A stretch of DNA of 64,000 nucleotides from a virus, in the IMG/VR virus record IMGVR_UViG_3300030397_000812, positions 286 through 64,285 of that record, one strand, 5' to 3'. Below, in pieces: positions 1 through 64,000 of this stretch. The translations under genes were made by a program, and so were the position numbers. The number at the start of each line of letters is the position of its first letter. Position 1 is the first letter of the stretch. The notes below the pieces were generated by a model that was not told the DNA's origin, did no database searches, and saw nothing but the letters and a program-made list of their open reading frames with translations.

Positions 1-371
1 ATCCCGCGAAACGCTAAGAAGTATAACGGGCAAGCCTGTGGGTGCTGCCGTCGATGGAACTTTTTAGCATACTGATTGAAGCGACCAGATAAGGGTGACA
101 AATCCACGATCTATACCATAGTCACACTGTGAAAGCTAAGAGGTGATTTCGGTTAGATCGGATAAGAGCGTATTTGCTCGGAGCGCATAAAATGAAAAGA
201 TTTTGCGCATCCTTTCGGCTACTGAGTAAGGTTGACAACTCGTAAATCGAATTAATTAGCTTGGTTCCACAAGCACTCAAGTAGCTGGAAATGAAATCTT
301 AAAAACAGTCTTAGTAATTCAGAATTGAAGCACATTAATTGTGTCTGTGACTCATTTATCACCTAAGACTG
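1..371 (+). ncRNA. Putative large structured ncRNA (GOLLD/ROOL-like class candidate); 5' part probably lies outside the window
   Basis: No ORF. Dense helices: 183-208 GCGCATAAAAT/ATTTTGCGC; 217-228 CGGCTACTGAGT with 275-287 ACTCAAGTAGCTG; 259-274 GCTTG/CAAGC; 306-314 CAGTCTTAG with 363-371 CTAAGACTG. Family assignment not verified. Confidence 0.6.
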
Positions 372-390
372 CAAACTAAAATTCAACAAA

Positions 391-588
391 ATGAAAATGC
401 TAATTCGTTTATTTTTCCTTGCTTCTATTGCCTTGGCTGTCTTGACAAGCTCATGCAGTCAAAAAATTCAAGGTGGGTATAATTCCCGTTCAAGTTCTCA
501 ATCCAAGTCGTACAACAAGAAACCGCACGCGGGTTCGAGAACGTGCGCCTACGAGAAAAACAGAAAAACAAGCACATTTAACTATTAG
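391..588 (+). CDS. Small lipoprotein (SPII signal)
   Basis: Basic N-terminus, hydrophobic stretch, lipobox-like LTSS-C22, short polar mature part. Confidence 0.7.
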   Translation: MKMLIRLFFLASIALAVLTSSCSQKIQGGYNSRSSSQSKSYNKKPHAGSRTCAYEKNRKTSTFNY

Positions 589-590
589 CC

Positions 591-695
591 ATGAGAAACG
601 AAAATGACATTCCAGATTGGTTAGACTTGGGTGAACCGAGTTACGAGGAATCTCTGGATTTCAACGACCAGCAAGAATTTTTGTTCATGCTCTAA
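591..695 (+). CDS. Small acidic hypothetical protein (34 aa, not in ORF track)
   Basis: ATG 2 nt after upstream stop; MRNENDIPDWLDLGEPSYEESLDFNDQQEFLFML*. Confidence 0.5.
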   Translation: MRNENDIPDWLDLGEPSYEESLDFNDQQEFLFML

Positions 696-697
696 AG

Positions 698-713
698 CGT
701 TCCACGTGGAACG
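698..713. promoter_or_regulatory. parS: parS-type centromere palindrome
   Basis: Intergenic perfect palindrome CGTTCCACGTGGAACG matching the conserved chromosomal parS consensus (GTTNCACGTGNAAC core). Confidence 0.75.
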
Positions 714-716
714 TTA

Positions 717-784
717 CCCCTTTTTTAATCGGGTCTTAGTGAGAATAACAAGCTAAGCGGGTTCGATTCCTGAACTAGGGGCAA
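717..784 (+). pseudogene. Degenerate tRNA-like remnant
   Basis: T-arm CGGG-TTCGATT-CCTG (758-772), hairpin CTTAG/CTAAG (735-757), partial acceptor CCCCT/AGGGG; no D-arm. Confidence 0.4.
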
Positions 785-792
785 TTTAAAAA

Positions 793-924
793 CGTCCTTA
801 TAGCATAACTGGATATGCGCCATCACTCATGATGAGTAAAATTACAGGTTTAGCGGCTTGCAATGATGGAGATAGGTAAAAAGTAAGTTTAGCGGCTTGC
901 TTGGTTCGAGACCACCAAGGACGG
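793..924 (+). ncRNA. tRNA(Met)-like cloverleaf carrying two inserted hairpins
   Basis: Acceptor CGTCCTT/AAGGACG; D-arm GCAT-AACTGGAT-ATGC; anticodon stem CCATCA/TGATGG with CT-CAT then ~31-nt insert; T-stem GGT+GG/CCACC split by 25-nt insert; T-loop TTCGAGA. Confidence 0.7.
848..900 (+). repeat. 14-nt direct repeat GTTTAGCGGCTTGC (848-861, 887-900)
   Basis: Exact repeat; each copy forms the loop and 3' strand of a hairpin with loop TTTAGCGG. Confidence 0.95.
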
Positions 925-970
925 CACTCTTTTAAATCAAACGGGTTCTTCAATCACGAAAATTTACAAT

Positions 971-1780
971 ATGAAAACATACAACAAAGAAACCATGAAA
1001 GCGGACGCCATTGCATTTATGCGAGGCAAGAACCGATTGCATGATTTGCACCCTCAAGTAATTGAGCAACTCAGGCAAGAAAACCAGCGCAATTTTGAAA
1101 AACTGCAAAGCTTGATCAAGGTTGAATTCGTATCTGGTCAACCCTATGAAACGGCTGAAGAATTGCGGCACAAAGTAGCTGAAGAAGGGGTGCTACTAAT
1201 ATCATCGGATAACAACAATAGCAAGTTGTTTGGCGAAGATCAGAACCTGAAATTTAGGGCGGTTCACGACTACTTCCATATCACGGGCTGTGAGTTCGGA
1301 TACATCGGGGAGGCTGAAGCGTACGAAATGCAGAAGCTTTGGTACTCTGCAAACTTGAGACCTATTCTGTACTCAGAAATCGTAATGCAAGCAGCATATT
1401 TTGACTACTTCGGATACTTTCCAGAAGATCAGAAAGTAGTAATACCTGACTTTGATAAATTCAAAGACGTTGCGAAAGATCACATCAGATTTTTCAGGAC
1501 GCAAACAGCCGGAACGTTAACGCAACAAAAGGCGTATGAATTTCACTTCAGAAAGCAGCACGGAGTTAGCGGAATACTCGTTAGGGAGGGAGTGAAAGGA
1601 GATCAAAATTGCGATTGGTGCAATGGTAATGGAGTTTCTGTTGCTGATTGTGGAGATTTCAATGAAATTCAAAGATGCGATTCATGCGAGTTATATAGCT
1701 CAGACAAAGAGGCGTTGGATGCTGTGAATAAAAGCATTGATTTACAAAAATCTATCGGAGCAACCCCTTTATTAATGTAG
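971..1780 (+). CDS. Chimeric hypothetical protein: FRAVHDxxH...GE domain + 34-aa cassette + CxxC/CxxC Zn-finger-like tail
   Basis: 269-aa ORF; NLKFRAVHDYFH motif; 103-bp cassette at 1464-1566; tail CDWC...CDSC. Confidence 0.75.
   Translation: MKTYNKETMKADAIAFMRGKNRLHDLHPQVIEQLRQENQRNFEKLQSLIKVEFVSGQPYETAEELRHKVAEEGVLLISSDNNNSKLFGEDQNLKFRAVHDYFHITGCEFGYIGEAEAYEMQKLWYSANLRPILYSEIVMQAAYFDYFGYFPEDQKVVIPDFDKFKDVAKDHIRFFRTQTAGTLTQQKAYEFHFRKQHGVSGILVREGVKGDQNCDWCNGNGVSVADCGDFNEIQRCDSCELYSSDKEALDAVNKSIDLQKSIGATPLLM
1464..1566 (+). repeat. 103-bp identical direct repeat, copy 1
   Basis: Identical base-for-base to 2030-2132 and read in the same frame (DVAKDHIRFFRTQTAGTLTQQKAYEFHFRKQHGV). Confidence 0.95.
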
Positions 1781-1968
1781 CATGTTAAATGGGTGAAAGG
1801 GTAAACCATTAGGAGTTGTGTTCATTTCGTACACAAGTCACTCATGTGGAATGACGGAAAAGGAAATGCTTGATGATGTTTCTGAAAGCTGGAGGGAATT
1901 CCATTTATTTAGAAGAACATCAGGGTTGAGCACTTGGAAAATCTAATAGAGAAACTAAAAAGTCAGTA

Positions 1969-2187
1969 ATGAAAATATCAGAAGAAACTTTCTGGAACGA
2001 GTACAAACCCGTCAAAAATGAGTTCGAAGAAGACGTTGCGAAAGATCACATCAGATTTTTCAGGACGCAAACAGCCGGAACGTTAACGCAACAAAAGGCG
2101 TATGAATTTCACTTCAGAAAGCAGCACGGAGTAAGAGAGGTCATTCGACCCGAAGATTTGCGAGCAATTGGCAATCCAGTTCATTAA
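1969..2187 (+). CDS. Truncated paralog of 4866-5144 fused to the 103-bp cassette
   Basis: N-terminus MKISEETFWNEYKPVKNEF vs MKIHEDDFWKNYKPQKNEL, then switches to the repeat-encoded peptide. Confidence 0.6.
   Translation: MKISEETFWNEYKPVKNEFEEDVAKDHIRFFRTQTAGTLTQQKAYEFHFRKQHGVREVIRPEDLRAIGNPVH
2030..2132 (+). repeat. 103-bp identical direct repeat, copy 2
   Basis: Identical to 1464-1566. Confidence 0.95.
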
Positions 2188-2327
2188 ACGAAACAAACCT
2201 TTCTGAAATATGGATGGCGAAGCGCTGATTATGGGCGAGGAAAAGCCCATCATTGAAATAGAGTACGAAGAAGATGGTGAAATCTCTTGTGAAGTCGTAC
2301 CGATTTGAGAAACTAAAACACACAACA

Positions 2328-2825
2328 ATGAAATACCTAGTAACATTAAAGCTGCATCTCGGCGAGTACGAGAAAAGCAATCAGCACATCGTTGATGCTA
2401 AGTCAAGCATAGACGCGGGGGTCATAGCCCTTAAGAACGAGTGCCATAACACGCCTGATTTCCCTAACAAAGAAACCGCTTGGGATGGTGTCGATCTTGT
2501 GTATAAGGTTAGATCAGTCATTGGTTTAACCGATCTTGAGTACGAAATCCTAAGCAAACTGAAAGAGCGAGCTCTACTTACTGTTTTGTCTAGGGGTGAG
2601 AAAGTAAAAGTGGTGACGGCATTTGGTGAGCAGTTGACTAAGTCAATAGCGAATGGTGATGATCCCGAATCTGATGATGGCGGACAATTTGTGACGAGAG
2701 AATTCGAAACGAAGGCTGAGGCTCAAGCATACATGTTAGCGCTTTCGGACATGGACGGCTATTGGGAATCATATGTACTGACTGGTGATGAGATCGAAAA
2801 ATATTCAAACGAAATATCGAGATAA
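2328..2825 (+). CDS. Hypothetical protein, apparently two small phage proteins fused
   Basis: ATG 2328 follows an A-rich leader; the halves MKYLVTLKLHLGEYEK...EILSKL and EKVKVVTAFG...FETKAEAQAY...DGYW look like separate small proteins (inference). Confidence 0.65.
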   Translation: MKYLVTLKLHLGEYEKSNQHIVDAKSSIDAGVIALKNECHNTPDFPNKETAWDGVDLVYKVRSVIGLTDLEYEILSKLKERALLTVLSRGEKVKVVTAFGEQLTKSIANGDDPESDDGGQFVTREFETKAEAQAYMLALSDMDGYWESYVLTGDEIEKYSNEISR

Positions 2826-3447
2826 AAGAAAACAAGTCTGTGGTGGGCATGCTTGCGAAGTGAGACTTGGTAAAAAGGGAGCGCAAGATAGGATCGCATT
2901 TGGAGAGAGCAGAAGGATGGCTCGTAAATCCGGTGTAGCATTTCCTAATACGGAGCAGAATGCCTTGGCTATGAAGCTTTTTGGAACGTATGGAGATCAG
3001 GGGGAGTTCGTAATTGGAACAGGGATGTTCGGACAAGATCACGACCCTTCTATTGAAGATTACAACAGACCTCCATCATCACAGCCAGGGTTGTGGTGTA
3101 AGTGGGAAGTTGTTGATGGTGAGTTGCAGTGGGATGGTCGTGAGAAGTTCTACGACTACATTGAATGGCTTGAATATATGATTGAGAAGTTCTTCAAGCC
3201 TTGGGGAATTGTATTGGATGGTTCTATCAACTGGCAAGGGGAAGCCCACTCAGATAGAGGAACCATCTTCTGCGTCTCAAATAAGGTTACCACGCAAGAG
3301 GGCGGGGCGAAAGACATCCCAACGCCGGAGGTAGCTGAAGTGAAGGAGGCATTAGGATCGCTTAATGATGTGATTAACTTCTTGGATGATGGATCGGACA
3401 AGTATAGTGATATGATAACGATCAGATCATTTATTGAGGCTCAGTAA
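2785..3447 (+). CDS. Conserved phage hypothetical protein (PPxxQPGLWCxW / WDGxEKFY family)
   Basis: Motifs RPPSSQPGLWCKW, WDGREKFYDYIEWLEYMI, WQGE recognised from memory; start codon uncertain. Confidence 0.7.
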   Translation: MMRSKNIQTKYRDKRKQVCGGHACEVRLGKKGAQDRIAFGESRRMARKSGVAFPNTEQNALAMKLFGTYGDQGEFVIGTGMFGQDHDPSIEDYNRPPSSQPGLWCKWEVVDGELQWDGREKFYDYIEWLEYMIEKFFKPWGIVLDGSINWQGEAHSDRGTIFCVSNKVTTQEGGAKDIPTPEVAEVKEALGSLNDVINFLDDGSDKYSDMITIRSFIEAQ

Positions 3448-3480
3448 CAAAAGAAATTGAATTGTGTGTTTCATAGTGTT

Positions 3481-3516
3481 AAGAGGTTCGGGGTGTGGAA
3501 TTCACCCCGCCCTCTT
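3481..3516 (+). ncRNA. GC-rich hairpin at the start of a structured region
   Basis: AAGAGG/CCTCTT plus CGGGGTG/CACCCCG, loop TGGAATT; no U-tract. Confidence 0.5.
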
Positions 3517-3542
3517 CACTTGTGACTCGCAAAAAGAAATAA

Positions 3543-3626
3543 GCCATGCGATTGATGAACTGGAGTTTTAAAAATTCAGAGGTTCTCTACCAAGGCGCGG
3601 ACAGCCCTCCGGCTCGGTCGTGTGGC
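3543..3626 (+). ncRNA. Putative multi-stem RNA element
   Basis: 13 consecutive pairs 3543-3555 with 3614-3626 (4 G-U wobbles) enclosing two inner hairpins; followed by TTTT. Confidence 0.55.
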
Positions 3627-3931
3627 TTTTAAAAGAAATGTTCAAGTTGATCACTATCATCGTCGGGTTAGTATTCTCCGGCGGTGATCCGGTGGTTGAA
3701 CTCACAATCGGCAGCGACAGCGCTGATCGCACCGTGGTGACTAGTGCAATACTGACTTACAATCGCCCTAAATATGAAGGGAAAAAACACAGAGTCAGGA
3801 TACACTCACCGCGTGAGATTCCACTACATGAGGTGTACATAGAAAGTGAGGACAAACCACCAGAACGAAGCCCGTGTTGTGCTGACGGGATTATAATATC
3901 AGCACATCCGACAAAGAGTAAAGTAAAATAG
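3620..3931 (+). CDS. Doubtful ORF overlapping a structured RNA region
   Basis: 103-aa ORF with hydrophobic N-terminus, but the sequence is saturated with helices; may be non-coding. Confidence 0.3.
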   Translation: MWLLKEMFKLITIIVGLVFSGGDPVVELTIGSDSADRTVVTSAILTYNRPKYEGKKHRVRIHSPREIPLHEVYIESEDKPPERSPCCADGIIISAHPTKSKVK

Positions 3932-3942
3932 ACAACGTCGGA
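3667..3942 (+). ncRNA. Putative structured ncRNA running into the tRNA-like element
   Basis: Helices 3667-3675/3748-3756, 3682-3689/3725-3734, 3712-3725, 3805-3817, 3858-3865/3899-3906, 3907-3912/3937-3942. Confidence 0.5.
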
Positions 3943-4024
3943 GTGGGTAGTGGTGCAATTGGTAGACACCTTACGAGGCTGAGTGTAATTGCTCAGTGCG
4001 GGTTCGAGTCCCGCCTATCCACCA
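3943..4024 (+). ncRNA. Class-II (Leu-like) tRNA-like RNA lacking a normal anticodon arm
   Basis: Acceptor GTGGGTAG/CTATCCAC; D-arm GTG-CAATTGGTAGA-CAC; only CTTACGAGG where a 17-nt anticodon arm belongs; long arm CTGAG/CTCAG; T-arm GCGGG-TTCGAGT-CCCGC; ends ACCA. Confidence 0.75.
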
Positions 4025-4043
4025 AACTAACAATTCAAATATT

Positions 4044-4358
4044 ATGGACACACAAATCACAAGAGAAAACTTTTGGTTCAAGCTGGCAGAGTGCTGGGAG
4101 AAACGAGCCAACAAGAAAGGGTTGAAATTCAGAGAAGATTTTGATGAATACCTAGATGGCGAACATCCGAATGCACCTTACTTGAGGGCTGAGCTAGAAT
4201 TCTATCTGGGAGCGTTTAATGCCGCTTGCGTTTTCGCTGGGAAATTCCCGATTCAAGACGAGCATATGAGCGATCTTGATCCAGTGGTTTTATTCTCAGG
4301 AATGAGGGGTGACAGCATCACGAAAACGTTTTTGGAACTCAAATCTAAGAAAGGATGA
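4044..4358 (+). CDS. Hypothetical protein
   Basis: ATG after an A-rich leader downstream of the tRNA-like element; overlaps next gene (ATGA). Confidence 0.7.
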   Translation: MDTQITRENFWFKLAECWEKRANKKGLKFREDFDEYLDGEHPNAPYLRAELEFYLGAFNAACVFAGKFPIQDEHMSDLDPVVLFSGMRGDSITKTFLELKSKKG

Positions 4359-4864
4359 AAAGGTACAACTTAGAAACTGGATGCATGGGTGCTTTATACC
4401 CGTCTACGGACAACATATATTCTGTCATTGATAATGTTGAAGCCATGTTTCCTTGGATTTTGAAGGACTTCAATAGGCATAGGAAGCACTGGAGGGTTCA
4501 TATTATATGTAAGGGAAGCTCAGGATTGATGCGAGCCACTTTCTTAGCTGAAAGATTTTACAAGGAAAATATAGATGTTTCCATATCTTTTGATAACAGA
4601 GGCGCGCATTCTGTAGCCCATGATGAACATGCCGGATCATGGATGTTTGATGATAGCTATTATCAATTAATCGTAGATGATTTCTGCTGCTCATGTAGAA
4701 CCATGCGAAAAATCGCTAGCTACATAAATGAATCGTGCGAAGACCCAGTGACAATTAATGCGATAGTTGTTAATTCAGGAGCGAGAATGATTGAGGAGCA
4801 CATCTTCGACATTCTTAATGAAAAACCCAACTTGAAAATAAAGAAAATTGTAAACGTACAGTAA
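4355..4864 (+). CDS. Phosphoribosyltransferase-fold protein (divergent)
   Basis: IICKGSSGLMRATFLAE and LIVDDFCCSCRTM resemble type I PRTase motifs (hhhhDDhhxTGxT). Confidence 0.55.
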   Translation: MKRYNLETGCMGALYPSTDNIYSVIDNVEAMFPWILKDFNRHRKHWRVHIICKGSSGLMRATFLAERFYKENIDVSISFDNRGAHSVAHDEHAGSWMFDDSYYQLIVDDFCCSCRTMRKIASYINESCEDPVTINAIVVNSGARMIEEHIFDILNEKPNLKIKKIVNVQ

Positions 4865-4865
4865 G

Positions 4866-5144
4866 ATGAAAATTCACGAAGACGATTTCTGGAAAAATTA
4901 CAAACCTCAAAAGAATGAGCTTGTCGACGACGCGCCTTTCAACGGATGCATGTACGAAACGTACGGAGAAGAATTAGAGTACGTTCAAAGGTGGAATAGG
5001 CAGTTCGAAACAACTGTCTGGACGGTTCTTGACGTTGATGGTGAGTTGATCATCGGTGCGGGAATGTCGTTCGTCAATCGAATGGGGTACATTATCACAG
5101 AAAAACCGTGGAACAGTTTGGATGATGAAGTTTTAGATGCTTAA
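4866..5144 (+). CDS. Conserved phage hypothetical protein
   Basis: MYETYGEELEYV...VWTV...GMSFVNRMGYIITEKPW; paralog fragment at 1969. Confidence 0.75.
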   Translation: MKIHEDDFWKNYKPQKNELVDDAPFNGCMYETYGEELEYVQRWNRQFETTVWTVLDVDGELIIGAGMSFVNRMGYIITEKPWNSLDDEVLDA

Positions 5145-5155
5145 TTTGCAGGATC

Positions 5156-5641
5156 ATGGAAAATAAAAAGGTAAAGATGGTCTGCTCTCAATGTGGGAGC
5201 GGCGATGTTAAGAAGGACGCATACGCAGTTTGGGATGCTGTTACTCAGCAATGGGAGGCATGCGCTGTATTCGACAAAGGCGATGTGTGCGAATCGTGCT
5301 GTGGCGAAACAACAATCAAGGAGGTTGCCTACGATCCTGAAGATGTGAATTATACTGTCTTTGGTTCGCATGGAGAGATTACCATTGACAAGATTGGGTA
5401 TGTCATTGAGATCAGCCACGATCTTCAGGCAGATTCCGGTGAAGAAAGAGAGTACATCGGTATTGAAAGATTCGATGTTATTGAGTACGAGATGTTCTTG
5501 AAATCCAAGGGATTTGAAATGCCTGAGCATGGCATCGACATCCTCGACATTTCGTACTGGCAAAACGGTGAGTTTGTGAAATTTGAGCAATCTCACCGAG
5601 ATGAAATTATTTTAGCTTGGAAAGAAAGCAGGAAATCATGA
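5156..5641 (+). CDS. Hypothetical protein with N-terminal Zn-ribbon
   Basis: CSQCGS...CESCCG motifs, acidic C-terminal half. Confidence 0.7.
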   Translation: MENKKVKMVCSQCGSGDVKKDAYAVWDAVTQQWEACAVFDKGDVCESCCGETTIKEVAYDPEDVNYTVFGSHGEITIDKIGYVIEISHDLQADSGEEREYIGIERFDVIEYEMFLKSKGFEMPEHGIDILDISYWQNGEFVKFEQSHRDEIILAWKESRKS

Positions 5642-5826
5642 GGGAATTACATGAGCCAATTTTTCAAATTGGAGAAAGGGTAAAATACATCGGGGTTAAT
5701 TCACCATATGGTGAATCGGTAATTGAAGATATAGACATTAAGAAAGATCACCTCTTGTCACTACGGCGAGATCATGAAGGAGATTTACACAAAAGCAAGG
5801 AAAAAACTAAACGAAGAAAATCATGA
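5638..5826 (+). CDS. Small SH3/KOW-like hypothetical protein
   Basis: FQIGERVKYIG motif; ATGA overlaps at both ends; internal SPYGESVIEDIDIKK resembles the shared C-terminal tag. Confidence 0.55.
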   Translation: MRELHEPIFQIGERVKYIGVNSPYGESVIEDIDIKKDHLLSLRRDHEGDLHKSKEKTKRRKS

Positions 5827-6317
5827 ACAGCACGACACATCACCATCCCAACAATGATTGGGTAAGGTTCACTATCACGGTTTTGATATTCCTGATAGGA
5901 CTATTCTTTCTCAATCAATTGAGAGCCCAAGAACAAACAGGAAGAGTTGAAATTCCGATTGGATCAAGTCTTGTTTTCATGGACTCGTCTGGATCGCAGC
6001 CTGAGCTGTACAGCATCGTTCCAGGAATGAATGAGGGTGAGTACGGTCTATTGTTTTACTACGAGAAGAATCAGAAGTGGTACAGACATGCTTATCTGGG
6101 CAGCTTGATAGAATCAGGATCGGAGAATGAAAATGAGTATTGGGAATTTTTACTCAAAACACTTGGAGATGATGATATTCCAATTTACATTTACACCCGA
6201 TTTACATTCAAAGGGGAGATGATTGAGTACGAGCTGACTAGATACAGGAGGGAAAAAGGAGAGCTAGTACAATTCAGTCATTTCGGAATGATACTCACAG
6301 TAATTTGGAAGACATGA
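5823..6317 (+). CDS. Exported/membrane-anchored protein
   Basis: Hydrophobic segment FTITVLIFLIGLFFL then LRA-Q (Bacteroidota SPI-type cleavage); beta-rich mature domain. Confidence 0.7.
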   Translation: MNSTTHHHPNNDWVRFTITVLIFLIGLFFLNQLRAQEQTGRVEIPIGSSLVFMDSSGSQPELYSIVPGMNEGEYGLLFYYEKNQKWYRHAYLGSLIESGSENENEYWEFLLKTLGDDDIPIYIYTRFTFKGEMIEYELTRYRREKGELVQFSHFGMILTVIWKT

Positions 6318-6691
6318 AGAATCTTGTTGGGGTCAGGGATATAACGAAGCATATCACTTGTGAAATCTTCGGGATTCCCGTTAAGATAGAAGCCCATTAC
6401 GACCGGATACGCGGTGACAAAGGAAGGGTATTCCTTCAGTCTGTCTACAATGCGCCATGCACCAAAACCGGAGAGGATATGGAGTGGAAGGGGCGTAAGT
6501 ATTACCTTTCCGATTACATGACTGACGATGAGATTGTCAAGACCGCGTACACTTGTTTCAAGACGGCTGTCGAACACGAGATTATGGAGGGGTTTAAGTT
6601 CGATGGAGTAATCGTATTCAATCCACATGTTGATTTTCTAAAACTGATGGAAATATCCCATCATGAAATTGAAAGAGAAAACCATGAATAA
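6305..6691 (+). CDS. Conserved phage hypothetical protein (WxGRKxxLS...EHExxExF...NPH)
   Basis: Motif pattern recognised from memory; coupled to neighbours. Confidence 0.75.
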   Translation: MEDMKNLVGVRDITKHITCEIFGIPVKIEAHYDRIRGDKGRVFLQSVYNAPCTKTGEDMEWKGRKYYLSDYMTDDEIVKTAYTCFKTAVEHEIMEGFKFDGVIVFNPHVDFLKLMEISHHEIERENHE

Positions 6692-6890
6692 ATTTGCAAA
6701 CGGGTGGTATGACGGGAAATTCTTTGTGAACTCAGTTCTAGTTGGCAGGGTTAGTTCTGAATTCACTCCGAAAGGAAATTTCAAAGCCACCTTTATCGAC
6801 ATGGGAATGGAATATCATGAGTATTCCGACACGTACACTGGGGCTAAAACTTTAATTGAAGAAAAATGGGCATCACAAGAGGGGAAATAA
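6684..6890 (+). CDS. Hypothetical protein
   Basis: ATG overlapping upstream stop. Confidence 0.65.
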   Translation: MNKFANGWYDGKFFVNSVLVGRVSSEFTPKGNFKATFIDMGMEYHEYSDTYTGAKTLIEEKWASQEGK

Positions 6891-7729
6891 AATCCAAATG
6901 GATCAAGGATTTGTTTGATAAAAACAATGAGTCCAGTACTTTGAGTGACAGTAATTCCATTGGGGATTCCTTCATATGGAAAAACACTGATGAGGGGTGG
7001 AAATTTTGGGATTTAGTAAGTGGGGGTAGGGAGTCTGAGGCGATCGAATTCTATGAGAAAAACATCGGACCAATACCGGATGAGGGTGATGACATCCCAA
7101 ATATCCTAAATATTGGAGACAGGGTTCAAATAATGAGCGGATGGGACGATCCAACTGTTCCTGATTCTCTACAAGTCGGATGTATTGGATATGTAAACAA
7201 GAGGGCAAATATACCTGATTGTTTCATTATAGAGGATCAGGATGGGGATCGAACGCACATATTCCACAAGAGGTTCTTGAAGAAGACAAAGAAAACCAGG
7301 AAAACGATTGACAATTCCCTAATGTTTGAGGTCGGGGAATATTTCTCTATGCTTAGACCAAGTACAAATGGTCACCTGAACACTGGGGATATTGTTAAGA
7401 TCGTTTCAATTGATCCTCCACCAGAGCTTCATACCAAAGACCAGTGGCTTCCTTATTTCGTCGAGCGAGTTATGGACGGTAAATCTAGCGTTCAGGATTG
7501 GGTCAGAGAGCACTGGTTGAAACCGGAAATGGAATTCAATGCAATAGATCAATATAATAGGGCTGGAAACGTTGTCCTACATCACTCCATAAAGAAAAAT
7601 CCACTCACTAAAGATGAGTGTTTCGTTAAGGAAAGTGGTTCGACTTGCGTGGTGGATTTGAAAGCACTCGAAAAACCAAACCCATATAACGAAACCGATC
7701 TCAAAGAACTTGATCTTAAAAAGGTATAG
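6866..7729 (+). CDS. SH3/KOW-like repeat protein with shared C-terminal tag
   Basis: LNIGDRVQI and FEVGEYF/LNTGDIVKIV modules; ends NPYNETDLKELDLKKV*. Confidence 0.75.
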   Translation: MGITRGEIKSKWIKDLFDKNNESSTLSDSNSIGDSFIWKNTDEGWKFWDLVSGGRESEAIEFYEKNIGPIPDEGDDIPNILNIGDRVQIMSGWDDPTVPDSLQVGCIGYVNKRANIPDCFIIEDQDGDRTHIFHKRFLKKTKKTRKTIDNSLMFEVGEYFSMLRPSTNGHLNTGDIVKIVSIDPPPELHTKDQWLPYFVERVMDGKSSVQDWVREHWLKPEMEFNAIDQYNRAGNVVLHHSIKKNPLTKDECFVKESGSTCVVDLKALEKPNPYNETDLKELDLKKV

Positions 7730-7732
7730 TCA

Positions 7733-8053
7733 ATGGCTGCTCTTTTATCTGATAAAATTCTTGGCGCGCAGATAGATTATGGCGTGAGTGACTTCAGCGG
7801 AGTTTCTTTGTTCGGTAGACGTGCGGGAAAGAGCGTTGTGGGGCAAATTACTAGAGATTATCTGGAGAGCAATGATTATTATTTATCGGAGCTGAAAAGG
7901 ATTCAATCAGAGATGAGGATTCTCAGGAAAACATCCTCAAAACCCGAGGAAACATCAATGTCAATGAAAGAGATACCAGACATCTTAAGGAAAGAGAAAA
8001 CAAACAAGTACCGAGACACTGATTTAAAGGAATTTGAAATTGAAAAGATTTGA
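7733..8053 (+). CDS. Hypothetical protein with shared C-terminal tag
   Basis: Ends NKYRDTDLKEFEIEKI*. Confidence 0.75.
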   Translation: MAALLSDKILGAQIDYGVSDFSGVSLFGRRAGKSVVGQITRDYLESNDYYLSELKRIQSEMRILRKTSSKPEETSMSMKEIPDILRKEKTNKYRDTDLKEFEIEKI

Positions 8054-8056
8054 ACC

Positions 8057-8383
8057 ATGGAATATTTTATAGGTGATCGGATTGAGATTGTGGAGAAAGG
8101 GATATGTAGTATTCCAGTGGGCAGCAAAGGCACCGTCATAAACCATTCAGATATTGAAGAGGAGTTATCCAATGGGTACACGGATAGTCACGACAGATTC
8201 CTATTAGCGATAAGAATGGATGAGAAATATCCTTCCGTTCTTGAGTGGAAGGATTACAACATTTACCTGAAACTAACGAGGCAAATGCTTTACGCTATTA
8301 GGAGTATAGATAAAAACACTGATGGTTCCAATAATGCATACAAAAGAGCTGAAATAAAAGACTTGAACATTAAAAAGATTTAA
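8057..8383 (+). CDS. SH3/KOW-like protein with shared C-terminal tag
   Basis: YFIGDRIEIV...GSKGTV; ends NAYKRAEIKDLNIKKI*. Confidence 0.75.
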   Translation: MEYFIGDRIEIVEKGICSIPVGSKGTVINHSDIEEELSNGYTDSHDRFLLAIRMDEKYPSVLEWKDYNIYLKLTRQMLYAIRSIDKNTDGSNNAYKRAEIKDLNIKKI

Positions 8384-8395
8384 TCAATAAAGACT

Positions 8396-8764
8396 ATGGC
8401 AGATTCTGCACCTAAAGGTTGGCTTCAAACCGTCCTCGCTGCACTACAAGGTGGTGACGAGGGAAAATTGAAGCGTCTTCAAAAGAAGGCAATCAAACAA
8501 TTGGAAGATTCTAAGCTTGCTAACAATCGAGAGATCGAGGAGAAGCGAGAGCGAATTGCTGATTTGCGAGAATCACTTTCCGACACTGTTTCATCCCCTG
8601 ATGTTGAACAGATCAAAACCACTGAAGCTGCGAAATCATACGCTCGTTCGTATGTGAGTAGCCTCAAGGAAATTCTGGGAAATATCAAGGATGTAGAGAA
8701 CGGCATAGAACACCTCGAAGAGGAGAATGCCGTCTACGAAGAGGTTCTTGAGCTTCTCCAGTAG
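8396..8764 (+). CDS. Helical coiled-coil protein resembling a family seen in Bacteroidota phages
   Basis: All-helical heptad pattern; WLQTVLAALQGGDEG N-terminus; family link from memory only. Confidence 0.75.
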   Translation: MADSAPKGWLQTVLAALQGGDEGKLKRLQKKAIKQLEDSKLANNREIEEKRERIADLRESLSDTVSSPDVEQIKTTEAAKSYARSYVSSLKEILGNIKDVENGIEHLEEENAVYEEVLELLQ

Positions 8765-8814
8765 GGAGTATCGGGAATGTAAATTCCAAAAAGGGGGCGA
8801 CATGCCCCCAATAA

Positions 8815-8879
8815 GCCGGAGTAGCTCAGTTGGTAGAGCGCATATTGAGGTCGGGGGTTCGAATCCCTCTTCCGGCTCA
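8815..8879 (+). ncRNA. tRNA-like RNA with the anticodon arm deleted
   Basis: GCCGGAG/TTCCGGC acceptor; TA; GCTC-AGTTGGTA-GAGC D-arm; G; only CATATTG (7 nt instead of 17); AGGTC; GGGGG-TTCGAAT-CCCTC T-arm; T-CA. Confidence 0.85.
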
Positions 8880-8897
8880 ACATTAAATTCTAAAGAC

Positions 8898-9218
8898 ATG
8901 AGCAGACCAAGATATTACATCACGAAGAATGCAGATAGAACATCCTCTGCTATTACAGACAAAGAAACGTTTAGCACAGACGTTTTATCTGAAGCCGTCG
9001 GGGTGGTCCATGCCAGGGGCGGAACTATTATTTGGGACGATCAGGAGATGAAGTTCTTTAAGATCAAGTCTGGTCAGGGAGCGGGCACTTCTTCCCAAAA
9101 GAAAATGTACGCCAATCTTGTTGCGCAGGAGTTGCGAGACATTCTCAAGCACAACAATGGAAGATTTGATCCACTGTACATTAGCGGAGAGAATGTGTGG
9201 AGTGGCGGCGTCTACTAA
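8898..9218 (+). CDS. Hypothetical protein
   Basis: ATG at 8898 (track start 8727 runs through the tRNA-like element and is unlikely). Confidence 0.65.
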   Translation: MSRPRYYITKNADRTSSAITDKETFSTDVLSEAVGVVHARGGTIIWDDQEMKFFKIKSGQGAGTSSQKKMYANLVAQELRDILKHNNGRFDPLYISGENVWSGGVY

Positions 9219-9774
9219 AAAAGAAGAATCCCTCCCCTTTAAGGTTGGTGATTACGTTGTTCATCGAGAACGCACCCATCATCACGGAGTGATTGACTCA
9301 ATAACAGAAGATCCTGAAGGAAATTTGTTGGTCAGGGCTTACCCCTTGAAAGGAACGGGTGGATTGTTGCATCATTTCAGGAATGATTGTGTAAAAAAAC
9401 TAGTCAAAGTCGGGTTTCCAAAATACAGAGTAGGGGAATGGTTTCGCGGACAGATATCTGGAGTGAGGCATGTTGTGAAAGAAATATTCAGGTACAATTT
9501 TCAATACAATACATGGGAGTACGCAACCAATATGGCTCCAAGAGGATGTCCAATTAGGGAGTGTAATGTAGCTCAATGTGAGTCACCAGAACTAAAGTCT
9601 CCCGATCCATCTCCAGTAAAAGCAGATACATATATTTATGATGGTAAAAAAATATCTGAATCCGATTTTGCCGTTGTATTTGCTTCATCAAGAACTTTGA
9701 TTGAAAAAGAACAAGGTAAAAAGAACAAGTACCGAGACGCTGATATCAAGGATTTGGATATTAAAAAGATATGA
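9118..9774 (+). CDS. Tandem SH3/KOW-like protein with shared C-terminal tag
   Basis: FKVGDYVVH and YRVGEWFR modules; ends NKYRDADIKDLDIKKI*; start uncertain. Confidence 0.7.
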   Translation: MLRRSCETFSSTTMEDLIHCTLAERMCGVAASTKKEESLPFKVGDYVVHRERTHHHGVIDSITEDPEGNLLVRAYPLKGTGGLLHHFRNDCVKKLVKVGFPKYRVGEWFRGQISGVRHVVKEIFRYNFQYNTWEYATNMAPRGCPIRECNVAQCESPELKSPDPSPVKADTYIYDGKKISESDFAVVFASSRTLIEKEQGKKNKYRDADIKDLDIKKI

Positions 9775-9807
9775 AGAAAATTTGTTTATGTCCTTTTTAG
9801 GACAATG

Positions 9808-9861
9808 ACAAATGAGATTTGTTTAAGCTCAAACGGGCGGTAACAAATGAGATTTGTTTAA
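9808..9861. repeat. 19-bp direct repeat pair with internal dyad (operator-like)
   Basis: ACAAATGAGATTTGTTTAA at 9808-9826 and 9843-9861; dyad ACAAAT-GAG-ATTTGT; intergenic. Confidence 0.85.
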
Positions 9862-9894
9862 CGGGTTGAATCTGGAATTTTACCGGTGGTCGAA

Positions 9895-10041
9895 CGCAAA
9901 CCAACGGAACAGAGCCCGCACCATAGGCTAGTCAAGCGGCGCCCCGCGTCATCTCCCTGTTGACGGACCATATGCTTGATAGTGCTGAGACAGTCGCAGA
10001 TTCGTAATGAGGCATTTAACGACTGATGGGCGGGTATTGCG
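9895..10041 (+). ncRNA. Putative ~150-nt structured ncRNA
   Basis: CGCAA/TTGCG closing; GCCCGC-ACCA/TGG-GCGGGT; CTAGTCAAGC/GCTTGATAG; CCGCGTCA/TGACGG; CAGTCG/CGACTG; followed by TTTTT. Confidence 0.6.
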
Positions 10042-10058
10042 TTTTTAAAAAGAATACA

Positions 10059-10424
10059 ATGGAAAAGAAAAAACTAGAACTGATAACAAAGGATGATTTC
10101 TATCAAGCTTTTCGAGAGGCTTACAATGGCGGTTTGAAAAACCACGCGCCATTAGGGTCATCGGGCGATACGATAATTTTACACGATCTTAAGGATGACC
10201 CAGACTACGAGGGTAACGCATCCAGACCCGCCCAAGTTTCTTTAAGGAGGTATAATGGCGACGTGGAGCTTCTAATCACGGACATTAAAGGAAATTTTCT
10301 TTTCTATGGAAGATATCGAATATCAATTGATCCCATGTTCATTGCTGAGAAGTATTGGGAGATATTCTTAGATGTAAAGGGCTTGATGTTCAAGGACAAT
10401 GAAACTATAAAGCACAGCATATGA
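10059..10424 (+). CDS. Hypothetical protein
   Basis: ATG after A-rich leader; ATGA overlap with next gene. Confidence 0.7.
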   Translation: MEKKKLELITKDDFYQAFREAYNGGLKNHAPLGSSGDTIILHDLKDDPDYEGNASRPAQVSLRRYNGDVELLITDIKGNFLFYGRYRISIDPMFIAEKYWEIFLDVKGLMFKDNETIKHSI

Positions 10425-10723
10425 TTGATGGAAAAGATTTCGAAGAAATTGATGAAGTCTTCTTGGGCGAGGAAGAGATAGACATCCACGTCGCCGACGA
10501 TGAATATTTCTCTGATGAGGACTCCGAAAAGAATGATAGTGAACCAAAGAAAAGGGAGAGAATGTACTGCAAGGTCAGAGACACAATGATCCCGTACGGC
10601 TTTCCTAGAGGTTCAGATTCATTTGCAACATCAAACATCAAGAGCCAGGACATCAATCGCGTTCGCGCAACCGCTCTTTATACAAAACCAATTATCACAA
10701 CATCAAACACAGGAATATCATGA
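10421..10723 (+). CDS. Hypothetical protein with acidic N-terminus
   Basis: Coupled ORF in operon. Confidence 0.65.
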   Translation: MIDGKDFEEIDEVFLGEEEIDIHVADDEYFSDEDSEKNDSEPKKRERMYCKVRDTMIPYGFPRGSDSFATSNIKSQDINRVRATALYTKPIITTSNTGIS

Positions 10724-11244
10724 TAATTTCATTCATTACAACAATTCTAACGCTTTACGCTTGGTACTTTCTTGCCGGAAGGAACAACGGTCTCATGGAT
10801 ACCATATCCCATCACTGGGATCGGGCGCCATCAAGACTGCATAATAATCCATCCTTTTGGGACCCAACTATTTCATGGGTAAGGAAATGGAAACTTGATA
10901 ATACCTTTCAAGAAATAATTCCAGTGAGTAAAAGCGCATCAAGGAAGCATCATTGGTGGTATTTAAGAATGCATACCCCGAAGTATGTGGAAAGATTTGC
11001 GTACTCATCCACATTCCTCGTTTTTCTAACTGATGGATGGCACAGACTTAAGTCAGGAATGATCATTTATATGTGTTTAGGGGCTGGAATGGCAATTATA
11101 CTACCATTTACAAGTGACTGGTGGGTAAATTTTGCCGCAGAAAGGATAGGATTATTTATTAATTATCCATGTATTCCTTTGGTTATCCACATTATTTTGT
11201 GTAGACTTGCTTTTGGAATCGGATTTGCAACAAGATATCGATAA
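10720..11244 (+). CDS. Multi-pass membrane protein
   Basis: Several hydrophobic segments; FWDPTISWVRKWK and SSTFLVFLTDGWH motifs. Confidence 0.75.
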   Translation: MIISFITTILTLYAWYFLAGRNNGLMDTISHHWDRAPSRLHNNPSFWDPTISWVRKWKLDNTFQEIIPVSKSASRKHHWWYLRMHTPKYVERFAYSSTFLVFLTDGWHRLKSGMIIYMCLGAGMAIILPFTSDWWVNFAAERIGLFINYPCIPLVIHIILCRLAFGIGFATRYR

Positions 11245-11249
11245 TAACC

Positions 11250-11528
11250 ATGAGCAACGAAGATAAATTTGTATCCATCATTTCGGAAATATCACTCCCT
11301 GAATACAACTCCGGAGAGAAGTTCACACCCCTTATTGAGTTACAGAGATTACACTCAAAATTTCCGTACTCAATCAAGTTGCAGGGAGAGCCCCAACTAG
11401 TTCATAAGGACGGGTTTTTTCAAATGCTCGATTCGAATGGATCAACTATTTATGGCATACCTTCCGATCCGGAGCTAATGGATGAAAAAGTCAGGGACAC
11501 TCTAGAGGAGTGGGAAATCATTAAATAA
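11250..11528 (+). CDS. Hypothetical protein
   Basis: ORF in operon context. Confidence 0.65.
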   Translation: MSNEDKFVSIISEISLPEYNSGEKFTPLIELQRLHSKFPYSIKLQGEPQLVHKDGFFQMLDSNGSTIYGIPSDPELMDEKVRDTLEEWEIIK

Positions 11529-11535
11529 CAATAAC

Positions 11536-11709
11536 ATGAATGCAAAAGCTGTAGTTTTCTTTATATTAGGAGCCGTGGTGGTTATATCATGGCTCACTGC
11601 ATTGAATACGATTGGAATGACGCCAATGAATTGGTTTTTTGGGTCCTTAATGACCCTTTGTTATATTGGAGCCTTCCTTGTGTTTAAGCCATGGATAAAA
11701 GATAAATGA
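11536..11709 (+). CDS. Small two-TM membrane protein (57 aa, not in ORF track)
   Basis: MNAKAVVFFILGAVVVISWLTAL...WFFGSLMTLCYIGAFLVFKPWIKDK*; fills the gap between genes with ATGA overlap. Confidence 0.7.
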   Translation: MNAKAVVFFILGAVVVISWLTALNTIGMTPMNWFFGSLMTLCYIGAFLVFKPWIKDK

Positions 11710-11915
11710 TAGCCTATAAAGACATGACTTTTTGTCCTTTTTACGAGGACTGCAAAAAACAAAAGGCTTGTCATCGCCCTTTGACCCCAGAAGTGAAAGC
11801 GGCTGCGGATGCTTGGTGGAAGTCTGGATTTCCTGAATCATCCAAGAGGGGTGGGGCTCCGATTTCAATGTACACAGGCAGACCATCTTGTCACGATCAA
11901 ATATTAAAACAATGA
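11706..11915 (+). CDS. Small Cys-rich hypothetical protein
   Basis: TFCPFYEDC...CHR...C motif. Confidence 0.65.
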   Translation: MIAYKDMTFCPFYEDCKKQKACHRPLTPEVKAAADAWWKSGFPESSKRGGAPISMYTGRPSCHDQILKQ

Positions 11916-12370
11916 ATGTAAACAGACCATTATCAAAAGAGGAATTGAATGTCCTTCGACTTGCGAATCCAAAGGGATTTGTTATAAAGTCAAAACATCC
12001 AAATAGAAGAATGAGAAGGAGTCATATCCAAAAGGATCGATTTGTCAAAAACACTTCAACAAATCATCTAACCGTACATGAAACGCCCTTGGGCGGTACC
12101 AAATACAGAAGGGTCGTTCAGCTGGTCCAGGAGGTTGAAACTCGAGATTTAACCAGAAGCGAGAGGAATCAATTAAATAACCTCAAGAAATCCGGGGTGT
12201 CCCTATCTCAAATACGTCAGCTCGAGGCTTTCGAAAACCTCACTGACGGGGAAATGGTTAAAAGGAAGCTGGTACATAGGATGAAAACTGGCGAGCCAGG
12301 GAAAGTAAACAGAATCGAGCATTACATGAAGCGCAATGTTCGATATGGAATTAAAAAGAAAGCGGCGTGA
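11912..12370 (+). CDS. Basic hypothetical protein
   Basis: K/R-rich; ATGA overlap. Confidence 0.65.
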   Translation: MNVNRPLSKEELNVLRLANPKGFVIKSKHPNRRMRRSHIQKDRFVKNTSTNHLTVHETPLGGTKYRRVVQLVQEVETRDLTRSERNQLNNLKKSGVSLSQIRQLEAFENLTDGEMVKRKLVHRMKTGEPGKVNRIEHYMKRNVRYGIKKKAA

Positions 12371-12759
12371 GGAGAATAACCGTTCAAGAAGCGCTAGATC
12401 AAGGCTATACCAAAATTGGAGTGGTGGGCTTACAGTGGCAGACTGTTAGGGATCTACACGAGGATATTGAGTCAGAACTTAATGAGGAAGGCATCTCTCT
12501 TTCCGAGGTAGCACTTTTCAGTAAAGAGACCACTTGCGTATCAATTTCCCCATCTACAATAATGGACATACTTGCTGATGAGCTAGTTGAGCTTGATCAT
12601 GAGGTTTCAGGTAGAGATGACGATCATGTTTATAATTCTATTAAAGAGCATGAAGGTATCTTAAAATCGGTTAAGAGACTCACTGCAGGAGTCAATCTTG
12701 TGTTGAAGTCAAAGTGTTCATATTACTCTTTAACCACCATTGGATTGAAGTCATCATGA
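12367..12759 (+). CDS. Hypothetical protein
   Basis: GTGA overlap with upstream stop. Confidence 0.65.
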   Translation: MRRITVQEALDQGYTKIGVVGLQWQTVRDLHEDIESELNEEGISLSEVALFSKETTCVSISPSTIMDILADELVELDHEVSGRDDDHVYNSIKEHEGILKSVKRLTAGVNLVLKSKCSYYSLTTIGLKSS

Positions 12760-13190
12760 AGAAATACGTTTTAGCATTTATATTCACAAAGGACATGGAA
12801 AATGTTTGGTTAATTCAGAAGAATAGACCAAACTGGCAGAAAGGTAAGTTAAATGGAATAGGCGGCAAGATAGAGCCCGGGGAGACCCCGAAAGAAGCTA
12901 TACTGAGAGAGGTTCATGAAGAGTCGGGTGTTGATCTATCTTCGAATGAATCTTTTCAGTTCATTGGAGATTTAAGCAATGATTCGTTTCACATGGATGT
13001 TTTTGCATGTGTATCCGATGAGTATCTCGTTACAATGGAGGACGAGACTGTGCTTCTTATTCCAGTCAGTGAACTGAGCGATCTATTGTGCATAGATAAC
13101 GTCCCAGCCCTGATAGAATTGTCTTTACTTAAAATTAATGGAGATGGATTTTTCGATAAGTTTTCCATTAAAATGAATGACCCACAATGA
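12756..13190 (+). CDS. Nudix (MutT-like) hydrolase
   Basis: Nudix box GGKIEPGETPKEAILREVHEESGV. Confidence 0.9.
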   Translation: MKKYVLAFIFTKDMENVWLIQKNRPNWQKGKLNGIGGKIEPGETPKEAILREVHEESGVDLSSNESFQFIGDLSNDSFHMDVFACVSDEYLVTMEDETVLLIPVSELSDLLCIDNVPALIELSLLKINGDGFFDKFSIKMNDPQ

Positions 13191-13807
13191 AACTTTCAAA
13201 GAAACTTTTGATCTGGATCGCAATCGCTGTGATTGTTTTCGTCCAGGTTCCACACCTTGCTAAGGTGTTCTACGATTTCAGTAGTTTTCCTAGCGAATGG
13301 TTGAAGATTACTCACGGGCTGTTGATAGCTGCATCGATCGATGCATGCGTTTTAATCTTCGCTCTGCGCGGCAGGGAATGGGTTACTGGAGCCTTCATGA
13401 CAGCTTCATTCGTGATCACGCTTAGGTATTACATTGCATTCATGACCAATACATTTGATCAAGTTGTGATTGTAATGCTTGCCGCAATTAGCGTGTTAGC
13501 CGTGTTCTTCCTATCTAAAGAGGCTAAGAAGGTGAATGAAGAGGAGTTAATTGAATCCCAAGAATCCGAGAATGATCGAGTGAATGCATTACTTAACGAG
13601 CAGGCTGAAAAATTAAGGGAGAAGTTTGAGCAGGAGAAAGGTGTTGTGTTTACTGATGATGAGATTGAAATAATCAAGCTGAAGAAATCCGGTAAGACAC
13701 ATGATGAGGTTGAGGCTCATTTCAGGGAGTCTGACAGAAAGATTTCGAGAAACCGAATCGTTGACACGGTGAAAAAATTCAAGGCACTTTACGAAGATGA
13801 GATATAA
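13187..13807 (+). CDS. Membrane protein with coiled-coil and C-terminal HTH-like domain
   Basis: Four hydrophobic segments, then charged helix and GKTHDEVEAHF...ISRNRIVDTVKK. Confidence 0.7.
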   Translation: MKLSKKLLIWIAIAVIVFVQVPHLAKVFYDFSSFPSEWLKITHGLLIAASIDACVLIFALRGREWVTGAFMTASFVITLRYYIAFMTNTFDQVVIVMLAAISVLAVFFLSKEAKKVNEEELIESQESENDRVNALLNEQAEKLREKFEQEKGVVFTDDEIEIIKLKKSGKTHDEVEAHFRESDRKISRNRIVDTVKKFKALYEDEI

Positions 13808-14052
13808 TGGCATACGAACCTACACTAATAATTGATTTTGAAAGTCTGATAGACAAGGAGCCGGAAATAAAGGAGTTGAAAGATGACTTTCCTGAGTCAA
13901 AATACTTGTGGAAATTAATCCGAGAAGGGAGCGGTGTGGACTTCAAGGGAATCCAAATTGTTGTTTGTTGTCCAGGGGGGTCTTCATTTAACAGAAGTGT
14001 AAGAGAGGAAATGGATGATCTAGATATTTACTACACGTCATTCGATGGATAA
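13807..14052 (+). CDS. Hypothetical protein
   Basis: Coupled ORF. Confidence 0.6.
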   Translation: MAYEPTLIIDFESLIDKEPEIKELKDDFPESKYLWKLIREGSGVDFKGIQIVVCCPGGSSFNRSVREEMDDLDIYYTSFDG

Positions 14053-15355
14053 ATCAATACTCTCACCGCCGGGTCTTAATTACTACCCCTACCAGGAGGA
14101 GGGAATCATATTTTCTAGGGGCAAAAAGCGCGTCTTGATAGCTGATGAAATGGGTCTTGGTAAGACCGCTCAAGCTATTGGTATAATCAATGACAACCAG
14201 TATGAGCGCATTCTTATCATCTGTCCCGCCTCTTTGAAGATCAATTGGGAAAGAGAGCTACAGATGTGGCTACATAATCAAGAGCTCATAATCAAACAGG
14301 CGACATCTCGGAAGTTCTACAACCGTGAGGAATGCGACATAGTCATAATGAACTATGATATCGCTGATAGGTTAAGGAACGAGATGAGAGAGGATGAGTG
14401 GGACATGATCATCATGGATGAAGCGCACTACATTAAGTCCTCTAAAGCCAAGAGAACTAGAGCAATTGTCGGCTACCGAGATATCCCGCCATTAGATGCT
14501 GAGAAGATCGTCTTACTGACCGGCACCCCAATGGCTAATCGACCGGCTGATTTATGGACGATATGCCATTACCTTTCTCCGAATGTATTCAAGGATATGT
14601 GGGCTTTCAAGAAGCGTTACTGTGATCTTAAGTACATTCGTCGATTCAAGAGATGGGACGATTCCGGCTCTTCAAATCTAGAGGAGCTAGGATTGAAAAT
14701 GAAGGGCTTTATGATACGTCGATTCAAGAAAGACGTACTCACCGAGTTGCCGCCAAAGACATTCCAGGTCCATGAAATAAGACCAATGGGTGAGCTATCT
14801 CCATTGATTGCAGAGGAGAAAAAGCTTACCGAATTTGTTGACGAATCGGCTAGGGTTAAAGTAAAGCTTGAAGACACATCCAGGATTCGAAAAGAGTTGG
14901 GATTATCAAAAATCTCATCTGTCATCAATAGGTTGAAAGACATGCTTGAGCAATCAGATGACAAAATCGTTGTGTTCGCTCATCATAGAGAGGTTATTGA
15001 AAGAGTCAAGGAGGAGTTCGGAAATACTTGTGCCATGGTCTACGGCGGTATGAGTGGAAAAGCGAAGCAAGCTGAGATCGATTTATTCAAGGAAGATCCA
15101 AAGGTTCGTGTATTTGTAGGATCCATCACTTCAGCTGGAGTTGGCATAACCCTTGTAAATTCCTCCACGTTGGTATTCGCTGAGATGGATTACTCTCCAG
15201 GCAACATGAAGCAAGCGGAAGACAGAATTCATAGAGTCGGTCAGTACGCCGACATGGTGAATATCCATTATATGGTGTACACAAATAGCCTAGATGCGAA
15301 CATTGCTTACAGATTGATTGAGAAAAATGACATCATACACAAAACAATTGGGTGA
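14045..15355 (+). CDS. SNF2-family (SMARCAL1/HARP-like) helicase
   Basis: ADEMGLGKT, DEAH, LLTGTP, KIVVFAHH, QAEDRIHRVGQ. Confidence 0.95.
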   Translation: MDKSILSPPGLNYYPYQEEGIIFSRGKKRVLIADEMGLGKTAQAIGIINDNQYERILIICPASLKINWERELQMWLHNQELIIKQATSRKFYNREECDIVIMNYDIADRLRNEMREDEWDMIIMDEAHYIKSSKAKRTRAIVGYRDIPPLDAEKIVLLTGTPMANRPADLWTICHYLSPNVFKDMWAFKKRYCDLKYIRRFKRWDDSGSSNLEELGLKMKGFMIRRFKKDVLTELPPKTFQVHEIRPMGELSPLIAEEKKLTEFVDESARVKVKLEDTSRIRKELGLSKISSVINRLKDMLEQSDDKIVVFAHHREVIERVKEEFGNTCAMVYGGMSGKAKQAEIDLFKEDPKVRVFVGSITSAGVGITLVNSSTLVFAEMDYSPGNMKQAEDRIHRVGQYADMVNIHYMVYTNSLDANIAYRLIEKNDIIHKTIG

Positions 15356-15887
15356 GCACTTCAAGAAGTGGATGAATGAAAAGAGAGAAAGGCAAAAACT
15401 TACCCATTTTGATTTGAAGCACCTGTTTGACTTTGCTGAATACCATAAGTCTCAGATGGACATGGACCTCCTCACATCCGTGAGTGATAGTGAATTCGAG
15501 CGGATAGCTAAAGAAACCACGGCTGAGTTTTTTATGCTGAAGTGGGATGTTATTGAGGGCATGGTAAGGATTGAGGATTACGTGGATGCTAGAAGTGCGT
15601 TTTCCTTTATCATGAAGTCCAGGGGGTTAACACTTAAGCAGATAGGTAAAATACTTAATGGAAGGGATCATTCCTCTGTTATAAACTTGCTTCAGAGAAT
15701 CGATTCCAGAAAGGGGTTATGGGGGAGGATTTCACTATTAAGCAAGGTAATTGAATCAAAAATAATTGTAGATGAATATAGACGAGATAGAGAAACAGGA
15801 GAAGGAGTTGAAGGAAAGACTCAGCCATCTGGGCAAGATAAAAAGCAGTCTACAAGCACTATGCGATCACTTAGACGAGAAAGGTGA
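15318..15887 (+). CDS. Protein with DnaA domain IV-like HTH
   Basis: ARSAFSFIM...LTLKQIGKILNGRDHSSVINLLQRI matches the DnaA C-terminal signature (IGxxFGGRDHTTV). Confidence 0.75.
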   Translation: MRKMTSYTKQLGEHFKKWMNEKRERQKLTHFDLKHLFDFAEYHKSQMDMDLLTSVSDSEFERIAKETTAEFFMLKWDVIEGMVRIEDYVDARSAFSFIMKSRGLTLKQIGKILNGRDHSSVINLLQRIDSRKGLWGRISLLSKVIESKIIVDEYRRDRETGEGVEGKTQPSGQDKKQSTSTMRSLRRER

Positions 15888-15969
15888 ATCGACCTTTGTT
15901 TACATCGGACACGACAGTCACTACGCGTGGGACAGGTGCACTAAATGCGGTGAGTTGCAAAAACAATGA
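15772..15969 (+). CDS. Small coiled-coil/Zn-ribbon hypothetical protein
   Basis: C..H...HDSH...CTKCG; coupled to recombinase start. Confidence 0.6.
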   Translation: MNIDEIEKQEKELKERLSHLGKIKSSLQALCDHLDEKGESTFVYIGHDSHYAWDRCTKCGELQKQ

Positions 15970-17210
15970 AGCCAGGACTTTACTTTTCCCTAGAGGATGG
16001 CGTAGTCTACGCAAGGGTTAAGATCAATGGTACCACAAAGAAGTTCAGCACCAGAATTAAGATCGATGACAAGAGGAACTTCAAACACGGCGGCGTTATG
16101 CCTAGGGATATGTACACCCGGTCCGCTGATCAAAATCTGAGAGACTTACGAGACAAGTTCGATCGAATAAAAATAGAGCCCTATCATACCGCCGTGATGA
16201 TTCGGGATATGCTTCGGGACGAATACATTGAGGGTCAGAATGAATTCACCCTAATGAACGCCATGGAGCACGGTCTTTCTCTTTCTAAGTTGACGGTTGT
16301 TGAGAACACATATAATCAGTATGTTGTGGAAGTGGAGAGTTTTCGGAAATGGTTTAAATACCACACTGGGTATGAGGATGTAGCTCTCAGTGGAATCACC
16401 AATAAAATAGGAGTTTCCTTTGTTGAATCTTGTATTCAGGATAATCAAAAGACTGGGACCATAAAGCGCAAATTATCCATCCTTGGTAAATTCTACGATG
16501 ATTATGTCCTAGACTACCAGGATGAAGTTGCAGCTCCTCAAAATCCATTCTCCACCGCAACACGACTCGTCAGTCGAATGAAGTCTAAGGTGAAGAAAGA
16601 GAGTAGCAAGGAGTTTATCATGAAGTACTGGCACCAAGAAGAGGAGGTCAAGCAGATTCGTGAATTCAAATTCATGGGATCCAAGAAACACAAATATGAA
16701 AGATATAGGTGGGCAGCTATGTGGCAGATTGTTACCGGATGGTCTTTTGATGATATGGGGTCCGATGATTGGGAGATTAAAGAATTGGACGGGAAAAGAT
16801 ACATTAAGATTATAAGGGGTAAGACGCTGAATCCTTGCTATATTCCATTTTCTGAAGAGATTGAATTTGTTCGCAAAAAGCTAAAGGAGAACTGCTTGGG
16901 GGGAAGATTATTTCCATTCAAAAGATTCATCAAGAATGGGAAAACAAATCTCAAACTAAAAGACAGTGAGTACGGTAAATACACTAGGTTCTTAGCTAAG
17001 TTTACTAGAATGTTGGGTTTCGATGAAATGAGAACCCATAAATTCAGACATACATTTGGTATGACCATGTCTAAGCGAGGGTACACCACAAACCAGATCG
17101 CCAAAATGATGGGTCACGCCAACCCAGCCACCACAGAAGGATTCTATGTGACGGAGACTGAAGAACAAATAGTTAGTGAAATGCTTGCAATTAAACCCAA
17201 TTCCAAGTAA
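15966..17210 (+). CDS. int: Tyrosine recombinase (Bacteroidota IntDOT-like)
   Basis: N-terminal arm-binding-like and SAM-like regions; TGWS (Arg-I replaced by Ser), RGKT, HKFRHTF, MMGH, catalytic Tyr in TEGFY. Confidence 0.9.
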   Translation: MKPGLYFSLEDGVVYARVKINGTTKKFSTRIKIDDKRNFKHGGVMPRDMYTRSADQNLRDLRDKFDRIKIEPYHTAVMIRDMLRDEYIEGQNEFTLMNAMEHGLSLSKLTVVENTYNQYVVEVESFRKWFKYHTGYEDVALSGITNKIGVSFVESCIQDNQKTGTIKRKLSILGKFYDDYVLDYQDEVAAPQNPFSTATRLVSRMKSKVKKESSKEFIMKYWHQEEEVKQIREFKFMGSKKHKYERYRWAAMWQIVTGWSFDDMGSDDWEIKELDGKRYIKIIRGKTLNPCYIPFSEEIEFVRKKLKENCLGGRLFPFKRFIKNGKTNLKLKDSEYGKYTRFLAKFTRMLGFDEMRTHKFRHTFGMTMSKRGYTTNQIAKMMGHANPATTEGFYVTETEEQIVSEMLAIKPNSK

Positions 17211-17215
17211 TTTAG
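17208..17215 (+). promoter_or_regulatory. -7 promoter box variant TAATTTAG
   Basis: 4 nt upstream of GTG 17220. Confidence 0.4.
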
Positions 17216-17219
17216 CTAC

Positions 17220-17423
17220 GTGGAATTCAGAATAGATGTTTTTGACAGAGCCGTTCTTGACGGCAAAGTGATTGGTGATTTTAAATCCCTCCAGAAAGAA
17301 ATACAAGATTCCAGAATGGATCTTGTCCAGAAATACAAAATCAAAGCTGTGTATGCAGGGAACGCTCAGTTCCGGTATATAGCCGATTGGGAAATGATAA
17401 TCAGAGAGTATTATGCCGTCTAG
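17220..17423 (+). CDS. Hypothetical protein
   Basis: GTG start; operon context. Confidence 0.55.
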   Translation: MEFRIDVFDRAVLDGKVIGDFKSLQKEIQDSRMDLVQKYKIKAVYAGNAQFRYIADWEMIIREYYAV

Positions 17424-17745
17424 AATTTCCAAAAGAAAATCTCGACCAGAGGAGGAATTAAAGAAGAGCCTGGATTACGTCAAAAAATCCATGAACGAAA
17501 TGTTTGATCTATCTTCCAGGACCCAAGAGAAGGTCAAGGAATATTTCAAAACCATTAACAGCATCGAAGATAATTACGATGAGCTGACTATGACAAAGAA
17601 TGAGAGGTATAAAGAGGTCCAGGATTTCAAAATGTCGTACGAGAAAGTTCTCGCGTTCGAAAACTGGAACAAGAACGTATTCTCTCCAGGAATCACTGGA
17701 TTAAAATCATCGTTAAGATCACTTAAAGACAAATTAGGTTTATGA
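17413..17745 (+). CDS. Coiled-coil hypothetical protein
   Basis: Helical, K/E-rich. Confidence 0.65.
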   Translation: MPSRISKRKSRPEEELKKSLDYVKKSMNEMFDLSSRTQEKVKEYFKTINSIEDNYDELTMTKNERYKEVQDFKMSYEKVLAFENWNKNVFSPGITGLKSSLRSLKDKLGL

Positions 17746-18794
17746 GCTTCACTCACAACACATTCGATCCATTCAAATTCGACATATACGAAGTTGTCGG
17801 AGATATGTCAAATCACGATTATCATAGTCGAGACGAGATATCTTCTTCATTCGTGAAAGGGGTTAGCAAGCACTCAGTGGGAAGGGCTTTAATCCCTTTG
17901 GATCAAGAAGCCTCGTTTCTTTTGTTTGGCGACATGTTTCATGAAAAAATGGAGCTCGGTATAATTTCTGATCGATTCGCCATTAAACCGGAGAAAGGAC
18001 AATGCGGAACAAAGCTTGCTGAGCTGGATGATGAGGACTTGAAGAAATTTGGAAGAGCCTGGGGCAGAGCTAAAATGGATGAAAATATCATTAGCGTTTC
18101 TGGAAGGGGAGACAAAACGGTAGTTTCAAGGGCTAATGATTTTCGAGTTGAATTTAATGGCAAGAAATACATCGGAACACCTGACGGAGTTTTCGAAGAA
18201 AGAGAAGACACTTCTTGGAACGGTTCCACTACCGATGGGAAAGAATGGAAAGCTGCGAACGAAGGTAAGATCATAATGACTCAGGCTGAGGTTTCCGCAG
18301 CCGAAGGGATGTTTGAATCCGCGATGCAAGTTCCATTCCTAAGAAAATTACTTGACAATCCGAATCTAGTCAGAAAAGACGAGTACAGTTTTTTTGGTTC
18401 TGGAGATGATTCTAGAACTAAAGGACTGAATTTCAGGATTAGACCAGATGTTCACTTCACCACAAAAGATGAGGGAAAGATTGAATACATTGTTGATTGG
18501 AAGTCAGCTGCCGATATCCGGAAGCTTCAAAAATGGGGATTCACTGATCTTGGATACGACATTCAAGCTGTGTTCTATTCCGATTTCTTAGGAATGGATC
18601 CTAGGAGGTTTCTTTTTGTGGTTGTTGAGAAGGAACCGCCCTACACTGCTAGGATCATGAGATTGTCTAATGATTCCATCGATTACGCTAGAGAGAAAAT
18701 GGGACATGCAATTAGCCGGATCAGGGACTGGAAAAACAATCCCCTCGACGTGGATATTGACTCGAAAACTTTACCATTAATAATTGAGATATGA
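17742..18794 (+). CDS. PD-(D/E)XK exonuclease (RecE/exonuclease VIII, DUF3799-like)
   Basis: MSNHDYH...ISSS, GDMFHEKM, RPD, IVDWK, YDIQAVFY, FVVVEKEPPY. Confidence 0.85.
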   Translation: MSFTHNTFDPFKFDIYEVVGDMSNHDYHSRDEISSSFVKGVSKHSVGRALIPLDQEASFLLFGDMFHEKMELGIISDRFAIKPEKGQCGTKLAELDDEDLKKFGRAWGRAKMDENIISVSGRGDKTVVSRANDFRVEFNGKKYIGTPDGVFEEREDTSWNGSTTDGKEWKAANEGKIIMTQAEVSAAEGMFESAMQVPFLRKLLDNPNLVRKDEYSFFGSGDDSRTKGLNFRIRPDVHFTTKDEGKIEYIVDWKSAADIRKLQKWGFTDLGYDIQAVFYSDFLGMDPRRFLFVVVEKEPPYTARIMRLSNDSIDYAREKMGHAISRIRDWKNNPLDVDIDSKTLPLIIEI

Positions 18795-18982
18795 ACTGGA
18801 GTGAATTTTGGAGCTCTCTCAGTGACGCTAAAACCACCCTTTCTCAAGCTGATACTGTAACTAGAGAAATAGCCTCTACGATGGTGGGTAGACTGAGAAA
18901 AGTTGATAGCGTCTACACGTTGAGACAATTGAAAAAGGAATTAAAGGAGTTTGACGCCAAAACGGGAGAATGGAAGAATTGA
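18791..18982 (+). CDS. Conserved small phage protein
   Basis: GRLR...LRQLKKELKEFDAKTGEWK pattern. Confidence 0.7.
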   Translation: MNWSEFWSSLSDAKTTLSQADTVTREIASTMVGRLRKVDSVYTLRQLKKELKEFDAKTGEWKN

Positions 18983-19317
18983 ACATCGAAATCCTAACGC
19001 AATGTGTGCGGAAACAATTCGCCATATCAAAAAAGGGTCCAGGACTCTTACCTTGTGATACGGAATGGGAAGATTCTGTGCATTCCGCAAATGCGGTAAT
19101 GACGTTTCTTTTAACAATAGCTCAGTTTGATGAATCTCAAATAATGTCAGAGCTCGGCATGACTCCCGCCGAATTCATGCCGGTAAGAAAACTCTCAAAG
19201 AAAATATGGGAGGATGATCGACACTCCAAGAAGGTTATGCTATGTATCAACAGATACTTTAATTTCACTGGAGATTTGTATTTTCGGAATGAAATATCTA
19301 AATTGCCAACACATTAA
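18970..19317 (+). CDS. Hypothetical protein
   Basis: Operon context. Confidence 0.6.
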   Translation: MEELNIEILTQCVRKQFAISKKGPGLLPCDTEWEDSVHSANAVMTFLLTIAQFDESQIMSELGMTPAEFMPVRKLSKKIWEDDRHSKKVMLCINRYFNFTGDLYFRNEISKLPTH

Positions 19318-19338
19318 TTAACCAATAACTATTTAGCT

Positions 19339-20061
19339 ATGTCTTTTGGACAGAATGAAGGGGGCACCCTATTATATGTATCGGTTGTTGCTGGCAAGTT
19401 TGCCTCAAAACTTCCAAACATTTCAGACGCTTACGAGGACGGTGACGTAAACGGGAAACTAAAACCTAATCACCGAGTCAGGATGAACAAGAATAGTGAG
19501 CAAGTTGCTGAGTTCACCTTTGATTCAGCCGATGGGATGATCGATCGGTTTGAAACTCGTGAGAGCGATTTCGGAACGCAAATTTCGATCAGCCTGAAAT
19601 TTGAAGACGGGACTATTGTGGTCATCTCCACCAATGCGTTTAACGACGACGGAGATACGCTCACATCTATCGCTTCATCTATCGGGGACCAGATTGGTCT
19701 TGTTGACTTCAACAAAGAACTGAAGATTGGTCTTTCGAAAAGAGATGGTAAGGTTCGTGGAATTTCTTTTGAGCAAGATGGCGTGTACATCCCTAGTACA
19801 AAGGAAAATGAAGCGTTCAAGGAGCACATCTCCCAGAGACCACAAGCCACGAAGAAAAATGGTCTGCAAGGTGAGAAATGGGATTTCTCCGCCCCATCGG
19901 AATGGCAATGGGGTCAGATCCAAGCAGCACTCGACAGATTTACTTCTGAAAGGACCAGCGGTGATCAAGCCACTTCTGGTTCTGGTTCCGACTCAGAGAA
20001 AGGGATCGAGTTCCCTAATATCGACGATGAATCGGATAAGAAAGACGATCTGCCGTTTTAA
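19339..20061 (+). CDS. Putative single-stranded DNA-binding protein
   Basis: Beta-rich core, disordered acidic tail ending DDLPF; lies between exonuclease and primase-helicase. Confidence 0.7.
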   Translation: MSFGQNEGGTLLYVSVVAGKFASKLPNISDAYEDGDVNGKLKPNHRVRMNKNSEQVAEFTFDSADGMIDRFETRESDFGTQISISLKFEDGTIVVISTNAFNDDGDTLTSIASSIGDQIGLVDFNKELKIGLSKRDGKVRGISFEQDGVYIPSTKENEAFKEHISQRPQATKKNGLQGEKWDFSAPSEWQWGQIQAALDRFTSERTSGDQATSGSGSDSEKGIEFPNIDDESDKKDDLPF

Positions 20062-20086
20062 TCGGACAAACATCTACCTTTTCAGA

Positions 20087-20116
20087 AAGCCCTCTCCAGT
20101 CGGAGGGGGTTTTTTA
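20087..20116 (+). terminator. Intrinsic terminator
   Basis: AAGCCCTCTCC-AGTC-GGAGGGGGT followed by T-run. Confidence 0.8.
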
Positions 20117-20139
20117 ATCTTCATTTTTACATTCAATGA

Positions 20140-20535
20140 ATGACATACGCTGAGAAATTGATAGACGAAAATCCTGTGTGGGATGACTTAAGCAAAGAGG
20201 AGCGGCTCATTGTTTTGTACATGATCGTCAAAACAAATGCTGCCGGGGTCTTTTATTTCTCGGAAAAGAAGACTAATTTCGTCACGGGATTAGATGACTC
20301 ATCAAAGTTATTAGACTCCATAGAGAATCATGGATTAGTCATTCAAGATAAGGGCACTAGAGAGGTTTGGTTCAAGGATTACATGAAGGTCCACAACCCC
20401 ATCATCGGAACAGGGAACTTCATTAAGAAATTCAAATATGACAGTAATGAAATCAAAAGCGAGAACATTAAAGGGAGAATGAGGGAGCTTTGGAAGGAAT
20501 TATCAGAAGCTAAAAAGAAAACCAATGGAGAGTAA
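20140..20535 (+). CDS. Winged-helix-like replication accessory/initiator candidate
   Basis: WDDLSKEERLIVLYMIVKTNAAG...FVTGL resembles N-terminal wHTH of phage replisome organisers; directly precedes primase-helicase. Confidence 0.5.
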   Translation: MTYAEKLIDENPVWDDLSKEERLIVLYMIVKTNAAGVFYFSEKKTNFVTGLDDSSKLLDSIENHGLVIQDKGTREVWFKDYMKVHNPIIGTGNFIKKFKYDSNEIKSENIKGRMRELWKELSEAKKKTNGE

Positions 20536-22546
20536 GGGATTCGAAAATAATCGATCCAGAGTTGCTCCAAATTGTCCTTGCGGAAAAAGCAACAAGGACG
20601 GAAAATTCGCCCCATTCAAGGGGGAAACTAAATATGGGAAATGTCATTCATGCTCTGATGTATTTTTTCCTCCATCAGATGACAGCAACGCTCCAATAAC
20701 CAACGCTAAACAGCAGTATGTAGATCCTAAAATTGTTGAGCAGTCTCAGGAAATTGTTCATAACGACCCTTTTTTTAAGTACTTTGAAGGAGTTGTTGGT
20801 GATTCAGAAAAGGCTCAAGCTCACCTAAAGTCCATGGGTGTTGGCTCCAGAAATGGATTCACCACTTTCTGGATGATCGATCAGCACGGTAGGGTATGCC
20901 TTCCGAAGGGGATCAAGTACAATGAAGACGGGACCAGGGTTCAAGATCACAATACTGGTGTTGCGAGAGAGAAGGAATTTAATGGGAAAAACGCTTATTA
21001 CCCATCCCTTTTCAATGGATCTTCTATAGATAAGGGACTACCCATTGTTGTTGTCGAATCCGAGAAGAGTGCAGCCATGGCTCAGTACTTCTTTCCAGAG
21101 TACACCTGGGTGTCTCCTGGCGGCGCCACTGCGCTAGATTACGATAAAGCCCTACCACTCAGAGGAAGGGATGTAATCCTTTTGTACGACGCCGATAAAG
21201 CCGGAAGGGAGGGTGCAATAAAAGCTTTCAGTCTACTTACTGAAAAGCTGGAGTGTAACGTTAAAGATTTAGAGCTAACTCCCGACAGGACAGATGGTTA
21301 TGACATAGCCGACATCATAAACGATTTCTCCGGAAATGAAGATGTTATGGCTCAAGTTTCTGAGAAACTGAGTGAGGCTGAAAAGAAATTATCTCCAGAT
21401 AAACGCCCAGAAGTCATCCGAATGAGCAAGGAAAGGCTCAAGGAAAATAGACGTTCAGGTAAAAAACATAAGGGTGAAACAACACACTTTCATGAATTGG
21501 ACCCAAATTTCCTATGGAAGAAAAGGAATGTTTACACGTTCACTGGATTGCCGGGTGCCGGTAAATCTGAGGTCACGTTATTTCTATCGTTCCTGAAAGC
21601 AAAGTTCTCAAATTGGAAATTTATACTGTTTGTCCCTGAATCACTATCATCAAATGACGAGGGAGAATGGACTGATGAGGTTATTGTCGATCGACTAGCC
21701 CATACTTACTGGGGCATAACGTCAGATATCGAGCACATTCCGAACATGACTGATGCCCAATACGATGAGGCAATAGACTGGGTCCATGAGCACTTTACGA
21801 TAATCATGCCGGACACGCTTCTCGCTAAGCAGTATGATGTTATAAGAGTTGCCGAGGAAGTGAATGAGGAATTCGGGAAGCATGATGCAATTATTGTGGA
21901 CCCATTCAACACGCTTGATGTCCCCCAAAGAAAAGATGAATTACTTGATCAGGCGAATCGTCGGACTATTTACGAAGCTAAGAACTGGACGGTCCGAAAC
22001 AACATGGCGTGGATCTACGTCACGCATCCTGGCAAGCCGATGCGGACTAAGGATGGTGGAGTCATCAAACCAACACTATACGATATACGTGGGGGAATGG
22101 GGTTCGTCAATGGTTCGGACGTCGGCGTCATAATACATAGACCTTATTACAATTTACCAATGGCTCCGTGGAAAGAGGGGGAGATCCCAGGCACCCAGCA
22201 CCCATTGGTTGAATTTACAGTCGCGAAACTTAAGGAGAAGTTCGCTTTAGGAGCTGAGGAGGGAACCGTGGAGATATTCTTTCACAAGAAGACGAATAGG
22301 TATCAGAACTCGTACGGATTATCTCCGCTTGACGATGCGTACAGGAGTAATTACACCCCGGGGAAAGACAACTACGGGAGACTTCCTGAAGCCCCTATTA
22401 CAGAAGAGATTGTATTAGGCGATGAGAGAAGTTTGATTCCGATAAAAAACATTCAAGGTTCCTTGGAATTTAAGAAAGATGAGGGTAAGTTTGAGGACCA
22501 AGACGTCGAAAGTCTTTTAGATGAGGATGATGATCCTCCATTTTAA
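20525..22546 (+). CDS. Primase-helicase (Zn-ribbon + TOPRIM + RecA-like helicase)
   Basis: CPCG...CHSC; VVESEKSA and YDADKAG TOPRIM motifs; Walker A TGLPGAGKS; IIVDPFN; VTHP; acidic DDDPPF tail. Confidence 0.9.
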   Translation: MESKGFENNRSRVAPNCPCGKSNKDGKFAPFKGETKYGKCHSCSDVFFPPSDDSNAPITNAKQQYVDPKIVEQSQEIVHNDPFFKYFEGVVGDSEKAQAHLKSMGVGSRNGFTTFWMIDQHGRVCLPKGIKYNEDGTRVQDHNTGVAREKEFNGKNAYYPSLFNGSSIDKGLPIVVVESEKSAAMAQYFFPEYTWVSPGGATALDYDKALPLRGRDVILLYDADKAGREGAIKAFSLLTEKLECNVKDLELTPDRTDGYDIADIINDFSGNEDVMAQVSEKLSEAEKKLSPDKRPEVIRMSKERLKENRRSGKKHKGETTHFHELDPNFLWKKRNVYTFTGLPGAGKSEVTLFLSFLKAKFSNWKFILFVPESLSSNDEGEWTDEVIVDRLAHTYWGITSDIEHIPNMTDAQYDEAIDWVHEHFTIIMPDTLLAKQYDVIRVAEEVNEEFGKHDAIIVDPFNTLDVPQRKDELLDQANRRTIYEAKNWTVRNNMAWIYVTHPGKPMRTKDGGVIKPTLYDIRGGMGFVNGSDVGVIIHRPYYNLPMAPWKEGEIPGTQHPLVEFTVAKLKEKFALGAEEGTVEIFFHKKTNRYQNSYGLSPLDDAYRSNYTPGKDNYGRLPEAPITEEIVLGDERSLIPIKNIQGSLEFKKDEGKFEDQDVESLLDEDDDPPF

Positions 22547-22557
22547 ACAACAACATC

Positions 22558-22815
22558 ATGCAAATAGAAAAGAAAAAACTAGCAGAGCTCAGACTCGCAC
22601 TTGAGGACGCGTGGAGAAATGTCATAAAACTCAATAACGGAGAAGTTGTGACACTTAAAGGATCTCAAGATCCAGGATTACTGATGGCTATGCTGGATTA
22701 CATGCCGGTATCATATGGCGTGAGGGCAGATCTTGCATTAATGGGATCCCTAGATGAATCAACCATTTCTTTTGCGCTAGGGAGCGTTGATGCGGGAGTT
22801 TTTGGAGAGGATTAA
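22558..22815 (+). CDS. Hypothetical protein
   Basis: ORF after A-rich leader. Confidence 0.6.
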   Translation: MQIEKKKLAELRLALEDAWRNVIKLNNGEVVTLKGSQDPGLLMAMLDYMPVSYGVRADLALMGSLDESTISFALGSVDAGVFGED

Positions 22816-22831
22816 ATCGCCGGGTTCTATT

Positions 22832-22862
22832 TAAGGTTTTAGAACTTTCTAGAGTTCTAAAT
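22832..22862. terminator. AT-rich hairpin between convergent units
   Basis: TTTAGAACT-TTCTAG-AGTTCTAAA between ORF end 22815 (+) and tRNA 3' end (-). Confidence 0.45.
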
Positions 22863-22864
22863 TG

Positions 22865-22938
22865 TAGCGGGAGAGGGATTCGAACCCCCGACCTCTAGGT
22901 TATGAGCCTAGCGAGCTACCGGACTGCTCCACCCCGCT
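22865..22938 (-). tRNA. tRNA-Met (CAT), fMet-like body
   Basis: Full cloverleaf AGCGGGG...TCCCGCT-A; anticodon loop CT-CAT-AA (22904-22902); A1-U72 paired and AGG/CCT anticodon stem, so not a canonical initiator; no encoded CCA. Confidence 0.95.
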
Positions 22939-22942
22939 TACG

Positions 22943-22950
22943 CAAATATA
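22943..22950 (-). promoter_or_regulatory. Bacteroidota -7 box TATATTTG (tRNA promoter)
   Basis: 4 nt upstream of tRNA 5' end. Confidence 0.7.
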
Positions 22951-22989
22951 TGTAGAATAAATGACTTATCTTAATAGTATTTTTTTACG

Positions 22990-22997
22990 TAAATTTG
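22990..22997 (+). promoter_or_regulatory. Bacteroidota -7 box TAAATTTG (divergent from tRNA promoter)
   Basis: 4 nt upstream of ATG 23002. Confidence 0.65.
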
Positions 22998-23057
22998 CTA
23001 TATGTCAACCAAGATATTTGCCGATTCGGGGGTAATTAATTTTGAAAAATACAAATA

Positions 23058-23495
23058 GTGGTCACAAGGACCAATTACCCTGGTCATCTGTATTTTGGAG
23101 ATCAATCGAACGCAGGGAATGTCACGGTAAGGCAAGCTACGACCATTGTAAATGAATTTGCTGAAATACCAGCAGGAAAGGGGCAAACTCAAGTATTACA
23201 ATTCACGATACCTAAGGGTAAATCAGGTTTATTAAAGAGAGTTAGATACAACATTACTAGAGCGAATGGATCTTTAGGGTCTGCGACAATAGAATTATCA
23301 ACAAGAGAATTGGGCGGTGGCTGGCAGGTAAAGAGAAGTTTCGAGATCCAAACAGGCTCCCCTGTTGAATTCACTCAATGGGGCGCAGATTTCATACATG
23401 AACAAACAGACATTAGGTCAAGGGTGGTCTTTGTATCGGACAACAACACTATTGTAGACGGTGCTTACGAAATTTTACTAGAAGACAATGATTAA
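23058..23495 (+). CDS. Beta-sandwich protein resembling the C-terminal part of a phage structural protein
   Basis: AGNVT...IPAGKGQTQ...FTIPKGKSG...EQTDIR motifs; preceded by 18-aa ORF 23002-23058 with TAGTG overlap. Confidence 0.55.
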   Translation: MVTRTNYPGHLYFGDQSNAGNVTVRQATTIVNEFAEIPAGKGQTQVLQFTIPKGKSGLLKRVRYNITRANGSLGSATIELSTRELGGGWQVKRSFEIQTGSPVEFTQWGADFIHEQTDIRSRVVFVSDNNTIVDGAYEILLEDND

Positions 23496-23700
23496 TATCA
23501 TAAAAAAATCCAGGCGACTCAAGTATTTGGTTAGTGTAGATGTTTACGATAAGCGTGAAAAAAAAGTTGAATACAACTATTTGATAGAATTAGCCTTCAT
23601 CGATGGGTCCACCATTTCCAGAACGTACAAAAACAAATTCTCAGCATTCATTGCTGAATTCTTCTTCAAATACCTTAGTATAGGTTGGATTAAGGGGTAG
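23488..23700 (+). CDS. Hypothetical protein
   Basis: Overlapping ORF. Confidence 0.55.
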   Translation: MINIIKKSRRLKYLVSVDVYDKREKKVEYNYLIELAFIDGSTISRTYKNKFSAFIAEFFFKYLSIGWIKG

Positions 23701-23727
23701 AAAATCTATTCCAATTCCTTTTTTTGC

Positions 23728-23735
23728 TATCTTAG
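23728..23735 (+). promoter_or_regulatory. -7 box variant TATCTTAG
   Basis: 4 nt upstream of ruvC ATG. Confidence 0.45.
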
Positions 23736-23739
23736 TGAT

Positions 23740-24192
23740 ATGAAATTCAAAGGACACAATCCTCCATTGATCGCGCTGGATATAGCCACTGTTCTAGGAT
23801 ATGCAACTCCAGATTGCTCAGGCTCTTACAATTTGACAAAGGATAACCGAGAGACCAACTTGTACTGGTTTCTGCATGATCTATACGCGGCTTATGAAAT
23901 GGAGGTAATAGCGGTGGAGAGGGCTGCTGGTCAACATAAGAATTCACTTATCGTGATGGCGCATCTACGAGGTGTTGTGAATTTGTTCGCGAAGCATCAC
24001 GATATCAAGGTGGTGGAGTTTTCCCCAGGCACTATAAAGAAGTTTTTCACCGGAAACGGTAGGGCGAGTAAGGAAGAGATGATGGAAGAGTTCATGTCCT
24101 GGACGTGCAGGATTCCGGTAGATGACAATGAGGCTGATGCTTATGCATTATTTCAACTAGCAAAAAGAGACCAATACGGATTATATGATTAA
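23740..24192 (+). CDS. ruvC: RuvC-like Holliday junction resolvase
   Basis: IALDIA, IAVER, SPGTIKKFFTGNGRASKEEM, DDNEADAYAL. Confidence 0.9.
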   Translation: MKFKGHNPPLIALDIATVLGYATPDCSGSYNLTKDNRETNLYWFLHDLYAAYEMEVIAVERAAGQHKNSLIVMAHLRGVVNLFAKHHDIKVVEFSPGTIKKFFTGNGRASKEEMMEEFMSWTCRIPVDDNEADAYALFQLAKRDQYGLYD

Positions 24193-24709
24193 AATCGATC
24201 TTCCGGCTGCGTCGGAATACCAGATAAAACAGTGTGAGCTCTTCACGGAATACGTGTATGAGACGAGTGAAAAAATGTACAAATCCAGAGGGTCCCACAA
24301 TGAATCAAAAATTAAGGCGGATATCTTCAACGGCAGAGTTGCTGAGTGTATGGTTTTTAATTTTCTTGATGGCGACGGGATTAAACCGACATCACCTGAT
24401 TTTGCGATCTACAGGAGAAAGAGAAAAAGCTTTGACGCTGATTTACTCGCTGGAAATGAGTTATTTCACGTTAAGAGCTGTCTTTCCGAATCACCTTATC
24501 CTAATTCATGGCTCTTTCAGAAAACCGACCCTCTTGTACGCTCCACGGATGAAAATCACCGCCTATGTCTCTGCGTTATAACAGAGGTTGGAATCAGTGG
24601 TTATGCGTACTTTTGTACACTTGATGAGATCGGATTTAGATCTCCCATTGTCCCACACCTAGGGCGTACCAAATTAGCAATTTACGAAGACGATTTAAAA
24701 AATGACTGA
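24185..24709 (+). CDS. PD-(D/E)XK restriction-endonuclease-like protein
   Basis: GRVAECMV...DADL...HVKS spacing typical of this fold. Confidence 0.55.
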   Translation: MIKIDLPAASEYQIKQCELFTEYVYETSEKMYKSRGSHNESKIKADIFNGRVAECMVFNFLDGDGIKPTSPDFAIYRRKRKSFDADLLAGNELFHVKSCLSESPYPNSWLFQKTDPLVRSTDENHRLCLCVITEVGISGYAYFCTLDEIGFRSPIVPHLGRTKLAIYEDDLKND

Positions 24710-24971
24710 ATTACAGAGACTCAGGAAGCTAGAAGATGATATCAATAGATTGACCGAGGAGAATTGCGACCTAGGGGAGTTAATAGATAAAAAAGAATCA
24801 TCTATAGGTAGATTAGAGAAAGAAATTGATTCTCTTCAGAAGAGGATAGAGGAACTTGAGAGTCAGCTACCCGAAGAAACCGGGTGGGATTGCGAGAAGA
24901 AGGAATTGTTAATTGAGCACTGGAGCAAGATAACCGTTGAGGATGTTCGGGCTATTACAATTCAGATTTAA
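24702..24971 (+). CDS. Coiled-coil hypothetical protein
   Basis: Heptad L/E pattern; last + strand gene. Confidence 0.65.
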   Translation: MTELQRLRKLEDDINRLTEENCDLGELIDKKESSIGRLEKEIDSLQKRIEELESQLPEETGWDCEKKELLIEHWSKITVEDVRAITIQI

Positions 24972-25132
24972 GATCCACAGGCTTCACACTCTTCCTCGGA
25001 ATTACATATTTGAGCTTCGCCTGTCTCTAGTTTTAGCTTCAGAATCTTATCCCTTATTTCTGACTTCTCGATGAAATCATCACTATTATCGTACTCATTC
25101 TGGAGTTTTTGAATCTCTTCCTTAATCGTCAT
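24968..25132 (-). CDS. Small protein with C-terminal CxxCGS motif (54 aa, not in ORF track)
   Basis: MTIKEEIQKLQ...QICNSEEECEACGS*; starts immediately after upstream TAA. Confidence 0.7.
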   Translation of the reverse strand: MTIKEEIQKLQNEYDNSDDFIEKSEIRDKILKLKLETGEAQICNSEEECEACGS

Positions 25133-25384
25133 TTATCTTTTCTTTTTCCTTCCTCCCTCACCCCTTCTTCCACGATTCTTCGCAACAGAAACAAAGCTCT
25201 TTGTTGCGTGATCATAATCCTTCCCAGACACATTTTTCCCGGATTTCTTAGCCTTCCTGCGAGCTCGATTTGCCTCCACCCTTTTCTTCACTTGACTCGG
25301 TCGAGCATTGATTTTTTTGTCGGTCTTAGCCTTCTTTTTTCTAGCATCAGGGTTGTCCCTATAGTACTTAGTTGACCTTCCCAT
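25133..25384 (-). CDS. Small very basic protein (degenerate HNH-like DYDH motif)
   Basis: K/R-rich; KDYDH...SVAKNRGR. Confidence 0.7.
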   Translation of the reverse strand: MGRSTKYYRDNPDARKKKAKTDKKINARPSQVKKRVEANRARRKAKKSGKNVSGKDYDHATKSFVSVAKNRGRRGEGGRKKKR

Positions 25385-25386
25385 GT

Positions 25387-25476
25387 CTATTTCTTCATGG
25401 ATTTTTTCTTAGCCATGGATGATTTCTTCGATTTCAACTTTCTCTTCGATGGTTTCTTTTTCTTGTAAACTGGCAT
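25387..25476 (-). CDS. Protamine-like 29-aa peptide (not in ORF track)
   Basis: MPVYKKKKPSKRKLKSKKSSMAKKKSMKK*; 15 of 29 residues K/R; 4 nt after TACCTTTG box; 2 nt before next ATG. Confidence 0.7.
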   Translation of the reverse strand: MPVYKKKKPSKRKLKSKKSSMAKKKSMKK

Positions 25477-25480
25477 ACTA

Positions 25481-25488
25481 CAAAGGTA
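25481..25488 (-). promoter_or_regulatory. -7 box TACCTTTG
   Basis: Intergenic, 4 nt upstream of ATG 25476. Confidence 0.65.
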
Positions 25489-25499
25489 GCAAAATTAGA

Positions 25500-25934
25500 C
25501 TAAATCAGTAACGCAAGTATCACCAACGTGATACCGCCAACAGTCCTCTTCTTAACCTCCTTCCCCAGTCTTCTTATCTCCCCGTCCTTTAAATCAAGCT
25601 GTTGATCTTTAAGCCACATTTGCTCAGATGCAAGGTTCAGATCGTGTTCCAGCAGAGATATTTCCCTTAATCTGGATTCTTCGAGTTCGTCAGAAATCTT
25701 AATCCTTTTCCTTAAGGCTCTATTTTCTTTAACTAGACCTCTTCTGTCGATGAGTTTTGCATTTATCTCATGCACATCTGCCATGGAGATAAATACGCCG
25801 GTCTTTCCTCTGATCTCTATTTTCTCAATCTTCGACGATCGTGCTGTCGAAGGTAATTGGTTCTGCGACGAGGTCTGTGAGAAGGAGGACAGCGCTATCA
25901 GCGCTGATAGTACGAACGGAATTAACTTCTTCAT
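25500..25934 (-). CDS. Lysis-cluster envelope protein (spanin-like candidate)
   Basis: Signal peptide ending SFS-Q, coiled-coil, C-terminal hydrophobic segment; no lipobox Cys. Confidence 0.6.
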   Translation of the reverse strand: MKKLIPFVLSALIALSSFSQTSSQNQLPSTARSSKIEKIEIRGKTGVFISMADVHEINAKLIDRRGLVKENRALRKRIKISDELEESRLREISLLEHDLNLASEQMWLKDQQLDLKDGEIRRLGKEVKKRTVGGITLVILALLI

Positions 25935-26193
25935 AACGATTCTTTCTTAACTCAACAATCACGCCGTCTTTAGCGTCTCTTTCACCGACAAGAACGTGAG
26001 AAATATCTCTTTGTTCGGTCAGTAAGTTTTGGATCGAATCCCTTTCCAATTGAACCATTTCAAATTGATTCTGAAGGCTATCATTCTTGGCTTCGTATTC
26101 TCGCCTAGATCTATTGTCCCCAATGTCTGTTCCAACAAAGAATGCGGCAATAACCGCGATGAGAGCTATAAAACTTATAATTTTGTATTTCAT
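25825..26193 (-). CDS. i-spanin-like protein
   Basis: N-terminal TM then coiled-coil; overlaps next gene by 110 nt; in lysis cluster. Confidence 0.6.
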   Translation of the reverse strand: MKYKIISFIALIAVIAAFFVGTDIGDNRSRREYEAKNDSLQNQFEMVQLERDSIQNLLTEQRDISHVLVGERDAKDGVIVELRKNRYEEVNSVRTISADSAVLLLTDLVAEPITFDSTIVED

Positions 26194-26229
26194 GACAGTA
26201 GCAATATAATCAAAATTAGCGTAATGATC

Positions 26230-26526
26230 CTAAGTATGAGTCGGAAAATCAGTATGAACATTCCTGTTTTTAGTGTAATTAAGAACACCCATTAATGCCA
26301 TCCAAATTCCAGCAACTTCCAGGCTAAACTCTTTTCCACCCCACTGGTATTCGATGTAATGAACGAGAAGGGCAAATGGTGCAAACAATTTTCCTATCTC
26401 GTCTGGCTGAGGTATTCCATTTCCACCGCAAGCCGCTTTGTAAATGGCATGCCTATTCCAAATCAGAAAAGTGATCCACGATGCGTGAGCTAGAAAATAC
26501 TCTATCGTAGTTACACTAAAGCTCAT
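26230..26526 (-). CDS. Membrane protein in lysis cluster (holin/antiholin-like)
   Basis: ATGA overlap with amidase stop; 2-3 hydrophobic segments. Confidence 0.55.
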   Translation of the reverse strand: MSFSVTTIEYFLAHASWITFLIWNRHAIYKAACGGNGIPQPDEIGKLFAPFALLVHYIEYQWGGKEFSLEVAGIWMALMGVLNYTKNRNVHTDFPTHT

Positions 26527-27182
26527 GACGTCGGTCCAGAAAGGATTAATGTTTGAAGAATGGTCTTTAATTCCTTTTGAGGGTGACAATCTGATTTATC
26601 ATCCCTGTAAGATGTGTGATTCCATATCCCAGGCGCTCCTTTCAGCGCATCAATACTAACATCCCACATGTCCTCATTGTACGAATTAGTTATTCTATGC
26701 TTTGAGCACAGGTTCAGGAGCAGCCATCTGAGAGACTTCAGTTGCTCATCAGTGTATTTCTCATAAAAGCTGTATCCTCGAAATTTATCCGGATAATGCA
26801 CCACGTTTTCCTTGGGAATTTTGGCGCCATATCTATTTGTGAAATAACCTTCTTTCGACGGTTTGACTGGTCCCCAAGAATCAAGCTCAATGCCAATTGT
26901 TTGCATATTCAATCTGGTATTGATTGACGGCAATCCTTTTTCTTTAAAGAAATCAGAGGTTATGCCCAGGTGATGAGCCCAGTTGTTTACTGGCACCGTC
27001 TTCACAATAGTGCCGTCTCTTTCAATAATAAAGTGAGTAGCTATTCTGCCGGGTTTTTTCCATGTTGCTATATCTCCTTCAATCCCGGGACCCGATACAG
27101 TATGGTGAATGCAGATCGATTTCTTTTCTGTCTTTTGTTGACCCCAGTCAGATGGAGGAAGTAAATGCTCCTTAATCTTCAT
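26523..27182 (-). CDS. Endolysin, N-acetylmuramoyl-L-alanine amidase (Amidase_2)
   Basis: ICIHHT, THFII..DG, WAHH, IGIEL, YTDEQLKSL, NH...KSDCHP. Confidence 0.92.
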   Translation of the reverse strand: MKIKEHLLPPSDWGQQKTEKKSICIHHTVSGPGIEGDIATWKKPGRIATHFIIERDGTIVKTVPVNNWAHHLGITSDFFKEKGLPSINTRLNMQTIGIELDSWGPVKPSKEGYFTNRYGAKIPKENVVHYPDKFRGYSFYEKYTDEQLKSLRWLLLNLCSKHRITNSYNEDMWDVSIDALKGAPGIWNHTSYRDDKSDCHPQKELKTILQTLILSGPTS

Positions 27183-27393
27183 TTTTCTTAATGTACTTTT
27201 CGTGTACCCATTTCGCGGATTCCTTCACAATGTACGCAACCAGGGTAACAACAATAGTGTTTAACGCGACCTTGAAGAGATTTAGATTAGCCGAATTAGC
27301 TTGAGCTAGTATCGATCCAACACCATATAAGGCTCCGGTGAGAAAATCTAATTGATTCCTAATAAAATCAGTCATTTTTTGCTTTCGTTTCAT
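27172..27393 (-). CDS. Putative holin
   Basis: Two hydrophobic segments, basic C-terminus, directly upstream of endolysin; true start probably ATG 27375. Confidence 0.6.
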   Translation of the reverse strand: MKRKQKMTDFIRNQLDFLTGALYGVGSILAQANSANLNLFKVALNTIVVTLVAYIVKESAKWVHEKYIKKNED

Positions 27394-27395
27394 TA

Positions 27396-27403
27396 CAAAT
27401 ATA
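27396..27403 (-). promoter_or_regulatory. -7 box TATATTTG (lysis operon)
   Basis: Intergenic before holin. Confidence 0.65.
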
Positions 27404-27415
27404 GGAATAAATCCT

Positions 27416-30334
27416 CTAATCCTCAGCTAATTCGTTAAGTGTGACTGGTATCTTTTCAGCAAACTCTACTTTTTCAGTGTTTAGTTTCACCTCTTTCTCG
27501 TAAGATTCCATCATGATTTCGACATAATCATCTGTGGCTTTGTTTATCCTCTTCTCTTTATCACCGTCACTTATATTCATCCTGGAAATCTCCGCCACCT
27601 TTCTTTCGTAATCCCTCTCAAAACTTTTTCTCTCAGAAACCAAATTATCAATATCTCTGTCTTTGTAGTAGAAATAATCAATGACTTGATCTTTGTACTT
27701 AGAGTCCTCCCATTCCTGTATTTTGATCACTCGAGACATCAGAGTGGTTGAAATGTCTCTATTTCTCCCATAATAGTCCTGACCGTCTCGATCGTACAGG
27801 TACATGTCGTGTAAAAGACGAATCGGAACGGCATTGCCGATCGAATTCCTCATCGCGTAAATGAACTGGTTCATTCTCGCATCTTTCTCATCTAGCGCAT
27901 TCCCATCCGGGTTGGTTATGGACTTACTCCTGAAGTCTTTATTTCTCCCTAAATCAACAACCCATCCAAGCGTCGGGTCCCCTGATCGTAAGTGAAAACC
28001 ACCATCTTTGAATGTCAAATCAAACGGAAGAAACTTGGTGTTGAAGGTCCCCTCGTCCCTAGCTCCCAAATCGTAAGTGTAATATGGAGTCATGAATTTC
28101 GCCATGTTCACCTCCATATCTCCAACTTTCCACATCAAAGGAATGCCGAACATGTCCGGGGTAAACGGTCTATCGGTCCGAATCAATCTTTCCTCGTCGT
28201 CTTCTCCTGACAAATACGAGGTCAGCCTAGATAGCGCATAAATCGATCCCACATACATAGCTGTGGTGACTGGTTTATCGATCATGGCGTTTGCTGATAT
28301 TCTGAGTAAATCAGCCTGAAACCTAACAAAAGCGTTCCCTATGAATGGTATTTTGGCGCCAAGTGAATATGCCTTGCCGACCGATGAGTAATTCTGCATT
28401 GCCTTAGCAACCTTGTCCGTGGCTTCTTCTTTCGAGAACCCTTGTTCAATGAGTGACTTATACGCGGCAAGCTTAGCTACATCATCTGATCGACCATAGG
28501 ATCTTCTTGCCATCTTTGAGATGGATTCATAGTTGTCCTTAGCGGCTTTCCCTACTCTCAATATTCCTCCCGTGAACGTCTCGTTTTTAGCCTCCTCACT
28601 AATTGGTGAAATCAATTCTGCTCCGGTCTCTTCTTGGTGACCAGTTTTGTCATCAGACTTGCTGGGCGAGAGCTCATGCTCAATATTACTCATCGATAGC
28701 ACTCCGGATCTAAACAAGTGCTCTATATCTTCGGTTATTCCAGATGCGAAGTCCTCCTTGGCGGCAACTCTATTTCTTGCGAAAGATATTCCATCAACCC
28801 CAGCGAGATTTGCAAAATGAAACCCGGATATGATATTTACGAGTCTCGTTGCCGGATTGAAGACTGTCAATCCCTGCTTGGTCATCTGACGAAATATGTT
28901 TCTGTCGTACAGCGAAACGAGAGAATGAAAATCATTCATGTACTTGGATAAGAACTGCTGGTTTTTGAGATCTTCCACGTAAGTATTCAGCACATACTTT
29001 CCTTCGAGCTGACCGAATCTCTTTCCTTTCGAATCAACGGTTAGTTTAGTGTATTTCGATTTCTCTGTTTTTTCAAGGTTTTCAAACTCCTCTGCGGTTA
29101 ATGAGTTTTCCGGATCAGCCGCAATTGCATTGATGTAATCAGCTACCGCGACGTTCTGCATTGTCTGACCAAATCTTTTCATCGTAAGAAATAATGGATC
29201 CCTGACGGATTGCATTTGATCGCTGAGTTCCTTCCTGGCTTTATAAATATTTGTGTCTATCGCCCCCGACTTAAAATCACTCTCCACTTCAGCCATCTCT
29301 ATCTCCTCATACATCCTAGCAATGTAATTCCCCTTGAACCTATTGTAAGTCTCCTCGTCTATGAGACCCTTGGAATAGTTTGTTTCATGGATGTAATTAT
29401 TTATGGACCTGAGGTAATCGTGCATTTCCCGCTCAGCCTCCGATAAATCTTCATATTTTGCAAGTTCTGGAGCTGGACCTACAACATTCTGAGATGCTTC
29501 TGGGTCCATTACCTGATGTATCCGCTCCATGGAGTCGTAATTGTATGCAGGATGTGATTTTAGACCAATAACCAATCTGCCGGTCATCTCTTTGCCCATC
29601 TCCTTCTCACCAGTGAACCCTCTCTTGGTTTTTTGCTGGCTATCTGAAAGGTTTACGTTCGGAAGGAAAGAATCGATCGCGTCTCGAATCATTCCATTCG
29701 CGGTGACTTGACTTTTTATTTCCTTTCCAGAAAATTTCTCAATAGATTTGAGCGCTGAATTCTCTGCTTTGGCTGTCCCTCGACCAGCCCAGTCTCCTGC
29801 TGATTTAGCTCCTTTTACAATACCCTTGGTAACTACACTGGCTGGCTTGTCCAGATAATCATTAATAAATTTCCTAGTGGATCCAGTAATCTTGCTGGTG
29901 GCTCGAGAAACCTCATTATCAAATAATATTTTCTCTGTTCTAGTGGCACCCTTTCCAATTGCGCGTACCCCTGATTCAACTAAATTCTTATACTCCTCAG
30001 ATTTTCCTGAAGTTATTTCTGAGAATAATTCCTTGAATTCTGAATCAATTTCATCTTGAGATTTAGGCTCTATATTTTCTGTTGGAATTTTACGATCTGG
30101 AATTGTGTAAGAGTCGTCAAATTGCTGCTTACCCTCTCCAACAGCCTCTTTGATAAAATTCAATCCATCATTCACGGTAAGGGCGTAATCTCTTATAGCC
30201 AGTCTTTCAGCTATTTCTGGATCTTTGTCTTTATAATTCTCCTTAAAACCCTTTATCATTTTCATCTCGTTTTCAGAGAATGATGGAAGATTTGGATTAT
30301 CATTTACTTTTCTTATGCAGTCGGATAGAGCCAT
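27416..30334 (-). CDS. Large ejection (cargo) protein, LPD38-like C-terminal region
   Basis: 972 aa, helical; FNPATRLVNI, PFIGNAFVRFQ, PTLGWVVDLGRNKDFRSKSI motifs typical of podovirus ejection proteins. Confidence 0.65.
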   Translation of the reverse strand: MALSDCIRKVNDNPNLPSFSENEMKMIKGFKENYKDKDPEIAERLAIRDYALTVNDGLNFIKEAVGEGKQQFDDSYTIPDRKIPTENIEPKSQDEIDSEFKELFSEITSGKSEEYKNLVESGVRAIGKGATRTEKILFDNEVSRATSKITGSTRKFINDYLDKPASVVTKGIVKGAKSAGDWAGRGTAKAENSALKSIEKFSGKEIKSQVTANGMIRDAIDSFLPNVNLSDSQQKTKRGFTGEKEMGKEMTGRLVIGLKSHPAYNYDSMERIHQVMDPEASQNVVGPAPELAKYEDLSEAEREMHDYLRSINNYIHETNYSKGLIDEETYNRFKGNYIARMYEEIEMAEVESDFKSGAIDTNIYKARKELSDQMQSVRDPLFLTMKRFGQTMQNVAVADYINAIAADPENSLTAEEFENLEKTEKSKYTKLTVDSKGKRFGQLEGKYVLNTYVEDLKNQQFLSKYMNDFHSLVSLYDRNIFRQMTKQGLTVFNPATRLVNIISGFHFANLAGVDGISFARNRVAAKEDFASGITEDIEHLFRSGVLSMSNIEHELSPSKSDDKTGHQEETGAELISPISEEAKNETFTGGILRVGKAAKDNYESISKMARRSYGRSDDVAKLAAYKSLIEQGFSKEEATDKVAKAMQNYSSVGKAYSLGAKIPFIGNAFVRFQADLLRISANAMIDKPVTTAMYVGSIYALSRLTSYLSGEDDEERLIRTDRPFTPDMFGIPLMWKVGDMEVNMAKFMTPYYTYDLGARDEGTFNTKFLPFDLTFKDGGFHLRSGDPTLGWVVDLGRNKDFRSKSITNPDGNALDEKDARMNQFIYAMRNSIGNAVPIRLLHDMYLYDRDGQDYYGRNRDISTTLMSRVIKIQEWEDSKYKDQVIDYFYYKDRDIDNLVSERKSFERDYERKVAEISRMNISDGDKEKRINKATDDYVEIMMESYEKEVKLNTEKVEFAEKIPVTLNELAED

Positions 30335-30338
30335 TGCG

Positions 30339-30836
30339 CTAAATTAATGAAATATCAACATCTAGAAGGGTTCCATCGTCAACAACCACCTCAAGAGATA
30401 TGTATCCAACCGGAAATGTGTAAACAGGAACTCCTAAAACTATGTCTACATCGACTGCGCATGGATGGAATGGTATAGCCCACCTACCGTCATTTGTTTC
30501 TACGGGATCTGAATATCTTTCTCCAGCTTTAGAAAGTGATTGATCCAACGTCAAACAGCCTTTCTTAAAGTTGTAAACAATATTATATCCCTGATCAAAC
30601 ACTTCCTCTGAATCTATGCAGTCAGAAAATGTCTTGGTATATTTAGCTGGATCCCCAGGAGCAAAGGAAGCCTTCATTATTTGCCGTATGTACTCTTCCG
30701 TAACTTCAACCCCATCTTGATCCATCGTACCAATAAATTGGTCCCCCCGAGACTGACATCCATCCGGATGCCACCAAGCCCAAATATCTCTATTGAAATC
30801 ATCTATATCTTGCTGTGTGCCCACGAAATATTCCAT
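30339..30836 (-). CDS. Hypothetical protein
   Basis: Coupled to LamG gene. Confidence 0.65.
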   Translation of the reverse strand: MEYFVGTQQDIDDFNRDIWAWWHPDGCQSRGDQFIGTMDQDGVEVTEEYIRQIMKASFAPGDPAKYTKTFSDCIDSEEVFDQGYNIVYNFKKGCLTLDQSLSKAGERYSDPVETNDGRWAIPFHPCAVDVDIVLGVPVYTFPVGYISLEVVVDDGTLLDVDISLI

Positions 30837-32953
30837 TACAAACTGTATTTTGAAGTTAGGTAATTAAATACTGTATTTCTATCCTCAAGTGATAGCTCTC
30901 TATCATAAATAATAACATCTCCTATGTAGCCATTGAAATGAGAATTTTCCGTAACACCAGACTTAAATGCTCCTATCGATAAATCGGTTACCCCTGAATT
31001 TGAGAAGAGACCAGATTCCTCAGCCTCATTATCCAGAAAACTCCTTAACGTCCCTGATTCACCAGTTATGCAAGCGATCTGTAAATCACTGGTATTTATA
31101 GTTTTTGTCTCTATATTACCGGAGTCTGTTGCGCCCCCAGCTCTTGCATATGCTGTCGAGCTGTCGGATCCAAGGTAAATCCTCGTGGGAGTTCCTCCGG
31201 CTGAAGAATAGGCAGACAAAGCAAATTGCAGCCCAACTAGATCTTTATTTTGAATAACGCAAAATATTGAGAACTGACTTTCGTCTATTGCACTAACTGG
31301 TATATCTACAATACCGGATGTCCCATTAAAATCCAACATCCTAACACCTGAAATCTCTTTTATTGATGGTTGCTTAGATGCAGTTACCTGGGTTCCATGA
31401 TCGGAATTGCCACTTAAATCATCCACTTGGTTTACTGAGTGGAATGAAGTTAGATCTCCAGAAACACCCGAAGATCCTAGATTAGATAACTTAGGTGAAT
31501 ATGGAACCTCGTTGAACTTAAAATAATGGACGATATTATCTACGATTCCAGAAGGATCCGCTCCCACACCTCCATTGAATATTGATGAAAATTCAGCCGG
31601 AGAAACTATATCATCGGTAATTACCAAATCATCCATTTCGCCATCAAAAAATTGAATAGATGAACTGCTTGCCCTGCCTATCAACAAATCAGTTACCGCC
31701 CCCGGGTCAATTGTTTCTGTGATCACATTGCTGTCTGCCACTCCGTCTACATAATAAATGAGCTCATTTGTTGTAGAATCAAAGGTCATACCCACTAATT
31801 GCCACTGGTCAAGGGATACGGCAGTGTTTGAGTCGTTTAATTGTCCTTGATTGTTAATCTGGTAGTTAAGTTTATTCCCATTAAATAAAAGTGATATTTC
31901 ATTAGTTGGAGCAAATGAACACACTCTAGTGAACCCGGATAAGGAGCTTGGATTTACCCAGCAAAATATACTAACCTGAGAATATGTTTTGCTCGCGGCT
32001 TCTACCTCAACGTCATTATCCACTCCATTGAAGTCAAGTGTATTTTCCCCCAATCCTGAAGCGCCCTGGGTTGCGTCATTCACAGTTCCGTCGAAACTAC
32101 TATGGGAGTCAATGGCGTTTCCGCTTGTTTCATCTAATTCCCAACTAGCCACTAATCCGGATTTTATTTCGTTTGATAATTGAGAGTATAGCAGTCCTGA
32201 GTAATTATTGTGTAGATCTAATACATCCTGCTGGTTCCTAGCCTCTTCCCACACCCTAATCCTTCCTAGTGCCCCATCTAAGTCGAATGATCCGGAAGTG
32301 TTGGCAGCGCCTATTATTGTGTCGTTGTTAGACCCATAATTGAGTGATGTTATACTTCTGGGTGTGCTTGCAACCAAATCACTATCCAGATACAATTTCT
32401 GATCAGTTCCATCCCAGGTCCCTACCAAATGATGCCAGCCCATAGAAGCCGGAGTTGTTGTGGAATAATTACTAGATCCTTCTCGTAGGAAGAAGGAAAA
32501 ATTCCCCCCAGAAATAGAGAACGTATATCCAAAATTACTCCCATCATCTGACCCTCTGATTATCTGCTGGGTAGTAGAAGTGTCCCTAACAAATACCCAA
32601 GCTTCTACGGTAATGTGATTGTTTGGTTGAAGACCCGATGAAAAGGGAATGAGTACATAGTCTGTTACTCCATCGAAATCATAAGCTAAATCAAGTCCGG
32701 AATCATAAAAACCAGATCTATTGTTGAATGGATTTCGGTTAGCAAATCCAAGGTTTTCCTGAACAGAATTATCCTTGAAATTTCTCTTTGATGGATCCAT
32801 CCATAGCAATAAATTAGCTGAATCTAGTCCGTCTGTTGGAATCCAATTAAGCGCGTTAAGAGCGGGGCTTATTGTGGACAGTTTAGCTTCACTGGAAGTG
32901 AGTGAGCTGAGTAGTAAATCTTGACGATGATTATCTACATTCAAATGAGCCAT
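30836..32953 (-). CDS. LamG/concanavalin A-like multi-domain virion protein
   Basis: Repeated FDG..DYV / TVEAWV / WHHLVGTWDG / WQLVGMTFD motifs. Confidence 0.85.
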   Translation of the reverse strand: MAHLNVDNHRQDLLLSSLTSSEAKLSTISPALNALNWIPTDGLDSANLLLWMDPSKRNFKDNSVQENLGFANRNPFNNRSGFYDSGLDLAYDFDGVTDYVLIPFSSGLQPNNHITVEAWVFVRDTSTTQQIIRGSDDGSNFGYTFSISGGNFSFFLREGSSNYSTTTPASMGWHHLVGTWDGTDQKLYLDSDLVASTPRSITSLNYGSNNDTIIGAANTSGSFDLDGALGRIRVWEEARNQQDVLDLHNNYSGLLYSQLSNEIKSGLVASWELDETSGNAIDSHSSFDGTVNDATQGASGLGENTLDFNGVDNDVEVEAASKTYSQVSIFCWVNPSSLSGFTRVCSFAPTNEISLLFNGNKLNYQINNQGQLNDSNTAVSLDQWQLVGMTFDSTTNELIYYVDGVADSNVITETIDPGAVTDLLIGRASSSSIQFFDGEMDDLVITDDIVSPAEFSSIFNGGVGADPSGIVDNIVHYFKFNEVPYSPKLSNLGSSGVSGDLTSFHSVNQVDDLSGNSDHGTQVTASKQPSIKEISGVRMLDFNGTSGIVDIPVSAIDESQFSIFCVIQNKDLVGLQFALSAYSSAGGTPTRIYLGSDSSTAYARAGGATDSGNIETKTINTSDLQIACITGESGTLRSFLDNEAEESGLFSNSGVTDLSIGAFKSGVTENSHFNGYIGDVIIYDRELSLEDRNTVFNYLTSKYSL

Positions 32954-32955
32954 AA

Positions 32956-33300
32956 TTACTGAGCATCTAGGTCATTAATTATGGTTACATTCACAGATAT
33001 TGTCCCGGTTGTATTTGTCCCAGGAGCCACGGTAACTCTGGTGAATTCACTAACGTATCCATTGGCGGTCACAACATGGTTTCCAGAAGCAGAATCGATC
33101 GGTATATTCTCCTCTCCCTCAATCTTCATTTTCGTCCAATCTGACTGATTGCTAGATGACTCAATGCTAACTGTTGCGTCCGTTGCGTCTGCCCCAGACC
33201 AGATTATTTGCATGTTAAATGATTTCTTTTTGAACCCGGTTAAAGGAAAGTTCTCTTCCTGAGATGAGCTTAAATCTGCGTCTGTAAGTAATGGGTGCAT
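32956..33300 (-). CDS. Small beta-sandwich structural protein
   Basis: MQIIWSG...VSIESSSNQSDW...FTRVTV pattern. Confidence 0.6.
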   Translation of the reverse strand: MHPLLTDADLSSSQEENFPLTGFKKKSFNMQIIWSGADATDATVSIESSSNQSDWTKMKIEGEENIPIDSASGNHVVTANGYVSEFTRVTVAPGTNTTGTISVNVTIINDLDAQ

Positions 33301-33317
33301 ATCAGTGTCTGTCTAGG

Positions 33318-33325
33318 CAAATATA
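33318..33325 (-). promoter_or_regulatory. -7 box TATATTTG
   Basis: Intergenic, 17 nt before ATG 33300. Confidence 0.65.
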
Positions 33326-33342
33326 GATATTTTCGCCGACTA

Positions 33343-35394
33343 TTAACCCATGCAGTTAAGCACTGCTTCGTATTTCTTGCCTCTCTTAACGAGCTCTTGG
33401 TGAGCTTTATTTACAGACACTTCACCGAATTCTTCACCGAATATTTGTGACCCATCAATATTTGTATTGGTTTCATTGAGCTTCTTTCGGTCCATAAAGG
33501 GTATGTCCACCCTGGTTTCATCCTTAAATTTTTGGATATCCTCCGGATCGAAATCTAAATCCTCGCTTATTTTCTGATCACTCTTTCGCTGTAGCTCGCC
33601 CTTTCCATCTTTAGACCCAGCTTGTTCATCATCATCTGCAATTTCGGGTTCTGATCCATCATCATCCCCCTTGCTTTCTCCATTCTTTTCGGATCTTCCG
33701 TCGATGTCATTGATAATTCCATCCAGTTTTGATTTTAACGCATCACGCTCTTTAATCAGTCCATCTCTAAGAGATTTATCTTGCGTTTGCGCAATAATAA
33801 CCTCTTTGTTCTTTATTTCAAAATATGCGTCGTCAATTTCTGATTTTGTTTCCCCGTCAATATCAGCTGGATCTATGTCTATTTCACTGTATATTTCAGA
33901 TCTTCTTTCCCGTAAGTACTTGGCTTTCTTTGGATTATCTTTAGAAGACTGGGTTTGCAGTTCTTCATTAATGGAAAAAACTTCACTCTCTGAAATGTTT
34001 TTAGCCCTAATGTAACTCGCATAATTCGATGCGGTACCAACGGGTCCTCCAGAAGCAGCTCCAAGGATGAATGAATCTATAGCCATGGTCATAGCTCTAT
34101 CCCTATCCCATTCTGCATCTCCGTAAAGAACATCTATTCCGTAATGAGAAACTTCCTGTATGGCTTCCTCAAATCCTTCAGCCAACCCTGTTTTCGCGCC
34201 AGCGGCAAGCGATTGTCTCAGATAATTAGATACATTATTCGATAATATCTTTTTAGCCTCCTCCTTACCGACGCTTTTCAGTGTTTCTCTACCCACTTTT
34301 GAAACCCCTCCCAAAAGAATTGAAGCTCCACCTTCTACAACGCCGTGTAACCCAGCCTTGCCTCTATCAATATTTTCTGGATTCTCATTGTATTGCTCGA
34401 GTAATGAGTCACCATACCCGGTCGAAAAGAAAGCACCTCCAGTAGCTCCAACACCAGCCCCACCGGTAAGGAATGAAAGCGCTAAATAAGGTATTGACTC
34501 AGCCACCTTTATTCCAACCTCTCCAAATCCAGCTACAGCACCGTCTTTCTCAAAAGTTTCAACTATTCCCTGATTAGCAACCTCAACATTTTCATCCCAA
34601 GTTTTGTTTGTGTCCCAAGACCTTACAATAGTGTTGGCTTGCATCTCCTGATTATTTGAATCGAGTCTTCGACCCATCTTCTTCATTGTCTGATCATGGA
34701 CAGCTTGTCTTTGAGCAAGATCACTATCATCTGTGTGTGGAGATAGACCGGCAATAAACTGATCGAATTCGTTCAGGGCGTCTCCAAGGGTGGCTCCTAG
34801 TGTAGTGAAGATGTTATCAGTGGTTTGGGACACGTTTCCGAGGACGCTACCCACCTTAGTTTGCTTCCCTTCTATTTTATCAGCCACCCTTTCTTGAATT
34901 GTTTCATCAACCGAAGCCTTTTGCTGTTCTCTTTTTTCAGCTAAAGAAATATCAAGTCGGGCTCGGTTAGCATCGAATTCCCTGTCATGCTTAGGACCAA
35001 GTGGATTCAGATAGTCATACCAATTCCATTCATCTGAATCGGAATCCGAAATGGTTTTTGAGTGATATTTCCTGAGCACTAATGACGGGAGTTTGCTTAA
35101 ATCTCCCCTATCTAAGGCGTCAATTTTTTCGACCGTCCAACCCTCGCCCAGATCACCATCCGTAGAAACGTCCGAACCAGATAATCCCGAATCGTCTTTT
35201 TTTTTTGGAGTTATGTCGTTAGAAAACTCCTCGAATCCTAAATTGAACCCGTCCCATTTTTGGGTTAAATTCTCATGAAGAGATCTTCTTTTGGATTCAT
35301 CCTGCATGTCTTTTTCGAACTGCTCAAATGACACACTGAACCCATCCCATTTTTGGGTTAAATTCTCATGAAGCCTTTTTAATTTCTCGTTCAT
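33343..35394 (-). CDS. Ejection (cargo) protein
   Basis: 683 aa; N-terminal 31-aa tandem repeat (LHENLTQKWDGF x2); Gly/Ala-rich amphipathic helices (AEGFEEAIQE). Confidence 0.65.
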   Translation of the reverse strand: MNEKLKRLHENLTQKWDGFSVSFEQFEKDMQDESKRRSLHENLTQKWDGFNLGFEEFSNDITPKKKDDSGLSGSDVSTDGDLGEGWTVEKIDALDRGDLSKLPSLVLRKYHSKTISDSDSDEWNWYDYLNPLGPKHDREFDANRARLDISLAEKREQQKASVDETIQERVADKIEGKQTKVGSVLGNVSQTTDNIFTTLGATLGDALNEFDQFIAGLSPHTDDSDLAQRQAVHDQTMKKMGRRLDSNNQEMQANTIVRSWDTNKTWDENVEVANQGIVETFEKDGAVAGFGEVGIKVAESIPYLALSFLTGGAGVGATGGAFFSTGYGDSLLEQYNENPENIDRGKAGLHGVVEGGASILLGGVSKVGRETLKSVGKEEAKKILSNNVSNYLRQSLAAGAKTGLAEGFEEAIQEVSHYGIDVLYGDAEWDRDRAMTMAIDSFILGAASGGPVGTASNYASYIRAKNISESEVFSINEELQTQSSKDNPKKAKYLRERRSEIYSEIDIDPADIDGETKSEIDDAYFEIKNKEVIIAQTQDKSLRDGLIKERDALKSKLDGIINDIDGRSEKNGESKGDDDGSEPEIADDDEQAGSKDGKGELQRKSDQKISEDLDFDPEDIQKFKDETRVDIPFMDRKKLNETNTNIDGSQIFGEEFGEVSVNKAHQELVKRGKKYEAVLNCMG

Positions 35395-35397
35395 AGT

Positions 35398-36807
35398 TTA
35401 GTATGCTCCTCCAGTTCCTCCGGGTGCAAATCCGTCTTTATCTACTTCCATTCCAGCCATATTGAAGAATCGACCATCTTCTCGCTGAATTATCATCCCA
35501 TTCTTGTCTGTAACAATTCTCTTATCACCATCTTCTGGATTGAACCCTTTCATGGTCTCGAATATGTTATTGAAATACAACCCCCCGTGAACATCGTCTT
35601 CCGTAAAGTCAAGGTCTTTTATGTTCTCATCAGATATTAGCTTATCAAGCATATTTCTCACGGCTGCTTGGTCCTCGGGCTCTGATAGGTTTAGTTTTCT
35701 TCCTTTGGCTAGAAGGACCTCTCCAGTTGTTGGGTGTAGCAAATCGCTTTTATCACTCAATTGAATATTCTGATCATCTATTCTCCTAAAGTTGACATTG
35801 TGTCTTTCAAGTATCTTGTCTAACTGAGTGGAGAATCCAGCTTTTCGGTACCTAGCCGGTCTCATTATGTAATCAGAAAGAACATCAATTGATAACCCAC
35901 TGGAAAATGGATCCCCGGCAGCTTTCTTGTTTCTAGCCCTTAACCCAGCGTTACGCAATTTCTTGTACTCTCTATCTAATGGATCAATCCATTGGGCATC
36001 CCTATTTCCAAACTTTGAATTGGTGCCATCAATGTATCGAGCCATTTCCTCCTGCGGAGATCTCATGTTGTATCCTAATTCCTTTGCGCGATTGTACGCC
36101 TCCATAAAGGAGCTTTGACCCTCCGGGGTAAAGGAAAGATTTCCCGAATCATCCATTTTAAGGATGTTGGAGTAAGATTTGGAAATAGTACCCCCTCGAT
36201 CGTCTGTGAATGTGGAAGTTGCAGTCCCTACATCGCCCAAGATGTTATCTATTACTCTATAGGAATCAGACCCCCCCAATATAACCTGATTCAATTCCGA
36301 CATTATATCAGAGGTATCAAGGGTAGAGAGTTTGTCATCGTCAACGAGCATCCTCATGACCTGATTCATCATTTTGGGTTTCTCAGAATCGGGTATCATT
36401 TCGTTGGACATGATGGATTGCTCTGCATCCCGGTAAATCAGATCGATATTTCGACTGTTTTTAGCTAATCGAGATAATTCGTTGATCTTAGAGTTCAATC
36501 CAGACATCCTAGACATGTCGATCGATATTCCCGTTCCTACACCAAGGGTTTTGGTCTCCTTTAGGACCTTGGACCTTATCTCATCTCTTAGTTCCGATGC
36601 TCTCCCCTCAACAAATTCACCAGTAATGACACCAAGCTCTTTGGTGATATTATTAATATCTTCGAACCTGTTTCGTAAATACTCAGACTTCCTGGTATTC
36701 ATTTGATCCATATGACCAGCGATGGACTGGATTCCGGAAAACGCATCATTTAACGCCTCCCGGTTTTGCTGTGTCATTTGATCTATTTGTGATGCGAAAT
36801 CAGGCAT
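35398..36807 (-). CDS. Ejection (cargo) protein
   Basis: Helical 469-aa protein between muzzle and large cargo genes. Confidence 0.55.
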   Translation of the reverse strand: MPDFASQIDQMTQQNREALNDAFSGIQSIAGHMDQMNTRKSEYLRNRFEDINNITKELGVITGEFVEGRASELRDEIRSKVLKETKTLGVGTGISIDMSRMSGLNSKINELSRLAKNSRNIDLIYRDAEQSIMSNEMIPDSEKPKMMNQVMRMLVDDDKLSTLDTSDIMSELNQVILGGSDSYRVIDNILGDVGTATSTFTDDRGGTISKSYSNILKMDDSGNLSFTPEGQSSFMEAYNRAKELGYNMRSPQEEMARYIDGTNSKFGNRDAQWIDPLDREYKKLRNAGLRARNKKAAGDPFSSGLSIDVLSDYIMRPARYRKAGFSTQLDKILERHNVNFRRIDDQNIQLSDKSDLLHPTTGEVLLAKGRKLNLSEPEDQAAVRNMLDKLISDENIKDLDFTEDDVHGGLYFNNIFETMKGFNPEDGDKRIVTDKNGMIIQREDGRFFNMAGMEVDKDGFAPGGTGGAY

Positions 36808-37616
36808 TACCCAAGTGTGTTTGCTAAAAAATCTCTATTGTCCATCATCATTCCAAAGCTGAGAGCGCTGTCGCCCAATCCTCCGAATAATCCTTCAAGG
36901 TTCCCTGCTTGCATGTTGTAAATTGAAGCTCTAGATCCGGCAATAGCGTCTCTGGCTGCAATTAAGTTCATTTCGTTTTGATTTGCAAGTTCAGACAGGG
37001 TTAATCCGGCAGATTGCCTAAAGTTCGCCATTCTCATTGTTCGATCTCTGTCTGACTCGAACTCCGTCATTTCCTTTCTCTGATAAAAATCAGTCCTTCT
37101 AGCAGCTGCTCCCTCAAGTCTATTCATTGCCTCGTCAATCCTAGACTCCCTGGCATTTATACCAGCAATATCTATATTGCTCATCGCCCTCCTCTCCATA
37201 GCCTCGGTTTCGGAAAGAAAGCCTAGCAAATCAGCAGTGGAGGAGCCGGTTCTCCTAGCGGCAGCTATTGAATCGGCAGTCGATTGTCTTACGGAGTCCC
37301 TGGCTATTTCTTCTCCAGACGCTCTACCAAATTGTCTTTGAGCGGATCTTTGAGCATCAGAATATTGAGCATCAGCATACGAGGTATCTATATCTAAGTC
37401 TTCCAGCTGAGAAAGCTCCTCAAAAGCATCTTTATACACACCCTCGACCCTTTCAAAATTAGCTTCTCCAGCTAATCTTATTTCCTCTAATCTTTCCTGA
37501 TTTCTCCTGTGCAGCCTCTCCGCAGCCTTTCGCCTCTTCCTGGAGCCAAATAATCCCCCCAGCAATTTTGAGGCGCCTCCCCCAATCATAAGTGCTCCCG
37601 CTAAACTCAGTGGCAT
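36807..37616 (-). CDS. Ejection/pilot protein
   Basis: N-terminal GAL..GGG...LLGGLFG segment, A/Q/R-rich coiled-coil, C-terminal GLFGGLG. Confidence 0.65.
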   Translation of the reverse strand: MPLSLAGALMIGGGASKLLGGLFGSRKRRKAAERLHRRNQERLEEIRLAGEANFERVEGVYKDAFEELSQLEDLDIDTSYADAQYSDAQRSAQRQFGRASGEEIARDSVRQSTADSIAAARRTGSSTADLLGFLSETEAMERRAMSNIDIAGINARESRIDEAMNRLEGAAARRTDFYQRKEMTEFESDRDRTMRMANFRQSAGLTLSELANQNEMNLIAARDAIAGSRASIYNMQAGNLEGLFGGLGDSALSFGMMMDNRDFLANTLG

Positions 37617-37635
37617 GTCTGTGTGTTAATCATAG

Positions 37636-37643
37636 CAAATATA
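37636..37643 (-). promoter_or_regulatory. -7 box TATATTTG (cargo operon)
   Basis: Intergenic, 19 nt before ATG 37616. Confidence 0.65.
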
Positions 37644-37653
37644 CTGAAATCCA

Positions 37654-40600
37654 TTAATAAGTCATTGTTTGATAGCCAAGGTACAATTCCTTTAGGGCTT
37701 GACTTGTGGATTGATCGCTTCCGAGAGTGATATCTATATCGAGGGTAGATCCAAGTAATGGAAGCCCATCCGTTATACCCCCTGAATTCTCATCAAGGTA
37801 GACGTCTGAATAAAGATAAGATCCGTCAATTACGAAAAACCCCTCACTAAGAGTTGTTTGTTGACCCACGTCGTTAGAAAAAACAAATGTTATTGGATTT
37901 ACAGAGTATGTTCCTAAGTTCTGAAGATTACCCCTGGCTCTCATAAACTTGGGCTCAAAGTTCTGCTGCATAAACTTGCTCAACTTTATGGATGAGCTGG
38001 ACGCAGCACCCATGTATGATCCGTAATTGGATCCCAATGTCTGCCAAATCTTGTCATTAAATATGGGAAAAGCCTTGTCGTCATACTGCACCCCGCCAAT
38101 ATCCATCTGGAAGTCATGAAATCCAACCCATCCAACACCTTGCCTATATGATATTGTTTCGCCAGACCCGTCCTTCATATAGAAGAAGAACATGTCGTGA
38201 AATTTATCATACATAGAAATAACTTCACCAGATTCAGACTGGAAAAATGGCTTCACCTTATAATCCGAAATAGCCACCAATCCTTCCCTTGAGTATCTTA
38301 TTATGTCCTTATTGAAGTCATCCCACCAAGCAACATGCCCATTCTGATCCTTGACAATGGATCTCTTGTGTTTACACCCATGGGATCCTTGAAGCGGTTG
38401 TATAGAACCGACGACAGCGTCACTTAGCGCGAGAGACGATGATCCATCATTGTTTGTAACCAACCTCTCATTGATGTAAATAGAATTTGTTTCTCTTTCA
38501 CAGATTGCTAAAAGAACAGATCCTATTGAATCGATTTTGTTCGTCGTTATTAGCGATGTTATTGGTCCGGATTCCTCTGAGACAAATTCCTGATCTCCAG
38601 TATTAAAAGATGATATTGGATTAAATAAAGAATCCTCCACGAACCGAGCGCCCCATCTTATCTTGTTGTCTAGCGTCCTCGGCTCATTTCCTCTATCGGT
38701 AAATACCCCTCTTCCTCTAGGTCTGTCCCAGTAGAAGTCATTGTTTCTTATTCTGTTCGGCTTTCTACATAGTCCCCATTGATCCTCCTTGTTTGACGCG
38801 ATAGAGGTTTGAACGATGTCTTCTTCTAGATTTGCTAAAATATATGATCCTGAAAGAAGATTCACGTCAGTGTTGGTTGATCCGGAATCCAATACCCCCA
38901 CAAGGGATACCCCTGTTTGTTGGGTAGCATCTAACTCAATATCGATTATTCCGGAGAATTCAAATGTATCAGCACTATCCAGAACGCCAAGAACTACGTC
39001 TGATCCATTGAGAACCTCTATTCTCAATTCCACTGGATCATTAAAGCTCCCGGAAGTGGTTTCACACCTGATGTCATAAAAAATCCTTGCTCTTCCGTCT
39101 TTTGCAGGAAGCGCCACTCCATTCATGTCATATGTGACGTTGTATTTCATGACGCTGGTATCCTCCCCAGAAACACTGGTGAATGTTCCGGGCTGTTTAG
39201 TGTCTCCGTCGTCCAAATTAGCGGCGTATATTTTCTCTTCGGAAAATGGCAGGGCGCCATTGGTTAGGTCATAGTTTGGAGCCGCAATTCCGGTGCTTGA
39301 GGCGACCGTGTTATTGATTGATGTTGTGCTCGTGCCATTGCTTATATTTCCCCAGGAAAGCGAATCTAAATTCCTGTCATGAGTTGTGAGCCCTGTAACA
39401 TGAATTGTTGTGCCGGAAATCCTTGTTATCCAGCAAGTTATATCGTCATCCTGATCTGGGTGTGTTAGGGTCACGAAATCATTAGCAGAAAATCCAGCAG
39501 CCGATACCACGGAGAATGCAATGTCCTGAACCGTTGCGTAGTAATTGTTTGAGTCTATTACCTTAACGATTCTTTGAATATGAGTCCCTGGCGTCCCGGT
39601 TGGAACATCAACAATATCCCCCTTAGCATGACCATGGGCAGCATCGTTTACTCTATAGCAAGAGTTGAATGTTTGTCGATGAGAATTAGAATGAACCGCA
39701 TCAAAAACAAACCAATCATCAGATGTTCCTATTGATTTTGATGCGTCATCCTCCAGGAATACCACGGCACCTTTAATTGGGACCGGCATTCCTGGCTGTT
39801 CTACAGGAGTATTTGCGCTAAAAAAATAACCTGTGTCTTCGTCAATATGAGAACTGAAGACAGATGGTCGAAATCTTTGAGACTCAAAGTATTGGTCATA
39901 GTGTCTTTGCCCAAATATGAAAATCTCATCATCGCCAAACGTTTCATTCAGCGATCCTCCCGGAGTGACCCGAAACACTCTACCTATTTCGTAAAAAACA
40001 CTGAATTCATCATCTGCTATGGATTTTGGCGAGAATATCTCAATGTAGTTGTCCTCTCCGCCCTGTTTAGGAATCTTAAAATCCTCAGTTGGTTCGCAGA
40101 AAATGAGCCCATTAACAACCGACTTCACTCCAATTTGAGTAGGCGAACCGTCATCCCCTATTAAATTCACCCTATCACCCTCCTGGAAAGAATATGATAT
40201 TGGGGCGTCAATCACAATAGAGTCCACACTCTGACCTTCTGGTGCTACGTTAGAAAAATACAGGGTCCCGTCGTTATCTTCGAGTTGGAAAAATATCGAG
40301 TTAGCATATGCCTCGATTGAAAAATCCTTAGTGAGATTGTTCGTCATCACCACTTTGGCATATTCAGCCCATGATGGAATAGATGATGAGGTCATTGTTA
40401 TCTCATCTATTTTCGTTGCAACGCCAAATTGAGCAGTCTGTACATTGTTAATAGACGATGGGTGAACGCCTCTTGTCCTGAAAAATTTATCCATGAACAT
40501 GACTCCAATTTTGTAGAGAGAGTCATTTGTTAGATGTTTTTCAGTCCACGCAGTCGCAACCCTGTCATTGCCCGACCCGATGTAGGAGAAGGGTTTTTCT

Positions 40601-41871
40601 TCCGTGGTATTTTCGCTAGATGGACTGGTTACGGTGAAGTCATCGGAAACAACATTTAAGGTCACAGACAGCGCAACGTCTCCATCCTCACTCGCTAGAT
40701 CATCGACCATGTTGCCAAGGAAAACCCTGTTTGAATTGATTTCGATCGTCTGAGCGGTAATCGGAACGGAATCAAAAAGCTTTGAGCTTTCAGTTGTTGA
40801 GAGCGCTTCGTTCTGCTGACCGGTAAACACTAAATTTCTTGGATTTACTCCAGAAACGCCGGTTGGCTTTGTTTCTACCCTTCGATAGGGTCCTCCATTT
40901 CTACTAGCATACCATTCCACCTGAACGATAGATTCATCGTTTGACCCGCCATCTATAGTAACATTCCATGTGTCTGTGTCGGAGTTTTTATCAGCCGGTA
41001 TGTGTATTGGGAATGATAGAACAGAAACTTCACCCGTGATAAATACGTACCTAGCGGCAATGTCCCATCCGTTTTCCTGGAATAGATACTCGGTTCCTAG
41101 CCCAGTGTTCGTTGGATTAAATGTGTAAAGATCTCCGGGAGGGTCTTTTATGAGGAATAAGTCTTTTGTTTCCCATCCGGTTTGAGAATCATTCACATCC
41201 GTAGACATGAATCTATAACTAATATCTGTACTCCATGACATTGGAACCCCGTCACCGTAATAATTCCAGAGTAGTATTTTGTCAAGTAGCTTGAAGTCGG
41301 GGACACTTATTGTTATGTCTCCTTCATCTCTGTATGAAACGATCATAGAAGAGTCTCCGGAAGTGTCTATTTTGACAATATTCACTAAATCTTCATCAGC
41401 CTGTAAAACACTAGGAGTGCTAACTATAGTGCCATTACCATTAACCGTAATGAGTGGCAATGAATCGGTGAAAGAGGTGGAGCTCGTTTGAATTAATCGT
41501 ATTCCATACGTGGAAGACCCATCCATATCGACCCCTCCAGAATAAACAACTCCGGTGGCTCCATTTGATTGAGAGACTCCTGTTCCTTGTATAGTTCCGG
41601 TAACTCCTTGTAGGTTTATTCCGATTCGATCGGCTGTTGATTTATACAGTATGAACTGATTCCCGGATTCATCTCCAGTAGCAGCCAAAACCTCAGTAGC
41701 ATCAGTTGGTATATTCGCGAATTCATCAATAGATGACATTTTCTTAAAGGCACCAGCATTCCCATCCGGACCTTCGGAAATAACCATATTCCTAGCGTCA
41801 GAATAATCTCCTTCAGGTAAATTAGCCTGAGAGAGGTTTAACTGACCATCAAATCGTAATCGCTCCTCCAT
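37654..41871 (-). CDS. Tail muzzle / stabilization protein (P22 gp10-like, crAss-like)
   Basis: 1405 aa; N-terminal LPEGDYSDARNM; C-terminal GPITSL...GCKH...WWDDFNKDIIRYSREGLVAISDY beta-propeller motifs. Confidence 0.8.
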   Translation of the reverse strand: MEERLRFDGQLNLSQANLPEGDYSDARNMVISEGPDGNAGAFKKMSSIDEFANIPTDATEVLAATGDESGNQFILYKSTADRIGINLQGVTGTIQGTGVSQSNGATGVVYSGGVDMDGSSTYGIRLIQTSSTSFTDSLPLITVNGNGTIVSTPSVLQADEDLVNIVKIDTSGDSSMIVSYRDEGDITISVPDFKLLDKILLWNYYGDGVPMSWSTDISYRFMSTDVNDSQTGWETKDLFLIKDPPGDLYTFNPTNTGLGTEYLFQENGWDIAARYVFITGEVSVLSFPIHIPADKNSDTDTWNVTIDGGSNDESIVQVEWYASRNGGPYRRVETKPTGVSGVNPRNLVFTGQQNEALSTTESSKLFDSVPITAQTIEINSNRVFLGNMVDDLASEDGDVALSVTLNVVSDDFTVTSPSSENTTEEKPFSYIGSGNDRVATAWTEKHLTNDSLYKIGVMFMDKFFRTRGVHPSSINNVQTAQFGVATKIDEITMTSSSIPSWAEYAKVVMTNNLTKDFSIEAYANSIFFQLEDNDGTLYFSNVAPEGQSVDSIVIDAPISYSFQEGDRVNLIGDDGSPTQIGVKSVVNGLIFCEPTEDFKIPKQGGEDNYIEIFSPKSIADDEFSVFYEIGRVFRVTPGGSLNETFGDDEIFIFGQRHYDQYFESQRFRPSVFSSHIDEDTGYFFSANTPVEQPGMPVPIKGAVVFLEDDASKSIGTSDDWFVFDAVHSNSHRQTFNSCYRVNDAAHGHAKGDIVDVPTGTPGTHIQRIVKVIDSNNYYATVQDIAFSVVSAAGFSANDFVTLTHPDQDDDITCWITRISGTTIHVTGLTTHDRNLDSLSWGNISNGTSTTSINNTVASSTGIAAPNYDLTNGALPFSEEKIYAANLDDGDTKQPGTFTSVSGEDTSVMKYNVTYDMNGVALPAKDGRARIFYDIRCETTSGSFNDPVELRIEVLNGSDVVLGVLDSADTFEFSGIIDIELDATQQTGVSLVGVLDSGSTNTDVNLLSGSYILANLEEDIVQTSIASNKEDQWGLCRKPNRIRNNDFYWDRPRGRGVFTDRGNEPRTLDNKIRWGARFVEDSLFNPISSFNTGDQEFVSEESGPITSLITTNKIDSIGSVLLAICERETNSIYINERLVTNNDGSSSLALSDAVVGSIQPLQGSHGCKHKRSIVKDQNGHVAWWDDFNKDIIRYSREGLVAISDYKVKPFFQSESGEVISMYDKFHDMFFFYMKDGSGETISYRQGVGWVGFHDFQMDIGGVQYDDKAFPIFNDKIWQTLGSNYGSYMGAASSSSIKLSKFMQQNFEPKFMRARGNLQNLGTYSVNPITFVFSNDVGQQTTLSEGFFVIDGSYLYSDVYLDENSGGITDGLPLLGSTLDIDITLGSDQSTSQALKELYLGYQTMTY

Positions 41872-42624
41872 TTAAAGTTTGAGTGATCCGTGAATTCCCC
41901 TCCTTATTTGGTAGACCAAGTCAGCCCTGGTGGTCGGGTAAATAAGGGCTCTCATGTTTCTCTTAGCATTCACATAATCATCCTTGGCTTCGTCAATTTT
42001 TACCTGAGGGAATTGATTCATTTGATAATAAGAATGCTTCATTTTAGACTTGAGCACATCTACAAATTCCTCCCTAACTAGATTTGCAGTTGTTGGAGAA
42101 ACAGGATTCGTTGCGTAAGTCAATACAACTGTGTCTCGGTGGAAATTATTCGAGAAAACGATTTCTCCGTTTTGATAATCCACATTAAATGTCCTATCCT
42201 GAGGTGTGTTTAATCCGAAGTATCCGCCGAATCCGAATCTATTTAGGTCGTAGTAATAGTCATCAAGAAAATCAACCAGAATTGTTTCCGGTCCCTCCTC
42301 AGATACCGCCTCTGGGAACGGTATTTTATTGCCTTGATCATCGAAATTGTACAAACGATTCAGATTTCTATCTCTCACGGCTGGCAATAATCTTTCACCG
42401 CTCTTAATTGACAGGTCAACCATGTACAACATGTCATCAGGAATTGGTACCCGATTATACCCATTTATGGATAATTCAACTTGCTTAACAGACATTTTGT
42501 GATGCACAGAAAGTCTCCTCATTTCATTTAAGGCGATAAGCAAAAACTCAACATAAAAATGAAGAGTTAATTTACAGTCAATCAGTGTTTCTCTTACTAT
42601 GCTATTTATTGTCCTGGTTACCAT
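41872..42624 (-). CDS. Tail ring/tubular protein
   Basis: Position; VPIPDDMLYMVDL, FNVDYQNGEIVFS...VVLTY. Confidence 0.7.
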   Translation of the reverse strand: MVTRTINSIVRETLIDCKLTLHFYVEFLLIALNEMRRLSVHHKMSVKQVELSINGYNRVPIPDDMLYMVDLSIKSGERLLPAVRDRNLNRLYNFDDQGNKIPFPEAVSEEGPETILVDFLDDYYYDLNRFGFGGYFGLNTPQDRTFNVDYQNGEIVFSNNFHRDTVVLTYATNPVSPTTANLVREEFVDVLKSKMKHSYYQMNQFPQVKIDEAKDDYVNAKRNMRALIYPTTRADLVYQIRRGIHGSLKL

Positions 42625-43246
42625 TGCTCATTTGTATGTCCTCTAAATTATTCAATGACTGTAAGTCACTCTGTGATAGCTGACTTAACCCGAATGTTTG
42701 AAGAGCCATGTTTATTACATCCAGCTCATAGGAAGAAGAGAGCGGCAATGGGTCATTGTCTCCCCATTTAGAGAAGTCAGAGGTCAGCAGCCAAAAATCA
42801 TAATTCCCGTCTGCCACATCACTCAAAAACTCTATAACATCTCCATACTGGAAATAGCCGACCTGTCCTTCAATTCCTGAAGCAATCGTGTCTCCTAACA
42901 TTTTAGCCATAGATGCTGGGACCGGTATGTATGGGTTCAGTGAATCACTGGGATTTACTATTTCCCACACCCCCATTCCATTAACCAAGTTGAGTGGGAA
43001 TGCGGGAAGGGTTGCCTTATTTGATGCAACAGCAACCGAGTACTTAATTAATGATGATTGTGGAATTTGAGAATTCCCATACCGATTAGCATTGATAGTT
43101 TCTATGTGAAGAACCTTGTTTATAGATTGCTCCACAGCAAGCAAGGCTTCCGCTCGATACAGTACAGGGTCTAAGTTTTCTCTGTCGACGCTTCTAGATC
43201 GAATTCTCTGAACCTGTTCTGCTAATTTTATTTTTGTTGTCGGCAT
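42602..43246 (-). CDS. Tail ring/adaptor protein
   Basis: Position in tail block; ATLPAFPLNL..GMGV, DDDPLP-like motif. Confidence 0.65.
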   Translation of the reverse strand: MPTTKIKLAEQVQRIRSRSVDRENLDPVLYRAEALLAVEQSINKVLHIETINANRYGNSQIPQSSLIKYSVAVASNKATLPAFPLNLVNGMGVWEIVNPSDSLNPYIPVPASMAKMLGDTIASGIEGQVGYFQYGDVIEFLSDVADGNYDFWLLTSDFSKWGDNDPLPLSSSYELDVINMALQTFGLSQLSQSDLQSLNNLEDIQMSNGNQDNK

Positions 43247-43247
43247 A

Positions 43248-43736
43248 TTACACTGCTATTTTCCATCCCTTGTGAGATATTCTGTCTCCATTAATAACCT
43301 TCCATAAAGATGATCTATCTAAGTTATTGCCTCTAACCAATTCAAATGGATAACAAGTAACCTCCTCCCCTGTTGATTCATTAAAAAAAGTGTGTATAGA
43401 GGATAATTTAACGCCCCTACTTCTAGCTAGATTATTTTTGTGCTCCTCTGACATAACACTCCTTGTCACAGACATCTCTATGTTGATTATTTGATCATAA
43501 TTCTCATCAATAAATGATTGTTCCCATTTATTTAAGTTTTCTTCTGGGCACTTTATTAGTATTTTAAATTCAAAAACTTCCTCGCCATATTTATTGTATA
43601 TATTTTGAAGATAATGATTTCCGTGATTGCCCTTTCTCAGGCTCCACATATGACTATAAAATCTTCTTTCAATAGATTTTGATTGACCTATATAGCATCT
43701 TCCATTTGCTTTAATCATGTAAATTCCGCTAGTCAT
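43248..43736 (-). mobile_element. Free-standing GIY-YIG homing endonuclease
   Basis: GIY-x8-YIG-QS, R, H..L...NH.N..LQ..YNKYG, E; C-terminal NUMOD-like HKGW. Confidence 0.9.
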
Positions 43737-44664
43737 TAGAGTCTACTTGATTTTGTTGTTCAACAATCGACTCAAGTTGGGCTACAATCTGATTATTAAT
43801 TGTTATCCCGACATAAGTCAGGGCTCGTGTCGCGATCTCAGGAAAGACTTGCTCATCCCATTCCAAATCCTGGGCAACGGTAATGGATTGAACCCCATTT
43901 ACAGGGGCTCCGTATGTGGCAGCAGCTAGGGCTGGGGGTCTGTAGAACCACGCGTCTACATCAAGAGAAAAAGATTCTGGCTTGAACTCAACCACTAAGT
44001 TAGCGCCACTAGGATAATATCTTGCAATTGGATTGAATTTTATGTACGGAAGAGAAAAAGTAAATGTATCACTACCGGTTGGAGCTGGAAAAATCTCTAT
44101 TTGATCGTCATGGATTCGGGCAATAGGCAATTCCTCTGAAGGCGGGACTATTGCACTGTTTTTTCGGTCTAAAAATTCTCTATCCTCTAAAATCTGCCCC
44201 TCGTACTGGTTTCCATTATAGGAATGATAGAAAACCTGACCAACCTTAAACAAATCGTCTGGAAGATCTTCCTTTCCGGAAGATGCGGCATTTAATGTGA
44301 AAGAATGATCAGCCTTTAATATGTGGGCAAGTTCCGAAGAGGATCTAATATTTTTAAACTCTCGATCATTTCTGGCTATTACAATTTCAGGAAAGCCATC
44401 TTCCGATTCAATAGAAGTCAGCACATATGCGGATCCGTTTGTTATGGTGTAATTACCGGCTGAAGTAATCGATTGCTTGCCTTTGAATGGCTGCAACACC
44501 CAGTCATCACCAAGTTCGTTCCCCATGGTGATTTCCTTTATTTTAGCTCTCCACAAATCTGAAGAGGCTGAGTTTATTGCCTCAGTGATTGTTTCAGCCT
44601 TCACGAAGCCGCTCCTCTCCCTTCTAGCAACGTCCCGGATAAATGTGTGTAGTCTCTCTAGCAT
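43729..44664 (-). CDS. Tail ring/adaptor protein with internal duplication
   Basis: DREFKNIRSS / DREFLDRKNS and PIARIH / PIARYY paired motifs. Confidence 0.65.
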   Translation of the reverse strand: MLERLHTFIRDVARRERSGFVKAETITEAINSASSDLWRAKIKEITMGNELGDDWVLQPFKGKQSITSAGNYTITNGSAYVLTSIESEDGFPEIVIARNDREFKNIRSSSELAHILKADHSFTLNAASSGKEDLPDDLFKVGQVFYHSYNGNQYEGQILEDREFLDRKNSAIVPPSEELPIARIHDDQIEIFPAPTGSDTFTFSLPYIKFNPIARYYPSGANLVVEFKPESFSLDVDAWFYRPPALAAATYGAPVNGVQSITVAQDLEWDEQVFPEIATRALTYVGITINNQIVAQLESIVEQQNQVDSND

Positions 44665-44683
44665 TTTTGATTAGCTAACAGAG

Positions 44684-44691
44684 CAAATATA
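44684..44691 (-). promoter_or_regulatory. -7 box TATATTTG (tail operon)
   Basis: Intergenic, 19 nt before ATG 44664. Confidence 0.65.
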
Positions 44692-44734
44692 CACATTTAC
44701 CCGGAGATGTTTCTTTGCTTAATTCTAACTAATC

Positions 44735-44953
44735 TTATTTCTCGGATCCATCTTCTGATGGCTTCTCATCATCCTCTCCAGAATTAAAAGAGTCCATCAT
44801 CTCTAAAATGGAGGCGAATCCCATTTCTTTCATTCTAGAGGCGACAACTTCAATTGCCCCAGCTGTTTCAAGCACAGCTCGAGCTGTTTGTATGCCTTTG
44901 AATTCCTGATTATTGAGTGCGTCGATGCACAGCTGTAATTGACTTGCGTTCAT
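44735..44953 (-). CDS. Small hypothetical protein
   Basis: ATG after A-rich leader and TATCTTAG box (44969-44976). Confidence 0.65.
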   Translation of the reverse strand: MNASQLQLCIDALNNQEFKGIQTARAVLETAGAIEVVASRMKEMGFASILEMMDSFNSGEDDEKPSEDGSEK

Positions 44954-45001
44954 GTTTGATTGTTTTTGCTAAGATAAGATAATTGCAGTAGAAAAACAAA
45001 A

Positions 45002-45355
45002 TCAATTCCTATCAAGCAGGAATCTATTCTTTCCTATTCTCTTAAATCCATACGACCTGATGAATTTCCTGCTTGACCTATTTTTAAACGACTTCGCCTC
45101 AATGGATTTATCACTGAAAAATATTATTATTTCCTTGAGAATTTTATTGCCCCTATATTCAGGGAGTACATACGCGAAATAAACAGATATTGTAAATGGG
45201 TTCAATTCTCTGATAATGAATACTGATTTACAAACACCCTCTTCGTATATGCCGTAATACTTTACGCCGGTAAAATTCTTAGAAGATTCATATGCCTGAA
45301 TAAATTCTTCCGGGATCATTTCCAAGAATAGATCTGATTCAATTTCTTTTATCAT
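45002..45355 (-). CDS. GNAT-family acetyltransferase-like protein
   Basis: AYVLPEYRG (motif A) and KFIRSYGF (motif B). Confidence 0.7.
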   Translation of the reverse strand: MIKEIESDLFLEMIPEEFIQAYESSKNFTGVKYYGIYEEGVCKSVFIIRELNPFTISVYFAYVLPEYRGNKILKEIIIFFSDKSIEAKSFKNRSSRKFIRSYGFKRIGKNRFLLDRN

Positions 45356-48195
45356 GCTGATATTATTCCTTTAGTTTTCAAATCCTCAATAAGAGTTCCT
45401 AGAACATCAGCCACCTCATCAATTGTTGTAGAGTCGGCATCCAGGGTTCTGTCTGTACTCAGGTTGCTGAATGTCGTGTATCCAGTCTGTGCTGAGTGAG
45501 TAGTTATTATGGAGCCCCAAGCTCCACTAAGCCTAGATCTGAATAGGTTGTTTGTTGTGTCGTAGTAGATAGACCCATCTTCCGGAGCAGATACAGCCGC
45601 GTCGTTAACCGCATTATACATCCTAACTCCTAGTGTTACCCCGGCTTTCAATGGACTCACTCCGTCGAAATTAAACTCTACAGAATCCGCTAGAGAGTTG
45701 TTGTGAGTGGATGCATTACCGTAGCCAATCATGTACGAGCCGGTACCGGAGGCTATCATATTTCTGCCAAACGCTCCACTAAAACTACCCGTTGTAGATG
45801 ATTGAGCGCCAACTGAAGTAGAATTAGCCCCAACAGCAACATTAAAGTTATTCCTTCTCCCTATACTTACTTGATTGTCGGCAACCGTTGCTCCGGACCC
45901 AAGAACCTCGGAACCAATGGAAACCGAGTCCGTTCCAGCCTGGGAGTAAGCACCAATAACAACTTGGTTCCCGTTACCCGAGGATAAATCCGTTCCTCTA
46001 CCTATTCTGATTCCGTTGCTCGAGCCATTTACTAGGTTCTCCTCATCTATTTCCATGTAGGACACACCGTCCATTACGAGATCTAGTCTACCTCTCGCAT
46101 CAGAGAATTTGTCATCGAGTGCATTTGGTAGCGAATACTCTATCGCCGCATATCTTACTCCCGCGCCATTTGATTCTACGCCAAGTCTAACCGCACCGCC
46201 AATTCCATTCGCCGGTGTCCCCGAGGATGTCCTTTCAAACGTGGCAATATCCAATACAGTGTTTGTTGAAAGATCGTCGACAGAGAAGTAAGAATCAACA
46301 TAAGCTTTGTCAATAATGGATCTGTCAGAGAAATTAGAAGAATAGTCAGCGAAATATTGAAGACCAATATTGTTTACATCATCCCGAACTCTCATGGCGG
46401 AGTCGTTCAGTAACAACTCTTGCGTATCTCCTGAGCCCCCGGAATCATCCCTGGATAATGTTATTGAATCTGCTGTTAAGTTCAATCTAGCGTCCGTGTT
46501 CGCTGTCGCACCCTCCAGGGACATACTTATACTTCCCCATCCCACATTAACTCTACTTTGTCTACTCGTAGCTGTGTCTGTGTGGTCAATAGCTATCCCA
46601 TCATCGTTTATTCCAATAAACCTCTCAACAGTTCCTGATTCACCGTATATCCCCGTGCCCCTAAATGAATCGTTTGCAGCCTGAAAATCAGTTTCGAACC
46701 CGAAAACTAAGTCTCCATTGGAATTCGAAACAATAGTGTCATTTGCAGCCGCGCCACCCAAATCAACCGCAGAACCATTCGCAGTCGTTCCATTTCCATC
46801 TTGTAGTTCAAATGTATCGACTTCAGCATTCAGGAACACAAGCTCATTGGATGCATTTACCCCTAATACCTGACCAACGGTTCCAATGGATTTAGGGTAA
46901 TTAATGCTGCCTAAAGTAATGTTTCCAGATGGATTTATTAATGCGTCACCAGAAGAGGTAAGTGTGAATCCCGCTCCTGGATTTAATGTCATTGCGCCGG
47001 TAGAGGAAATTATTCCTGTATTATCAATCGAAACTCCACCGGTACTTATTGATTCAGATAAAATAGACTTGGATGTGCCGTCTATCACAACCGAGCTATC
47101 ATGATTTGATATTACCTGTGTTCCAAATCCAACAGCACTGAGTAGATTTACATTCCCTGTAGCGTTTATATTAAGATCACCAGAAGAGGTTGTAATTGTA
47201 TTTCCGGAAATTCTAACGTTGCCCGAATCTATTTGGGGGGTCTGTAGAACACCTGAAACAAATTTCAATACCGAAGAGTAAGCAAAGGATCCAGATTCCG
47301 AGTAAGCTATCTCTCCGTCATCTCCATATGTTACTCCGGTAATGACAGATTTAGCTTCTCCTCTCCATCTTTGGTTTCCTGAATCCCATACAGCAACATC
47401 CTCATCGTTAGGTGAATCCACCATGGTGGCAACTCTATCGGAAACGGTTTGAACCTCGCTTAAATCCGCAACAAATCCAGCGGTAAGAAAATCCCTTGAC
47501 TCATCAAATCCAATCCAGTAAGGATTAACGGTTCCCCTGTCAACGAGCAATCCCGAATATCCAAGGGTTACCCCACTGCCCACCTCCCCATCATTCATGT
47601 CAATAACGGCATCAGAGGTAGTTATTTGAGAGTCAACCTCAACGACAGATCCGGTAATTACAATGCCACCAGAAAATGTAGCCTCTCCTGAAAACGTCCA
47701 TTCGCCAGTTATGGTCTCATCAATGTCATCATAAGTAAGATGAGTTTTGTCGAACCCGTAATTTGTGTCGGCATAAATCTTAGTTACAAGATCTTGGTCA
47801 TCAGATATATTCGTACTGTGACTCGAAGTGGCTTGAATGGTTCCGGTTCCTTTTGGAGTGATTACCACATCTGAATTGGTATCCGATGATCTTGCAGTGA
47901 GTATTACATGCCCGGAATTTGAGGAGTTACCTATCTTTAACTCATTTCCCGACCCATCAGAGGCATTCAATATACCTGAAGATGTTTTCTCTATTAGATC
48001 TCCATCAGAGATACCATCTCTATACCAGTACTCAACAACAGATCCGCTGACATCAATTCCAACGGTAAGACCTTGATATCTAAATGCCTGAACCACAGCT
48101 GCATTTGCGGCAATTGTTGACGCATGAACACCATACCTAGTGTCAATTGACTTTGGTGCGGCAATAGTAAAATTATCGTTCCTTTGTAGTGCCAT
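45352..48195 (-). CDS. Long virion fibre protein
   Basis: G/S/T-rich repeats, YadA-like head repeats (VAVGANSTSVGA), N-terminal module shared with 48195-49661. Confidence 0.8.
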   Translation of the reverse strand: MALQRNDNFTIAAPKSIDTRYGVHASTIAANAAVVQAFRYQGLTVGIDVSGSVVEYWYRDGISDGDLIEKTSSGILNASDGSGNELKIGNSSNSGHVILTARSSDTNSDVVITPKGTGTIQATSSHSTNISDDQDLVTKIYADTNYGFDKTHLTYDDIDETITGEWTFSGEATFSGGIVITGSVVEVDSQITTSDAVIDMNDGEVGSGVTLGYSGLLVDRGTVNPYWIGFDESRDFLTAGFVADLSEVQTVSDRVATMVDSPNDEDVAVWDSGNQRWRGEAKSVITGVTYGDDGEIAYSESGSFAYSSVLKFVSGVLQTPQIDSGNVRISGNTITTSSGDLNINATGNVNLLSAVGFGTQVISNHDSSVVIDGTSKSILSESISTGGVSIDNTGIISSTGAMTLNPGAGFTLTSSGDALINPSGNITLGSINYPKSIGTVGQVLGVNASNELVFLNAEVDTFELQDGNGTTANGSAVDLGGAAANDTIVSNSNGDLVFGFETDFQAANDSFRGTGIYGESGTVERFIGINDDGIAIDHTDTATSRQSRVNVGWGSISMSLEGATANTDARLNLTADSITLSRDDSGGSGDTQELLLNDSAMRVRDDVNNIGLQYFADYSSNFSDRSIIDKAYVDSYFSVDDLSTNTVLDIATFERTSSGTPANGIGGAVRLGVESNGAGVRYAAIEYSLPNALDDKFSDARGRLDLVMDGVSYMEIDEENLVNGSSNGIRIGRGTDLSSGNGNQVVIGAYSQAGTDSVSIGSEVLGSGATVADNQVSIGRRNNFNVAVGANSTSVGAQSSTTGSFSGAFGRNMIASGTGSYMIGYGNASTHNNSLADSVEFNFDGVSPLKAGVTLGVRMYNAVNDAAVSAPEDGSIYYDTTNNLFRSRLSGAWGSIITTHSAQTGYTTFSNLSTDRTLDADSTTIDEVADVLGTLIEDLKTKGIISA

Positions 48196-49661
48196 TATGC
48201 TGCGTTATCGTGATTTTGTAGCTCCATTGCAAATATAGCAACATCACCAACTCCACTACCCCCTCCAGTAACAGCGATAGCTAAATACTCTATTCCGGCG
48301 GCAGCTTCAACAACTCCAGATATGGTTTTTATTGCCCTTGTAGATGCTCCCTCCCCTCGAACAACTGATGTTATCTCATTGGTGCCATCAACAAATGATG
48401 ATATGGCACTTGTGTTAGACTTTATGTGCATAGTCATTGTAGAAGCGTCTGATGCGATGAATTCAGCTGTGCCGTTGACCCAGAAATATCTCGTGGCTCC
48501 TGAGGTACCCACATTAATATCTTTAATTCTTGTAGTTGTGTCTGCCCCTTCCAGAACGTTATTAAATGTAGGATTCGATGCTTTGGTAGCTAATGCTAAA
48601 ACGGTGTCTACCCTTGCTTTTGCAAGCCTTTCGGAATTGCTAAAATCCCCATAATACAAATAGTCCTGAGCCTCCGGAGAAACAATAGGTATGTTTTGGA
48701 AGTGCATTAATGTGGAGCTCTCCTGAGGTCCTATAGTTAATGATCTAGAATTGTCAGACCTGACTATGTCCACATTATCGACAATTGAGTTGTGAAAATC
48801 AACCTTGTTTTGACCGTCCAAGGAAACAGTTAGAACAGATGACCCATTTCTAGTCAAGACATGTGATCCTCCAGTTGGGACATTCGCGTAAATATTATTC
48901 GGAAGAGACGCGTGACTCTCTCCATAGACAGATACATGTGGTTTGTCATTGCCTAAAACACCATTCGAGGAAATACCCACCTGTATAACAGACTCGAGAT
49001 TATTTCCGTAAACGGTATTTTGAGTCGCATGCTGAAGTTCCGCTCCAGCAAAAGAACCAATGCCACCCCCTATTCGTACATTGTTGGATTTAAGTGTGTT
49101 GGATGACCAAGTCAACTCAGAATCAGATCCAAATGACCCGGATGAGTTGAATTGTAATTCCGTATCAGATCCAGATGGATTTGTCCCGGATGGAAGATTT
49201 GCATCGAAATATCCCTTAGTAATTATGTCCGCATTCGATGATATCTGCGCTTCATGATTGCCCCCAGCCTGTATGGTGCCATCTCCTTTTGGTGCAATTA
49301 TTACACTTCCATTAGCCTCATCAACGTCTACCGTCAATGAAATTGATCCGCCAGAAACCTTCCCGTTACCTATTGTTATTGATCCTGGAGCTGTCGCATC
49401 GTCGTCAGATATATTAGAGAAAGATATTGGGTTGTTGTCTTTAACCACCAAATCTCCATCCAATATTCCATCTCTATACCAGTACTCCGTGACCGATCCA
49501 CCAGAAAGAATGCCCACAGTTAGTCCCTGGAATCTAAACGAAGAATCTATGCTGAGATTCGCCTCGCCAACCGTAGTAAAGTGAGATCCGTCGCCGTCGT
49601 ACCTGGAATCGATCGATTTGGGTGCGGCAATCTGTAAGCTATCGTTTCTTTGGATCGACAT
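48195..49661 (-). CDS. Virion fibre protein (paralogous N-terminus)
   Basis: QRND..IAAPKSIDSRY...FQGLTVGI...EYWYRDGI.DGDL; LQFNSSGSFG fibre motif. Confidence 0.75.
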   Translation of the reverse strand: MSIQRNDSLQIAAPKSIDSRYDGDGSHFTTVGEANLSIDSSFRFQGLTVGILSGGSVTEYWYRDGILDGDLVVKDNNPISFSNISDDDATAPGSITIGNGKVSGGSISLTVDVDEANGSVIIAPKGDGTIQAGGNHEAQISSNADIITKGYFDANLPSGTNPSGSDTELQFNSSGSFGSDSELTWSSNTLKSNNVRIGGGIGSFAGAELQHATQNTVYGNNLESVIQVGISSNGVLGNDKPHVSVYGESHASLPNNIYANVPTGGSHVLTRNGSSVLTVSLDGQNKVDFHNSIVDNVDIVRSDNSRSLTIGPQESSTLMHFQNIPIVSPEAQDYLYYGDFSNSERLAKARVDTVLALATKASNPTFNNVLEGADTTTRIKDINVGTSGATRYFWVNGTAEFIASDASTMTMHIKSNTSAISSFVDGTNEITSVVRGEGASTRAIKTISGVVEAAAGIEYLAIAVTGGGSGVGDVAIFAMELQNHDNAA

Positions 49662-51463
49662 TAAGACAGATTAAGTGTCGCTGATAATGTGGCGTAATTA
49701 GTCACGTAAACGTCATAGTCAATGGTATAGTTCGAATCAAGTCCAACTGTTGTCACAGAAATAACCGACGAATCACCAAACAGATTTGATGCTCCCCCGA
49801 TTGAACCGGCATTATTCGAATCACCGTTATCCTCCCATGAAGTGTAAGTCTTATTGTTATTAAAACTAGACGGCACCGCAAACCACAACAACTCAGGAGA
49901 TACATTCACAAAATCAGCCTGGATAGATGATCCTATTACCTCTATAACCTTGGTTCCTGCTAAAATATCAGATCCGGAAGAAGGGGCTGTCGCGCCGGTC
50001 CCGAAATACCATGGATAAGCTTTATTATATGTCACGTCATTTGATGTTATCGTTCCAGCCGGGATCTGACCGGATGGATCTGGATCACCTAAAGAATCAT
50101 TAAGAACGGGACCCTGATTATAAGACATTTCGCCATGATAAACGAAAGTTCCCTCCGCATTAATCGTGTCATTATATGATGCGTCAGGGATAGGTACAGT
50201 TGTGTCAGTATGGATGGCAACATCGTCTTTATCGACGACGAACTGATTAGAAGATCCTGCATCGTTTTGAGTCCATGTAGGGGAAATAATCACCGTTTCA
50301 TTCAATCCAACTTCCCCTGTTTTAGTTCCGTTTGCTAAGTTGTTTCCGGAGATGGAAATAGATGGTTGAGTATAGGTTGCCGGTGCGGCTGATCTTAGCA
50401 ACTCCCTAAATACAGTTGTGAAAGGCGTTCCGTTCGCAATTGTTTCCAGAAAATCATATCCACCAAGACCTCCTCCATTAACAGAAACCGTAATTTCCTC
50501 GGTTGTTACTCCGGAAAATGCTGAGATAAGCGCATCAACCTCGGCTTTAGTGTAATAGTTTGTTAAGTCTTGTGATGAAACAATAAATCCTGAAATAGGT
50601 CCACTTTGAAATGAGTGAACATTATCTACGTTGAGTAGGCTTAGTAATTCAGAAAGGAGTGTATTCCCCTCGTCGATTATATTCTCCCTAGCGTTTGTTT
50701 CAATGTTTGAGTACAGAGACATCATCCTGTTGTAGATGAATTCATCTGAGCTCTCGGTTTTCTTAAAGTTCTCAATCAGCTGTAGGACCTCCGCCGAGGT
50801 TTGAACAGCGTATATAAGTAATGTCTCAGATATCTGATTGGTAAATACAACTGATAAGTATGAGTGAGAATTGTGCTGATAAGACGCGCTGTATAAAACG
50901 ACTGGATCGTATTGACCTTCATAGTAATTGGTTAGGTATATTTGATTTAGCTCCCTAGATACAGAAAGGTCCTGCATGCCCACTTGTGCCGATGCGTCTG
51001 AAGTTGAAGGGAAAGGCGACGTCATGGTGAAGGAAGTGATCGTCTCGCTATATTCGGTCGCTGTAATGTCTGTGTTACAAGAAAATCTAACCGTAGGTAT
51101 TGCTAGATCGGAGGTGTTTTCAATTTCTAAATTAGGCTCATCAAAGAGAAATTCGAAAGACTTAGTGTTGCCGTCAACTATGTCGTCATCTTCATCTAGA
51201 GCTGTGTAAACAAACTCGTAGCTACCTCTCATTACTTCCCCGTCAGATGACTGGGTTCTAGCGGTAATTTGAGCGCTTCCTCCAGCCGAAGATATGTCTG
51301 GGGATAATTCAAAATCAGTATTGTGATAGACAAACCCATCGGGGAAAGTAACTCTGAAATTACCCTTCAAATTAACAACATCAGTAGATGTGTCTGTGAG
51401 CACAATATTATACGTGCTCGTCGATCGATCGATCGAGAATTGAATTGTGAAGTCGGCTGTCAT
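49661..51463 (-). CDS. Virion structural protein (fibre base/head decoration candidate)
   Basis: Ig-like beta-rich domains; YYTKAEVDAL; YPWYFG...LWFAVP. Confidence 0.7.
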   Translation of the reverse strand: MTADFTIQFSIDRSTSTYNIVLTDTSTDVVNLKGNFRVTFPDGFVYHNTDFELSPDISSAGGSAQITARTQSSDGEVMRGSYEFVYTALDEDDDIVDGNTKSFEFLFDEPNLEIENTSDLAIPTVRFSCNTDITATEYSETITSFTMTSPFPSTSDASAQVGMQDLSVSRELNQIYLTNYYEGQYDPVVLYSASYQHNSHSYLSVVFTNQISETLLIYAVQTSAEVLQLIENFKKTESSDEFIYNRMMSLYSNIETNARENIIDEGNTLLSELLSLLNVDNVHSFQSGPISGFIVSSQDLTNYYTKAEVDALISAFSGVTTEEITVSVNGGGLGGYDFLETIANGTPFTTVFRELLRSAAPATYTQPSISISGNNLANGTKTGEVGLNETVIISPTWTQNDAGSSNQFVVDKDDVAIHTDTTVPIPDASYNDTINAEGTFVYHGEMSYNQGPVLNDSLGDPDPSGQIPAGTITSNDVTYNKAYPWYFGTGATAPSSGSDILAGTKVIEVIGSSIQADFVNVSPELLWFAVPSSFNNNKTYTSWEDNGDSNNAGSIGGASNLFGDSSVISVTTVGLDSNYTIDYDVYVTNYATLSATLNLS

Positions 51464-51469
51464 TCACCA

Positions 51470-51477
51470 CAAAGATA
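51470..51477 (-). promoter_or_regulatory. -7 box TATCTTTG (fibre operon)
   Basis: 6 nt before ATG 51463, downstream of a terminator. Confidence 0.65.
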
Positions 51478-51501
51478 AAGAAAACAACGAACCTTGAAGC
51501 G

Positions 51502-51539
51502 AAAAAGAAAACCCCGCCGATTTCGTTAGGCAGGGTTTT
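51502..51539 (-). terminator. Intrinsic terminator
   Basis: AAAACCCTGCC...GGCGGGGTTTT followed by T-run on - strand. Confidence 0.75.
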
Positions 51540-51568
51540 GGCTGTGTTAAAAGGGTGTTTTTTACAGT

Positions 51569-52480
51569 CTATTCAGTCGAAGACTCATTGTCCGTGGAGG
51601 GTTCCTGAACATTACTCAACAGTACCTCAAGTGCAGATTTGAGTTCTGGATCAGAATTTAGCGCGTCCGCCAATTGCTCAGAGCCAGTCTTCCCACCGGA
51701 ATCATCCTTTTTCTTAAAGGTGAAAAAGACAGCTCCGTCCGCTCTTTCAAACTTTAATTGTGGATACTTGGGGATGAGTGCTTTTGACGCAAGTGCTTGA
51801 GAGACAAGACCTTGCGTTGTTATAACCCCATCATCACCGGAGTCCATGTCTGGCTCGATATATTCTGCAATGGTATCCACAAGTAATTGCGGATCAGTCA
51901 TTGATAATTCTTCAATCTCATTTTTCATCTCAGAAATTGATAATTTTGAAGGATTTCCATTTCCGACAACACTGTAAACTGTCTTGATATCTTTCGCGTC
52001 CTCCAATGCAGCCGCCATAAGAATGGCTTTTCTAAGAACAGCTCTCCCCTTGATTTCCTTCTTAGCCTCACCCTCCGGATCAACTCGGTAGAAAATGTGG
52101 TTCGCCCCCTCATACGTGTACTTGGAATCCCTGTTGAAATGGCAGTGATTCAAGAAATTGAACATCCTGAAATCCTGAGGTTTTTCTGGAGTCAAATGGA
52201 TCTCCCCATTGTTGAACTGACCAAACTGTAGAAGCTGGCTATCAAATTCCACCTCACCGCTAGGGTGGACGTATTTGATTAGCGCAAGCTCAATAACTTC
52301 TTTCACCCCATTTTTCTCAACAGTCACTCTTGAAGTGGCTGGAACATTCTTGAACATTGGCATAAGAAATCCTCCCTTATTGTTGGGGTCAGGCTTAATA
52401 CCAAGGAGCTTGAATGTAACCGGTTCATTGAACGGTTCTAGGAAATCCTTCCCGTATTTGTTGTAATTATGCTCTGGCAT
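51569..52480 (-). CDS. Conserved post-capsid protein (auxiliary capsid protein candidate)
   Basis: Directly after MCP as in crAss-like phages; start MPEHNY preferred over track start 52513. Confidence 0.6.
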   Translation of the reverse strand: MPEHNYNKYGKDFLEPFNEPVTFKLLGIKPDPNNKGGFLMPMFKNVPATSRVTVEKNGVKEVIELALIKYVHPSGEVEFDSQLLQFGQFNNGEIHLTPEKPQDFRMFNFLNHCHFNRDSKYTYEGANHIFYRVDPEGEAKKEIKGRAVLRKAILMAAALEDAKDIKTVYSVVGNGNPSKLSISEMKNEIEELSMTDPQLLVDTIAEYIEPDMDSGDDGVITTQGLVSQALASKALIPKYPQLKFERADGAVFFTFKKKDDSGGKTGSEQLADALNSDPELKSALEVLLSNVQEPSTDNESSTE

Positions 52481-52545
52481 GTGTGTAAGTGTTTTGTTTT
52501 GTACCACAAACATACATGATTCTTGGCAAATAAAGCAGCTGCAAT

Positions 52546-52575
52546 AAAAAAAGGAGCCCTATAAGGACCCCTTTT
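52546..52575 (-). terminator. Intrinsic terminator after MCP
   Basis: AAAAGGGGTCCT-TAT-AGGGCTCCTTTTTTT on - strand. Confidence 0.75.
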
Positions 52576-52598
52576 CATTGTTGTGCGTTAGGTTATTA

Positions 52599-53900
52599 CT
52601 ATCGCTGGATCTTAAATCTACCGAAGTGCTCCGTTCCGTTCACCTCAAGACCTTCGTGTGAAGTGTATCGAACAGTTAGTGTGTTTTCCTTGTCGGTTGG
52701 GATTGGCGCAAGACCACCCAACATCTTCTCATGGAATCGACCGTTGATGTATTCGTCGGAAGCAAACTTCAAGTAGCGACCGCAGATTCTGTCCACCATA
52801 GCCCCGGATTCAGACTTGGTCTGACCGTGAGGAATGAAATACATCAAATCTGGGTACTGGAATCCAGTAGGTGCCGTTACATTTACGTGATCAAGCTGAG
52901 GAAGCACCGCCTTCTCAAAAGTTCTACCGTAAACGGTGAACGTCTTGATTCCTAGATCGACCGCTTTAGCCGCATTAGATGCCTTTGGTCCAAATTGACC
53001 CCTATCTACCCCGCCATTAGTAAGCTCGGTGTCAAATAGATCATCAATAAACACGTTTGCATCTCCACCAACAAGGAACATTCCGGATTTTGGCGATCGA
53101 GCCAAATCCAATGCCCGGTTCCATGTGGCAAAATCAGCCTTGGTCAACGCTCCTACAGCAGCAGTTTCCTGAGAAATGCCTCCAAGATCGATGATGGAAT
53201 TATCCAAGCCTCTAGAGAAGAGTACTTGGTTTCCGTCAGCGTCCGTAGAAGAACCGTACACCCCAACCAAGTGGTTGTTGGCAATATCAATTCGGTGCTT
53301 CTTGAAGGCGTCATCCTGGATCTTGTAGAAGTAATATTGATTCCCATCGGCAAGTTGGATCTCCGTTCTACCAGCAAGCAACAAATCAGTAACAGTAATA
53401 CCGTTCTCGAAGATTTGCGTCTGGTTAGATCGCTTAACGATTGGTCGCTCCTTCATGTCACCATTAGAGGATCCTTCTCCTACAGCATTTGTAGGAATTG
53501 ATAGGACCTCGTTATCAGCAACTGAGGATGCAGACCCAATAGCCCTTACGACAGCGTCCGTTGAGTTCGTTACCGATTCCACGTAAAGCAACGTTCCATC
53601 TGACTTCATCAATACTGAGCCTTTTCGAAGCTCTGCCGTGTCATCAAAGGTAACAGTTGTGCCTGAGGTGGCAATCGTTCCTACAGCTCCATCGGTCTGT
53701 ACAGTAGAATACAGGAATGTGTTCGTGTAGTTGAAGAACTCCTTATTCAGAGTTGGTTTGACTTGGTCAAGATACTCAAGAATAGTGAGCATGTTCGCGT
53801 TCTCGTCGGAGACATCAACGAGCTGGTTCAAAATCTCCCTGGTCTCCAAATCCCCTACGTCGGGAGTTTCATAAAAAGGGACGGATGATAATAGTATCAT
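52599..53900 (-). CDS. Major capsid protein (HK97 fold, crAss-like)
   Basis: 433 aa; inserted Ig-like domain; SNQTQIFE..ITVT, HRIDI...L.G, GLDNSI motifs; synteny terminase-portal-scaffold-MCP. Confidence 0.85.
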   Translation of the reverse strand: MILLSSVPFYETPDVGDLETREILNQLVDVSDENANMLTILEYLDQVKPTLNKEFFNYTNTFLYSTVQTDGAVGTIATSGTTVTFDDTAELRKGSVLMKSDGTLLYVESVTNSTDAVVRAIGSASSVADNEVLSIPTNAVGEGSSNGDMKERPIVKRSNQTQIFENGITVTDLLLAGRTEIQLADGNQYYFYKIQDDAFKKHRIDIANNHLVGVYGSSTDADGNQVLFSRGLDNSIIDLGGISQETAAVGALTKADFATWNRALDLARSPKSGMFLVGGDANVFIDDLFDTELTNGGVDRGQFGPKASNAAKAVDLGIKTFTVYGRTFEKAVLPQLDHVNVTAPTGFQYPDLMYFIPHGQTKSESGAMVDRICGRYLKFASDEYINGRFHEKMLGGLAPIPTDKENTLTVRYTSHEGLEVNGTEHFGRFKIQR

Positions 53901-53903
53901 TGT

Positions 53904-53931
53904 GTGTTAAGTGTTAAGTGTTAAGTGTTAA
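53904..53931. repeat. 7-bp tandem repeat (GTGTTAA)x4 in MCP leader
   Basis: Four exact units ending 3 nt before the MCP ATG (TTAACAC x4 on coding strand). Confidence 0.95.
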
Positions 53932-53940
53932 CGATCCATC

Positions 53941-55281
53941 TTATTGAGGATAAGATCGTTTGATAATTTTCGCTCCCTTAAGGGATGAAACCTTAGTTGG
54001 ATCCAGTTTTTCAACTGGCTTCTTCTGTTTTCCATCTCCCTCCGGGTTTTTTGGCTTCTTATTCCGGTTTTTTAAGTTCTTCTTGACTGTCTTCCTTCCA
54101 CCTTCAGCTTCAGAATTACTAATCAATTTCTCTAAAAAACCATCCTTATCAGTCAAAAACGCCATTGTTTGGACGTCGAAGTTACCTTCTTTATCCTGAA
54201 ACAAAGACAAATCACTGGTCTTTTCAAGCAATTGTGAAATCTTTTTCGGAGAGACTTTCAGCGTCACGCTGGTGTCCTCATTTATTTTCACGGTCATTTT
54301 GCCATCTTTGACCTCTTTCCGAAGAGCAAATCCAAGCTTATTTTTAGCGGCTTCCTTGGCTTTAGCGTCTGCTTTAGCCTGCCTTTCTGCCGCCTCTTTA
54401 GCTTCAGATCCGTCCCGATCCTTAGGAAGCTTTAGTTTAGCTTGCTCATCTTTAAGTTCTTGTCTGAGAACAGCAGCATCTTTCTTGAGCTTGATTTTTG
54501 CAATTTTAGCAACGCTCTCATCCTCATCGTCGATTTTGTATTTTGACAATACTTCATCATCAAAAAGGATAGCCAACTCATCCTCAGGTAAATTGAGTGA
54601 GGCGTTTTCACTTCTGTGAGCCTCTCTCATTATTTCTAGATCCGAAAACTTGTCGACATCAATCTGGGTAGCCTGGAGATAAGGAAGTAGCGTTCCATTT
54701 TCCTGGTAGTATTCCAGCATGCCTTTAAGGTCCGGATTTTCTTTCAAAAAGTCAATATGGTCCTTGAGGTCATCAAGGGTTTCGAACTCTCCTTCTGAGA
54801 ATTCTACAACGTTGAATTCTTCTGAGTCATCATCATCTGAGTCATCATCATCTGAGTCATCATCATCTGAATCATCATCATCTGAGTCATCTAGGTCCCC
54901 GTCATCATCATCTGAGTCATCATCATCTGAGTCATCATCATCTGAGTCATCTAGGTCCCCGTCATCATCATCTGAGTCATCATCATCTGAGTCATCATCA
55001 TCTGAGTCATCATCATCTGAGTCATCATCATCTGAGTCATCTAGGTCCCCGTCATCATCATCTGAGTCATCATCATCTGAGTCATCATCATCTGAGTCAT
55101 CTAGGTCCCCGTCATCATCATCTGAGTCATCATCAGAGTCTTCTTTCGGTTTTTCGAATTCGATAGTTTCATCAGAAAACTCGGATTCCCCTGGTCTCTT
55201 GATTTTGAAATTAATCTTCTGGGTTTCGGTTTCTTTGACTTCAGCTTCTTTGGACTCTTCTTGTTTTTCCTCGATAGGCAT
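53941..55281 (-). CDS. Acidic scaffolding-like protein with Asp-rich repeat tract
   Basis: Between portal and MCP; ~105-aa (DDDSD)n tract then helical domain and basic C-terminus. Confidence 0.7.
   Translation of the reverse strand: MPIEEKQEESKEAEVKETETQKINFKIKRPGESEFSDETIEFEKPKEDSDDDSDDDDGDLDDSDDDDSDDDDSDDDDGDLDDSDDDDSDDDDSDDDDSDDDDSDDDDGDLDDSDDDDSDDDDSDDDDGDLDDSDDDDSDDDDSDDDDSDDDDSEEFNVVEFSEGEFETLDDLKDHIDFLKENPDLKGMLEYYQENGTLLPYLQATQIDVDKFSDLEIMREAHRSENASLNLPEDELAILFDDEVLSKYKIDDEDESVAKIAKIKLKKDAAVLRQELKDEQAKLKLPKDRDGSEAKEAAERQAKADAKAKEAAKNKLGFALRKEVKDGKMTVKINEDTSVTLKVSPKKISQLLEKTSDLSLFQDKEGNFDVQTMAFLTDKDGFLEKLISNSEAEGGRKTVKKNLKNRNKKPKNPEGDGKQKKPVEKLDPTKVSSLKGAKIIKRSYPQ
54821..55135. repeat. 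315-bp coding minisatellite with higher-order structure
   Basis: 15-bp unit TCTGAGTCATCATCA (13x) and 30-bp variant (4x) arranged [A4 B A2 B]x2 + A. Confidence 0.95.
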
Positions 55282-55333
55282 AACGCGTACGGTTTAGGTT
55301 ATTAATCTCTGTCAATAAGACAGGTTGTCACGA

Positions 55334-55341
55334 CAAAAGTA
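55334..55341 (-). promoter_or_regulatory. -7 box TACTTTTG (scaffold/MCP operon)
   Basis: Intergenic between portal and scaffold genes. Confidence 0.6.
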
Positions 55342-55363
55342 CGCAAAAGAAATTAAAGAGCGC

Positions 55364-57634
55364 CTAGTCTTGTTTTTCTGAATCAGAGTCTTTATCTTCG
55401 CTCTCCTTCTTATCAGCAAGTTCTGCCACCTTTGTTTCATTCATTCGCTGAGACTCTCGGTCCCTGGCGTCGGCGTTAATTTTCTGTTCATTGATCTTAC
55501 CTTGAGACTTCATCATCTCAATTCTCATCTCCCACTGCTTTTCTCTATCGATGAGACCGGCTTTTATCTTAGCCTCCATTTGCAGTGTTTGCTGCTTAGC
55601 TGCCTCCGCCTCTTTCGCAGCTTTAGAATTTGCTTCAGCCTGATCTTTGATGTGTTGTTGTTGCCTATTTCTAGCCTCCTCTAAATTCTTCTCAACGATG
55701 TATCCAAGGTACATTAAGGCGTGTTTCTTGTTATCAATTTGCTCAAGAAAGGCTCTTTGTGCAACTGTAATTTGAGCGGCTGACCCTTCAGGTGTGGCGG
55801 CGGCTATTTCGAGCGCTCTATTGAATCTTTCTTCCTCCTCCATAGTGGGCTTATGGACAAAATACAGCCCGAGAGAACGCATTGAGTGGTCCTTTGTGAT
55901 TTTGAAGAAGTTAACAGAATTTGTTCCGACTGCTGGCGCATAAAATTCAATTTCATCATCCTCCGCCTGATCTTGAATTCTCATTATAATGTTCTCAGAC
56001 ATGGAGAGTTCATTCAACTGAACTGCATCGTGAATGTGTTTCAATGCATTGTTTGTTGAAGCAGCTGCTTGCTGAGCAACGCTTTTCAGTGTTCGGGGGT
56101 TTGGAGAGGAGCCGTCGACTAGGTCATTTAAGCCAGTGATGGACCGAAGCAGGTTTTCGTAATACGCTATGAGCTCCATGAATTCCTGACCCTCCTTACC
56201 TAAGCCGCCTTGAAGTTCGGTTATTGGAAGAGAGTGTCTATTGCCGTCCTCATCAACAGCTCGAATGGCTATATTACCCTTAGTGTTGTAGGTGAGAATG
56301 TTTTCCTCCGGCTCCATTCCTCCTTCACCAAAAGATACGGCTTCCAGGGCTGTCAAGTCATAAGCGATCCCGGAAGGTCTTGCGGCTAAGATTGCGCCCT
56401 GGAGTTTCACCCAGGCAATTTGCATGGCATCAATGATCGGAACAACTTGTGTGCCAATCGAGTTGATTGCCATGTGGTTCATCTCAGGAGCATTGATGCT
56501 GTAGGTTGTCTTAGCAACTTTCACGTCATCTGGATCCCTAAGAACAAATTCCTTTCTTTTCAATCCAAAAAATACATCTGTTCCCAGAATGTTCCACCCC
56601 TCATAGACGATGTCATACTCAGCATCCATGAATTCCTTATTCTTCTTCCCGGAAGACTCCCTACCGAAAACCTTTCTACCATCCTTCGTGACTCTTAACT
56701 CGTAAGTCTCTGATTCCCCGGAAATAAACTCGCAGTACACGCAATTTAACATCGAGGAGGTTAAATCCTGATCCTCCTTTAAGGCGTCTTTCTTTTCCTG
56801 ATACTCTCGAGTTTCTGGATGACGATTTTCCATCAACTTCTCGATTTCCCTAACCGCGTCTTTATCCCTATCATCCAGGCACAGCCTGTAGATTTCAGCT
56901 GGAGTCATCCTCTTAACTTCACCGGCAAATTCCAGGTCTGAAAAATCATTCTCCTCAGAATAGGCGCTCCAGAAAAACTCTGGATCAATGTACTCAGCCC
57001 ATATAGTGCCATCCTGCTCCTCCCAGTCCCTGGTAATGCACACGCCAAGATCGTAAAGGTCCTCAACTAATTTCTTGTAAGTTTTCTGGTCGTACTTATT
57101 TCTGTTCTTGATTAGTTTAAGTATTGTTTCAAACTCGACAGCTGAAATGTGCTTAAAGGAATACTCCATGAACATTTCCAACTCTTTCTGATCTGCCGGA
57201 ATGTCATCAGGTAATCCCACCTCAGAAGGATTGACTCCCTGCTCCAATAATTTATCGCGGAGAATAATATCTGACATTTTACCAGCGAAGAAATCCTCCT
57301 TTTCTTCCATTGCCAACGCATCAAGCATCTCAATAGCCATCTCCTCCTTCATCGCCATGATTATCTGGATTGCGATCCTTCTGTACTTGGAATGAATATC
57401 GAGCATCCTCCAGTTAATCTTTGCACTGGAGTCGTCTGCGTTTGCTAAATCATCGGGGATGACGATCTTCTGGTAACGAACCGGTGAGACCGTGCCGTTC
57501 ATGTACTGCCGAATCTCAGCAATATTTTCTTTATCTCGATAAAAGAACCTGTTTTTTGATCCAGAAAATCCCTCCCACGCAGATTTCATGAAGGTCTCTA
57601 CGTATTCTCTTTCTTTCTTAGGCAGTGCTGGCAT
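55364..57634 (-). CDS. Portal protein (crAss-like)
   Basis: 756 aa, follows TerL; KINWRMLDIHSKY, TGLNDLVDGS, NNALKHI, Q/E-rich barrel tail. Confidence 0.85.
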   Translation of the reverse strand: MPALPKKEREYVETFMKSAWEGFSGSKNRFFYRDKENIAEIRQYMNGTVSPVRYQKIVIPDDLANADDSSAKINWRMLDIHSKYRRIAIQIIMAMKEEMAIEMLDALAMEEKEDFFAGKMSDIILRDKLLEQGVNPSEVGLPDDIPADQKELEMFMEYSFKHISAVEFETILKLIKNRNKYDQKTYKKLVEDLYDLGVCITRDWEEQDGTIWAEYIDPEFFWSAYSEENDFSDLEFAGEVKRMTPAEIYRLCLDDRDKDAVREIEKLMENRHPETREYQEKKDALKEDQDLTSSMLNCVYCEFISGESETYELRVTKDGRKVFGRESSGKKNKEFMDAEYDIVYEGWNILGTDVFFGLKRKEFVLRDPDDVKVAKTTYSINAPEMNHMAINSIGTQVVPIIDAMQIAWVKLQGAILAARPSGIAYDLTALEAVSFGEGGMEPEENILTYNTKGNIAIRAVDEDGNRHSLPITELQGGLGKEGQEFMELIAYYENLLRSITGLNDLVDGSSPNPRTLKSVAQQAAASTNNALKHIHDAVQLNELSMSENIIMRIQDQAEDDEIEFYAPAVGTNSVNFFKITKDHSMRSLGLYFVHKPTMEEEERFNRALEIAAATPEGSAAQITVAQRAFLEQIDNKKHALMYLGYIVEKNLEEARNRQQQHIKDQAEANSKAAKEAEAAKQQTLQMEAKIKAGLIDREKQWEMRIEMMKSQGKINEQKINADARDRESQRMNETKVAELADKKESEDKDSDSEKQD

Positions 57635-57656
57635 TTCTCATCTCGAGTTTGTGTAG

Positions 57657-57664
57657 CAAAGATA
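57657..57664 (-). promoter_or_regulatory. -7 box TATCTTTG (portal)
   Basis: Intergenic, 22 nt before ATG 57634. Confidence 0.6.
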
Positions 57665-57672
57665 GGGAAAAT

Positions 57673-60168
57673 TCACAAATGCTTTGAAATCACGTTCCTT
57701 ACGTGATTTCTCCTTCTATCGTCCTTATCTAAGTGATCTGGCTTCTTTTGGAACTTTTTACCAAGCCTGTTTGCAATAAGTATTGCCCACCCGGAACCCA
57801 TGGCAGCATCAAAAGCAGTAGAATCCTCAAGTGAAAATTGATTCCAGTCGTCAAGGAGATTTGGGAACACTACGTTTTCCACGTAGTTGGCAATATAGTC
57901 CTCTGTAGTCTCGGCAAGAGACTGCTTGTTTTTTGGAGACCCGGCAATACCGTCTTTTCCATCCACTTTTTGAATGAATCCGGTGTAACCATTTCGCTCA
58001 AAATAAGAGATAGCTCCAGGTTTGTTGTTCTCAATGATTGCTGGGGTGCCGAAGAAGACGCATTGCTTCAATAGATCCTCAGCCATCAAATCTGCGGAAG
58101 GTTGCCGGTAGATATACTCGCACAAAAACGTGTTGTCAAACTCTTCGTTCATCGGGTCGTGCCGCTGAAGAGTGTAGAAGGCTGCATTGGAAGCTTGCTG
58201 CTCGTCCTTCAGATTCTTCCGGCTGTGATCGAATGTGTCTGCGCCGGTAAGAGAGGTGTTGTTGGATATTGGTCTATAAACCTCCCCGATCTTCTCCCAG
58301 TTATTTATTAAACCGGATTCCGGCTCCATGGCTTTCTCCAGCCATTTAGCATGAATTAGCCACTTACCATTAAAGTTTTCCTTGAATTCCACGTCAGACC
58401 CAATACCATCAATCCAGTGAAGATTCCCCCTCACAAACCACTCTTTCTCTTCTTTTGTTGCTAGGAGTTTCATTTGATTCACTAGCTTCAGGGAATCATA
58501 AATACACTCGTCATTTATGCTATAAAACGCCTCGTCGATCGTCCATGGGTTTTTCCTGATGTACTCAGCTAGTTGTTTCGGCGACGAAGCTAGAGCGTTT
58601 CTCTCTTTCTGCATTGCGTCTTTAGCGGCAACACTGTCGCAAATTCCGTATTTATCAATGAAGTCAGCGTCGTTCTTGTGAGCTGGAGTGAATAAGCGGT
58701 ACAATCCAGATCTGGTTCGAAAAGTATCCGGGTCTTTTTCCTGAAAACCGGAATCATTCCATAGTCTTTTGAAAGGAACAGACCCCCCCTCCTCAATCGT
58801 TGTGGTGTATAGGGCTTTGCCGACAATAGTCCGGGTACCCACTTTCAAGCACTCTTTCACAACGCCCCATCCAACATGAATGTCGGCAAGAAGAGTTTTT
58901 CCGCAATTATGCACAATCAACCCACTAGCCAGCCTGATCCTTTGGTTGCCCTCGGTTTTAATTGAGAAGTACTTTCCGTTTCCAACCTCCTCAACGGAAA
59001 AACAATCAACATCACTGGACTCACCAAAAAACATAACCAGATGTTTTTGCTGGCTTTTAGTAAGGGATAGGTATTCATTAACCGGCATCTCAATAATCTC
59101 TCCAAAAGATTTTCCCTTAAATTTCTGATCCCTGCGAGCCCATTTCATTACAAGTATGTGGTCTCCATTACATGTCCATGAATTTGACTTATTCATTTTG
59201 ATCCGATACATTTTATCTTCTCCGGAATGGACATGAGAAACCCTTCTTGGAGTTCCGTCATCACCCATTAAATAATCGCCAACTTCAATATCTTTTGCCG
59301 ATATAGAGAATCCATCGCTCTTTAGCAACTCCACCTCACCGCCAAAACACTCATCTCTCAGGTACCTGATTTGCCTAGTCCCGTCCGGAGCTAAGATCTC
59401 ATATGACTCGAAGTTTATCTCGCTACCCAGCTCGACGTCTGGAGATTCGTAATCAGCAGCTCTCGATGATTTCTCCTGGAAAATCAATTTGTTTTTCGGG
59501 CGAGTACCCCCGGAGGTGTCAAATAGTGGAACGAAGAAATCAGGTAAAGACTTGAATCCATTTATCAGTTTTGAAAAAACTTTGGCGGCGTCCGGTTTAG
59601 TTTTAGATTGTATGGTGGAGAACATGTCGGTGCCGAGCGTTCTGGATGGGAATTCGTAATGAACTATCGTTGATCGAAAAGTCTTCCCGGATCGTCTACG
59701 AGCGGCTTCAATTAAACCAAACGAATCAGGGTCCCCTTCACAATAGGACCAGCAGTAAAAAAACTGCCTATCGGAATCCCGGTAATGAGGATAACCAATG
59801 TCAATTCTCCACCATGTCAGGTAAATGTAGTGTGTGCCGGTTATGAACGTAGGTTTCCCATTATTCATGAACCAGAATCCGTTCATTCGGCGAAACCACT
59901 CCCTCTCCCTAAAAGCCTCTAGCTCGGCGTCCACGTACAGTGGATTTCTTTTCTGCTTTTCCCTCTCCTGTTTTCGAAGACGGTTATAATCGATATTGAT
60001 AGGTCTCTCCCAATACTGGTCCTCCTTAATCTCAGACCTTTGATAAATTTCGGTTGTGATCCATTTCCCCTCTAGGAAATCCCATACCATTCCAACCGGA
60101 GGGACGTTTACCGTCATCTCATAAACCTCCTCTTTCGTTCCTTTCTCGTGTTCGTAAAAGCAAATCAT
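57673..60168 (-). CDS. terL: Terminase large subunit (intein-containing)
   Basis: Walker A RRRSGKT, Walker B YLRDE, nuclease GADTFD and DAAMGSG. Confidence 0.93.
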   Translation of the reverse strand: MICFYEHEKGTKEEVYEMTVNVPPVGMVWDFLEGKWITTEIYQRSEIKEDQYWERPINIDYNRLRKQEREKQKRNPLYVDAELEAFREREWFRRMNGFWFMNNGKPTFITGTHYIYLTWWRIDIGYPHYRDSDRQFFYCWSYCEGDPDSFGLIEAARRRSGKTFRSTIVHYEFPSRTLGTDMFSTIQSKTKPDAAKVFSKLINGFKSLPDFFVPLFDTSGGTRPKNKLIFQEKSSRAADYESPDVELGSEINFESYEILAPDGTRQIRYLRDECFGGEVELLKSDGFSISAKDIEVGDYLMGDDGTPRRVSHVHSGEDKMYRIKMNKSNSWTCNGDHILVMKWARRDQKFKGKSFGEIIEMPVNEYLSLTKSQQKHLVMFFGESSDVDCFSVEEVGNGKYFSIKTEGNQRIRLASGLIVHNCGKTLLADIHVGWGVVKECLKVGTRTIVGKALYTTTIEEGGSVPFKRLWNDSGFQEKDPDTFRTRSGLYRLFTPAHKNDADFIDKYGICDSVAAKDAMQKERNALASSPKQLAEYIRKNPWTIDEAFYSINDECIYDSLKLVNQMKLLATKEEKEWFVRGNLHWIDGIGSDVEFKENFNGKWLIHAKWLEKAMEPESGLINNWEKIGEVYRPISNNTSLTGADTFDHSRKNLKDEQQASNAAFYTLQRHDPMNEEFDNTFLCEYIYRQPSADLMAEDLLKQCVFFGTPAIIENNKPGAISYFERNGYTGFIQKVDGKDGIAGSPKNKQSLAETTEDYIANYVENVVFPNLLDDWNQFSLEDSTAFDAAMGSGWAILIANRLGKKFQKKPDHLDKDDRRRNHVRNVISKHL
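58906..59349 (-). mobile_element. Mini-intein (148 aa) in TerL
   Basis: Starts C-FGGEV after DE; block B TCNGDHIL; ends VHN followed by Cys+1 (CGKT); no endonuclease domain. Confidence 0.92.
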
Positions 60169-60821
60169 CTCAGTATGGTTCCCGGTTTCTTTATCTCAAT
60201 GATCGCGATTTGTTCTGGCGTCACTTTCCTTCCATACTCAATCTCCATGGTCTGCTCGTAAGCCACTTGGTCTTCCTTCCATATCTCAGCCTTATACTTC
60301 GTGCAGAGATCTAGTATAGCGTCTTGCTTTGTTAAAAGCTCGGTCTTTGTTTTAAAGTGATCAATCTTCTGTTTGTCGTCTTTGAATTCAGTTAATTCTT
60401 CGCGAAGCACATGTTGAAGCTCATATAGGACCTGTTCATTGGAAATTAAAGCAGACAGTTCAATGTTGTATTGATACTTTATGAAAGAGGTAACCGAACG
60501 GGCGAGGAATACATTTTTCAAAAGAAAGAGATCGTCAAGTCTATCGTTTAAAATATCGAAACCAGCAAGTGAAGCGGCTTTCTTTTTACGAGCGACAATG
60601 TCGGGATCTGTCATCCATAAAGGGGAGCCCTTGTCATAAAGGAATAAGACGAATTTGATTTGACAAGCCATGTAGTGCTCGTCCTGGTAAGCGGACCCTA
60701 ATATTCCAGATTTTCCAGCTAATACATTGAAGAGCTTTCCTTCTCTAGCTTGCTCAATAAGTTCCTGGTCAGATAGACCGACAGGATTGAATATTAATCC
60801 CTTGAATTGATTTTTGTCCAT
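60165..60821 (-). CDS. Terminase-adjacent protein (small subunit candidate)
   Basis: ATGA-coupled to TerL; FLYDKGSP...RKKKAA motif; helical. Confidence 0.55.
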   Translation of the reverse strand: MDKNQFKGLIFNPVGLSDQELIEQAREGKLFNVLAGKSGILGSAYQDEHYMACQIKFVLFLYDKGSPLWMTDPDIVARKKKAASLAGFDILNDRLDDLFLLKNVFLARSVTSFIKYQYNIELSALISNEQVLYELQHVLREELTEFKDDKQKIDHFKTKTELLTKQDAILDLCTKYKAEIWKEDQVAYEQTMEIEYGRKVTPEQIAIIEIKKPGTILR

Positions 60822-60894
60822 ATCCTCCTAATTAAAGGGTGCTAATACCCGGTTACGTCACGAGATCGTGAGAAGCTTTACCGGATATATATGG

Positions 60895-60902
60895 CAAATC
60901 TA
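60895..60902 (-). promoter_or_regulatory. -7 box TAGATTTG (packaging operon)
   Basis: Start of the intergenic gap before 60821. Confidence 0.5.
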
Positions 60903-61226
60903 TTACTTTTCTGGGATACCAATGATGTGATCGAATCCGCGGAGCTTCGCCATCCACTTATCCCTTAAGGCAGTGGCGCAAGATATTTTCTCTTCCCTAC
61001 GATCCGACTCAGGCTCGAGCATTAGTTTTGAAATATAGTGACCCAACTCATTAACTCGACGGGCAGCAAATTTTACTGAGGCATATTCTAAGGGAGTGTT
61101 AATCTCCACTGTCCACCTCTTTAAATGAAGCGTAATTAAAGTCTTTCGCGAGCACAATGTCCCTCTCAAAATCTTGCCAAGCATAACAGGCACCCATGAA
61201 GGAATCAACCTTTCTCTTAAGATCAT
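60903..61226 (-). CDS. Hypothetical protein
   Basis: True start probably near 61110 (GTG); operon context. Confidence 0.5.
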   Translation of the reverse strand: MILRERLIPSWVPVMLGKILRGTLCSRKTLITLHLKRWTVEINTPLEYASVKFAARRVNELGHYISKLMLEPESDRREEKISCATALRDKWMAKLRGFDHIIGIPEK

Positions 61227-61689
61227 CTAGGGTTCCATTGTTTACAATGACGCAATCGGCGTCCGCGATCGTAATATTGAATGAGTCAGCGGATTCCTCT
61301 TCAAATCCTGGTCGATACACCCAGATCACATAATCGAATAAACCCTTTTCTTTACAAGATTCAATCTCGTCCCAATTCCTCATGCCAACATACATATCGG
61401 AGTCTTTGAGAATCTCCCCAGCAAGACGGGACTTATCTGGCGTGTTGTATGCGGTGATTTCTTCAAACCATAGAGCGCGGTTATCATGCCGGTCCTCGTA
61501 CGCCTCTTCAATGGTTTTATATTTAAACCCATGCTCTTTATTTAGCTTATCAAAGAGGAAGATTTCTAGAGAAGCTATAGAAGAGGATTTGAATTCGTAT
61601 CCCCAGTTGTCTCGGAACATTTCAGCCACAGCATCCTTTCCATGCTGCTTATGACCTATGATTAGTAATTTCGGCTTTGTGTTTTTCAT
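61099..61689 (-). CDS. Deoxynucleoside monophosphate kinase-like P-loop protein
   Basis: LIIGHKQHGKD, YVGMRNWDE, DYVIWV, VIVNNGTLDDL. Confidence 0.8.
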   Translation of the reverse strand: MKNTKPKLLIIGHKQHGKDAVAEMFRDNWGYEFKSSSIASLEIFLFDKLNKEHGFKYKTIEEAYEDRHDNRALWFEEITAYNTPDKSRLAGEILKDSDMYVGMRNWDEIESCKEKGLFDYVIWVYRPGFEEESADSFNITIADADCVIVNNGTLDDLKRKVDSFMGACYAWQDFERDIVLAKDFNYASFKEVDSGD

Positions 61690-61982
61690 ATCAAAATTCC
61701 AAGCACTTGTTCCTCTCTTAAAATTAGGTATTCAACGTCATCGATCGTAATAAGGGATCCGGCGCCAAGCATGTGCTTAATCCTGACGCCCTCTACCAAA
61801 ATATCCTCACAATCCGGACCAACCGCCGCCACGACCGCCTCATCGCTTTTTGGGCGGGCTGATCCAGGAATGATTACACCAGACTCCGTTCTCTCTTCTG
61901 GCTTATCTGCGATAACAAGAACTCGGTCTGATGTTGGTTCAAAGTTAACCATGTTCTGGTTGGTCATTAATGGGATGAACAA
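61686..61982 (-). CDS. groES: GroES co-chaperonin
   Basis: PTSDRVLV...EERTESGVIIPG...VAAVGP...YLILREEQVLGIL. Confidence 0.92.
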   Translation of the reverse strand: MFIPLMTNQNMVNFEPTSDRVLVIADKPEERTESGVIIPGSARPKSDEAVVAAVGPDCEDILVEGVRIKHMLGAGSLITIDDVEYLILREEQVLGILI

Positions 61983-62184
61983 CTCCCCATTCTTCAGAAA
62001 ACAACTCGATCATTGTCTCTTTCCATGGTACATTACCAAAACGACTCGAAACGTACAAGTACGGGGCGGTCATTTTACTGTTCTCATCAGGAAATTGAGC
62101 CAGAATAATTACATCTGGACTCCAAGATGGCAATCTCATTCCCATTCCTTGTTTTACTTGCTCGAAAGCTTCTCCGAAGTTCAT
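61945..62184 (-). CDS. tad2: DUF2829 / Tad2-like anti-defence sponge protein
   Basis: MNFGEAFEQVKQG...RLPSW...PYLY...VPW...ELFSEEW fits the DUF2829 pattern (FGxAxxALKxG..R..W...PW..SQ.D.LA.DW). Confidence 0.75.
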   Translation of the reverse strand: MNFGEAFEQVKQGMGMRLPSWSPDVIILAQFPDENSKMTAPYLYVSSRFGNVPWKETMIELFSEEWGVVHPINDQPEHG

Positions 62185-62190
62185 ATTATT

Positions 62191-62406
62191 TTACGTTAGT
62201 GCATCTCTTAATTTACATTGATTTTCACAGTCCCTGTGCTTATAAGGAGCGTCCAACTTCTTAAAACACATCATACCCCAATAGAAGAACATCGTTAGCG
62301 TCGATGTACCAATAATGAATCCTAAAAGTGTTCCACAAAATATTGCGAGGATTATTGGACCAATTACTATGGCTCTAATGAAATAGGGGTTCTTGAAATA
62401 TTTCAT
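62191..62406 (-). CDS. Small membrane protein
   Basis: Two hydrophobic segments. Confidence 0.6.
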   Translation of the reverse strand: MKYFKNPYFIRAIVIGPIILAIFCGTLLGFIIGTSTLTMFFYWGMMCFKKLDAPYKHRDCENQCKLRDALT

Positions 62407-62532
62407 ATTTGATGATAAATGAACACTGCGGCTAAAATGGCAACTATTGCAAGCGCAATTTTTCCGAGCGTTTCTCTTTCAATATTCAAATTTAGTTCGT
62501 TTTAATGACAATTCCAAATCAGTGATGGCTGT

Positions 62533-62988
62533 TTAGTAATCTCCCTCTCGGACCTGAAGACATGTCAGTCCATGGTCTCTCCAAGCCGCTGTCACCTGAT
62601 TCCGGTCCTCTAGGCAAAAAGCAATGTCTGAGAAATTCATCTTCCTTGTCAGTAGGTATTTCTTGAGCATTTCCGGCTTCACCTCATAATCTGGTCTGTA
62701 GTCAGTTAATGGTCTCATAATAAGTGGACCAAAGAGATGCCATTTATCTAGCCAATCCTGGGTTTTGTTTCTGATACACTCATTTCTACCGGTGCAGAAG
62801 ATTAATTCGTAATCAGGGGACCCGCTGAGATCTTGTACGAGTTCTAAAACGTTGGGCACCGGATCATCATCATAGGATGCCTCATGGAATTTATCCCAAT
62901 CGATCGGCTTGCTATTCAGGATCTCTAGCCGCTCTTCTGGAATCTCAGCAATGGTGCCGTCTATGTCTACGATTATTAGTTTTTTCAT
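62533..62988 (-). CDS. HAD phosphatase, T4 Pnk 3'-phosphatase-like domain
   Basis: DIDGT, FCTGR, LIMRP..DYRPDYEVK, LEDRNQV..AWR..GL.CLQV..GDY. Confidence 0.88.
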   Translation of the reverse strand: MKKLIIVDIDGTIAEIPEERLEILNSKPIDWDKFHEASYDDDPVPNVLELVQDLSGSPDYELIFCTGRNECIRNKTQDWLDKWHLFGPLIMRPLTDYRPDYEVKPEMLKKYLLTRKMNFSDIAFCLEDRNQVTAAWRDHGLTCLQVREGDY

Positions 62989-63734
62989 AAGTCTTCAATG
63001 TTTTGAATTGATTCTCCAATTTCTGTCTTGTCAACAACATTCTTATAGTCGTTGACGTGATCCGCGTTTTCATGAGAAAATCTATTTCCGGTTAGTATCC
63101 CGTCGATATTTTCCTTTCGAACCATATAAACAAGGTCTCCATTTATATAGTGGGCGTAATTCGTGTTGGGCTCCCGAAAAACCAAACTTCCGATCGGGTA
63201 CCTTATTGAATCATCCGACTCTCTAATCCTTGCGATTCGAATATCGGGATCTGGGTTCATTTCGAAGATAATGCCCGAAGGAGACTTTCGAACTTTCTGA
63301 CCATCCTCTTCTTCCCAGCCAAAACCATAGAATGGCTCGCAGATCACCCAGTCTGGATGAATTGTGATTACATGGTATGGATTCTCGCCCTTAGGTATTG
63401 ATAAAGATGTCCCTCCGCAGAAAATGAAACCAATGGATAAAAAATACAATCTATTGTTTGTTCCTTCTTCCAGAACGTAGTCAGACTCTTCTAGAGCTTT
63501 ATAGTCGAAAAACACTGTCTCACAATTCCTTAGCCTGTCTCTGAATTCAGTCAGATTGGCGTCCACGATGTCTGGAACCCCTACGATTTCAGCCTCGGTC
63601 TTAATGTGGTGCCCGGGATTATAGCTAGGATCGAATTCTAGTGAGAACTCTGAGGTTTTTGACTTCAAGTTCGTGTTGTAGAACTGGTTGTCCTTTAGCT
63701 TGACTATTACAGTATTATGTCCTGGGGTTATCAT
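62985..63734 (-). CDS. Tandem GroES-like-fold protein
   Basis: Two halves: PGHNTVIV...AEIVGVP and PDWVICEP...KSPSGII. Confidence 0.55.
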   Translation of the reverse strand: MITPGHNTVIVKLKDNQFYNTNLKSKTSEFSLEFDPSYNPGHHIKTEAEIVGVPDIVDANLTEFRDRLRNCETVFFDYKALEESDYVLEEGTNNRLYFLSIGFIFCGGTSLSIPKGENPYHVITIHPDWVICEPFYGFGWEEEDGQKVRKSPSGIIFEMNPDPDIRIARIRESDDSIRYPIGSLVFREPNTNYAHYINGDLVYMVRKENIDGILTGNRFSHENADHVNDYKNVVDKTEIGESIQNIEDL

Positions 63735-63970
63735 TGAACGCTAAGTAATATGAATACCAGAACAATTGCAAGGAAAATTCCTAATTTTTCTGCCGCAACT
63801 AACTTTTCCTCGTGTGTCATCTCACAGTACCATTTGGTCCTTGAGCGAAATTCACCTGGGTGACCGGTCCCCTGTTGATTTTTCCGGCGCAACCCCCTTT
63901 CGGGCAGGGAATGTTGTTTCTTTCGGCTATTGTGGATCTTACGTCCCCTTCGAATTCGCATGTATCGCAA
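63731..63970 (-). CDS. Hypothetical ORF with C-terminal TM (start uncertain)
   Basis: Only the last ~29 aa (MTHEEK...ILLSVQ) look convincingly coding. Confidence 0.35.
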   Translation of the reverse strand: MRYMRIRRGRKIHNSRKKQHSLPERGLRRKNQQGTGHPGEFRSRTKWYCEMTHEEKLVAAEKLGIFLAIVLVFILLSVQ

Positions 63971-64000
63971 CTTCCTGTATATGTTGGCATATTTTATTGG

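Follow-up and report, generated by a model that had tools for sequence, protein, structure and literature searches.

The locus examined herein raises the question of whether a long structured interval between two phage genes represents a single large noncoding RNA (ncRNA), or whether several distinct elements are carried on one transcript. The initial annotation described about 540 nt of continuous RNA structure at positions 3481-4024, and proposed one large ncRNA that is matured at its 3′ end via a tRNA-like module and is overlapped by a possibly spurious open reading frame (ORF). Based on modeled structures, we somewhat favor a different reading, rather than one giant ncRNA. The region would be an early-operon cassette composed of a 190-nt leader with two hairpins, a 97-residue orphan gene, and a tRNA-Leu derivative lacking an anticodon arm, wherein RNase P may generate the 3′ end of the mRNA by cutting at the tRNA-like element. 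All positions refer to the 64-kb stretch of phage DNA that was analyzed (the window).

Judging from sequence, the host is most likely a Flavobacteriia-like member of the Bacteroidota, the phage is most likely temperate, and the span most likely resides within an early rightward operon. Portal, terminase, and integrase genes are present in the phage record, and the only GenBank relatives of the portal are from Flavobacteriia phages. The gene starts of this phage are A-rich and generally lack SD motifs, with SD-like sequences at only 11% of them. The ORF has a GC content of 0.48-0.49 compared to ~0.41, and across the span GC is raised and a dip in GC skew is seen. Two genes flank the span:

2788-3447, + strand: upstream gene, whose stop codon is at 3445-3447
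4044-4358, + strand: downstream gene of 104 codons, called as a gene and with normal codon statistics (synonymous score 0.050, amino acid score 0.142), whose start is masked by a predicted helix

Whereas the genuine tRNA-Met gene of the phage has a promoter box (TAtaTTTG) 5 nt upstream, the tRNA-like element has no promoter of its own, and no TAnnTTTG-type box was found on the + strand at positions 1-6688. A search of the leader for sigma-70-like promoters and for terminators was negative, and neither a promoter nor a terminator was found between the ORF stop and the tRNA-like element. This lack of its own promoter or terminator makes co-transcription of the span with the neighboring genes likely, and the cassette is likely to be part of a longer transcript. 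Separate promoters for the ORF or for the tRNA-like element were considered and rejected because no promoter-like site was found.

The 3′ portion of the span carries the following features:

3943-4022, + strand: non-decoding tRNA-like element derived from tRNA-Leu, with acceptor, D, and T arms intact and no usable anticodon arm
3978-3997, + strand: 8-bp hairpin with a UAAU loop, located in place of the anticodon and variable arms

The tRNA-like module proposed for the 3′ end is real, as judged by matches to Rfam tRNA and by ARAGORN, but it had been described incorrectly as arm-less, given that it has three good arms in addition to the 8-bp hairpin. The Rfam tRNA model (RF00005) scores 31.2 bits versus a gathering score of 29, which places the element only just above threshold, and ARAGORN reports a “tRNA-???” in which the loop has 8 nt and the “anticodon” has four (gctg). 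The acceptor stem has 7 bp (3944-3950/4015-4021), with G3943:C4022 as an eighth pair. The T arm (3998-4014) has a 5-bp stem and the canonical loop UUCGAGU (UUCRANY type), and the D stem (3953-3955/3967-3969) is of the 3-bp Leu type with the loop AAUUGGUAGA, including the D-loop nucleotides G18 and G19. Where an anticodon arm is expected, a 7-nt linker (UUACGAG, 3971-3977) precedes the 8-bp hairpin, which has a predicted stability of -9.1 kcal/mol (z -4.7, 0 of 200 shuffles). This fold is better by 8.2 kcal/mol than a cloverleaf with a UUACG/UGUAA arm, which adds only -1.8 kcal/mol, and the element therefore lacks a standard anticodon arm, namely a stem of 5 bp and a loop of 7 nt in which U33 precedes a 3-nt anticodon.

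The resemblance to type II tRNA-Leu (RF00005) includes a 20-nt D-arm string that tRNA-Leu genes from many phyla share exactly (of its 39 genomic matches, 33 are annotated as tRNA-Leu), the 3-bp D stem and its loop, the T arm, the 7-bp acceptor, and a length that is nearly that of real tRNA-Leu genes. Unlike these tRNAs, the phage element has the 8-bp hairpin instead of an anticodon stem with its loop and U33, and it has C rather than A at position 73. A73 is the discriminator and a leucine identity element of bacterial tRNA-Leu. The letters A-C-C-A at 4021-4024 are present as reported. However, alignment with tRNA-Leu genes places C4022 at discriminator position 73, followed by CAA, and no CCA is encoded in register. 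To read A-CCA, the acceptor would have to be limited to 6 bp. The C discriminator and the out-of-register CCA make the details of maturation uncertain. We speculate that a G-1:C73 pair would fit histidine identity.

Two other tRNA-related assignments were rejected. Despite the 8-bp acceptor and long arm, tRNA-Sec or allo-tRNA does not fit, with 34.2 bits versus 47 and no anticodon. A tmRNA was rejected because ARAGORN found none and both acceptor strands lie within 80 nt of each other.

RNase P, RNase Z, and the CCA-adding enzyme recognize the stack of acceptor and T arm together with the elbow, and the anticodon arm is not needed. By its sequence, the element keeps all that RNase P and the 3′ processing enzymes need, namely the 8-bp acceptor, the 5-bp T stem, the T loop, and G18 and G19. 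The retention of these RNase P features, and the start of the element 12 nt after the ORF stop with no promoter or terminator between them, make 3′-end formation at the module plausible, and this portion of the earlier proposal is retained here.

It is also conceivable, if rather improbable, that the locus holds inert relics: a decaying tRNA-Leu pseudogene next to an ordinary orphan gene, with hairpins and complementarity that have no function save perhaps in mRNA stability. Phage tRNA genes are dispensable, which is compatible with decay, and the near-normal length of the element suggests that sequence change, rather than designed truncation, explains the lost arm. Arguing against decay, the acceptor, D, and T arms are entirely undamaged, and a perfect 8-bp hairpin stands in place of the lost arm. 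Moreover, a second tRNA-like element (8815-8877) in the same operon has likewise lost its anticodon arm and has the same intercistronic geometry, with a GC hairpin just upstream and a 20-nt unstructured leader preceding ATG 8898.

The relic explanation also fits poorly with the region upstream of the ORF, which carries these features:

3449-3457, + strand: AAAAGAAAT, first exact copy, right after the stop codon at 3445-3447, then TTG 3457
3481-3516, + strand: hairpin 1, GC-rich, 6+7 bp, stacking directly on the closing helix described below, with no U-tract after it
3532-3540, + strand: AAAAGAAAT, second exact copy, between hairpins 1 and 2
3543-3626, + strand: hairpin 2, in which a 13-bp stem and a 6-bp helix stack to ~20 bp below a three-way junction, with UUUU after it
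3631-3639, + strand: AAAAGAAAT, third exact copy, the last two bases of which open ATG 3638

The 190-nt intergenic leader (3448-3637) lies within the most structured 300-nt segment of the entire 64-kb stretch. Specifically, segment 3401-3700 ranks first of 637 in a regression corrected for GC and skew, with a shuffle z of -5.8, and the leader folded as a whole (3448-3628) yields z -5.0. Hairpin 1 is borne out as originally described, with a predicted stability of -20.2 kcal/mol (z -4.4) that none of 200 shuffles equaled. The G-U-rich 13-bp stem that had been noted at 3543-3555/3614-3626 is present and includes four G-U pairs, but alone it is marginal (z -1.9, 7 of 200 shuffles). This stem continues into the 6-bp helix and three-way junction to form hairpin 2, which reaches -30.3 kcal/mol and, taken alone, a z of only -1.9 to -2.1. 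An intrinsic terminator at hairpin 1 or hairpin 2 was rejected because no terminator-like site was found.

The sequence AAAAGAAAT occurs 11 times in the window versus 3.0 expected (0 of 100 shuffles), and three of these copies are within the leader. Mini-ORFs of 22 codons (3457-3525) and 28 codons (3546-3632) follow the first two copies and span hairpins 1 and 2, respectively; neither is longer than expected by chance.

The span appears to be delimited by a long-range helix, newly described here, that is predicted to pair with the start codon of the downstream gene:

3458-3480, + strand: 5′ arm of the closing helix, starting 11 nt past the stop codon of the upstream gene and holding a CAU (3472-3474) that pairs with the AUG at 4044-4046
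4038-4059, + strand: 3′ arm of the closing helix, comprising the last 6 nt of the leader of the downstream gene, AUG 4044, and the next four-and-a-bit codons

This predicted helix has 21 bp, including 3 G-U pairs, and a calculated stability of -21.8 kcal/mol. Because it closes exactly around the span as first reported, it supports the view that the span is one unit. Among 28 early start sites, such a partner is unique to AUG 4044, and in a global partition function the accessibility of this start site is dominated by the long-range helix. The 5′ arm also has an alternative local partner (3517-3531), with which it would form an extended hairpin (3462-3532) of -33.1 kcal/mol and z -5.65. The closing helix is statistically solid only with its position taken as given. 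If a partner anywhere within 870 nt is accepted, P=0.0047 for each start site, and the survey covered 28 such sites. Among natural sequence pairs at the same spacing, 24 of 3165 (0.8%) match its energy. This reduced significance under a natural-sequence null and multiple testing lends some weight to the relic explanation.

Between the leader and the tRNA-like element lie the two remaining features:

3638-3931, + strand: orphan ORF of 97 codons, from ATG 3638 to TAG 3931, with a signal-peptide-like N terminus; leans toward coding
3907-3942, + strand: hairpin of 6 bp whose 24-nt loop contains the ORF stop codon, ending one base before the tRNA-like element

The six further helices that had been noted at 3667-3942 were not confirmed beyond chance, and the ORF body is not more strongly structured than confident genes of this phage, among them a helicase gene. 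The body has a shuffle z of -3.4, compared to -3.1 to -4.0 for confident coding segments, and its windows rank only 31 and 76 of 637 in the regression control. Permutation of synonymous codons gives z -3.28 versus -2.9 to -4.1 for pieces of confident genes. Hairpin 3907-3942, at its end, has a predicted stability of -6.6 kcal/mol (z -2.9, 2 of 200 shuffles). Of the continuous ~540-nt structure, the leader and the tRNA-like element stand, but the ORF body does not exceed coding genes. Because the confident genes here are equally structured, strong predicted RNA structure in ORFs of this phage does not argue against coding.

The sequence of the ORF itself leans toward coding. The previously assumed start, GTG 3620 (103 amino acids), is replaced by the plausible start at ATG 3638, and the resulting frame is called by gene finders. 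A 97-codon ATG frame arises in only 1.5% of dinucleotide shuffles of the gap (P=0.015), and so is longer than chance allows. Its start context, AAAAGAAATG, is A-rich and SD-less, matching other genes of the phage and thus a host-type initiation region. In addition, the start lies in an unstructured pocket between strong structures (3627-3660, -0.3 kcal/mol), with a stability that 193 of 200 shuffles equal or surpass. The encoded N terminus reads M-F-K, a 10-residue hydrophobic run, and then S-G-G. The hydrophobic score of this region is reached by 4.6% of shadow ORFs, and the amino acid composition is better than that of 93% of shadow-frame chunks. The product would probably be secreted or membrane-anchored.

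Codon statistics are unlike those of the phage's genes. The synonymous codon score (-0.133) is lower than that of any of 132 chunks of equal size from confident genes, and 88% of shadow-frame chunks score higher, while the frame advantage falls at the 1.5th percentile for coding chunks, a value reached by 28% of shadow ORFs. In composition and codon use, the ORF diverges from the rest of the phage as would a “moron” acquired elsewhere. No homologue of the product was found among about 15 billion proteins. Word-indexed and exhaustive searches, covering 5.8 billion clusters and 1.84 billion representatives, respectively, recovered only the protein itself. Likewise, tblastn yielded no match in GenBank phages, no Pfam or PHROG family was assigned, and no confident fold was obtained from single-sequence AlphaFold2 (pLDDT 39.5) or the ESM Atlas (0.38).

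These last observations favor the large-ncRNA explanation, by which positions 3458-4037 form one structured RNA that is closed by the helix, matured at its 3′ end by RNase P, and overlapped by a spurious ORF. The shadow-like synonymous codon use and the absence of a homologue, family, or fold are what a spurious frame would give. Also in accord with this explanation are the whole-span folding energy (MFE z -3.7), the resemblance of the closing helix to the P1-like stem of large RNAs, and the raised GC content and skew dip across the span. In addition, large phage ncRNAs often adjoin tRNA genes. However, a large ncRNA should lack a credible reading frame, whereas the open frame here is improbable under that model, and its near-ideal start context, the unstructured pocket around that start, and its signal-peptide-like N terminus would have to be coincidences. 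The proposal that the ORF is spurious is not supported by these features, nor by its gene-like level of structure. In addition, no Rfam family beyond the tRNA clan matches the span at E up to 10, and the genome holds no paralogue. We judge it unlikely that the span is one large ncRNA.

An ORF of foreign-like composition, followed by a tRNA copy with a hairpin for its anticodon arm and flanked by inverted arms, also calls to mind a mobile-element scar. In this scenario, the cassette or its ORF would be a present or past selfish insertion at a tRNA-Leu gene or a pre-existing hairpin. The remodeled anticodon region would give immunity to the nuclease of the element, and the flanking arms would be either the two halves of a split target hairpin or inverted repeats at the termini of the insertion. 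Other genomes do hold, at four loci, tRNA-Leu genes that share this D arm and are interrupted. However, even with E allowed up to 10, no signature of a GIY-YIG, HNH, or other nuclease appears in the ORF, its only match being a non-significant one to TIG (E 0.17), and an ORF encoding a GIY-YIG or other nuclease was rejected for this reason. No target-site duplication was seen, and no second copy exists in the genome or in any collection searched. Furthermore, the three positions at which the arms depart from Watson–Crick pairing are all G-U in the + strand, a pattern more suited to a helix formed in RNA than to a DNA repeat in decay. We consider a mobile-element origin very improbable.

Searches for relatives recovered only 100% identical contigs, with no related sequence to the span in viral, metagenome, genome, or phage collections. 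Three other contigs carry the ORF, each 100% identical. A blastn search of positions 2500-5000 against GenBank phages gave no relative. Peptide-seeded scans of IMG/VR with the ORF, both neighboring genes, a PRTase-like gene, and the portal gave relatives for the upstream gene only (37-46% identity), whose loci have no tRNA or Rfam match. Exact and degenerate DNA patterns of the tRNA-like element found no relative in IMG/VR, an 18-mer across its odd junction produced 8 matches in 241 million metagenome records, all by chance, and a 22-mer of the T arm and acceptor was absent from GTDB genomes. The triple-motif architecture matched 13 sites in IMG/VR, all unrelated AT-rich repeats. The cmscan search suggested in the initial annotation, run both at gathering thresholds and with E allowed up to 10, returned only tRNA-clan matches and noise. 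ROOL, GOLLD, and all other Rfam families outside the tRNA clan were rejected on this basis.

Returning to the early-operon cassette, these parts could function together as follows. Host RNase P would cut the transcript 5′ of the tRNA-like element, at either 3942/3943 or 3943/3944, leaving the upstream mRNA with the 3907-3942 hairpin as its 3′ end. A 3′ tRNA-processing nuclease would then cut after C4022, thereby releasing a stable tRNA-like RNA of ~80 nt and leaving the downstream mRNA with an unstructured A-rich leader of ~21 nt. The tRNA-like element would serve as intercistronic punctuation rather than as a decoder. In uncut transcripts, the 21-bp helix would close the cassette and bury the AUG of gene 4044, in competition with the local extension of hairpin 1. 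Because the helix is predicted to bury this AUG and to compete in this manner, translation of gene 4044 may be tied to the folding or processing of the cassette.

If this processing model is true, all that the phage retains of a tRNA is the half recognized by host maturation enzymes, and this half-tRNA serves as a cutting signal between early genes. A bacteriophage would thereby follow the same principle as mitochondrial “tRNA punctuation” and MALAT1/mascRNA. Likewise, the long-range helix, if true, would be a rare case in a DNA phage of start-codon masking over several hundred nucleotides.

A bolder interpretation, which we regard as doubtful, is that the span represents a new class of large phage RNA. 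Such an RNA would consist of a ~580-nt domain, the 21-bp helix that masks the next start, and the tRNA-Leu-derived element as an RNase P release handle, with a body that is noncoding or doubles as an mRNA. By analogy, this class could be the bacterial-virus counterpart of MALAT1/mascRNA. If true, and considered along with the other tRNA look-alikes of this phage that lack an anticodon arm, the phage would use tRNA shapes as RNA-processing punctuation of its early operon.

Several known systems share individual features with this locus. ROOL and GOLLD are large ncRNAs of phages and prophages, and the span resembles them in size class, phage setting, and tRNA-gene neighborhood. Unlike these RNAs, it matches no large-RNA family at E up to 10, and an ORF fills most of its length.

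The 3′ ends of the long RNAs MALAT1 and MEN-beta are formed by RNase P at a tRNA-like structure. As with mascRNA (RF01684), the phage element is a tRNA-like structure that has no functional anticodon arm and is located 3′-terminally in a longer transcript, and RNase P cleavage, here only predicted, would leave the upstream RNA with a structured 3′ end. In contrast, the mascRNA system is eukaryotic and nuclear, whereas the upstream RNA in the phage is probably protein-coding. The mascRNA model scores 19.6 bits versus a gathering score of 42.5 (E 0.29), and there is no sequence relationship.

RNAs from phage tRNA clusters, such as T4 species 1 and 2, are processed out of longer transcripts, and RNase P also cleaves within polycistronic mRNAs. 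The T4 species 1 and 2 RNAs (rnaC/rnaD), which are stable and non-decoding, and phage and bacterial tRNA-mRNA co-transcripts are similar to the present case in placing tRNA-shaped RNAs among early phage genes. The phage described here differs in that its elements are single and intercistronic, in one fixed arrangement of a hairpin, the element, and then a leader of ~20 nt.

The FopS and GibS sRNAs of Bacteroides (RF04319; PMC11697453) use a CAU segment to pair with a translation initiation region. They resemble the 5′ end of the span in having a single-stranded anti-start CAU segment followed by a GC hairpin, with a similar seed, although the FopS model scores only 21.2 bits versus a gathering score of 56 (E 0.99). 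Unlike these sRNAs, the phage span has neither a TAnnTTTG promoter nor a U-tail, and its predicted pairing occurs in cis across 560 nt.

Finally, the “Min Jou” interaction of MS2 is an example of long-distance start-site masking in an RNA phage. There, as predicted here, the start of a downstream gene is paired to a segment several hundred nucleotides upstream. The present phage has a DNA genome, however, and its upstream arm, instead of lying within a translated gene, is found 11 nt past a stop codon.

Between the gene at 2788-3447 and the gene starting at 4044 lies a cassette that is, on a somewhat better than even reading, a composite: a leader rich in structure, an orphan gene of small size, and a tRNA-Leu derivative that does not decode but acts as a processing site, with a long-range helix that would close the unit and mask the next start codon. 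The initial annotation had described about 540 nt of continuous RNA structure ending in a tRNA-like module and had interpreted it as one large noncoding RNA; the observation was confirmed in part, and the interpretation is supported in part. Searches of viral, metagenome, genome, and phage collections yielded no relatives of the cassette by any route, and the three other contigs carrying its ORF are identical.

Features of the cassette and related elements
3448-3637, + strand: leader of 190 nt immediately past the stop of gene 2788-3447, with two hairpins
3481-3516, + strand: hairpin 1 (-20.2 kcal/mol, z -4.4)
3543-3626, + strand: hairpin 2, a 13-bp G-U-rich stem, 6 bp more, and a three-way junction
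3638-3931, + strand: ORF of 97 codons, ATG 3638 to TAG 3931, the plausible frame and the same as that of the gene callers
3943-4022: tRNA-like element
8815-8877: second tRNA-like element, scoring 50.4 bits as a tRNA and not detected by ARAGORN
22864-22950, - strand: tRNA-Met (CAU), the sole canonical tRNA, preceded at a distance of 5 nt by a TAtaTTTG box of the Bacteroidota type

The virus record measures 65.6 kb, nearly all of it inside the window, and includes portal, large terminase, helicase, primase, and integrase genes. Genes are tightly packed on the + strand from 1 to about 22.5 kb, and the cassette occupies one of the few gaps in this run. The portal gene (55364-57634, - strand) has 87 GenBank phage matches, all to Flavobacteriia phages at about 25% identity (under 26%); these phages of Flavobacterium, Cellulophaga, Tenacibaculum, and Maribacter are its only GenBank relatives. 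The matches suggest Flavobacteriia as the likely host class and show that this phage lineage lacks close sequenced relatives. Taken with A-rich start regions, of which an SD-like motif is present in just 11% for confident genes, and with the TAtaTTTG box 5′ of the genuine tRNA-Met gene, the portal relatives point to a Bacteroidota host.

Among 637 overlapping 300-nt windows compared with GC and skew corrected for, 3401-3700 ranks first in structure (shuffle z -5.8), the whole leader has a z of -5.0, and its two hairpins are jointly exceptional in structure. The first hairpin, proposed in the initial annotation, was borne out. The stem and junction proposed for the second are likewise present, but taken singly this hairpin is marginal (z about -2). 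Three exact copies of the 9-nt motif AAAAGAAAT, 83 and 99 nt apart, bracket the hairpins, with a TTG or ATG no more than 6 nt after each copy; the third provides the ATG of the ORF. With 11 copies in the window versus 3.0 expected (0 of 100 shuffles), eight of them outside 3449-3639, this phage may favor the motif as an initiation or enhancer context.

The earlier claim that structure continues through the ORF did not hold as an excess over confident genes. The ORF body has a z of -3.4 against dinucleotide shuffles and looks unusual beside 41 spaced control windows (lowest z -2.8); in the early region, however, z is as low as -3.1 to -4.0 in those confident coding windows that are most structured. 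A regression control ranked the ORF windows 31 and 76 of 637, and synonymous-codon permutation gave the ORF a z of -3.28 versus -2.9 to -4.1 in pieces of confident genes, helicase included. Because confident genes are equally structured, the ORF structure, although thermodynamically real, is no argument against coding. A single large noncoding RNA spanning the cassette is unlikely. Across the early region of this phage, mRNA structure appears to be general. Confident coding stretches at 8401-8700, 14600-14890, 7106-7396, and 5345-5635, the helicase gene among them, have strong excess structure (shuffle z down to -4.0, synonymous-permutation z to -4.1).

Whether the ORF is spurious, as had been suggested, is a matter on which the evidence divides. 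Dinucleotide shuffling of the 496-nt gap yields a frame of this kind in only 1.5% of cases, its start context resembles that of other phage genes and lies in an unstructured pocket, and its N-terminus resembles a Sec signal whose hydrophobic score is matched by 4.6% of shadow ORFs. Its amino-acid composition exceeds that of 93% of shadow-frame chunks. Against coding, its synonymous codon use falls below that of every one of 132 chunks of the same length from confident genes, and its frame 0 advantage is at the 1.5th percentile of coding. GC is 0.48-0.49 versus about 0.41, with a dip in GC skew. The ORF has no Pfam or PHROG family match and no confident fold for its product; two very large protein searches and tblastn returned no homologue. 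A spurious frame accounts only for the evidence against coding, whereas an orphan gene of foreign composition (a “moron”) accounts for the evidence on both sides; thus, the ORF is probably coding. That the cassette consists of inert relics is rather improbable. Elsewhere, a 65-codon ORF at 391-588 with a lipoprotein-type signal lies upstream of a tRNA-like cluster (717-924) and likewise scores poorly in codon use (synonymous -0.035, amino-acid -0.110). It is thus the second small ORF for an exported protein in this phage that has tRNA look-alikes after it.

The tRNA-like element scores slightly above threshold with the Rfam tRNA model, and ARAGORN reports just an 8-nt loop with a four-base “anticodon.” Its 20-nt D-arm string is unchanged in 39 genomes of many phyla, 33 of the 39 sites being called tRNA-Leu; this shared string identifies it as a derivative of a type II tRNA-Leu, its length nearly kept. 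The initial description as “arm-less” must be revised: the acceptor (7 bp, extended to eight by G3943:C4022), the 3-bp D stem with its loop, and the T arm are intact. Between them lie a linker of 7 nt and a hairpin of 8 perfect base pairs (3978-3997, z -4.7), a fold that beats the cloverleaf by 8.2 kcal/mol; the cloverleaf anticodon arm adds just -1.8 kcal/mol. With a hairpin in place of the anticodon arm, the element cannot decode. Position 73 is C, unlike the A of tRNA-Leu, and is followed by CAA. Both the tRNA-Met (A-CAA) and element 8815-8877 (U-CAA) share this ending, so that CCA addition would need to follow trimming. That the cassette is a mobile-element scar is very improbable. Four bacterial loci sharing the D-arm string (L058, L061, L040, and L073, from Chloroflexota, Butyricimonas, Saccharibacteria, and a MAG) continue from the tRNA-Leu acceptor/D-arm string into non-tRNA sequence, in L058 followed by a complete second tRNA-Leu; they look like interrupted or nested tRNA-Leu genes.

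The + strand from 1 to 6688 contains no TAnnTTTG box, so the tRNA-like elements there lack the promoter feature of the real tRNA. Element 3943-4022 begins 12 nt past the ORF stop codon, which sits in the loop of hairpin 3907-3942 immediately upstream; on its other side, 21 nt of unstructured, A-rich leader separate it from the ATG of gene 4044. The intergenic second element, with a mere 7 nt in place of the anticodon arm, has the same geometry: a GC hairpin (~8793-8809), the element itself, 20 nt of leader without structure, and then ATG 8898. This ATG is probably the true start of the listed ORF 8727-9218. RNase P, RNase Z, and the CCA-adding enzyme require only parts of a tRNA that are preserved in element 3943-4022. 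Its lack of a promoter, its position, and the repeated geometry suggest that it would serve as punctuation, a processing site between genes, at which we infer cleavage by tRNA enzymes.

A new observation of this analysis is that 3458-3480, right after the first AAAAGAAAT copy, is complementary to 4038-4059 (21 bp including 3 G-U pairs, interrupted by one bulge and a single mismatch; -21.8 kcal/mol). This closing helix stacks on hairpin 1, belongs to the minimum free energy structure of 3448-4062, and places AUG 4044-4046 opposite CAU 3472-3474; in the ensemble, the unpaired probability of 4040-4054 is 0.01. None of 3000 shuffled start regions equaled the pairing of gene 4044 with the leader head, for positions picked after the match was seen, and P = 0.0047 when any partner ≤870 nt upstream is allowed. 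Only gene 4044, among 28 early start regions, has such a partner, and other start regions reach at best -15.2 with this leader head, which is not comparable. Among natural sequence pairs spaced this far apart, 0.8% attain the same energy. A nearby segment, 3517-3531, competes for the 5′ arm and, by pairing with it, would lengthen hairpin 1 (-33.1 kcal/mol, z -5.65); the two pairings are mutually exclusive. Beyond the closing helix, CAAAAG (3448-3453) could form a 6-bp outer helix with CUUUUG (4070-4075).

The Rfam match of the 5′ arm plus hairpin 1 to the FopS/GibS sRNAs is non-significant (21 bits, E 0.99), but the two resemble these RNAs in layout. The FopS/GibS sRNAs of Bacteroides mask start codons (PMC11697453).

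Follow-up and report, generated by a model that had tools for sequence, protein, structure and literature searches.

Four open reading frames on the plus strand of the window, the whole 64,000-nucleotide stretch of DNA that was analysed, encode proteins that end in a common 16-residue peptide (genes A, 6866-7729; B, 7733-8053; C, 8057-8383; and D, 9193-9774). The consensus is N-x-Y-x3-[DE]-[IL]-K-[DE]-[LF]-x-[IL]-x-K-[IV]-stop, in which the N, the Y, the K and the second K are invariant among the four copies. By analogy with known phage and bacterial tails, this peptide may be a common docking handle recognised at its free C-terminus, a reading that we favour tentatively and place slightly short of an even chance. 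The genes and their neighbours are listed below, where the barrel-start motif is Φ-x-[IV]-G-[DE]-x-Φ.

6866-7729, plus strand: gene A, orphan, 287 aa, with two barrel-start motifs (7106-7126 and 7325-7345)
7679-7729, plus strand: tail of A, NPYNETDLKELDLKKV, then stop
7733-8053, plus strand: gene B, orphan, 106 aa, without a barrel-start motif
8003-8053, plus strand: tail of B, NKYRDTDLKEFEIEKI, then stop
8057-8383, plus strand: gene C, orphan, 108 aa, with one barrel-start motif (8063-8083)
8333-8383, plus strand: tail of C, NAYKRAEIKDLNIKKI, then stop
8396-8764, plus strand: untagged acidic gene inside the cluster, 122 aa, probably coiled-coil
8815-8877, plus strand: tRNA-like gene of 63 nt without an anticodon arm, between tagged genes
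8898-9218, plus strand: untagged orphan gene, 106 aa, overlapping the start of D
9193-9774, plus strand: gene D, orphan, with two barrel-start motifs (9238-9258 and 9424-9444)
9724-9774, plus strand: tail of D, NKYRDADIKDLDIKKI, then stop

The source is an uncultured 65.6-kb phage of Bacteroidota type. Gene D is taken as 193 aa, following the public data call, and has alternative starts at 9157 and 9118. B starts 3 nt past the stop of A and in the same frame, C stands in the same relation to B, and 8396-8764 shares the frame of all three. The arm-less tRNA that the first-pass annotation placed in the cluster was confirmed as an Rfam tRNA (8815-8877, 50.4 bits, 63 nt); ARAGORN made no call of it. 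Tagged genes make up four of the six genes within 6866-9774 and lie in the leftmost plus-strand block. Their position bears on the idea of a localisation or virion-loading signal in the tail, by which the proteins would be sent to the cargo space of the capsid or tail or to a site in the cell. Phages do have terminal targeting peptides, and the T4 capsid-targeting sequence is an example. However, the structural genes are distant and on the minus strand, and no structural protein carries the tail, so that we regard this explanation as quite improbable.

The first-pass annotation was correct on the four peptides, on where they lie and on their equal distance to the stop codon. The C-terminal 16 residues of 88 ORFs were scored all against all, with random 16-mer pairs as the null; the six tail pairs scored 37-60, whereas the 99.99th percentile of the random pairs was 22 and the next real pair scored 25. 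A hidden Markov model of the tail, run against the six-frame translated genome, recovered only the four carriers (E 4e-11 to 1.4e-10), with the next match at E 0.8. The IUPAC pattern back-translated from the tail has four matches in the window, against 0.00 expected from 100 shuffles. The common tail is far beyond chance. Its last residues are K-K-[IV] or E-K-I, and it contains 4-5 basic and 2-6 acidic residues with a net charge of -1 to +3. In the 6-10 residues upstream of each tail the hydrophobic fraction is 0-0.2, which is a hydrophilic linker, and the proteins have a linker-plus-tail architecture. Two recoding candidates were dropped: a -1 frameshift at T-AAA-AAG has a meaningless product, and read-through across the in-frame stops would require that TAG, TGA and TAA all be suppressed.

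Selection acts on the peptide rather than on the DNA. The divergence of codons between copies, noted earlier, was borne out by codon comparison: the second codon position is invariant in 13 of 16 tail columns and the third position in only 3. For the pairs A-B, A-C, A-D and C-D, pS is 0.64-0.92 and pN is 0.21-0.31. In five of the six tail pairs, identical residues are encoded by the same codon as often as random synonymous choice would give, and nucleotide identity matches the codon-shuffle expectation. Synonymous sites have been randomised while the peptide has been retained, as the earlier claim of protein-level selection had it. The ratio dN/dS over the 16 codons is about 0.9 for B-D and about 0.7 for B-C, which counts against the docking reading. 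The same comparisons bear on the possibility that the 48 nt are a nucleic-acid element (the translation-initiation region of the following gene, a regulator site or a recombination boundary) and that the peptide is incidental. The next start codon lies 3 nt beyond the ends of the A and B tails and 12 nt beyond the end of the C tail, the AAA AAG codons give the starts of B and C an A-run at about -11 to -15, and the B and D tails are related at the DNA level. On the other hand, third positions are seldom invariant, nucleotide identity is what the peptides predict in all pairs except B-D, the flanks of the tails are not conserved (60-nt flanks have no nucleotide similarity), and there is no gene for 250 nt downstream of the D tail. 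A nucleic-acid element is largely refuted by the codon and nucleotide-identity comparisons, and we consider it very improbable.

The exception is the B-D pair (7733 and 9193). These tails have identical codons at 9 of 10 identical residues, against 4.6 expected (P=0.005), and their nucleotide identity of 40/48 exceeds the codon-shuffle expectation (P=0.0009). The 15 identical nucleotides that had been reported for two copies are 8003-8017 and 9724-9738. The shared codons point to recent local recombination or gene conversion between the B and D tails. The body of B is unlike the others, and its tail is tied to the D tail by recent relatedness at the DNA level; on at least one occasion, therefore, the tail has moved as a module.

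The first-pass annotation called the carriers unrelated. This holds for B, the body of which has no resemblance to the others, but A, C and D have the barrel-start motif in common. The motif occurs six times in the proteome, against 0.22 expected (P<0.0005), and all six copies are in A, C, D and a further ORF upstream, 5617-5826:

5617-5826, plus strand: 69-aa ORF with one barrel-start motif (5662-5682)
5698-5748, plus strand: borderline internal look-alike of the tail, NSPYGESVIEDIDIKKD, then 26 further residues

Because they hold all six motifs, A, C and D, perhaps with ORF 5617-5826, are probably a very diverged local family; A, C and D are probably diverged paralogs, not unrelated proteins. 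A second motif common to three carriers suggests that common descent, not modular tagging, explains most of the tail copies. The putative modules of A, C and D open with a Φ-x-Φ-G-D-x-V strand, as is typical of small SH3-like, KOW or Tudor-like barrels, and weak structural neighbours of these proteins are found among the SH3_12, KOW and CarD_TRCF_RID families. Unlike established members of these families, the carriers have no match at a curated threshold: searches of Pfam, PHROGs and PDB sequences gave no above-threshold match, the match of Pfam SH3_12 to C (E 3e-4, 21.1 bits) lies under the 26.2 cutoff, and the structural neighbours of the carriers in the ESM Atlas have TM scores of 0.3-0.35. 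The tail also lies outside these domains. Single-sequence AF2 models of C and D (pLDDT 47 and 33) were too poor for use. The SH3/KOW-like modules proposed earlier are therefore weakly supported, by the enrichment of the motif, and no match reaches threshold.

These data also bear on a reading in which one barrel-plus-tail gene was duplicated in tandem to give a diverged paralog family, and the tail packs on its own barrel or zips paralogs together, with no separate reader. The adjacency of the genes, the common frame of A, B, C and 8396, the confinement of the barrel-start motif to A, C, D and ORF 5617, and the position of the look-alike within the putative barrel of ORF 5617-5826 are all in its favour. 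Against it, the modules without the 7-residue motif have no similarity (mean z = 0), and B is tailed without having the motif. Comparison of the carrier bodies by blastp likewise found no similarity (E above 0.08). The architectures of the carriers vary in length, in having one or two barrels and in extra N- or C-terminal segments, and the hydrophilic linker and about 20-60 residues separate the tail from the putative barrels. With the bodies different and the tail at such a distance, the tail does not form the final strand of any fold that the proteins detectably share; had it done so, this would have told against a tag. We consider a paralog family without a reader unlikely.

Restriction of the motif to the C-terminus held in part. 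All four full tails are terminal, but the internal look-alike at 5698-5748 weakens the strictness of the rule and argues against a strict requirement for a free C-terminus. This look-alike is borderline: its gapless PSSM score is 123, against shuffle 95th and 99th percentiles of 115 and 128 (P about 0.02), and the tail model gives it E of about 2.

The tail is private to this phage lineage. No copy outside this genome was found in IMG/VR, JGI metagenomes or 1.84 billion representative proteins, and the scan of Bacteroidota phage proteomes that had been suggested yields nothing, as the motif is confined to this genome. The strict back-translated pattern had 0 matches in IMG/VR. A 10-residue core plus stop matched six loci, all by chance and either out-of-frame or non-terminal, and the full pattern without the stop gave five chance matches in JGI metagenomes, in DNA of 17-28% GC, two of them internal to CoaX-like proteins. 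A profile of the last 30 residues, run against the 1.84 billion representatives, returned only the four carriers and repeat proteins matching non-tag columns. Homolog searches with D, A and C returned the query alone, and all four carriers are singleton clusters. Searches for the locus in IMG/VR with D, A and the SNF2 helicase found nothing, and no GenBank phage matched the region in a blastn search. The sole relative by TerL (44% identity) is a complete 75-kb contig that has only the structural module in common with this phage; it has neither this tail nor an analogous multi-gene tail. Across its first 40 kb, Cellulophaga phage phi38:1 has one full-length paralog pair only.

For the docking reading, phage T4 offers a precedent. 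The T4 proteins gp43, gp55 and gp33 are otherwise unrelated and end in highly similar short tails, in which a divergent, probably unstructured linker is followed by an interchangeable C-terminal epitope for one hub, the clamp gp45 (PMC2988020). The carriers described here resemble them in their hydrophilic linkers, their unalignable bodies and the exchange of tails between B and D at the DNA level, and this common linker and interchangeable-tail architecture supports docking. Hydrophobic and acidic residues characterise the T4 tails, which bind gp45, whereas the present tail has 16 residues and is charged with K and D/E; at the net charges given above, the hydrophobic-acidic character of the T4-type epitope is absent from the four tails. 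Pfam scans of a subset of ORFs in the replication block found no sliding clamp or DNA polymerase gene; matches there were SNF2 helicase, DnaA-C HTH, integrase, PDDEXK and Toprim/primase.

A free C-terminal end is also read by partners in the case of the SSB tip, D-D-D-I-P-F, and of the acidic, F-terminated tails of T7 gp2.5 and gp4. This genome and its only detectable relative have a second shared tail of that kind, DD[LP]PF or D[LI]PF, on an SSB-like protein and a primase-helicase:

19339-20061 and 20525-22546: genes with the DD[LP]PF-type tail

The presence of this classical shared docking tail in both genomes also supports the docking reading. As in SSB and T7, a C-terminal peptide is shared by different proteins, but the 16-residue tail is unrelated in sequence, is not acidic and has no terminal aromatic residue, and its carriers are orphans, not replication proteins. 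An acidic run ending in [IL]-P-F or F-COOH is absent from all four. The bacterial beta-clamp-binding motif, QL[SD]LF or QLxLxL, is likewise short and often C-terminal, and its hydrophobic residues have a similar L-x-L spacing. The four tails do not contain Q-L-[SD]-L-F or Q-L-x-L-x-[LF], having no Gln and no in-register terminal Phe or Leu. Lys at position -2 in all four fits none of the PDZ ligand classes I-III ([ST], Φ or [DE] at -2). The tails are also unlike the T9SS C-terminal sorting domain, a beta-sandwich of 70-100 residues, in that there is no Pfam match and the conserved part is only 16 residues. Y-x-x-x-[DE] as a T7SS signal was dropped, because it is of low information and at odds with a Bacteroidota-type phage. 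The C-terminal beta-strand addition that had been proposed as the mode of action is unsupported: the hydrophobic moment of the tail has its maximum at 140 degrees, a value that matches neither helical nor regular strand periodicity, and the AF2 models are too poor to bear on it.

Known degrons such as ssrA are read at the free C-terminus, and the tail might be a C-terminal degron or timer through which a host or phage protease or adaptor removes or protects early proteins together. The free C-terminus at a fixed distance, the hydrophobic last residue and the flexible linker upstream are compatible with this. It is nevertheless improbable, because the highly charged tail differs from ssrA-type endings (-LAA) and from the non-polar substrates of Prc, its 16 residues exceed typical degrons, and no protease gene was found among the products scanned.

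Under the docking reading we infer docking, a single reader and early timing. One partner, of phage or host origin, would recognise N-x-Y ... Φ-x-x-Φ-x-Φ-x-x-Φ-COOH and would recruit or handle the four carriers as a group, much as the T4 clamp does with its tailed proteins. A, C and D, perhaps with ORF 5617, would be very diverged relatives with one or two small SH3-like barrels each, and B would be an unrelated body that has its tail in common with D through recent local recombination or gene conversion. By position only, 8396-8764 is a candidate partner of the tail. In an extended form of the reading, the tail would be an address label of a new class: a host hub or 8396-8764 would grip all tagged C-termini and deploy host-takeover factors jointly, and local recombination would move the label onto new bodies, as happened between B and D. 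We consider this extended form somewhat unlikely.

Because the motif is confined to a single uncultured phage, its value is limited. Orphan phage genes without homologs can be connected to a common pathway by few routes, of which shared terminal peptides are one. The tail links four of the six genes in 6866-9774, and perhaps also ORF 5617-5826 upstream, and therefore one 16-residue peptide could reveal the target of the early block. The exchange between B and D is also a small and clean case of a functional peptide moved between unrelated genes in one genome.

Four plus-strand genes, A to D, end in variants of one 16-residue peptide, N-x-Y-x3-[DE]-[IL]-K-[DE]-[LF]-x-[IL]-x-K-[IV].

Genes that end in the 16-residue tail
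A, 6866-7729, plus strand, 287 aa, tail NPYNETDLKELDLKKV, stop directly after
B, 7733-8053, plus strand, 106 aa, tail NKYRDTDLKEFEIEKI, stop directly after
C, 8057-8383, plus strand, 108 aa, tail NAYKRAEIKDLNIKKI, stop directly after
D, 9193-9774, plus strand, 193 aa per the public data call, tail NKYRDADIKDLDIKKI, stop directly after

The tail is a real and selected feature. The back-translated pattern gave 4 matches against 0.00 expected, and a tail HMM run on the six-frame genome found these four only (E ~1e-10; next match E 0.8). The six tag pairs score 37-60 in a set of 3,828 C-terminal 16-mer pairs, compared with a 99.99th percentile of 22 for random internal pairs. Every copy has N1, Y3, K9 and K15, with acidic residues at positions 7 and 10 and hydrophobic ones at 8, 11, 13 and 16 (Φ-x-x-Φ-x-Φ-x-x-Φ-COOH). 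The hydrophobic moment has its maximum at 140 degrees, rather than at 100 or 160-180 degrees, which suits neither a regular strand nor a plain amphipathic helix. Its hydrophobic spacing resembles that of groove-binding peptides.

Across the four copies, 13/16 second codon positions are invariant, compared with 6/16 first and 3/16 third positions. For A-B, A-C, A-D and C-D, pS is saturated (0.64-0.92) and pN is 0.21-0.31; the 60-nt flanks of the tails are unrelated. When synonymous codons were drawn from the phage's own codon usage, codon and nucleotide identity in five of the six pairs was exactly as the peptides alone predict. Conservation therefore resides in the peptide and not in DNA or RNA. 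A promoter, operator, translation-initiation element or recombination boundary is thereby largely excluded as the cause of the repeat, and a nucleic-acid element is now an unlikely explanation. The exception is B-D, in which 9 of the 10 residues that agree also use the same codon (4.6 expected, P=0.005) and 40/48 nt of tail DNA are identical (P=0.0009); the 15-nt identical run noticed in the first-pass annotation is part of this match. The B and D bodies cannot be aligned, and hence the tail was exchanged or converted between them recently, as a module. On the opposite strand, 9046-9069 (inside 8898-9218) holds an 18/20-nt reverse-complement match to the A tail DNA (7697-7716), which encodes DLKEL in antisense and could be chance or the relic of an inverted copy.

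The carriers had been described as unrelated. This stands for their bodies in blastp, where carriers without tails and their neighbours (15-sequence database) gave a best match of only E=0.087, but A, C and D share a barrel-start motif. The motif [FYILV]-x-[IV]-G-[DE]-[RYWK]-[VIF], with which small SH3/KOW/Tudor-like barrels usually begin as their first strand, has six copies in the proteome of 20,669 residues (0.22 expected; 0/2,000 shuffles reached six), the pattern having been defined after viewing the data. A and D have two copies each, C and the 69-aa ORF 5617-5826 have one each, and there are none elsewhere in the proteome. Other support for SH3-like barrels in the carriers is weak. The modules show no similarity outside the seven motif residues (mean z ~0), the Pfam SH3_12 match to C is under its cutoff, Atlas neighbours from KOW, SH3 and CarD-RID families have TM 0.35 or lower, and AF2 models have pLDDT 47 and 33. 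We read A, C and D, probably with ORF 5617, as a local family that has diverged strongly, and B as a true outsider carrying the tail; self-association within a paralog family is a rival explanation of the tail. A, B, C and 8396-8764 lie in one reading frame, with single stops TAG, TGA and TAA and spacers of 3, 3 and 12 nt. This arrangement, with a chance of ~1 in 27, would fit in-frame splitting or duplication but proves nothing. The tail starts ~20-60 residues past the putative barrels, and in 4/4 proteins the 6-10 residues before it have almost no hydrophobic side chains. It is thus not the last strand of these barrels.

ORF 5617-5826 contains NSPYGESVIEDIDIKKD at 5698-5748, which aligns without gaps to the A tail from P-Y onward and is internal, with 26 further residues after it. 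Its gapless PSSM score is 123 (shuffled-proteome maxima: 95th percentile 115, 99th 128), a post hoc gapped regular expression gives P=0.0005, and the HMM gives E ~2. As a fifth copy it is borderline; if real, the motif would not be strictly C-terminal and would here sit inside a putative barrel.

Each of A, B, C and D is a singleton cluster among ~15 billion proteins, and a second contig carries B, C and D. The tail was absent from IMG/VR (pattern search), from 1.84 billion representative proteins (profile search) and from JGI metagenomes, where five matches were due to chance in AT-rich DNA and 0/5 were terminal. The single relative recovered, the 75-kb complete contig G001 (TerL 44% identity), has only structural genes in common and no such tail. 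The first 40 kb of phi38:1 hold no analogous multi-gene tail. The test for C-terminal enrichment proposed for Bacteroidota phage proteomes is therefore empty, and the motif is confined to this genome.

The virus record is a single contig of 65,594 bp, almost all of it covered by the window. Small and replication-type genes occupy the plus strand up to ~24.7 kb, and the structural module lies on the minus strand beyond. The portal protein has only ~25% identity to Cellulophaga phages phi38:1 / phi40:1 and Flavobacterium 'elemo' podophages, which indicates a phage of Bacteroidota type that lacks close relatives in culture. A tyrosine integrase at 15966-17210 (Phage_integrase, E 3e-12) suggests a temperate lifestyle; the virion module is crAss/phi38:1-like. 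A weak phosphoribosyltransferase-like match lies at 4355-4864 (Pfam Pribosyltran, E 1e-4, under cutoff), and phi38:1 also has a putative phosphoribosyltransferase gene beside its small-gene, putatively early region. The sole cluster-adjoining gene with relatives, 6314-6691 (phrog_1540, E 2e-21), has homologs in Caulobacter phiCbK-like, Rhizobium, Pseudomonas and Microbacterium phages. At 8815-8877 there is a 63-nt tRNA-like gene (Rfam 50.4 bits; no ARAGORN call) with acceptor, D and T arms and without an anticodon arm, preceded by a hairpin at 8793-8809. The 250-nt gap 3' of D holds two perfect 19-nt direct repeats, ACAAATGAGATTTGTTTAA (9808-9826 and 9843-9861), each with the palindrome ACAAAT/ATTTGT, and after them a GC-rich stretch (9880-9970); the region looks like a putative operator or terminator.

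The best-supported reading, by analogy with T4, is that the tail would be a common docking handle, recognised along with the free carboxyl end. Shared C-terminal handles are a known kind of feature, and the argument is based on likeness to the tails of T4 gp43, gp55 and gp33, which dock on the clamp gp45. The replication block encodes an SNF2 helicase, a DnaA-C-like HTH protein, the tyrosine integrase, a PDDEXK nuclease and a Toprim primase-helicase, with no polymerase or clamp among the products scanned. The SSB-like protein (19339-20061) ends in ...DDLPF and the primase-helicase (20525-22546) in ...DDPPF, and G001 has the same pair, ...DLPF (58224-58952) and ...DIPF (64244-66226, G001 coordinates). 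Here two replication proteins share a classical, SSB-tip-like docking tail, as in T7 gp2.5 and gp4, and the common ending indicates that the phage itself uses the shared-docking-tail principle. The 16-residue tail falls outside the definitions of the SSB tip, the clamp-binding motif, PDZ ligands and acidic T7-type tails. It might instead be a degron or a localisation signal, but the definitions of ssrA-type degrons and of the T9SS sorting domain do not cover it either. If the tail is a docking handle, the untagged, probably coiled-coil gene 8396-8764 is a candidate reader solely by its position within the cluster, and position alone suggests early timing of the tagged genes. This tail would be a further variant of shared C-terminal handles.
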